Shown here piece by piece: positions 1 to 15,336 of a stretch of 15,336 nucleotides of DNA. The position numbers were made by a program, and so were the translations under genes. Below the pieces are notes generated by a model. It saw only the letters and a program-made list of their open reading frames with translations, ran no database searches and was not told the origin of the DNA. This DNA comes from a virus. Lineage: Duplodnaviria; Heunggongvirae; Uroviricota; Caudoviricetes. How positions within the stretch are numbered: the first letter of the stretch is position 1; every line of letters begins with the position of its first letter. The stretch lies in the IMG/VR virus record IMGVR_UViG_3300028585_000002, positions 1 through 15,336 of that record; one strand, 5' to 3'.

Positions 1-537
1 AGCAATGAAAATCTGAAGGCACAAGAAGCGACGGCGCAAGCCGTTGAGACCCCGAAGCTGGTCCATCAAATCGTGTTCGACGCGGACGGTGTCGGTTCCT
101 CGATCTTCCAGGCCCTCGGCCTGCGCGAAGGCGCGTTCGCCGTTCCGACCGACCTCAAGAGCGACATCGCAGCCCGCTTCAAGCTGGTTGACGGCGCTGT
201 CACGCTGACCTCGGAAGACGCCGACGATGACTGGCGCCAAGCCCAGATCGAAGCCGAAGCCAAGGAAGCTGCGGAACGGGCGAACAGCCGTCGTGCAAAC
301 ATGAAGCTGACTCCGCTGGAGTTCTACGGCGTGTTCACCCAGAAGGAGCTGGCGGGCATCTACATGGCGGCCAAAGAGGACGTGAACGCGCAGATCTACC
401 TGGATCAGCTCAAGGTGGCTCAGGACGTAACCCTGTCCGATCCGCGCACGCAGCACAACCTGTTCAGCCTGGTTGCCGCTGGCCTGCTGACGCAAGAGCG
501 CGCCGAGGCGATCATTCGCGGCGAAGTCCCGGCATAA
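1..537 (+). CDS. Tail-fibre-associated/assembly-like protein, 5' partial
   Basis: Frame 1 is open from base 1 (SNENLKAQ...). C-terminal LTPLEF..FT..E...D..L.DP.T....LV..GLLT.ERA..I pattern is typical of small proteins next to phage tail fibres. Confidence 0.6.
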   Translation, partial: SNENLKAQEATAQAVETPKLVHQIVFDADGVGSSIFQALGLREGAFAVPTDLKSDIAARFKLVDGAVTLTSEDADDDWRQAQIEAEAKEAAERANSRRANMKLTPLEFYGVFTQKELAGIYMAAKEDVNAQIYLDQLKVAQDVTLSDPRTQHNLFSLVAAGLLTQERAEAIIRGEVPA

Positions 538-570
538 GGCTCGGCCGGCTCTTATGCCGGTCTTACCAAT

Positions 571-612
571 AGGCGGTCATCGGGGTGGAAAGTCCTTGGT
601 GGCCGCCTTTTT
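571..612 (+). terminator. Rho-independent terminator-like hairpin
   Basis: AGGCGGTCATCGGGG ... CCTTGGTGGCCGCCT stem (several G-T wobbles) followed by TTTTT. Confidence 0.6.
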
Positions 613-624
613 CATAGGTGCTGC

Positions 625-909
625 ATGAACCGTTTTTCCCTTCTTCTTATCTTCCTGTTGTGCCAGGTGGCCAGCGCAGTTTCTGCCCTCTGGATGCTAG
701 TCGCGATCCTGGTCGGCTCCGATCGGGCATGGCGCCTGGCGATCTCTTACGACCAGCTGGCCAACACCGCGACCGGCGGTAGCGAGGACGAGACGATCAG
801 CAGCCGCGCGAACCGGGCCAGGCTCGAGGGCCGGCGCTGGGGGTGCGTGCTGTGCAAGCTGCTCGACAAGTTTGAAAAGGACCACTGCCCGAAATCGGCA
901 GGAGTATAA
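625..909 (+). CDS. Phage hypothetical membrane protein
   Basis: Hydrophobic N-terminus, DQLAN..GG..DETISSR and C..LC......HC motifs familiar from small phage proteins; AGGTG SD upstream. Confidence 0.8.
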   Translation: MNRFSLLLIFLLCQVASAVSALWMLVAILVGSDRAWRLAISYDQLANTATGGSEDETISSRANRARLEGRRWGCVLCKLLDKFEKDHCPKSAGV

Positions 910-932
910 GCGGCTGTTGCGGGAATTCACAA

Positions 933-976
933 TAAGTCACCAGTGACTTGATTTGTCAACTGGTGGCTGTTAAACT
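933..976 (+). promoter_or_regulatory. Palindromic operator AAGTCAC-CA-GTGACTT overlapping a sigma70-like promoter for the lysis cassette
   Basis: Perfect 7-2-7 palindrome 934-949; TTGATT (948-953), 17-bp spacer, TGn-TAAACT (971-976). Confidence 0.7.
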
Positions 977-1014
977 CCCGCAACGCCTTTGCAAGCGAAT
1001 GACGAAGGATCGAC

Positions 1015-1368
1015 ATGATTGACGACCAACAAGGATTTGAAATGCCGAACCAGAGTGTATTCGACCAGCGTATGGACTCGATGGCCGACGAGCTGCGCGA
1101 AATGCGTAGCGCCGTTTCCAAAGTAGCCGAGGCCTTGACCAAGCTCTCCGTCCTGGAGGAGCGCAACGCCACCACCAACCAGGCCATCGAGAAGATCGCC
1201 CAGCGCCAGGACAAGGTCGAGGATAAGATCTCCTCGCTCGAGCTGGAGCAGGTGAAGTTCGAATCGAACGCGAAGGGCATGGCAACTGCTGTCAAGCTGT
1301 TCTGGGGCGTCTTCGGCGGCGGCGCGCTGTACATCGGCTCCGAGCTGATCAAGCAGTTCGCTCACTGA
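1015..1368 (+). CDS. Coiled-coil protein with C-terminal TM segment (holin-associated/XhlA-like)
   Basis: Heptad-rich body, C-terminal hydrophobic LFWGVFGGGALYIG, directly upstream of endolysin, AAGGA SD. Confidence 0.75.
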   Translation: MIDDQQGFEMPNQSVFDQRMDSMADELREMRSAVSKVAEALTKLSVLEERNATTNQAIEKIAQRQDKVEDKISSLELEQVKFESNAKGMATAVKLFWGVFGGGALYIGSELIKQFAH

Positions 1369-1369
1369 T

Positions 1370-2005
1370 ATGGCTCTGACACCTGCCCAGTTTAGCGCCG
1401 CAATGCCGCGTGCAGGCGCGCACTTTCTCCCCTGGATCAACAAAGCCATCGAGCTGGCCGATGCAAGCACGCGCAACCGGCTTCACATGTTCCTGGCAAC
1501 GGTCGCTCACGAGTCGAGCGATCTGTGCCGCCTCGAGGAGAACCTGAACTACTCGGCCGAGGGCCTTTGCAAGACCTGGCCGTCGCGCTTTACAGCTCAG
1601 TCATCGGTGACTTACGCGCGCAATCCGCAGAAGATCGCCAACAAGGTCTATGCGCTGCGCGGCGGTAACGGTGACGAGAAATCGGGCGACGGCTGGCTCT
1701 ACCGCGGCGCCGGCGCCATCCAGCTGACCTTCAAGGCCAACCAGGTGGCATGCGCCAAGTTCTTCGGCAAAAAGCCCGAGGAGATCGGCGCCTGGCTGCG
1801 CACCCCGGAAGGGGCATGCCTGTCGGCCGCCTGGTTCTGGAAGACCCGCGGCTGCAACGACTTTGCCGATCACGACGACTTTGACGGCGTGTGCGACATC
1901 GTCAACATCGGCCGCAAGACGACCGCGCAAGGCGACGCCATCGGCTTCGTTGACCGCCTGGTGCGCCTGAAGGCTATCCGCCTCGCCCTGAAGACCACAA
2001 CCTGA
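1370..2005 (+). CDS. Endolysin, glycoside hydrolase family 19
   Basis: FLATVAHESSDLCRLEENLNYS and GDGWLYRGAGAIQLT match GH19 endolysin motifs; both catalytic Glu present. Confidence 0.92.
   Translation: MALTPAQFSAAMPRAGAHFLPWINKAIELADASTRNRLHMFLATVAHESSDLCRLEENLNYSAEGLCKTWPSRFTAQSSVTYARNPQKIANKVYALRGGNGDEKSGDGWLYRGAGAIQLTFKANQVACAKFFGKKPEEIGAWLRTPEGACLSAAWFWKTRGCNDFADHDDFDGVCDIVNIGRKTTAQGDAIGFVDRLVRLKAIRLALKTTT
1597..1614 (-). promoter_or_regulatory. Intragenic copy of the operator motif (TAAGTCACCGATGACTGA on - strand)
   Basis: Matches TAAGTCACC-R-N-TGA, inside the endolysin CDS. Confidence 0.55.
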
Positions 2006-2015
2006 AGGAATAGAC

Positions 2016-2234
2016 ATGTTCGACAAACTGCGGGGCGCGCTGCGCTCCAAAACCATCTGGTTCAACGCTGTCGCCATCCCGGTGCTGGCCACGATCTTCG
2101 ACCAGGCCCAGGCCAACCTCGGCGCGCTGGCGCCGTACCTGGCTGACGACAAGATGAAGGTGCTCGCCGTGGCCTCGATCGGCGGCAACATCATCCTGCG
2201 CGCGCTGGTGACGGAACGCCTGGAGCACAAATGA
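2016..2234 (+). CDS. Putative holin
   Basis: 72 aa, two hydrophobic segments, RSKTIWFN and N..LR..T..L..K pattern, between endolysin and spanin; AAGGA SD. Confidence 0.75.
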   Translation: MFDKLRGALRSKTIWFNAVAIPVLATIFDQAQANLGALAPYLADDKMKVLAVASIGGNIILRALVTERLEHK

Positions 2235-2698
2235 CCTGGCGCGTCTGCACCCTGCTCGTCGCCGCGGCCCTGACCGTCGGCTTCAGCGTGGGCTACCACG
2301 TCAAGGACCAGGCGACCCAGGCGGCTGTCGTGAAGCAGACCACCGCGGCGGTCAAGCAGGCCGGCGCCAACATCGCCGAATCGGCGGTTCGCAGCCAACA
2401 AGTCGAGGCAGCGATCCAGCAAACCGACTCCAACATCGACCAGCTCAAAGCGGCCGCACAGGCGCGCCTGCAGAAGGGGAAGACCCATGAAACAACCATC
2501 CGTGTCGGCGGCAACGCTGGGCATGACAACGGTGCAGGTCGCATCGCCACCGCCACCACCACCGAGCAACCAGGACCGGCTGGTGACGCTGCTGACGATT
2601 GCGGCAGCGATCGCCGCCTTGATTTTGGCACTGTGCGGCTGCTCAACCGCGCCCGCGACGAAGGCGCCGTGGAGTCCGCCCCAGGCAGCGCTGGTTAA
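2231..2698 (+). CDS. Rz: i-spanin (Rz-like)
   Basis: N-terminal TM anchor, Ala/Gln-rich coiled coil, overlaps a downstream lipoprotein gene; ATGA overlap with holin stop. Confidence 0.75.
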   Translation: MTWRVCTLLVAAALTVGFSVGYHVKDQATQAAVVKQTTAAVKQAGANIAESAVRSQQVEAAIQQTDSNIDQLKAAAQARLQKGKTHETTIRVGGNAGHDNGAGRIATATTTEQPGPAGDAADDCGSDRRLDFGTVRLLNRARDEGAVESAPGSAG

Positions 2699-2882
2699 GT
2701 CCGAGCCGCTGCCGAAGCTGGCCGACGACCCTGACCAGGCCGATGACGCCCAGTCCACGATCGGCATCGAGGAGCTGGTCGCCGACAACTTCAACCTGGT
2801 CAAGGCGTACAAGCGCCTGGCCAAGCGGCACGACGAGCTGGTCGACGCCGTGATGCAGCGGCTGCAGATCCAGGCAAAATGA
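2487..2882 (+). CDS. Rz1: o-spanin lipoprotein (Rz1-like); alternative start GTG 2583
   Basis: Hydrophobic stretch plus lipobox LCGC (Cys codon 2640), Pro-rich mature N-terminus, overlaps Rz in another frame. Confidence 0.75.
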   Translation: MKQPSVSAATLGMTTVQVASPPPPPPSNQDRLVTLLTIAAAIAALILALCGCSTAPATKAPWSPPQAALVKSEPLPKLADDPDQADDAQSTIGIEELVADNFNLVKAYKRLAKRHDELVDAVMQRLQIQAK

Positions 2883-3132
2883 TCCACCTGACGATGACCC
2901 CGACGTTTCCAGCGTTCGCGTGTACGACGAGCCTGGAGGCTACAACGCCAGGCGGCCGTACCTTGCTATTTTCAAGGTGACGCACCTGACCGACACGACT
3001 GCCTATATCCATAGCGCAGTGGGGAAAATCGACCGCGAGACACGGACCAAGGCGCTCAACCTCTTGCGAGAGAAAGGCATCAAGACCGTGATGCTCGAGC
3101 GCCATGGACGCATAAAAACCGTGGAGCTGTGA
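2879..3132 (+). CDS. Small phage hypothetical protein; apparent 1-nt frameshift at CCCC 2898-2901 (intact ORF from GTG 2920)
   Basis: ATG 2879 overlaps the spanin stop and reads MIHLTMT; the long ORF frame reads PDVSSVRVYDEPGG; one extra C would join them. Confidence 0.65.
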
Positions 3133-3152
3133 TCAAGCAGAGTGGACTCAAG

Positions 3153-3440
3153 TCAAAGGCCCCCTCCCGGATTGCAGAGCCTGCAGCTATGTGGTCTTGG
3201 GCGGAAACCGCATCTCTCGGTCACATAAACTCCATTGTCCGGATCGGATTCCCGTTCACAGTGCCGAGGTCTGTCGTCGCGACGTGGCAGCGCTGCGTCT
3301 AAAATGTCGTGATCGGCTTCAGCTTCGATTCCCGCTATGTGATGATTAACCGCATCATCAATCTCCGCTTGGTCGAAGTCCGCTTTTTGTGGCTTTGACG
3401 GCTGTTCCCGTTCTTGGGGCTGGGTCTTGTCTTCGCTCAT
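3153..3440 (-). CDS. Hypothetical protein, moron-like (95 aa, acidic N-half, Cys-containing C-terminus)
   Basis: MSEDKTQPQ... open to 3153 in a lower-GC gap otherwise free of genes; TGc-TAAATT extended -10 on - strand at 3484-3476; SD weak. Confidence 0.4.
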   Translation of the reverse strand: MSEDKTQPQEREQPSKPQKADFDQAEIDDAVNHHIAGIEAEADHDILDAALPRRDDRPRHCERESDPDNGVYVTERCGFRPRPHSCRLCNPGGGL

Positions 3441-3549
3441 TGGATGCTTTCGTGCTTCACGGTGTCGGGAATACCAATTTAGCAATACTGACATACCTTC
3501 AGTCCATACAGACATCGAGGAGAAGATTTTTTCGAAAGCATATAGAAGA

Positions 3550-3571
3550 TAAGTCACCGCTGAGGTATATT
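3550..3571 (+). promoter_or_regulatory. Operator motif TAAGTCACCGCTGA followed by -10-like TATATT upstream of phoH
   Basis: Motif starts 3550, TATATT 3566-3571. Confidence 0.65.
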
Positions 3572-3611
3572 CAAGGCTGGTCCACCCCTCAATCAGCAAG
3601 GAAGCGGAAAT

Positions 3612-4379
3612 ATGCCTAAGCACCAGACCTCCAACCGCAGCGAACAGCGCAAAGCCAAACGCAGCGGTGCCCCACAGGACCAGCACTTCCTCGAGGCCAT
3701 GCCTCCATCCCGCCCGATTAAGGCGCCCCCATTCCAACCCAAGAACGACAAGCAGCGACGCTATGCAGCGTCCATGCGCGCGGGTGGTGTCACGTTCGGT
3801 CTCGGCCCCGCTGGCACCGGCAAAACCTACGTAGCGGGCACCCTTGCAGCTGAAGCGCTCATGAGCAAGACCGTCGAGAAGATCATCCTGACCCGACCTG
3901 CCGTGGAAGCAGGCGGCGAGAACCTGGGCTTCCTGCCTGGCGAGAAGGAAGACAAGTTCGATCCGTACTTCGACCCATTCCGTGATGTGCTCGAGGAGCG
4001 CCTGGGCAAGTCGTTCGTGGAATACCTGATCAAGGAAGGCCGGATCAAGTGCGAGCCGTTCGCCTACATGCGCGGCAAGACCTTCAAGAACGCCTTCGTG
4101 ATCCTGGACGAAGCCCAGAACGCCACCACGGCGCAGTTCAAGCTGTTCCTGACCCGCGTTGGCCAGGACGCGATCGTGGTCATCGACGGCGACGAGAGCC
4201 AGGCTGACATCCGGGAATCGGGCCTGATCGACACGGCCAACCGCCTGATGCATATCCCGAGCGTGAAGGTGGTCATGTTTGCCAAGGCAGACATCGTGCG
4301 CAGCGGCTTCGTGCAGGAGGTGGTGGAGGCATTCGAAGCGCCGGCGCCGGATCGCGTCAATCCGATCCTGCAGCGCTAA
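3612..4379 (+). CDS. phoH: PhoH-like ATPase
   Basis: GPAGTGKT Walker A, RPAVEAG, LGFLPG, YMRGKTF, ILDEAQN, DGDESQ.D motifs. Confidence 0.95.
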   Translation: MPKHQTSNRSEQRKAKRSGAPQDQHFLEAMPPSRPIKAPPFQPKNDKQRRYAASMRAGGVTFGLGPAGTGKTYVAGTLAAEALMSKTVEKIILTRPAVEAGGENLGFLPGEKEDKFDPYFDPFRDVLEERLGKSFVEYLIKEGRIKCEPFAYMRGKTFKNAFVILDEAQNATTAQFKLFLTRVGQDAIVVIDGDESQADIRESGLIDTANRLMHIPSVKVVMFAKADIVRSGFVQEVVEAFEAPAPDRVNPILQR

Positions 4380-4390
4380 ACCGCGGCACC

Positions 4391-4437
4391 GGCCCCAGGT
4401 TCCAGTAAGGACTTGGGGCTGAAATAGACTTGGGGCC
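4391..4437. repeat. Inverted plus direct repeat: GGCCCCAGGT and two copies of GACTTGGGGC (4410-4419, 4427-4436)
   Basis: Read directly; the 5' arm can pair with either downstream copy. Confidence 0.75.
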
Positions 4438-4446
4438 GCCACTCCC

Positions 4447-4510
4447 TTTCTATAAGTTTTAAGTATTATTACAAAACATCATTTAAGTATTTAAGGTTTT
4501 AAAGAATATA
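4447..4510. other. Extremely AT-rich tract with TTTAAGTATT direct repeats; candidate origin or promoter region
   Basis: 10 G/C in 64 nt; TTTAAGTATT at 4458-4467 and 4482-4491; sits at the head of the replication genes. Confidence 0.5.
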
Positions 4511-5235
4511 TGGAAACCGAGGACACCCCCAACCCGATCGAAGCCACGCACGGCGCCTTCTTCGGCAGCGGCCTAGACTTCTTCACCTGTGAGGCCCTGG
4601 CCATCGCCAAGATCGACCGCAAGAGCCTGGCGCTCGAGCCGGCCCTGTACGAGCGCAAGTGGTTCGACTACCGGCGCCTGCACCCGACGATGGCCACCTA
4701 CCTGCTCGCGCACCACTTCAATACTGCATACGGGCGCTTGATGGGCGAGGCGTTCGACCACAAGAAACGCTTCATGGCGGCCTTCAAGGGGAAAGACGTG
4801 ATGGCCGCGCGCGAGGTCAAGTCCTTCTGGAAGCTGCGCCAGAAGATCGACGAGGCCGGCATCCGGTACGACTTCTTCTGCCGCAAGGCGATGGAGTGGT
4901 GCATGATCAACGGCTGGCGCCAGCCGCCCCGCCCCTCTCACGTCAATACCAACGACGAGATGAACATCTGGATCCTCAACCAGTGGGACGAGGAGCGGCG
5001 CGCAAAGATCCAGTGGGCACAAGACAAGCATTTCGCGGCATCGAGCTGGTGCGGTGCGCCCGACCAGGAGGCGTACGAGCAATACCTGCTGGAGCAGATC
5101 ATGTCCAAACCATTGCCGCAGTACGCCCTTCATGCTGCGCTTTATGTATATGACGCGCTGCGCATCGAAACGGCGATCGCGAACCTGCCGGCGACGGCGG
5201 TTGATGCGGCTATTCAATTTGAGCGCGACAGATAA
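4510..5235 (+). CDS. Phage hypothetical protein at the head of the replication block
   Basis: 241-aa ORF with the same codon bias as neighbours, aromatic-rich (KWFDYRRLHP); no recognisable catalytic motif. Confidence 0.8.
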   Translation: METEDTPNPIEATHGAFFGSGLDFFTCEALAIAKIDRKSLALEPALYERKWFDYRRLHPTMATYLLAHHFNTAYGRLMGEAFDHKKRFMAAFKGKDVMAAREVKSFWKLRQKIDEAGIRYDFFCRKAMEWCMINGWRQPPRPSHVNTNDEMNIWILNQWDEERRAKIQWAQDKHFAASSWCGAPDQEAYEQYLLEQIMSKPLPQYALHAALYVYDALRIETAIANLPATAVDAAIQFERDR

Positions 5236-5254
5236 GTCACCACTGAACTATAAT
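5233..5254 (+). promoter_or_regulatory. Operator motif TAAGTCACCACTGA plus perfect TATAAT -10
   Basis: Motif begins at the TAA stop of the upstream gene; TATAAT 5249-5254; GCGACA 18 bp upstream. Confidence 0.75.
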
Positions 5255-5309
5255 GGTCGGGTCAGCGCATCAAGTGATGCGCATCCAACCCCAATACCAG
5301 GAGAAATAC

Positions 5310-5777
5310 ATGACTTTCGCACAAGACACCACTGACGCAGTTCGCCGCGACCAGCTCGAGGCGGCTCGCAGCATGACCGACGACACCGACGCGCCGCGCC
5401 GCGCGACCCTGAGCCTGGCCAGCAGCCGCCCGCGCCCAACCGCCGGCAGCCGTTCGGGCATCGGCGCGCCCGAGAAGAAGAAGAACGTGCTCAAGGGGCA
5501 CGAAGCCTTCCTGAAGGCGCTGGAGATGAACGGTGCGCGCATCGAAGTCGAGAAGTGCGACGGCACGACCTACCGCGGCATCCTCAAGCACACCGACAAG
5601 TATTCGATCACGCTGAACGTGACCGAGCGCGGCGACGTGCAGGAAGACGGCGTGTTTGACCCGGTGCCGGCGCGTGACCGCGTCATCTTCAAGCACGACA
5701 TCAGCGAGTTCTCGGCGCTGACCCACCGCCCGAACGTCGCACCAGCGCCAGCACCGACCATCGAAGGAAACGCATAA
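5310..5777 (+). CDS. hfq: Hfq-like (Sm-fold) RNA-binding protein with N-terminal extension
   Basis: FLKAL-x13-G-x4-G-x5-DKY.I.L is colinear with the Hfq Sm1 motif and IFKHDIS with YKHAIS (Sm2); AGGAG SD before ATG 5310. Confidence 0.82.
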   Translation: MTFAQDTTDAVRRDQLEAARSMTDDTDAPRRATLSLASSRPRPTAGSRSGIGAPEKKKNVLKGHEAFLKALEMNGARIEVEKCDGTTYRGILKHTDKYSITLNVTERGDVQEDGVFDPVPARDRVIFKHDISEFSALTHRPNVAPAPAPTIEGNA

Positions 5778-7243
5778 TGACCGAAGCAGTCGCAACCGCA
5801 GCAGAAGAGGCGGTCGTGGCGATGGTAGGTGCTGCAATGAGCGGTGCCGGCTACGCCCCGCCCCCGTCGCCACACGCGGCACCAGAAGTGCTGTTCGGCG
5901 ACGAGAAGTTCGAATTCGACGCGGAGTTCCAGAGCAAGGTGGCCACGCACTCGATGCGTAACCTGGACTTCCTGCGCAAGATTGCCCACCTGCTCAAGCC
6001 GGACTACTTCGAAAACGCCGGTGAGGCGGCGATGGTCAACATCGCACTACGCTACTACCGCCAGTACGGCTCGGTGCCGACCGTCCTGGCCGCGCGTGAG
6101 TTCTTCGCCGAAGACATCCGCAACAAGGTCGTGCGCAGCGACATCCGGCCGGCAGCGATGGAGGCATTCAAGACTTGCTTCCAGCCGGCGGCGGACCTGT
6201 CTGATGGCCAGTACATCGCCGAGCGGGTCGCGGAGTTCGCGCGCCACCAGGCTATTTCGGCCACGATCTTGCAGTCGGTCGACCTGTTGGAGAAGAAGCA
6301 GTTCGACAAGATCGCCAAGAACGTCAAGGCAGCGTGCGACGTTGGCATCAACACCGACGGCGAAGAGTACGACTACTACGAGCGCATCGCTGAGCGTACC
6401 GCCGAGCGCGCTGACCGCCTGGCGGGCAAGCTCCCACCGACCGGGATCACCACCGGCCACCGGATGATCGACGACCTGCTCTATCACAAGGGCTGGGGTC
6501 GCAAGGAGCTGTCCGTCATCCTCGGTGGTGCGAAGGCCGGTAAGACCACGTTCCTGATCAACGCTGCGAAGGCGGCGTCGCTGGCCGGCTTCAACGTCCT
6601 CTACGTCACCTGCGAAGTGGCCAGCCGCATCATCGCCGAGCGTCTTGATGCCTCGATGACGGACACCGAGATCAAGAATCTCATGGCCAAGATGAAGGAG
6701 GTCGAGGGCAAGCTGCGGGCGACCATGCCGCGCGCGGGCAAGATCAAGTTCGCCGAGTACCCTTCGGGCACGCTCACACCGTCCATGCTGCGCGGGCTGA
6801 TCGAGTCGTATAAGTCGCCACGCCTGAACCCGGATGGCACCGTGCGCGAGCCGGTCCAGTTCGACATGATCGTGGTCGACTATGCCGACATTATGGCGCC
6901 GGACTTCCGCACCCAGGATGCAATCGAGAACAGCAAGGGCATCTACCTGGCGCTGCGCGCGATCGCGATGGAAGAGAACGTCGCGATGCTGTCGGCAACG
7001 CAGACCAACCGGGAAGGCATGAAGTCGACCGTGGCCACCGCAACGCACGTCGCGGACGACATCAACAAGGTCCGGACGGTCGACATCATGATCTCGATCA
7101 ACATCACGGACGAGGAGCGCGCGAACGGCGAGGCGCGTCTGTACTTCGCCGCGTCTCGTAACCAGGCGGGCGGCTTCACGATCTTCATCAAGCAGGAGCT
7201 GGAAAAAATGAAGTTCATCGCAAGCATCATCCGGGTGGAGTAA
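5777..7243 (+). CDS. dnaB: Replicative SF4 (DnaB/gp41-like) DNA helicase
   Basis: GWGRKELSVILGGAKAGKT Walker A, YVTCE, IVVDYAD, ATQTNR motifs. Confidence 0.93.
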   Translation: MTEAVATAAEEAVVAMVGAAMSGAGYAPPPSPHAAPEVLFGDEKFEFDAEFQSKVATHSMRNLDFLRKIAHLLKPDYFENAGEAAMVNIALRYYRQYGSVPTVLAAREFFAEDIRNKVVRSDIRPAAMEAFKTCFQPAADLSDGQYIAERVAEFARHQAISATILQSVDLLEKKQFDKIAKNVKAACDVGINTDGEEYDYYERIAERTAERADRLAGKLPPTGITTGHRMIDDLLYHKGWGRKELSVILGGAKAGKTTFLINAAKAASLAGFNVLYVTCEVASRIIAERLDASMTDTEIKNLMAKMKEVEGKLRATMPRAGKIKFAEYPSGTLTPSMLRGLIESYKSPRLNPDGTVREPVQFDMIVVDYADIMAPDFRTQDAIENSKGIYLALRAIAMEENVAMLSATQTNREGMKSTVATATHVADDINKVRTVDIMISINITDEERANGEARLYFAASRNQAGGFTIFIKQELEKMKFIASIIRVE

Positions 7244-8349
7244 TGAGCAACCACGCCAGCTATTCCCGCGACGAGGAACTGCAGGAGGCGATCGACGCCA
7301 TCGACATTGAGTCGTGGCTCGACGCCGAGGGCGTGCGCTACCGGCATACCCGCGGCGCACGCGGAGCGCAGCTGAACGTCAAGGAGTGCCCTTGCTGCGG
7401 CAGTTCCAGCTACAAGGTGTACCTGAACGCGGAAACCGGGCTGGGGAACTGCTTTCATGGCGACTGCGAGACCAAGTTCAATAAGTGGAAGTTCATCAGC
7501 GCCCAACTGGGCCTGGCTGCGCGGGACACCATCGAGCACATCAAGTCCTACGCGCGCGAACAGGGCTGGCGGCCGCCGCGCAAGCGCGCGATCGCCGTGA
7601 ACAACCGCGGCGAACTGGTGCTGCCCGAGTCGATCCCTATGCCGCACGGTGGTCGGAACCTGAAATACCTGGACAACCGGAACATCAGCGGCGACATCGC
7701 GGCGTATTTTGAGCTGCGCTACTCGCACCGGGGCCACTTCGATTACCTGAGCGAAGAAGGCCACCCGATGCGCCAGGACTACGCCAGCCGGATCATCATC
7801 CCGATCTACGATCTGGAGGGCGAACTGGTGTCGTTCCAGGGGCGAGACATCACCGGCAGCGCGGACAAGAAGTACCTGTTCCCGCCTGGCTTCTCGTCGA
7901 CCGGCAGCCACCTGTACAACGGCTACAACGCCATCGGCGTCGAGCATGTCGTCATCGGGGAAGGCGTGTTCGACGTGGCCGGCATCAAGGTCGCGTTCGA
8001 CCAGGAGGTGACGCTGCGCGACACGGTGCCGATCGGCTCGTTCGGCAAGCACCTGTCGCACGGTGATGCGGACAGCCAGCTGACCAAGCTGACGCTGCTC
8101 AAGGAGAAGGGCCTGAAGATCGTCACGTTCATGTGGGACGGCGAGCGCCAGGCGATCCGTGACGCGGTCAAGGCAGCGCAAATGGTGGCCAGCATCGGCA
8201 TCAGCGCGCGCGTAGCGCTGCTCCCAAAGGGCAAAGACCCTAATGAGGCGGCGCCCGAAGAAGTCAGGAACGCATTCTGGAAAGCGACCCCGATCAACAA
8301 CGCCAGCGCCACCAAGTTGTTGCTGATCGCCGAGCGGGATTACGGTTAG
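7243..8349 (+). CDS. DNA primase (Zn finger plus Toprim)
   Basis: CPCCG...GNCFHGDC zinc finger, FQGRDI, VIGEGVFD and FMWDGE Toprim motifs; coupled to helicase (TAATG). Confidence 0.9.
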   Translation: MSNHASYSRDEELQEAIDAIDIESWLDAEGVRYRHTRGARGAQLNVKECPCCGSSSYKVYLNAETGLGNCFHGDCETKFNKWKFISAQLGLAARDTIEHIKSYAREQGWRPPRKRAIAVNNRGELVLPESIPMPHGGRNLKYLDNRNISGDIAAYFELRYSHRGHFDYLSEEGHPMRQDYASRIIIPIYDLEGELVSFQGRDITGSADKKYLFPPGFSSTGSHLYNGYNAIGVEHVVIGEGVFDVAGIKVAFDQEVTLRDTVPIGSFGKHLSHGDADSQLTKLTLLKEKGLKIVTFMWDGERQAIRDAVKAAQMVASIGISARVALLPKGKDPNEAAPEEVRNAFWKATPINNASATKLLLIAERDYG

Positions 8350-8363
8350 GACGGCAACGCGGA

Positions 8364-8407
8364 TAAGTCACCGGTGAGCACTCTATCCGGTGTCTCATCG
8401 GTATGAT
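8364..8407 (+). promoter_or_regulatory. Operator motif TAAGTCACCGGTGA with TATGAT -10 starting 38 bp after motif start
   Basis: Motif 8364-8377, TATGAT 8402-8407, upstream of the WGR-ligase operon. Confidence 0.65.
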
Positions 8408-8443
8408 TCATCTATCGACAGCGCACAGTAGCGCGAGGGAAAA

Positions 8444-8896
8444 ATGACTTTTAGCATCGAAACAGAGTACTTGGAGCACAAGGGTGGGACTAAGTTCTAC
8501 GAGACCGTCCTGATCAAGGAAGACGACGGGCCGGGCCTGTTGATCAAGCGTTGGGGCGCCATCGCCCTCAAGAACGGCGGTGGCAAGATCAAGTACGACC
8601 GCGGCATGCACAGCATCTGCACGACCGAGCGCGACAAGATCCTGCGCGAGAAGCGCAGCGCCAAGGGCGGCTACGAGAACGCCGTCAAGAGCGGCGCACT
8701 GCACACCTGGCACGGCAACAGCATCACGGCCGCGCAGCTGGCGGGCATGAGCAAGCACCACTACAACGCCGACGTTGCAGCTTACCTGATGGACTACTTC
8801 GGGATGAACGGCACCGCGGAGGTGGTCAACGAGGCGCCGCCGGCGCGCGAACCCGAGAAGCCCATCGAGCGCGGCGAAACGTGGGGGAGCTGGTGA
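8444..8896 (+). CDS. WGR-domain-like protein
   Basis: GTKFYE...IKRWG...G..K...KILREK...KGGY follows the WGR-domain pattern. Confidence 0.7.
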   Translation: MTFSIETEYLEHKGGTKFYETVLIKEDDGPGLLIKRWGAIALKNGGGKIKYDRGMHSICTTERDKILREKRSAKGGYENAVKSGALHTWHGNSITAAQLAGMSKHHYNADVAAYLMDYFGMNGTAEVVNEAPPAREPEKPIERGETWGSW

Positions 8897-9123
8897 TGGA
8901 CACGACCCGCACCTACACCACGATGGAAACCATCGAGCGCAAGGCCATCGAGAGCCTCCTGGGGCGCATGACGCCAACGATGGGGCCGATCATCAAGCGC
9001 CAGCTGATTCGCAGCCTGGCCAACGGTATCGCGATCATGGCAGCGCAGAAGAAAGAAATCGAAGAACTGGAACAGTACGCCGAACAGGTCGCCGCCAAAG
9101 GCAGTGACTGGGGCGCTTGGTAA
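8896..9123 (+). CDS. Hypothetical protein (75 aa)
   Basis: TGATG overlap with previous gene, GGGGAG SD, MDTTRTY...WGAW. Confidence 0.75.
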   Translation: MDTTRTYTTMETIERKAIESLLGRMTPTMGPIIKRQLIRSLANGIAIMAAQKKEIEELEQYAEQVAAKGSDWGAW

Positions 9124-9137
9124 ATGAAGGAGCGAAC

Positions 9138-9812
9138 ATGAAAAACAAACCGATCACGCACGACACCCCGTTCCCGCCAGAGGCATCGGCCGGTTCGAAC
9201 AATGCCTACTACCTGCACCACTGCGCGGCGCTCGAGCGCGGGCCATCGTACGCCGCATGCCTTTCACGGCTGCACGACATCGACGGCGGCCGCAACAATG
9301 AGCGCACGTCCGAATGCGAAAAGACCCTGCGCGAAGGCCGCTGCGCCGCCGACGGCATGCGTGAGCAAGAGAAGCTGGCCGGCCAGGCGCTGTTCTACTT
9401 CCCGCGCCTGAAAAACCCGCACCTGCCGGTGTCGGTGGCGGGCGACTTCGGCGTGCTGATTACGAACCACACGGACCCTGCGCTGATCCCGGCGCAACCG
9501 AAGCCCTTCGGCACCCGCACCACCAGCTTCAGCAAGCCCACAGCGCCCGCCAAGACGCTCGACGACCACCTGACAGCAGCGACGACCAGTGGCTTCGCAG
9601 AAGCGATCACCGCGGCTGTAGCAGAGGCCGCCGACGCACCGGCGCCAGCACCCACGCCGGCGCCAGCACCGACGCCAAAGCCGACGCCAGCACCGGCCCC
9701 GAAGGTCGTCACCGCCGGCCCGCCGCCCAAGCCCGCGCGCCCGCCGATGCTGGCCGGCGAAACCCCTTTGCAATACGCCCGCCGCCTGGCGGCAACACCT
9801 ACCCAACCGTAA
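9138..9812 (+). CDS. Hypothetical protein, Cys-rich N-domain plus Pro/Ala linker
   Basis: AAGGAG SD before ATG 9138; four Cys in the N-half; (PA/PT)n linker. Confidence 0.8.
   Translation: MKNKPITHDTPFPPEASAGSNNAYYLHHCAALERGPSYAACLSRLHDIDGGRNNERTSECEKTLREGRCAADGMREQEKLAGQALFYFPRLKNPHLPVSVAGDFGVLITNHTDPALIPAQPKPFGTRTTSFSKPTAPAKTLDDHLTAATTSGFAEAITAAVAEAADAPAPAPTPAPAPTPKPTPAPAPKVVTAGPPPKPARPPMLAGETPLQYARRLAATPTQP
9639..9674 (+). repeat. Tandem 18-bp coding repeat CCGGCGCCAGCACC(C/G)ACG
   Basis: Two near-identical copies plus degenerate ones, encoding PAPAPT. Confidence 0.8.
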
Positions 9813-9821
9813 CGAGAAACC

Positions 9822-11225
9822 ATGAACTCCAACGAAATTTTCGACCTGATCGAACAGGTCGCGGCAACCCCCGGCAAGAACGACAAGATTGCGCTGCTCA
9901 AGACCCACGCTGGCGATGAAACGCTCAAGCGCGTGCTGGCTGCGGCCTACAACCCGCTCATCAGCTACGGCATTCGCAAAGTGCCCGAGCGCAAAGCGAA
10001 CGACGACCCTGCAGGCTGGGAGTTCGACGAGGACACCTTCACGCTGCTGAGCAACATGGCCGCGCGCAAGCTGACCGGCGGGGCCATGCTCGAGGAGGTC
10101 CAGAAGCAGGTGAACGTGATGTCGGCCAAGAGCACCGACCTGCTGCGCCGGGTCATGCTCAAGAACATGCGTGCCGGCTTCGACGAGGGCACCGTGGGCA
10201 AGGTGTGGCCAGGCCTGCTGCCGGTCTTCCCGTACATGCGCTGCTGCCTGCCGAAGGACGCGAAGCTGGAAGGCTGGAACTGGGCCGAAGGTCAGATCAG
10301 CCAGGAGAAGGCAGACGGCATGTTCATGAACGTGAACCACGAGGCCGGCGGCACCGTGTCGATCTACAGCCGCGCCGGCTCGATGTTCCCGATGGAGAAG
10401 TTCGAATCGCTGGCGGTCGCGGTGCGCGGCACGCTGGACGAAGACACGCAAAGCCACGGTGAATGCCTGGTGCTGCGCGATGGCGTCGTGCTGCCGCGCG
10501 AGGTCGGCAATGGCGTGCTCAACAGCGTGCTCAAGGGCGGCGACTTCGAAGCGAACGAGCGCCCGATCTTCCTGGTCTGGGATCAGATTCCCCTGTCGGC
10601 CGTGAAGGCGAAGGGCAAGTACGAAGTCAAGCAGGTCGAGCGCCTGTCGGGCCTGATCCGTCAGCTGCAGCGCAGTGTGGGCGGCGTGGTCCAGCTGGTG
10701 CCCACTCGGATCGTGCGCTCGCTGGCTGAAGCGTACCTGCATTACACCGAGCTGCTGGCGCAAGGCAAGGAAGGCACCATTCTCAAGAAGCGCGACGCCA
10801 TCTGGAAGGACGGCACCAGCAAGGAGCAGGTCAAGCTCAAGCTGGAGTTCGAACTGGACATGGAAGTGCAAGGCGTGGTGCTCGGTCGTGACGACACGAA
10901 GAACGCCGGCCGGGCCGGGTCGTTGAAGTGCGCGACGAAGTGCGGGCTGCTGGAAGTGGACGTGGCCATCAAGGGCGAGGCGATGCGCGACGACGTGGAT
11001 GCGAACCCGGACAACTGGATCGGCGCGATCATGCCGGTGACGGCGAACATGATCATGCGCCCTTCGGAATCGAACAAGCTGCACTCGCTGTTCCTGCCGC
11101 GCTTCACGCAGAGCACCCCGCGCGCCGACAAGACCGAAGCGGACACCCTGGCGCGCGCATTCGCAATCGAAGATGCGGCCAAGCTGGGCGAGAAGATCGC
11201 TGCTGAATGGAAGGAAGCGGCGTGA
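9822..11225 (+). CDS. lig: ATP-dependent DNA ligase (T4-like)
   Basis: Motif I QEKADG, HGEC, FLVWD, EGTILK, KLK and a C-terminal OB region (SLFLPRF). Confidence 0.95.
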   Translation: MNSNEIFDLIEQVAATPGKNDKIALLKTHAGDETLKRVLAAAYNPLISYGIRKVPERKANDDPAGWEFDEDTFTLLSNMAARKLTGGAMLEEVQKQVNVMSAKSTDLLRRVMLKNMRAGFDEGTVGKVWPGLLPVFPYMRCCLPKDAKLEGWNWAEGQISQEKADGMFMNVNHEAGGTVSIYSRAGSMFPMEKFESLAVAVRGTLDEDTQSHGECLVLRDGVVLPREVGNGVLNSVLKGGDFEANERPIFLVWDQIPLSAVKAKGKYEVKQVERLSGLIRQLQRSVGGVVQLVPTRIVRSLAEAYLHYTELLAQGKEGTILKKRDAIWKDGTSKEQVKLKLEFELDMEVQGVVLGRDDTKNAGRAGSLKCATKCGLLEVDVAIKGEAMRDDVDANPDNWIGAIMPVTANMIMRPSESNKLHSLFLPRFTQSTPRADKTEADTLARAFAIEDAAKLGEKIAAEWKEAA

Positions 11226-11572
11226 CGATCTATCGCTTCGAAGTAGAAATCACTGGCGCGCCGCGCGCCACTGCAGACGACACCCGCGACGAGACCGCCG
11301 GCGCGATCGAAGACTTCATCGAGAGCCATCGCCCGGCCGGCGCCATCAGTGTCGGCGAGCTGGTCGAGATCGAAACGATGCAGCTGATCGGCATCAAGGA
11401 AGGCCGCGAGGTCGATCTCGGCGACATGCCGCTGTCGCCCGAAATGAAGATGCGCGAGATCGCTCGCCAGTACGGCAACCCGGACGATGAAGACGACTAC
11501 CCCGCCGGCGTCGCGATCGGCGCCATGCAAGACCTGATCACCTGGATGAAGCAACAAGGAAAACTGAAATGA
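11222..11572 (+). CDS. Acidic hypothetical protein
   Basis: GTGA overlap with ligase stop, AAGGA SD; 24 D/E in 116 aa. Confidence 0.75.
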   Translation: MTIYRFEVEITGAPRATADDTRDETAGAIEDFIESHRPAGAISVGELVEIETMQLIGIKEGREVDLGDMPLSPEMKMREIARQYGNPDDEDDYPAGVAIGAMQDLITWMKQQGKLK

Positions 11573-11961
11573 AATTCACCGTACCAATCAAGATCGACGC
11601 CGAGAATGAGGAAGCAGCGCTGCGCGTGCGCAACATGATCGAGCAGGAAATCGGCGCCGCCTTCGAACTTGACTCGCAGGACATCAAGGGCGTGGAGACC
11701 GCGCACACTGGCGACCTGGAGCTGGAGGAAGACCCTCACGACAAGCCGGCCATCGAAGCAGCGCGCACGAAGCGCGGACAAGAAGGCGAGATCGAGATCG
11801 ACGACAACGCGAAAGTCTCGTACAGCGCCGATGGCGGCGCCTACGTCGCAGCATGGGTCTGGGTCAACGACAACGAGATCGCCGACGCCGGCGACAGCAA
11901 CCCGGAGACGGGCGCCGGCATGGAAGAAGCAGTCGAAAGCGAAGGTGGCCACTGTGACTGA
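11569..11961 (+). CDS. Highly acidic hypothetical protein
   Basis: ATGA overlap, AAGGA SD; EIEIDDNA.VS...GAYV.AWVWV motif; 33 D/E in 130 aa. Confidence 0.8.
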   Translation: MKFTVPIKIDAENEEAALRVRNMIEQEIGAAFELDSQDIKGVETAHTGDLELEEDPHDKPAIEAARTKRGQEGEIEIDDNAKVSYSADGGAYVAAWVWVNDNEIADAGDSNPETGAGMEEAVESEGGHCD

Positions 11962-12139
11962 CGCACAAGTTCAAGCGCTGCGCGCGACGATGCCCTGGAC
12001 CGAGCGGGCCTACTCCAACGGCCGGCACACCATCATCCAGGTGATCGACAACCAGGGGCGCGAAGTGCCGCTGCTCACGCTGGTGCCGTTCATGGTCGCC
12101 ATCAGTCACAAGCTGGTCGTAAAGGAGAAGGTCGAATGA
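11954..12139 (+). CDS. Hypothetical protein (61 aa)
   Basis: GTG start with AAGGTGG SD; fills the gap between overlapping neighbours. Confidence 0.65.
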   Translation: MTDAQVQALRATMPWTERAYSNGRHTIIQVIDNQGREVPLLTLVPFMVAISHKLVVKEKVE

Positions 12140-12372
12140 ATCTCTGGCGCCACTACAAGGGTGACATCTACGAAGTCCTGACGTTCGACGCGAAGAACGA
12201 AAATGGCTGCCTGACCGTGATCTACAAGCCGTGCTACCACGGCGCCGAAGCGCCGATGTTCACCCAGCCGCGCACGCGCTGGTTTGAACAGGTCGATCAC
12301 GGTGGAGTAAAGGTCGACCGCTTCACTCCGGTCAACCTGGCTGACCTGGCCACAGCGCCAGCACCGCAATAG
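12136..12372 (+). CDS. DUF1653-like protein
   Basis: WRHYKG..YEV......V.Y....P...F.E.V...G...RF pattern. Confidence 0.75.
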   Translation: MNLWRHYKGDIYEVLTFDAKNENGCLTVIYKPCYHGAEAPMFTQPRTRWFEQVDHGGVKVDRFTPVNLADLATAPAPQ

Positions 12373-12396
12373 GCCCTGTAAACGGTTTTAACATTC

Positions 12397-12405
12397 TGCT
12401 ATGCT
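12397..12405 (+). promoter_or_regulatory. Extended -10 promoter TGcTATGCT
   Basis: In the intergenic gap before GGAGG SD and ATG 12424. Confidence 0.5.
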
Positions 12406-12423
12406 TGGGCGCTGGAGGAAACC

Positions 12424-13086
12424 ATGCCATCGCTCAAGCACCTCATCGCCGGCACTGCCGGCGTTTCTCATTTATCGCAATCCCCACTTTGGGACCAGGA
12501 CGTGGCCACAATCACGCCGTCCCAGCTCATCGCATTCGTCGCCAAGCATAAGCTGGCCTGCCGGGCCGACGAAGCGGAATCCAGTGTCGACATCGCCCTC
12601 ACGCAGATCACGGAAGCGGTCAAGCGCGGCGAAATCCCACGCCCGCCTATGCTCGACTACCGCAGGCCCAACTTCATCGTCATGACCCAGACCGAGCTAC
12701 GGCGCGGCCTGGCGTTCATGCGACCCGAGCAGGCGTACGCCATCATGTTCGCGTTGGAGACCGGGCTGTCATCGCAAGAGGTGGCGCGCCTGAAGCACAT
12801 CGACCTGCACAGCCTGCGGCGCGAGCGCCGATTGTCCGACCTGGCCAACGCCTGTCTCGAGCGCATGCCTCGCCACATCGTCTCGCCGTACGTGTTCTGG
12901 CGTCCGATCCAGAAGAATGGCCGCACCGTCACCGCATCAACGCCGATCATGGACCTGGACGAAGCCGTGTTCGACGCCTTCGGGTTGGTGTGGGGCGAGT
13001 TGGAGCAAGGCTACGCGAATTTGATCTATACGCCGGACGAAGACGAGGTCGACGGCCCTCTTTTCGATCTGATGTTTGGCCGTTGA
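12424..13086 (+). CDS. Degenerate tyrosine-recombinase-fold protein, predicted inactive
   Basis: FALETGLSSQEVARL resembles box I with Ser at the catalytic Arg; ITPSQLIAFV resembles the core-binding helix; no HxxR. Confidence 0.6.
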   Translation: MPSLKHLIAGTAGVSHLSQSPLWDQDVATITPSQLIAFVAKHKLACRADEAESSVDIALTQITEAVKRGEIPRPPMLDYRRPNFIVMTQTELRRGLAFMRPEQAYAIMFALETGLSSQEVARLKHIDLHSLRRERRLSDLANACLERMPRHIVSPYVFWRPIQKNGRTVTASTPIMDLDEAVFDAFGLVWGELEQGYANLIYTPDEDEVDGPLFDLMFGR

Positions 13087-13175
13087 CGCGAGTCTGTTGG
13101 GATGCAACAATGGCCTGTTCATAAGTCGTTGATTATCCACAAGAGACAGCGGATTGCAAAGCCGTTGACGCGAGT
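13079..13175 (+). repeat. 15-bp direct repeats GCCGTTGACGCGAGT (13079-13093, 13161-13175)
   Basis: Exact duplicate, starts 82 bp apart. Confidence 0.9.
13133..13141 (+). promoter_or_regulatory. Perfect DnaA-box consensus TTATCCACA
   Basis: 9/9 match, single copy; function unproven. Confidence 0.35.
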
Positions 13176-13194
13176 TTAGCCAGGGAGCGGCCCA

Positions 13195-14256
13195 ATGCGG
13201 GTAGAGAAAGACCTCAATTCCATCGTCGCGCGCCTCGAGGCGATGCTCGGGAGCAAGCCAGCGCCGGCGCCGGTCAGCCCACACAAAACGCTCTCCAAGC
13301 TCATTCGGGCCTACCTGAAAACGGTGGCCGTGTCAAAGTCGGACAAGCTGCTGCTGAACACGCTGCTCGATCGCATCGGCGAGGTGGAAACGGCGGCGCT
13401 GAACTACGAGTGGACCGAACGGTGGATCGAGAACATGAAAGTGGTCGAGAACCTGAACCCGTCCACCATCCGTCATTACGTGGGCGCGCTCGGGCGCTGT
13501 GTTGACTGGGCATTTCGGAAAGGGGTGTTGACTACCCCGCAGAACCCCATTAGACAGCTGCCAAAGAGCTATGCCCAGTACACCGACAGGGATGCAGACG
13601 TGGCCCGCTTAGCGAACCCCGATTTCGTCGAGCAAGAGGATGACGAGCGGGACCGCAGGCTCGAGCACGGTGAGGAAGAGAAGATCCGCTGGATTCTCGA
13701 TCGGAACAAACCGGAAGGGCGCCAGCGGCCTATGGTGCTTGCTCACCAAGGCGCACTGGAACTGCTGTTTGACTTGGCGCTTGAAACGGCCATGAGGATG
13801 CGTGAGATATACACGCTGACCTTGGACCAGGTGGACTTCGAACGCCGCACGATCTTCCTGGACCGGACCAAGAATGGTGACAAGCGACAGGTGCCCATGT
13901 CGAGCACGGCGGCCGAGCGCGTCAACGCCTACCTGGCGCACGTAGCTGCCGGCGAACGGGGAATGGGTGAGCATGCCTTCCCAGGAGGTCGGCTGTTGCC
14001 ATGGTGGGACGGGAAGGCCAATTCGCTGACCAGGACGACCGCGATGCTAAGTCGCCAGTTCGGGCGGATTTTCGACGCGGCCGGCTGTCCGGACCTGCGC
14101 TTTCACGACCTGCGCCACGAAGCGACAAGCCGATTCTTCGAACGAACCAAACTGCAGGACTTCGAAGTCATGAAAATCACAGGTCACAGCTCGACGAGGA
14201 TGCTGCGGCGCTACAGCAATATCCGAGGAAGTACGCTCGCCGACAAGCTTTGGTAG
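13195..14256 (+). CDS. int: Tyrosine recombinase/integrase
   Basis: Full catalytic set: ETAMR (R), RTKNG (K), HDLRH (HxxR), TGH (H), RRY (Y); AGGGAG SD. Confidence 0.95.
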   Translation: MRVEKDLNSIVARLEAMLGSKPAPAPVSPHKTLSKLIRAYLKTVAVSKSDKLLLNTLLDRIGEVETAALNYEWTERWIENMKVVENLNPSTIRHYVGALGRCVDWAFRKGVLTTPQNPIRQLPKSYAQYTDRDADVARLANPDFVEQEDDERDRRLEHGEEEKIRWILDRNKPEGRQRPMVLAHQGALELLFDLALETAMRMREIYTLTLDQVDFERRTIFLDRTKNGDKRQVPMSSTAAERVNAYLAHVAAGERGMGEHAFPGGRLLPWWDGKANSLTRTTAMLSRQFGRIFDAAGCPDLRFHDLRHEATSRFFERTKLQDFEVMKITGHSSTRMLRRYSNIRGSTLADKLW

Positions 14257-14308
14257 CTGCAAATTGCAAACCCAAATCATTATCCATGAGTGGTAAGGAT
14301 CATGAGTA

Positions 14309-15295
14309 TCAATGGTTTGCATTAAAATACTTTGCTTCCAGCTCTTCCTTCATACTTTGAACAGAGAAAATATAATTCAGAACGTGAAAAGCTTCATCTT
14401 CAATGTAGGAAGCCAAGTAGGAAAGACTCTCTTCAATGCTGTATCTATAATAACTATGAACAAGAATATTGCGGATGTCATATAACATCCCAGACTTATT
14501 TATTGAAGTGTAGTAATTATCGTCTTTTAAGTCTTCAAAGATTTTTTTTGCTTCGATTGCGAGTGACGCGTCATTTCTATCTAGGCCCATTTCCGCATAA
14601 AGCACTGCGATAAGTTTCCCTTCAGAAGAATAATCGTCAATCTTTTTTCTTATGATGCCAAGGTGACTCCTAGTTATTTTAAGCTCATTGACTTTTTTAT
14701 AAAAGAGCATCTCCATTGCAAGTTCATAGATCTGATAAAAGAACATGAATCTTGCATAGCCATTTCGTTCAGCTGGAAGTAAGTCATCTACTAGCAACTT
14801 GAAAAAACCCACAGCAGAATCAAAGTTAAAACCTTTGGTGATTACTAGTTTGCTTCCAATTTTTGCCTTATATTCGACGCTCGCAATCGATGGAAACTTA
14901 TAGTATGGATAAACTCCATACAGGAGAAATGATAAGGATAATTCGCCATCAGACTTCACATCCGTAGTACTAAGAATGCGCTTGCTATACACAAGAACAT
15001 AAATACTCTCATCGAGCTTCTTCCCAATGAGAAATTTCATGGCCTCATAGACATGTTTCCTAAAATATATATCATCAGCATATTCATGTTCCGAAGAAAT
15101 CATCGAAATGACAGGAATCAACCACCCAATACGTCGCTCTGATTGATTCCTAATATATACCTGAGCAATTTCCTTCTCATCGGGTACGGATTTGGTGTAG
15201 AGCTTTACAGCGTAAGGAATTTGTACTGCAGGTAAGGCATCTTCCCGATACACTAAAGGCACACTTTCGTCCGAGAGCGTTATCAATTCAGCCAT
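14309..15295 (-). CDS. HEPN-motif protein, putative defence RNase (low-GC cargo)
   Basis: FFYQIYE upstream motif and RNILVH (R-x4-H); AT-rich; GAGG SD. Confidence 0.7.
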   Translation of the reverse strand: MAELITLSDESVPLVYREDALPAVQIPYAVKLYTKSVPDEKEIAQVYIRNQSERRIGWLIPVISMISSEHEYADDIYFRKHVYEAMKFLIGKKLDESIYVLVYSKRILSTTDVKSDGELSLSFLLYGVYPYYKFPSIASVEYKAKIGSKLVITKGFNFDSAVGFFKLLVDDLLPAERNGYARFMFFYQIYELAMEMLFYKKVNELKITRSHLGIIRKKIDDYSSEGKLIAVLYAEMGLDRNDASLAIEAKKIFEDLKDDNYYTSINKSGMLYDIRNILVHSYYRYSIEESLSYLASYIEDEAFHVLNYIFSVQSMKEELEAKYFNANH

Positions 15296-15298
15296 GAA

Positions 15299-15336
15299 TC
15301 AGACCTCAGCCATTGCACGGTTTTTGGCTCGCTCCA
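15299..15336 (-). CDS. Probable 3' end of an upstream operon partner (...ERAKNRAMAEV*)
   Basis: Only 11 codons visible; stop lies 3 nt before the HEPN ATG. Confidence 0.3.
   Translation of the reverse strand, partial: ERAKNRAMAEV

Follow-up and report, generated by a model that had tools for sequence, protein, structure and literature searches.

An 18-bp palindrome in two promoter registers, the putative operator of a single Cro/CI-type repressor in a family of phage-plasmids

The C1 repressor of phage P1 binds its operators as a monomer and has a fold unrelated to the one considered here. The CI repressor of phage lambda represses PR from OR1 and OR2 and, bound to OR2 at about −42, activates PRM. 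In P1, 22 C1 operators are known, which are asymmetric 17-mers (PMC8546580). The L5 gp71/TipsytheTRex repressors have upwards of 20 sites in a genome; most of them occupy short gaps between genes, some belong to promoters, and overlap with stop codons is frequent. The L5 sites are asymmetric 13-mers which are bound by a monomer via two domains and keep one orientation relative to transcription (PMC9283540). Seven promoters carry the symmetric 12-bp operator of KorA (PMC2665229).

The window analysed here, a stretch of 15,336 nt, is part of a 111.6-kb (~112-kb) genome, G000. Exact copies of TAAGTCACCRNTGA are located at 933, 3550, 5233 and 8364 on the plus strand and at 1614 on the minus strand (none expected, 200 shuffles); all five had been listed in an earlier sequence-only reading. 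The repeat unit itself, TAAGTCAC-NN-GTGACTTA, comprises 18 bp and is longer than the word first noted. At a threshold of at least 12/16 matches G000 contains 43 operator sites compared with one or two by chance, which supports the earlier proposal of a single dimer-type regulator with a genome-wide regulon. Outside coding sequence lie 39 of the 43, in a genome with a coding fraction of 0.865, and nearly every lytic unit, early or late, has a site. Nine relatives with a GC content of 44–67 % carry 26–50 copies each. A literature search with the motif sequence returned unrelated primer matches only, and the repeat goes unmentioned in the literature on RHEph10 and pLM21S1.

The arrangement shares features with each of the described systems. 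As with P1 C1, a phage-plasmid would use one repressor without a RecA-cleavable domain at many operators dispersed over a genome of ~100 kb; it differs from P1 C1 in its palindromic 18-bp site, in a candidate protein with a 434-type helix-turn-helix (HTH) motif, in having about twice as many sites and in the bases which these share with the −10 or −35 box. The Cluster A mycobacteriophage repressor likewise has many, mostly intergenic sites, some in promoters and some not. Here, however, promoter hexamers are fused to most copies, conservation of the sequence extends over a much wider family and, because it is symmetric, the site has no orientation. More than 15 mostly intergenic sites spread over the whole genome, the pattern of a dispersed operator, are present (43 sites, 39 of them intergenic), whereas the asymmetric monomer site of such systems is replaced by a palindrome. 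KorA and KorB of the IncP plasmids RK2/RP4 are dimeric HTH repressors whose short palindromes occupy set positions in numerous promoters of a single replicon, and G000 also has a TrfA replicon; in RK2 at least two proteins serve the different operator positions, whereas a single palindrome serves both positions at ~43 sites of a phage, and the sequence relationship is not significant. Lambda and 434 CI have the same HTH fold and palindromic operators over the −10 box, over the −35 box and, in one case, near −42, but lambdoid repressors act from two operator clusters and carry an S24 autocleavage domain, instead of ~43 dispersed promoters and no S24 domain.

Within the window two arrangements of operator and promoter are found. 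In class A the last TA of the operator opens the −10 box and the dyad is centred at about −19.5; in class B the last TTG opens the −35 box, which is followed by a 17-bp spacer, and the dyad lies at about −41.5. The copy at 933..950 (15/16 matches) is of class B. It had been called a perfect palindrome, which holds for its 7-bp arms but not for the centre, a non-symmetric CA, nor for the last base, a G instead of A. Its terminal TTG forms the first bases of a −35 box, TTGATT at 948–953, which had been overlooked. Together with TAAACT at 971–976 after a 17-bp spacer, this box gives a sigma-70-like promoter on the plus strand (948..976) for the lysis unit, with genes at 1015–1368 and, for an endolysin, 1370–2005. 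The orthologous site in the relative G003 belongs to class B as well. The operator at 3550..3567 (13/16) is of class A, its terminal TA opening the −10 box TATATT (3566..3571, plus strand) of phoH (3612–4379); class A also applies to the orthologues of phoH in G006 and G009. Also of class A is the copy at 5233..5250 (13/16), with TATAAT at 5249..5254 on the plus strand as the −10 box of the Hfq-like/DnaB helicase/primase promoter. Its leading TAA is the stop codon of the gene at 4510–5235, an AGGAGA ribosome-binding site precedes the ATG at 5310, the most likely start of the Hfq-like gene, and orthologous promoters in G002 and G008 are of the same class. Both boxes begin 16 nt after the start of the motif.

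The fourth promoter, that of the WGR/ligase unit (genes at 8444–8896 and 9822–11225), differs. The operator at 8364..8381 (12/16) is of class B, with an intact left arm and GTGA and a degenerate outer right arm, and the −10 box TATGAT (8402..8407, plus strand) begins 38 nt after the motif start, as does TAAACT at 933. No −35 box is present; the slot at 8379–8384 reads CACTCT. Such a layout, with a dyad at −41.5, is that of an activated promoter and speaks against a purely repressing protein. The cobS promoter at G000 position 19757 has a similar spacer and −10 box, and the orthologous WGR promoter in G006 has a full class B site with TTGTTT-17-TAAAAT. The four offsets and the four units had been identified correctly before. 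The four corresponding copies are intergenic or at gene junctions, whereas the minus-strand copy (1597..1614, 14/16) is situated within the endolysin gene. Promoter-like hexamers are absent on both of its flanks, and sites of this quality are expected ~0.03 times per genome by chance (by arithmetic). It may act as a roadblock or as a looping partner of the site at 933, 664 bp away.

Spacing was analysed for oriented sites over ten genomes. Hexamers like the −10 box begin at offset 16 (60 sites), 15 (26 sites), 22 (15 sites) or 38 (15 sites), and a TTGACA-like hexamer begins at offset 15 in 29 sites. The preference for offsets 16 and 15 (−10) and for 15 plus 38 (−35/−10) is strong and restricted to the orientation leading into a gene. 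Controlled for orientation, the TA register is found in 49/208 compared with 11/257 sites in which TA is given (p = 5e-10), the TTG register in 28/380 compared with 2/403 in which TTG is given (p = 2e-7). In 28 gene-facing sites of the family the −35 box opens with the operator TTG and stands 17 bp from the −10 box; for the −35/−10 combination a spacer of this length is present in 26 of 30. The two-register rule of the sequence-only reading therefore stands as two preferred positions, with dyads at about −19.5 and −41.5, which are strong modes and no strict rule. The 22 bp between them, interpreted there as about two helical turns, result from promoter geometry (15 + 6 + 17 minus 16).

The registers are also maintained gene by gene. 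Class B is kept at cobS in 6/7 orthologues, at terS/terL in 6/6 and at the major head gene in 4/5, class A at a portal-like gene in 4/4 and at a tail-region gene in 3/3; SSB, phoH and the gene of the putative regulator itself belong to class A, too. Despite this conservation, the register does not sort genes by function. In G000 alone, where class A occupies 3.5–51 kb and class B the lysis, terS, capsid and tail genes, an early/late split is plausible, but it fails on the class A orthologues of the portal-like and tail-region genes. At 58014/58036 in G000 both registers even occur on a single promoter. The promoters differ in their −35 boxes: those of class B in G000 have a −35 box TTGACA, TTGACT or TTGATT and a total of 8–10/12 matches to the consensus, with 8364 as the exception, and over the family TTGACA is present in 9/47. 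Class A promoters frequently lack a recognisable −35 box (TTG in 22/86) and might need help to fire, a point against global repression, while TTG-containing words are enriched immediately upstream of these sites. A word preceding several class A sites, GTCC.CATAGA, may be considered as the −35 box of a phage sigma factor, but it is specific for G000, and TTG words dominate in its place in the relatives. An extended −10 element (TGn) was rejected as the right-arm TG misses the required position by 2 nt, and MerR-type spacer activation as spacers measure 17–18 bp wherever a −35 box is present. The operator-free phage nickie has no sigma-70-like promoter at the orthologous mcp position, which ruled out this comparison.

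A palindrome might also function at the RNA level, forming a hairpin that serves transcript termination, processing or stability, or be the recognition element of a phage sigma factor. Some copies stand directly before intrinsic terminators (28442, 88386), and G000 encodes a sigma-70 region-2 protein (21059–21832), a search for Sigma70_r4 being negative; that the phage has its own sigma factor also weighs against the repressor reading. Both versions are nevertheless very improbable. Deviations in the arms are independent, with 783 one-arm changes compared with 51 compensatory and 53 non-complementary ones, so that 88 % disrupt pairing and the compensatory class does not outnumber the non-complementary one. 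When folded as RNA, the five copies of the window do no better than shuffled sequences (z −1.4 to +0.4). Class A and B sites are not transcribed from their own promoters because they lie upstream of the predicted start, and sigma factors do not read one palindrome in two registers. The hairpin or terminator reading was thus rejected, and arm statistics and folds identify the repeat as a predicted DNA site for a dimer and not an RNA structure.

The regulator gene had been reported as absent from the window, and the candidate, P_B, is indeed located 1.2 kb beyond its end (G000 16556–17011, minus strand). It encodes a 151-aa Cro/CI-type (XRE) HTH protein and is one of only two HTH_3-like genes of G000. 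Exactly one homologue is present in each of ten relatives, of 53 more viral loci that have a homologue, 50 contain 2–14 sites within ~20 kb, and in total P_B and the palindrome co-occur in more than 60 genomes and loci; phages nickie and BUCTxx99 have neither. Among 72 homologues with an overall identity of 34–83 % the recognition helix KPNIITMIKQG is almost invariant. The exchange M52L is accompanied by operator C6 → A, and A or M at residue 58 pairs with A or G at operator position 8 (RHEph10, L196, L184, L197), a covariation that is confounded by clade. P_B stays below the Pfam cut-offs (HTH_3 22.4 bits, cut-off 23; HTH_19 22.5, cut-off 30.2), and many homologues have a precomputed PF01381 or PF12844 assignment. 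The AF2 model (pLDDT 82) shows a five-helix HTH fold and an all-helical C-terminal half. It superimposes on 434 Cro with 1.7 Å over 63 residues (TM 0.80), on 434 repressor with 1.7 Å over 61 and on P22 c2 with 1.5 Å over 61, at Foldseek E-values of only ~1e-2, and also resembles C.Esp1396I. Full-length matches to Stl and DdrO were poor (rmsd 9–14 Å) and set aside. The best sequence match in the PDB, a KorA-domain protein, is weak (E 0.6). On these grounds P_B appears the best candidate for binding the palindrome.

Another binder, such as P_B's paralogue P_A (57402–57815), a different phage DNA-binding protein or a conserved host factor, is improbable. Across the HTH, P_A and P_B share 39 % identity; P_A adjoins a double operator and could bind similar sites, which also weighs against a single repressor, and any clade-specific gene would have the same phyletic pattern. 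However, P_A has no orthologue in the relatives, whose single match each is of the P_B type, and it deviates at K54 and Q55, helix positions that do not vary among P_B proteins; a single host factor could not serve hosts this diverse, and operator changes follow those of the P_B helix.

We consider it probable, at roughly 0.6, that the palindrome is the operator of a single phage-encoded P_B dimer which represses at both registers and silences the lytic genes of a phage-plasmid. P_B would occupy the 18 bp sharing bases with sigma-70-type promoters. In class A it would fill the spacer, the −10 box taking its two leading bases, TA, from the operator; in class B the −35 box takes its three leading bases, TTG, from it. 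A dimer at either register would compete with RNA polymerase and would therefore repress. With ~43 sites, nearly every lytic transcription unit would be silenced at once, in the window those for lysis, phoH, Hfq-like/helicase/primase and WGR/ligase. P_B would also curb its own synthesis, a class A site being present at its own promoter in four relatives. The plasmid replication module would escape, as there is no operator there; the P_A-trfA promoter (TTGACC-17-TATAGT) has none. A global repressor of a phage-plasmid is suggested by the genes which G000 has for TrfA, ParB_N and a PIN toxin. As context for a maintained prophage state, relatives exist as resident plasmids, and pLM21S1 was not induced by mitomycin C (PMC4447125). 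Next to about 10 of the 43 sites no promoter is recognisable, which does not fit easily with such a repressor, nor does the absence of an S24 cleavage domain for induction (no PF00717 match anywhere in G000).

The sequence-only reading had one promoter class repressed and the other activated. A bifunctional dimer of this kind, repressing at −19.5 and activating at −41.5 by contact with region 4 of sigma in the manner of lambda CI at OR2/PRM or of the controller (C) proteins of restriction-modification systems, seems unlikely. The geometry expected of class II activation is present, the dyad being centred near −41.5 and next to or over the −35 box, and it is exact and kept per gene at cobS, terS/terL and the major head gene. 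The fold is like that of 434 repressor and C.Esp1396I, the acidic residues E/D37 and E41 of helix 2 are kept in the P_B family and could touch sigma, and the 58014/58036 pair resembles an activate-then-repress switch. The best case is 8364, because it lacks a −35 box. The weak −35 boxes of class II targets are, however, the exception, class B promoters mostly having good −35 boxes and 17-bp spacers. Late genes are divided between the registers, which would give an incoherent late programme, and if class A were held off in the plasmid state, lysis and capsid genes would be on there.

Somewhat less likely still, the same operator and protein may regulate lytic timing or copy number while another factor holds lysogeny. 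RHEph10 was isolated as a plaque-forming phage (PMC4447125). A TetR gene exists in G000 besides P_A, and operator specificity is kept over 40–67 % GC, unlike fast-diverging immunity systems; such conservation across very different hosts is unusual for an immunity repressor. Against this stand the sites on nearly all lytic units, early and late, the predicted autoregulation of the P_B gene and its position in plasmid-borne relatives: on 105–111-kb circular plasmids of Cupriavidus and Acinetobacter, which carry sites as well, the P_B-type gene adjoins parA, trfA or repB on the strand opposite to the phage genes.

Should repression at both registers hold, one small repressor and an 18-bp palindrome at ~40 promoters would keep a 110-kb virus silent as a plasmid, a testable wiring in contrast to the asymmetric sites and monomeric repressors of P1 and mycobacteriophage L5. 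The group includes plasmids of ~105–111 kb from numerous clinical isolates of Acinetobacter baumannii, for which no control circuit has yet been described. If instead one XRE-type dimer did opposite jobs, shutting promoters at −19.5 and recruiting RNA polymerase at −41.5, which is unlikely, the register of each promoter would encode the response of its gene to one protein; phage-plasmids from Acinetobacter, Cupriavidus, Rhizobium and numerous uncultured hosts keep this register for each gene. Operator and recognition helix, nearly frozen across hosts of 40–67 % GC, suggest that a highly connected regulon may lock its own specificity, from which cross-repression between distant relatives is predicted. 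The operator sites also provide a ready promoter map of these phage-plasmids.

The motif TAAGTCACCRNTGA is present at five positions of the window, at 933, 3550, 5233 and 8364 on the plus strand and at 1614 on the minus strand, as the sequence-only reading had stated, and none is expected in shuffled sequences. The spacings reported there were also recovered: the −10 boxes TATATT (3566) and TATAAT (5249) start 16 nt after the motif start, and TAAACT (971) and TATGAT (8402) start 38 nt after it. In addition, the proposed gene names agree with the annotation, which gives the endolysin (1370-2005), PhoH (3612-4379), an Hfq-like gene with DnaB helicase and primase (5253/5310-8349), WGR (8444-8896) and an ATP-dependent ligase (9822-11225). 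Often, e.g. at 5233, the opening TAA of the operator serves as the stop codon of the gene ahead of it. Within the 5′ leader (5255-5309) of the Hfq-like gene, a perfect hairpin, GCGCATCA-AG-TGATGCGC, separates the −10 box from the ribosome-binding site, and the start of this gene is most likely 5310, not 5253.

The window makes up the first 15.3 kb of a viral genome (G000) of 111,592 bp with terminal repeats and 60.8% GC. All copies read together define an 18-bp palindrome, TAAGTCAC-NN-GTGACTTA. With a threshold of at least 12 of 16 positions matching, G000 contains 43 sites compared to 1-2 expected by chance, 39 of them outside predicted coding sequence, which makes up 0.865 of the genome. An exact-pattern scan found the same palindrome in many IMG/VR contigs of about 94-118 kb, and nine relatives fetched whole (GC 44-67%) possess 26-50 sites each versus 0-9 by chance. 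Among 887 arm pairs deviating from the consensus, 783 are changed on a single arm only; where both arms are changed, compensatory pairs (51) do not outnumber non-complementary ones (53). A fixed 2-bp centre and independent half-sites are the pattern that a two-fold symmetric protein dimer would read. When the five copies in the window were folded as RNA, they did no better than shuffles, and a reading of the palindrome as RNA structure is rejected on these ordinary folds together with the one-arm changes.

The position of the operator relative to the promoter was counted for oriented sites pooled over 10 genomes. A −10-like hexamer starts at offset 16 from the motif start in 60 oriented sites, at offset 15 in 26 and at offsets 22 and 38 in 15 each, and a TTGACA-like hexamer starts at offset 15 in 29. 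Two layouts account for the modes at 16 and 38. In class A the −10 box takes its initial TA from the end of the operator; in class B the operator ends in TTG in place of TTA, and this TTG opens the −35 box, followed by a 17-bp spacer (26/30) and TAnnnT. Because the palindrome supplies TA or TTG in both orientations, orientation served as the control. A −10 box at offset 16 is found on 49 of 208 TA-ended flanks facing a gene start and on 11 of 257 other flanks (p 5e-10), and the class B layout on 28 of 380 gene-facing flanks versus 2 of 403 others (p 2e-7). The 22-bp difference between the registers, described in the sequence-only reading as about two helical turns, equals (15+6+17) minus 16; it is a consequence of promoter geometry and no design feature of its own.

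The proposed rule of two exact registers holds for the 10 genomes as two strong modes but is no strict law, as G000 has other offsets and promoterless sites. It contains about 13 class A and 7-9 class B sites, five with a −10 box at offsets 18-22, five just 3′ of a −10 box, and about 10 without an adjoining promoter, including 1597 in the endolysin gene and 28442 and 88386 by terminators. At the latter two (28442-28500 and 88386-88440), just 3′ of the highly expressed SSB and major head genes, an operator carrying a TAnnAT box stands immediately 5′ of an intrinsic terminator hairpin, and a start from this −10 box would land at the hairpin foot. The same layout follows the major head gene in the relatives G002, G003, G006 and G009.

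Two HTH_3-like genes exist in G000, both on the minus strand: that of P_B, the candidate regulator (151 aa, 16556-17011, 1.2 kb beyond the window), and that of its paralogue P_A (57402-57815). Ten relatives possess exactly one homologue each, always of the P_B type (31-54% identity), and 50 of 53 further viral loci retrieved by a P_B profile search contain 2-14 sites within about 20 kb. Two phages with the replication and head genes in common, Pseudomonas phage nickie and Stenotrophomonas phage BUCTxx99, lack both a P_B homologue and the palindrome. In Rhizobium phage RHEph10, gp041 is a P_B homologue (32% identical) and a variant palindrome, TCA(G/A)TCAA-TA-TTGA..., occurs in about 40 copies. 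The AF2 model of P_B (pLDDT 82) comprises an N-terminal five-helix domain, superposing on 434 Cro, 434 repressor and P22 c2 at 1.5-1.7 Å, and a helical C-terminal half; no S24 peptidase domain was found. Among 72 homologues, 34-83% identical overall, K46-PNIITMIKQG-56 and the subsequent K/T/K/L/P are nearly invariant. Where M52 is replaced by L (seven loci, three helix variants), operator position 6 is A and not C; position 8 is A where residue 58 is A (RHEph10 and locus L196) and G where it is M (loci L184 and L197). These helix changes accompanying operator changes are confounded by clade and only suggestive of a link between P_B and the palindrome.

The register is kept gene by gene. Class A is found at SSB in 8/8 genomes, at a UvsW-like helicase in 6/6, at a portal-like gene in 4/4, at a tail-region gene in 3/3 and at the P_B gene itself in four genomes, and class B at cobS in 6/7, at terS/terL in 6/6 and at the major head gene in 4/5; the layout of each promoter has therefore been retained for a long time. 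The sequence-only reading had assigned the class A sites to repression and the class B sites to activation by one bifunctional regulator. Counting against repression at both registers, a TTG −35 is present in just 22 of 86 class A sites, the 8364 promoter has no −35, and acidic residues are kept on helix 2 of the P_B family. Lambda CI at OR2, whose −41.5-type geometry is identical to that of class B, activates there. However, among orthologues across genomes no early/late or other coherent programme is sorted by the two layouts, and a single promoter (TTGTAG-17-TATCAT) has both, with operators at 58014 and 58036, 22 bp apart. The class B promoters of G000 match 8-10 of 12 consensus positions, which, judged by sequence, would be typical of unaided firing, unlike most class II activator targets. 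Furthermore, if P_B held class A off in a plasmid state and activated class B, lysis and capsid genes would be on in that state. The division into a repressed and an activated class is accordingly not upheld, and repression at both registers by the candidate regulator is favoured.

Dispersed operators of the same working principle are those of P1 C1, with 22 asymmetric 17-mers (PMC8546580), and of mycobacteriophage L5 gp71, with more than 20 asymmetric 13-mers named operators and stoperators (PMC9283540). The placement logic is also similar to that of the IncP plasmid regulators KorA and KorB; the KorA operator, a 12-bp palindrome, occurs at seven promoters (PMC2665229). The G000 system differs from these in that its operator is symmetric, the candidate operator-reading protein has a 434-type HTH, operator and promoter hexamers share bases, and the specificity is conserved over a very broad family. 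A literature search found no paper on this palindrome regulon.

G000 is collinear with RHEph10, which is related to pLM21S1, a Sinorhizobium plasmid-prophage that mitomycin C failed to induce (PMC4447125, PMC7969092). It encodes TrfA, a ParB_N protein, a PIN toxin and TetR. P_B homologues are found on 223 PLSDB plasmids, 154 from Acinetobacter, 43 from Escherichia and others including Cupriavidus. The two inspected, a 106-kb Cupriavidus and a 107-kb A. baumannii plasmid, are both collinear with the window (phoH, Hfq, DnaB, primase, ligase) and contain TCAGTCAG..CTGACTGA-type sites; in both, the HTH gene adjoins parA, trfA or repB and is read in the opposite direction to the phage genes. On the minus strand of G000 at 56295-57815, outside the window, P_A is immediately followed by the TrfA-type plasmid replication initiator. 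Their promoter, TTGACC-17-TATAGT, ends 6 nt before the ATG, so that the transcript may lack a leader, as does lambda cI mRNA made from PRM. It has no palindrome, which would fit an operator that shuts off lytic genes and leaves replication genes active.

A tyrosine recombinase (window 13195-14256, plus strand; Phage_integrase 2.8e-22) has no homologue in the 11 relatives compared and is therefore an accessory gene of G000, which could act as integrase or plasmid dimer resolvase. The window ends in an AT-rich island (14000-15336, GC 36-47% in a 61% genome). Its 328-aa ORF (14309-15295, minus strand), without a Pfam or PHROG match, is located between integrase and regulator at the place of repC in RHEph10 and may be an imported or a replication-related gene.

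Some further promoter regions deserve description. In G000 17229-17640, a class A promoter (17229) precedes a leader of about 390 nt that includes an ORF of 63 codons and a hairpin resembling a terminator. A second promoter (TTGCTC-17-TATACT) comes next, and an operator occupies about +2 to +19 relative to it, immediately upstream of cobT. The WGR (window 8358-8407) and cobS (G000 19751-19800) promoters are alike beyond the operator, sharing the flank (c/g)ggaTAAGTCAC and then tatccgg and TCATCGGTAT as far as the −10 box, an indication that a promoter cassette may have been duplicated or that there may be a second binding site. The cobS operon, 3′ of the class B site 19757, includes a phage-encoded sigma factor gene (21059-21832, plus strand; phrog_351 4.5e-15, Sigma70_r2 6e-6), whose product matches region 2 only, with no region 4. 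An operator-like site (14/16) lies inside cobS at 20599-20616, 460 nt before the sigma gene; its position (about aa 270-285, coding KSLVIK) is kept in 5/10 genomes, which could reflect coincidence in the coding sequence or a role as a roadblock.

Follow-up and report, generated by a model that had tools for sequence, protein, structure and literature searches.

We report that the window analysed here, which makes up the opening 15.3 kb of an IMG/VR virus record (111,592 bp, direct terminal repeats), encodes a genuine, though strongly diverged, Sm-fold protein of the Hfq branch, and that this gene lies directly 5′ of the gene for a DnaB-type helicase in every locus examined. Few bacterial RNA chaperones have been studied as thoroughly as Hfq. 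The large family to which the window's protein belongs keeps one of the RNA-binding faces, discards two, and is tied to a replicative helicase gene. Taken as a whole, we consider it rather probable that the protein is a diverged Hfq working as a one-face ring in the service of the helicase-primase operon, and not as a global sRNA matchmaker.

The Hfq-like gene belongs to an SSU5-supergroup phage-plasmid of ~112 kb, the host of which is likely a member of the Oxalobacteraceae. The coordinates of the features discussed here are collected in Table 1. As the preliminary description of this DNA had pointed out, the TAA of the Hfq-like gene overlaps the helicase ATG; the two share a single base, at 5777. 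The gene coding for the phrog_2500 protein is always found 5′ of the Hfq-like gene, or of dnaB where the Hfq-like gene is missing. Its AF2 model is a confident all-alpha fold (pLDDT 93); a Foldseek search against the PDB gave no match at E ≤ 0.001, the best VIA Z was 5.8, and neither the PDB profile search nor the ESM Atlas gave an informative match for this protein.

Table 1. Features of the helicase-primase region of the window and domains of the Hfq-like protein
Feature	Position	Strand	Details
PhoH-like ATPase	3612-4379		Upstream of the phrog_2500 gene
phrog_2500 (PHROG 2500) gene	4510-5235	+	Conserved 241-aa protein, function not assigned
Promoter-like site GCGACA-18-TATAAT	5225-5254	+	Only such site found in 4300-8500
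Repeated 9-mer TAAGTCACC	5233-5241	+	Within the promoter spacer
Perfect 8-bp inverted repeat GCGCATCA-AG-TGATGCGC	5266-5283	+	Near the predicted transcript 5′ end; z -2.3
Shine-Dalgarno AGGAGA of the Hfq-like gene	5299-5304	+	5 nt 5′ of the ATG
Hfq-like gene	5310-5777	+	ATG 5310, TAA 5775-5777; 155 codons + TAA, 155 aa
N-terminal helix, residues 4-22	5319-5375	+	AF2 block pLDDT means 64 and 85
Basic Arg/Lys/Pro-rich linker, residues 23-62	5376-5495	+	Predicted disordered; AF2 pLDDT 50-57
Sm/Hfq core, residues 63-136	5496-5717	+	G63-H64 and F127-K128-H129 motifs
16-residue acidic insertion, residues 106-121	5625-5672	+	hhalign, AF2
dnaB Shine-Dalgarno GAAGGA	5763-5768	+	Inside the last Hfq-like codons (..IEGNA)
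DnaB-type replicative helicase gene	5777-7243	+	488 aa; ATG shares one base with the Hfq-like TAA
DnaG-type primase gene	7243-8349	+	ATG overlaps the dnaB stop

When the window's Hfq-like protein was compared with Pfam, Hfq was the top match (E 0.0019), but its 18.2 bits fall below the PF17209 gathering cut-off of 27; the sub-threshold matches that follow, SM-ATX and then LSM, are all of Sm type. A PF17209 search of the phage genome returned none at E ≤ 0.001. At the level of the family the evidence is strong. A word-indexed protein search provided 54 relatives, which were aligned into a family profile; several of them carried a precomputed PF17209 match or the IMG name Hfq, and one is named Hfq by NCBI. 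PF17209 matches 51 of the 54 when they are scanned singly at E ≤ 0.01, with a best value of 1.6e-10. In the Pfam check suggested in the preliminary description, the single protein remains sub-threshold while its relatives match. Since the family-level evidence is strong even though the single-protein Pfam match is weak, the signal exceeds what is expected by chance. Searched against the PDB, the family profile retrieved 32 distinct sequences, all of them Hfq (best, S. aureus 1kq1, 7.1e-5).

Pairwise comparisons point in the same direction. The family profile aligned by hhalign with the canonical chromosomal Hfq of Massilia with a probability of 90.5% (E 1.3e-6), and BLASTP of the window's protein with that same Hfq, as a single pair, gave E 2e-5. 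The gapless register against Hfq proposed beforehand is reproduced by hhalign, which pairs EAFLKAL.. with DPFLNAL.. and runs without gaps through beta3; the second block, VIFKHDIS against MVYKHAIS, is paired as had been suggested, after a 16-residue insertion. In Foldseek searches of the PDB, Hfq chains lead (Listeria, S. aureus, Caulobacter, Thermotoga, E. coli), with TM values normalised by target of 0.73-0.87, and the top rows also include eukaryotic Sm-fold chains (Lsm, Edc3). The nearest ESM Atlas clusters carry Hfq/Hfq_1. The Hfq homology and the Sm fold put forward in the preliminary description are therefore confirmed, because hhalign in the claimed register, BLASTP, the profile search, the AF2 model and Foldseek all agree.

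In the AF2 model the core comprises alpha1 (residues 63-74) and beta strands at 77-82, 86-95, 99-109, 116-127 and 131-136, that is, an alpha-beta5 topology with block-mean pLDDT of 91-96 over residues 71-130. The acidic insertion that had been noticed between Sm1 and Sm2 is real by hhalign: it bears five acidic and one basic side chain among its 16 residues and, in the model, extends the beta3-beta4 hairpin, beta3 and beta4 being long. Its length varies across the 190 representatives of the family from zero to about twenty residues. The N-terminal extension is Arg-rich and of about 60 aa, as described (8 Arg in the first 62 residues), but is not merely low-complexity sequence, as it includes a predicted helix of which R12 and Q15 are kept in ~80% of the 190 representatives. 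The short members of the family (81-89 aa) are devoid of this extension, and that of the Acinetobacter member is unrelated.

We then considered which of the RNA-binding surfaces of Hfq are kept. The proximal pocket of Hfq, to which neighbouring subunits of the ring both contribute, binds uridines and the RNA 3′ end; the distal-face site for A-rich (ARN) sequences is built on an aromatic residue at position 25. Conservation was read from the alignment of 190 representatives in the hhalign register to Hfq. The most conserved positions of the family coincide with the residues of the Hfq proximal pocket (E. coli Q8, D9, Q41, F42, K56, H57). G63-H64 is conserved in 99% (H64 corresponding to Hfq Q8), E65 in 88% (D9), D96 in 100% (D40), K97 in 83% (Q41), Y/F98 in 94% (F42), F127 in 91% (Y55), K128 in 99% (K56) and H129 in 94% (H57); G90, equivalent to Hfq G34, is conserved in 100%. 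With respect to Hfq, the pocket hence shows the substitutions Q8→H, D9→E, Q41→K, F42→Y/F and Y55→F, with D40, K56 and H57 unchanged. The D-K-Y triplet is the DKY of S. aureus Hfq at the same position in the aligned PDB match, and the Sm2 motif F127-K128-H129-D130-I131-S132 is of Hfq type, aligning to YKHAIS and not to the archaeal/eukaryotic R-G-x.

The other two faces have a different fate. The rim arginines R16, R17 and R19 are replaced by E72, M73 and G75 (in the family, E in 74%, variable, and G in 64%, respectively). At the distal site, Tyr25 becomes E81 (57% E in the family), which leaves the window's protein without the aromatic residue at this position, and the position of I30 is occupied by E/D/T. 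Both the retention of proximal residues (F42→Y98, Y55→F127, K56 as K128, H57 as H129) and the loss of the rim arginines and of Y25, which the preliminary description had deduced from an alignment made by eye, hold in the hhalign register. Panja et al. (2013, PMC3753642) describe the Hfq rim arginine patch R16, R17, R19 as required for annealing.

Judging from the conserved residues, the pocket probably still binds uridine. A ring is predicted for the protein from the conservation of these residues, as adjacent subunits both contribute to the pocket. The predicted ring would be Hfq-like, and only one of its faces would bind nucleic acid, in the form of U-rich single strands and most likely of RNA 3′ ends. 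With the rim arginines and the distal site missing, such a one-face ring would not be able to anneal two RNAs as the matchmaker of enterobacteria does.

A protein that retains the proximal face and has lost the rim and the distal face is what would be expected of a non-productive competitor of host Hfq. It might act as an anti-host factor, either soaking up the U-tails of host Hfq-dependent sRNAs without pairing them or joining host Hfq in mixed rings that are inactive. A single canonical hfq is present in the likely host genus: a Massilia isolate with an 80%-identical homologue of the window's protein on a 112,962-bp contig carries a single one on its chromosome. However, this explanation leaves the invariant slot before dnaB unaccounted for, the long beta3-beta4 hairpin, together with an identity to host Hfq of only ~26%, lowers the likelihood of mixed rings, and a crippled host Hfq would presumably be costly to a temperate, plasmid-like element while it is carried. 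We regard it as improbable.

The linkage to dnaB was surveyed next. An exhaustive profile search of 1.84 billion representatives gave at least 466 clusters (50% identity) at E ≤ 1e-3, and 177 clusters of the same family at E ≤ 1e-10. In the 66 IMG/VR loci found with family patterns, the order PhoH, phrog_2500, Hfq-like, DnaB, primase, WGR protein is conserved in 66/66 as far as the DNA reached, with identity falling to 49% for DnaB and 32% for the Hfq-like protein. Measured from the stop codon of the Hfq-like gene, the nearest start codon in the dnaB frame lies at -10 to +5 nt in 67 of 69 loci, and an SD-like tetramer is present at 32 of 50 distinct Hfq-like/dnaB junctions. Insertions occur between dnaB and the primase gene, and the Hfq-like/dnaB junction survives them. 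Seven distant representatives were inspected as well: in five, DnaB follows directly; of the remaining two contigs, one is broken within the following ORF and the other stops short of it. Distant short members occupy the same slot before DnaB, and in one distant lineage a Rep3 initiator gene is located upstream instead of PhoH.

The gene is also present on Acinetobacter plasmids and in a cultured phage. By tblastn it was found on 151 Acinetobacter baumannii plasmids, those listed being of ~105-114 kb; in these phage-plasmids it is located immediately 5′ of a DnaB-like helicase and a toprim primase. Among cultured phages, gp117 of Pseudomonas phage nickie takes the same slot and overlaps the start of dnaB; it was detected with the family profile and not by tblastn, as the tblastn search of the Hfq-like protein against 50,697 phage records gave none at E ≤ 1e-3. 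The hfq-helicase-primase synteny, the survey of which had been proposed as a check, is thus conserved in the 66 IMG/VR loci and in Acinetobacter, the nickie copy being dnaB-adjacent. Of the outcomes that the preliminary description had named as refuting, neither a lack of conserved synteny nor a failure of profile and structure searches to detect the Sm fold was observed.

Not every relative carries the gene. The phrog_2500-DnaB-primase arrangement occurs without an Hfq-like gene in Salmonella phage SSU5, in Klebsiella pJN2-26 and in the Rhizobium phages RHph_X66 and RHEph10. As they have the same helicase-primase module, with an orthologous helicase, the helicase does not need the Hfq-like protein, which is therefore an accessory and not a core replication factor. 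Small ORFs located in this slot in Stenotrophomonas phage BUCTxx99 and Xanthomonas phage JGB6 resemble Sm1 by eye; comparisons with the family profile, Pfam and the PDB, and by hhalign, gave no significant match for them.

We also considered a DnaB N-terminal extension of ~44 aa as a docking site co-occurring with the Hfq-like gene, and rejected it because the association is not strict. The window clade and nickie have the extension, which SSU5, Klebsiella and RHph_X66 lack; on the other side, Acinetobacter has a short one, one Hfq-like gene is followed by a DnaB of 443 aa, and an acidic DnaB extension occurs in RHEph10, where the Hfq-like gene is missing.

Sm/Hfq-like proteins occur in many unrelated phages and in other contexts; annotated examples are a mycobacteriophage 'Hfq-like domain' and a Gordonia 'RNA binding protein'. 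It could accordingly be argued that the protein serves the phage as a general chaperone or protector of RNA and that its adjacency to dnaB is a frozen accident of operon history. Against this, the junction survives replacement of the flanking genes, insertions between dnaB and the primase gene and divergence to ~32% identity, and we think this reading very improbable. Because the dnaB junction persists when flanking genes are replaced, we argue that the function of the protein belongs to the replication module. The preliminary description had named three possible functions and preferred none of them: a sponge or dominant-negative directed at host sRNAs or host Hfq, a chaperone for phage RNAs, and an Sm ring repurposed for replication. 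The universal and tight linkage to dnaB, as read from the gene order, would favour a replication-linked role over a sponge for host sRNAs. The two genes may nonetheless be adjacent because they are expressed at the same time, and not because they share a mechanism.

The preliminary description placed a TATAAT promoter before the Hfq-like gene, and a promoter-like site is indeed present there, with the block TAAGTCA-N5-TGA-N2-TATAAT kept in six related loci. As no other promoter-like site was found in the interval scanned, the Hfq-like gene is the first gene of the helicase-primase unit. The 9-mer TAAGTCACC located in the spacer occurs in the window in five exact copies, and in nine copies at ≤ 1 mismatch against 1.2 expected; operator control of the promoter, which had been stated earlier, is plausible. 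The inverted repeat that follows might fold into a leader hairpin or act as a DNA site. The six relatives have short GC-rich inverted repeats just 3′ of the promoter block, the sequences of which differ, as read from the alignment.

These elements bear on a further alternative, namely that the protein is an RNA-only post-transcriptional regulator of the dnaB-primase transcript, or of a replication-control RNA, that makes no contact with the replisome. It would alter the stability, termination or translation of its target RNA. The conserved residues are those that Hfq uses for RNA 3′ ends, the dnaB Shine-Dalgarno sequence lies inside the last codons of the Hfq-like gene, and the possible leader hairpin follows the promoter both in the window and in its relatives. 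In addition, the T4 protein GoF is predicted to have an LSm-like fold, and its D25Y mutant makes the helicase gene 41 mRNA more stable (Kim et al., 2025, PMC12152347). On the other hand, wild-type GoF has no strong effect (PMC12152347). The Rfam scan of the window returned zero RNA families, the rim residues needed for annealing are missing, and an RNA-only regulator does not need a stop-start overlap with dnaB kept throughout the family. Control exerted on RNA alone appears to us rather unlikely.

The embedding of the dnaB Shine-Dalgarno sequence bears as well on the end of the protein. The C-terminal ..EEG.. was examined as an SSB-like acidic partner-binding tip, and this was discarded: since its codons are the dnaB Shine-Dalgarno sequence (GAAGGA or GAAGAAGG), it is read as a constraint at the nucleotide level and not as a protein motif. 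The related idea that the Hfq-like protein substitutes for an SSB was dropped too. The genome has no Pfam SSB match, which we judged to be little evidence; phage SSBs are often too diverged for the absence of such a match to mean much.

We return to the favoured reading, that of a one-face Hfq-like ring serving the helicase-primase operon. The protein would be made together with the helicase and would act for the replication module. How it might do so can be specified with less confidence. That it acts at the protein level, as an accessory of DnaB/primase at the origin or at the fork, is a possibility that we place somewhat short of an even chance; it could, for example, hold origin or primer RNA or displaced strands, or assist helicase loading. 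A stronger version makes the Sm ring a dedicated component of the replisome, which would be produced in step with the DnaB hexamer, serve it as cofactor or loader and, at the origin or fork, handle RNA or DNA in single-stranded form; we put it forward tentatively and are inclined to doubt it. Within the same favoured reading, control at the RNA level, of the dnaB-primase message or of a replication-control RNA, is conceivable but on the unlikely side.

With respect to novelty, the protein is less new than the preliminary description implied. A phage Hfq-like protein is not new as such, as RefSeq and IMG already label members of the family Hfq and other phages carry Sm/Hfq-like proteins. Our literature searches found no functional study of the helicase-coupled Hfq-like family. 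In the literature searched, the family as a unit, its pattern of one-face conservation and its universal coupling to the helicase appear to be undescribed. If the ring works with the helicase, the Sm fold would be extended to DNA replication, and the recurrent linkage of Sm proteins to helicases, seen in archaeal plasmids and hinted at in T4, would be explained. A replisome role, if true, would have arisen separately from the archaeal plasmids' helicase-linked Hfq-like genes. If the protein acts on RNA, it would be a natural single-face Hfq, from which the contribution of the proximal face by itself could be learned. Tractable systems are at hand in phage nickie, in the Acinetobacter phage-plasmids and in the Massilia isolate.

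Compared with canonical Hfq (PF17209; S. aureus 1kq1/1kq2, E. coli 1hk9, the Massilia chromosomal protein), the window's protein shares the Sm fold, with its N-terminal helix and five strands, as well as the Sm2 motif (F/Y)-K-H-x-I-S, and its pocket is kept or conservatively replaced. The identity is only ~22-27%. Whereas canonical Hfq usually has a C-terminal tail, the extension of the Hfq-like protein is N-terminal; unlike canonical hfq, the gene is phage-plasmid-borne and fixed before dnaB, and its product has a beta3-beta4 insertion that in the family ranges from 0 to ~20 residues.

Among the closest known proteins, WP_000614153.1 of A. baumannii plasmids ('RNA chaperone Hfq' in RefSeq) belongs to the same family (profile E 2e-16) and shows 36% identity to the window's protein by tblastn; with 27.7 bits, it reaches the Pfam Hfq cut-off. 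It differs in its length of 179 aa, in its unrelated N-terminal extension of ~95 residues and in its gammaproteobacterial host. Gp117 of nickie, a phage isolated on P. syringae, is a distant member annotated as 'hypothetical protein' (YP_009620715.1; profile E 3e-9, Pfam Hfq E 4e-5, Foldseek BFVD E 1e-5). It has 89 aa, lacks the N-terminal extension and has lost the pocket histidine (FKS versus FKH). As the nickie copy has FKS and not FKH, the pocket is not kept across the wider lineage.

Two other systems connect Sm-type proteins with a helicase. T4 GoF, MotB.1 and Frd.2, like the window's protein, are phage Sm-fold proteins, but they are recognised by predicted structure only, without Hfq motifs, and are encoded by early genes that do not adjoin gene 41; the effect of GoF on the gene 41 message is that of a gain-of-function mutant only. 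In Thermococcus and Methanocaldococcus plasmids, genes for zinc-finger/Hfq-like proteins adjoin a helicase gene and form one transcription unit with it (Krupovic et al., 2013, PMC3543421). The archaeal gene, which we liken to ours by its description, is located downstream of the helicase, in contrast to the slot upstream of dnaB, and is fused to a C2H2 zinc finger. The authors of that study (PMC3543421) also proposed a role in replication for these Hfq-like proteins.

The Hfq-like family carries a C-terminal ..EEG.. motif because the final codons of the gene double as the Shine-Dalgarno sequence of dnaB; an SD-like tetramer is present in 32 of the 50 junctions between both genes. The same slot directly upstream of dnaB is occupied by ORFs of 68-69 aa in Stenotrophomonas phage BUCTxx99 and Xanthomonas phage JGB6. 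When compared with the Hfq-like family, Pfam and the PDB, no significant similarity was found for these small ORFs. A likeness to the Sm1 motif is apparent in both by eye.

The gene located upstream encodes a PHROG 2500 protein and always precedes the Hfq-like gene, or dnaB itself where the Hfq-like gene is missing. AF2 predicts with very high confidence that this protein is all-alpha (pLDDT 93, pTM 0.89). Comparison of the model with the PDB did not provide a convincing match; the top VIA Z, of 5.8, is inside the chance range and belongs to the N-terminal, helicase-binding domain of the B subunit of Pol-alpha. In one distant lineage (L077, 2199-5911), a gene for a Rep3-type plasmid initiator takes the place of PhoH, upstream of the phrog_2500/Hfq-like/DnaB block. 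We regard the PHROG 2500 protein as a candidate initiator or loader.

The window and six related loci (L001-L005 and L008) share a conserved promoter block, TAAGTCA-N5-TGA-N2-TATAAT, 5′ of their Hfq-like genes. It is followed in each of them by a short GC-rich inverted repeat, the sequence of which differs between relatives. This repeat could be a DNA site of variable sequence, or it could form a conserved hairpin in the 5′ leader, maintained by compensatory changes.

Features of the helicase-primase region and of related loci
Feature	Location	Strand	Remarks
PHROG 2500 protein, 241 aa	window 4510-5235	+	upstream of Hfq-like gene
Promoter block and downstream inverted repeat	window 5225-5283; also L001-L005, L008		5′ of Hfq-like genes
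dnaB Shine-Dalgarno GAAGGA	window 5763-5768		inside final codons of Hfq-like gene
DnaB N-terminal extension, residues 1-44	window 5777-5908		about 44 residues
WGR-like protein, 150 aa	window 8444-8896	+	3′ of primase; weak WGR-domain match, E 0.0086
Small ORF, Stenotrophomonas phage BUCTxx99	L071 2281-2490		directly 5′ of dnaB
Small ORF, Xanthomonas phage JGB6	L073 2561-2767		directly 5′ of dnaB

The cultured Massilia sp. TN1-12 harbors an 80% identical Hfq-like gene on a contig of 112,962 bp, approximately the size of the entire element, which points to Oxalobacteraceae as hosts. A single canonical hfq is present on its chromosome. This isolate is a possible experimental system.

The DnaB extension of the window clade contains a conserved AEExV..MVG motif, which precedes the FEFD..FQ motif. 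It is missing from the SSU5, Klebsiella and RHph_X66 helicases; its co-occurrence with the Hfq-like gene is not strict. Downstream of the primase, the WGR-like protein is kept in most related loci, and in both cultured relatives checked (Rhizobium phage RHph_X66 and Klebsiella phage pJN2-26) the ORF in this slot precedes an ATP-dependent DNA ligase.
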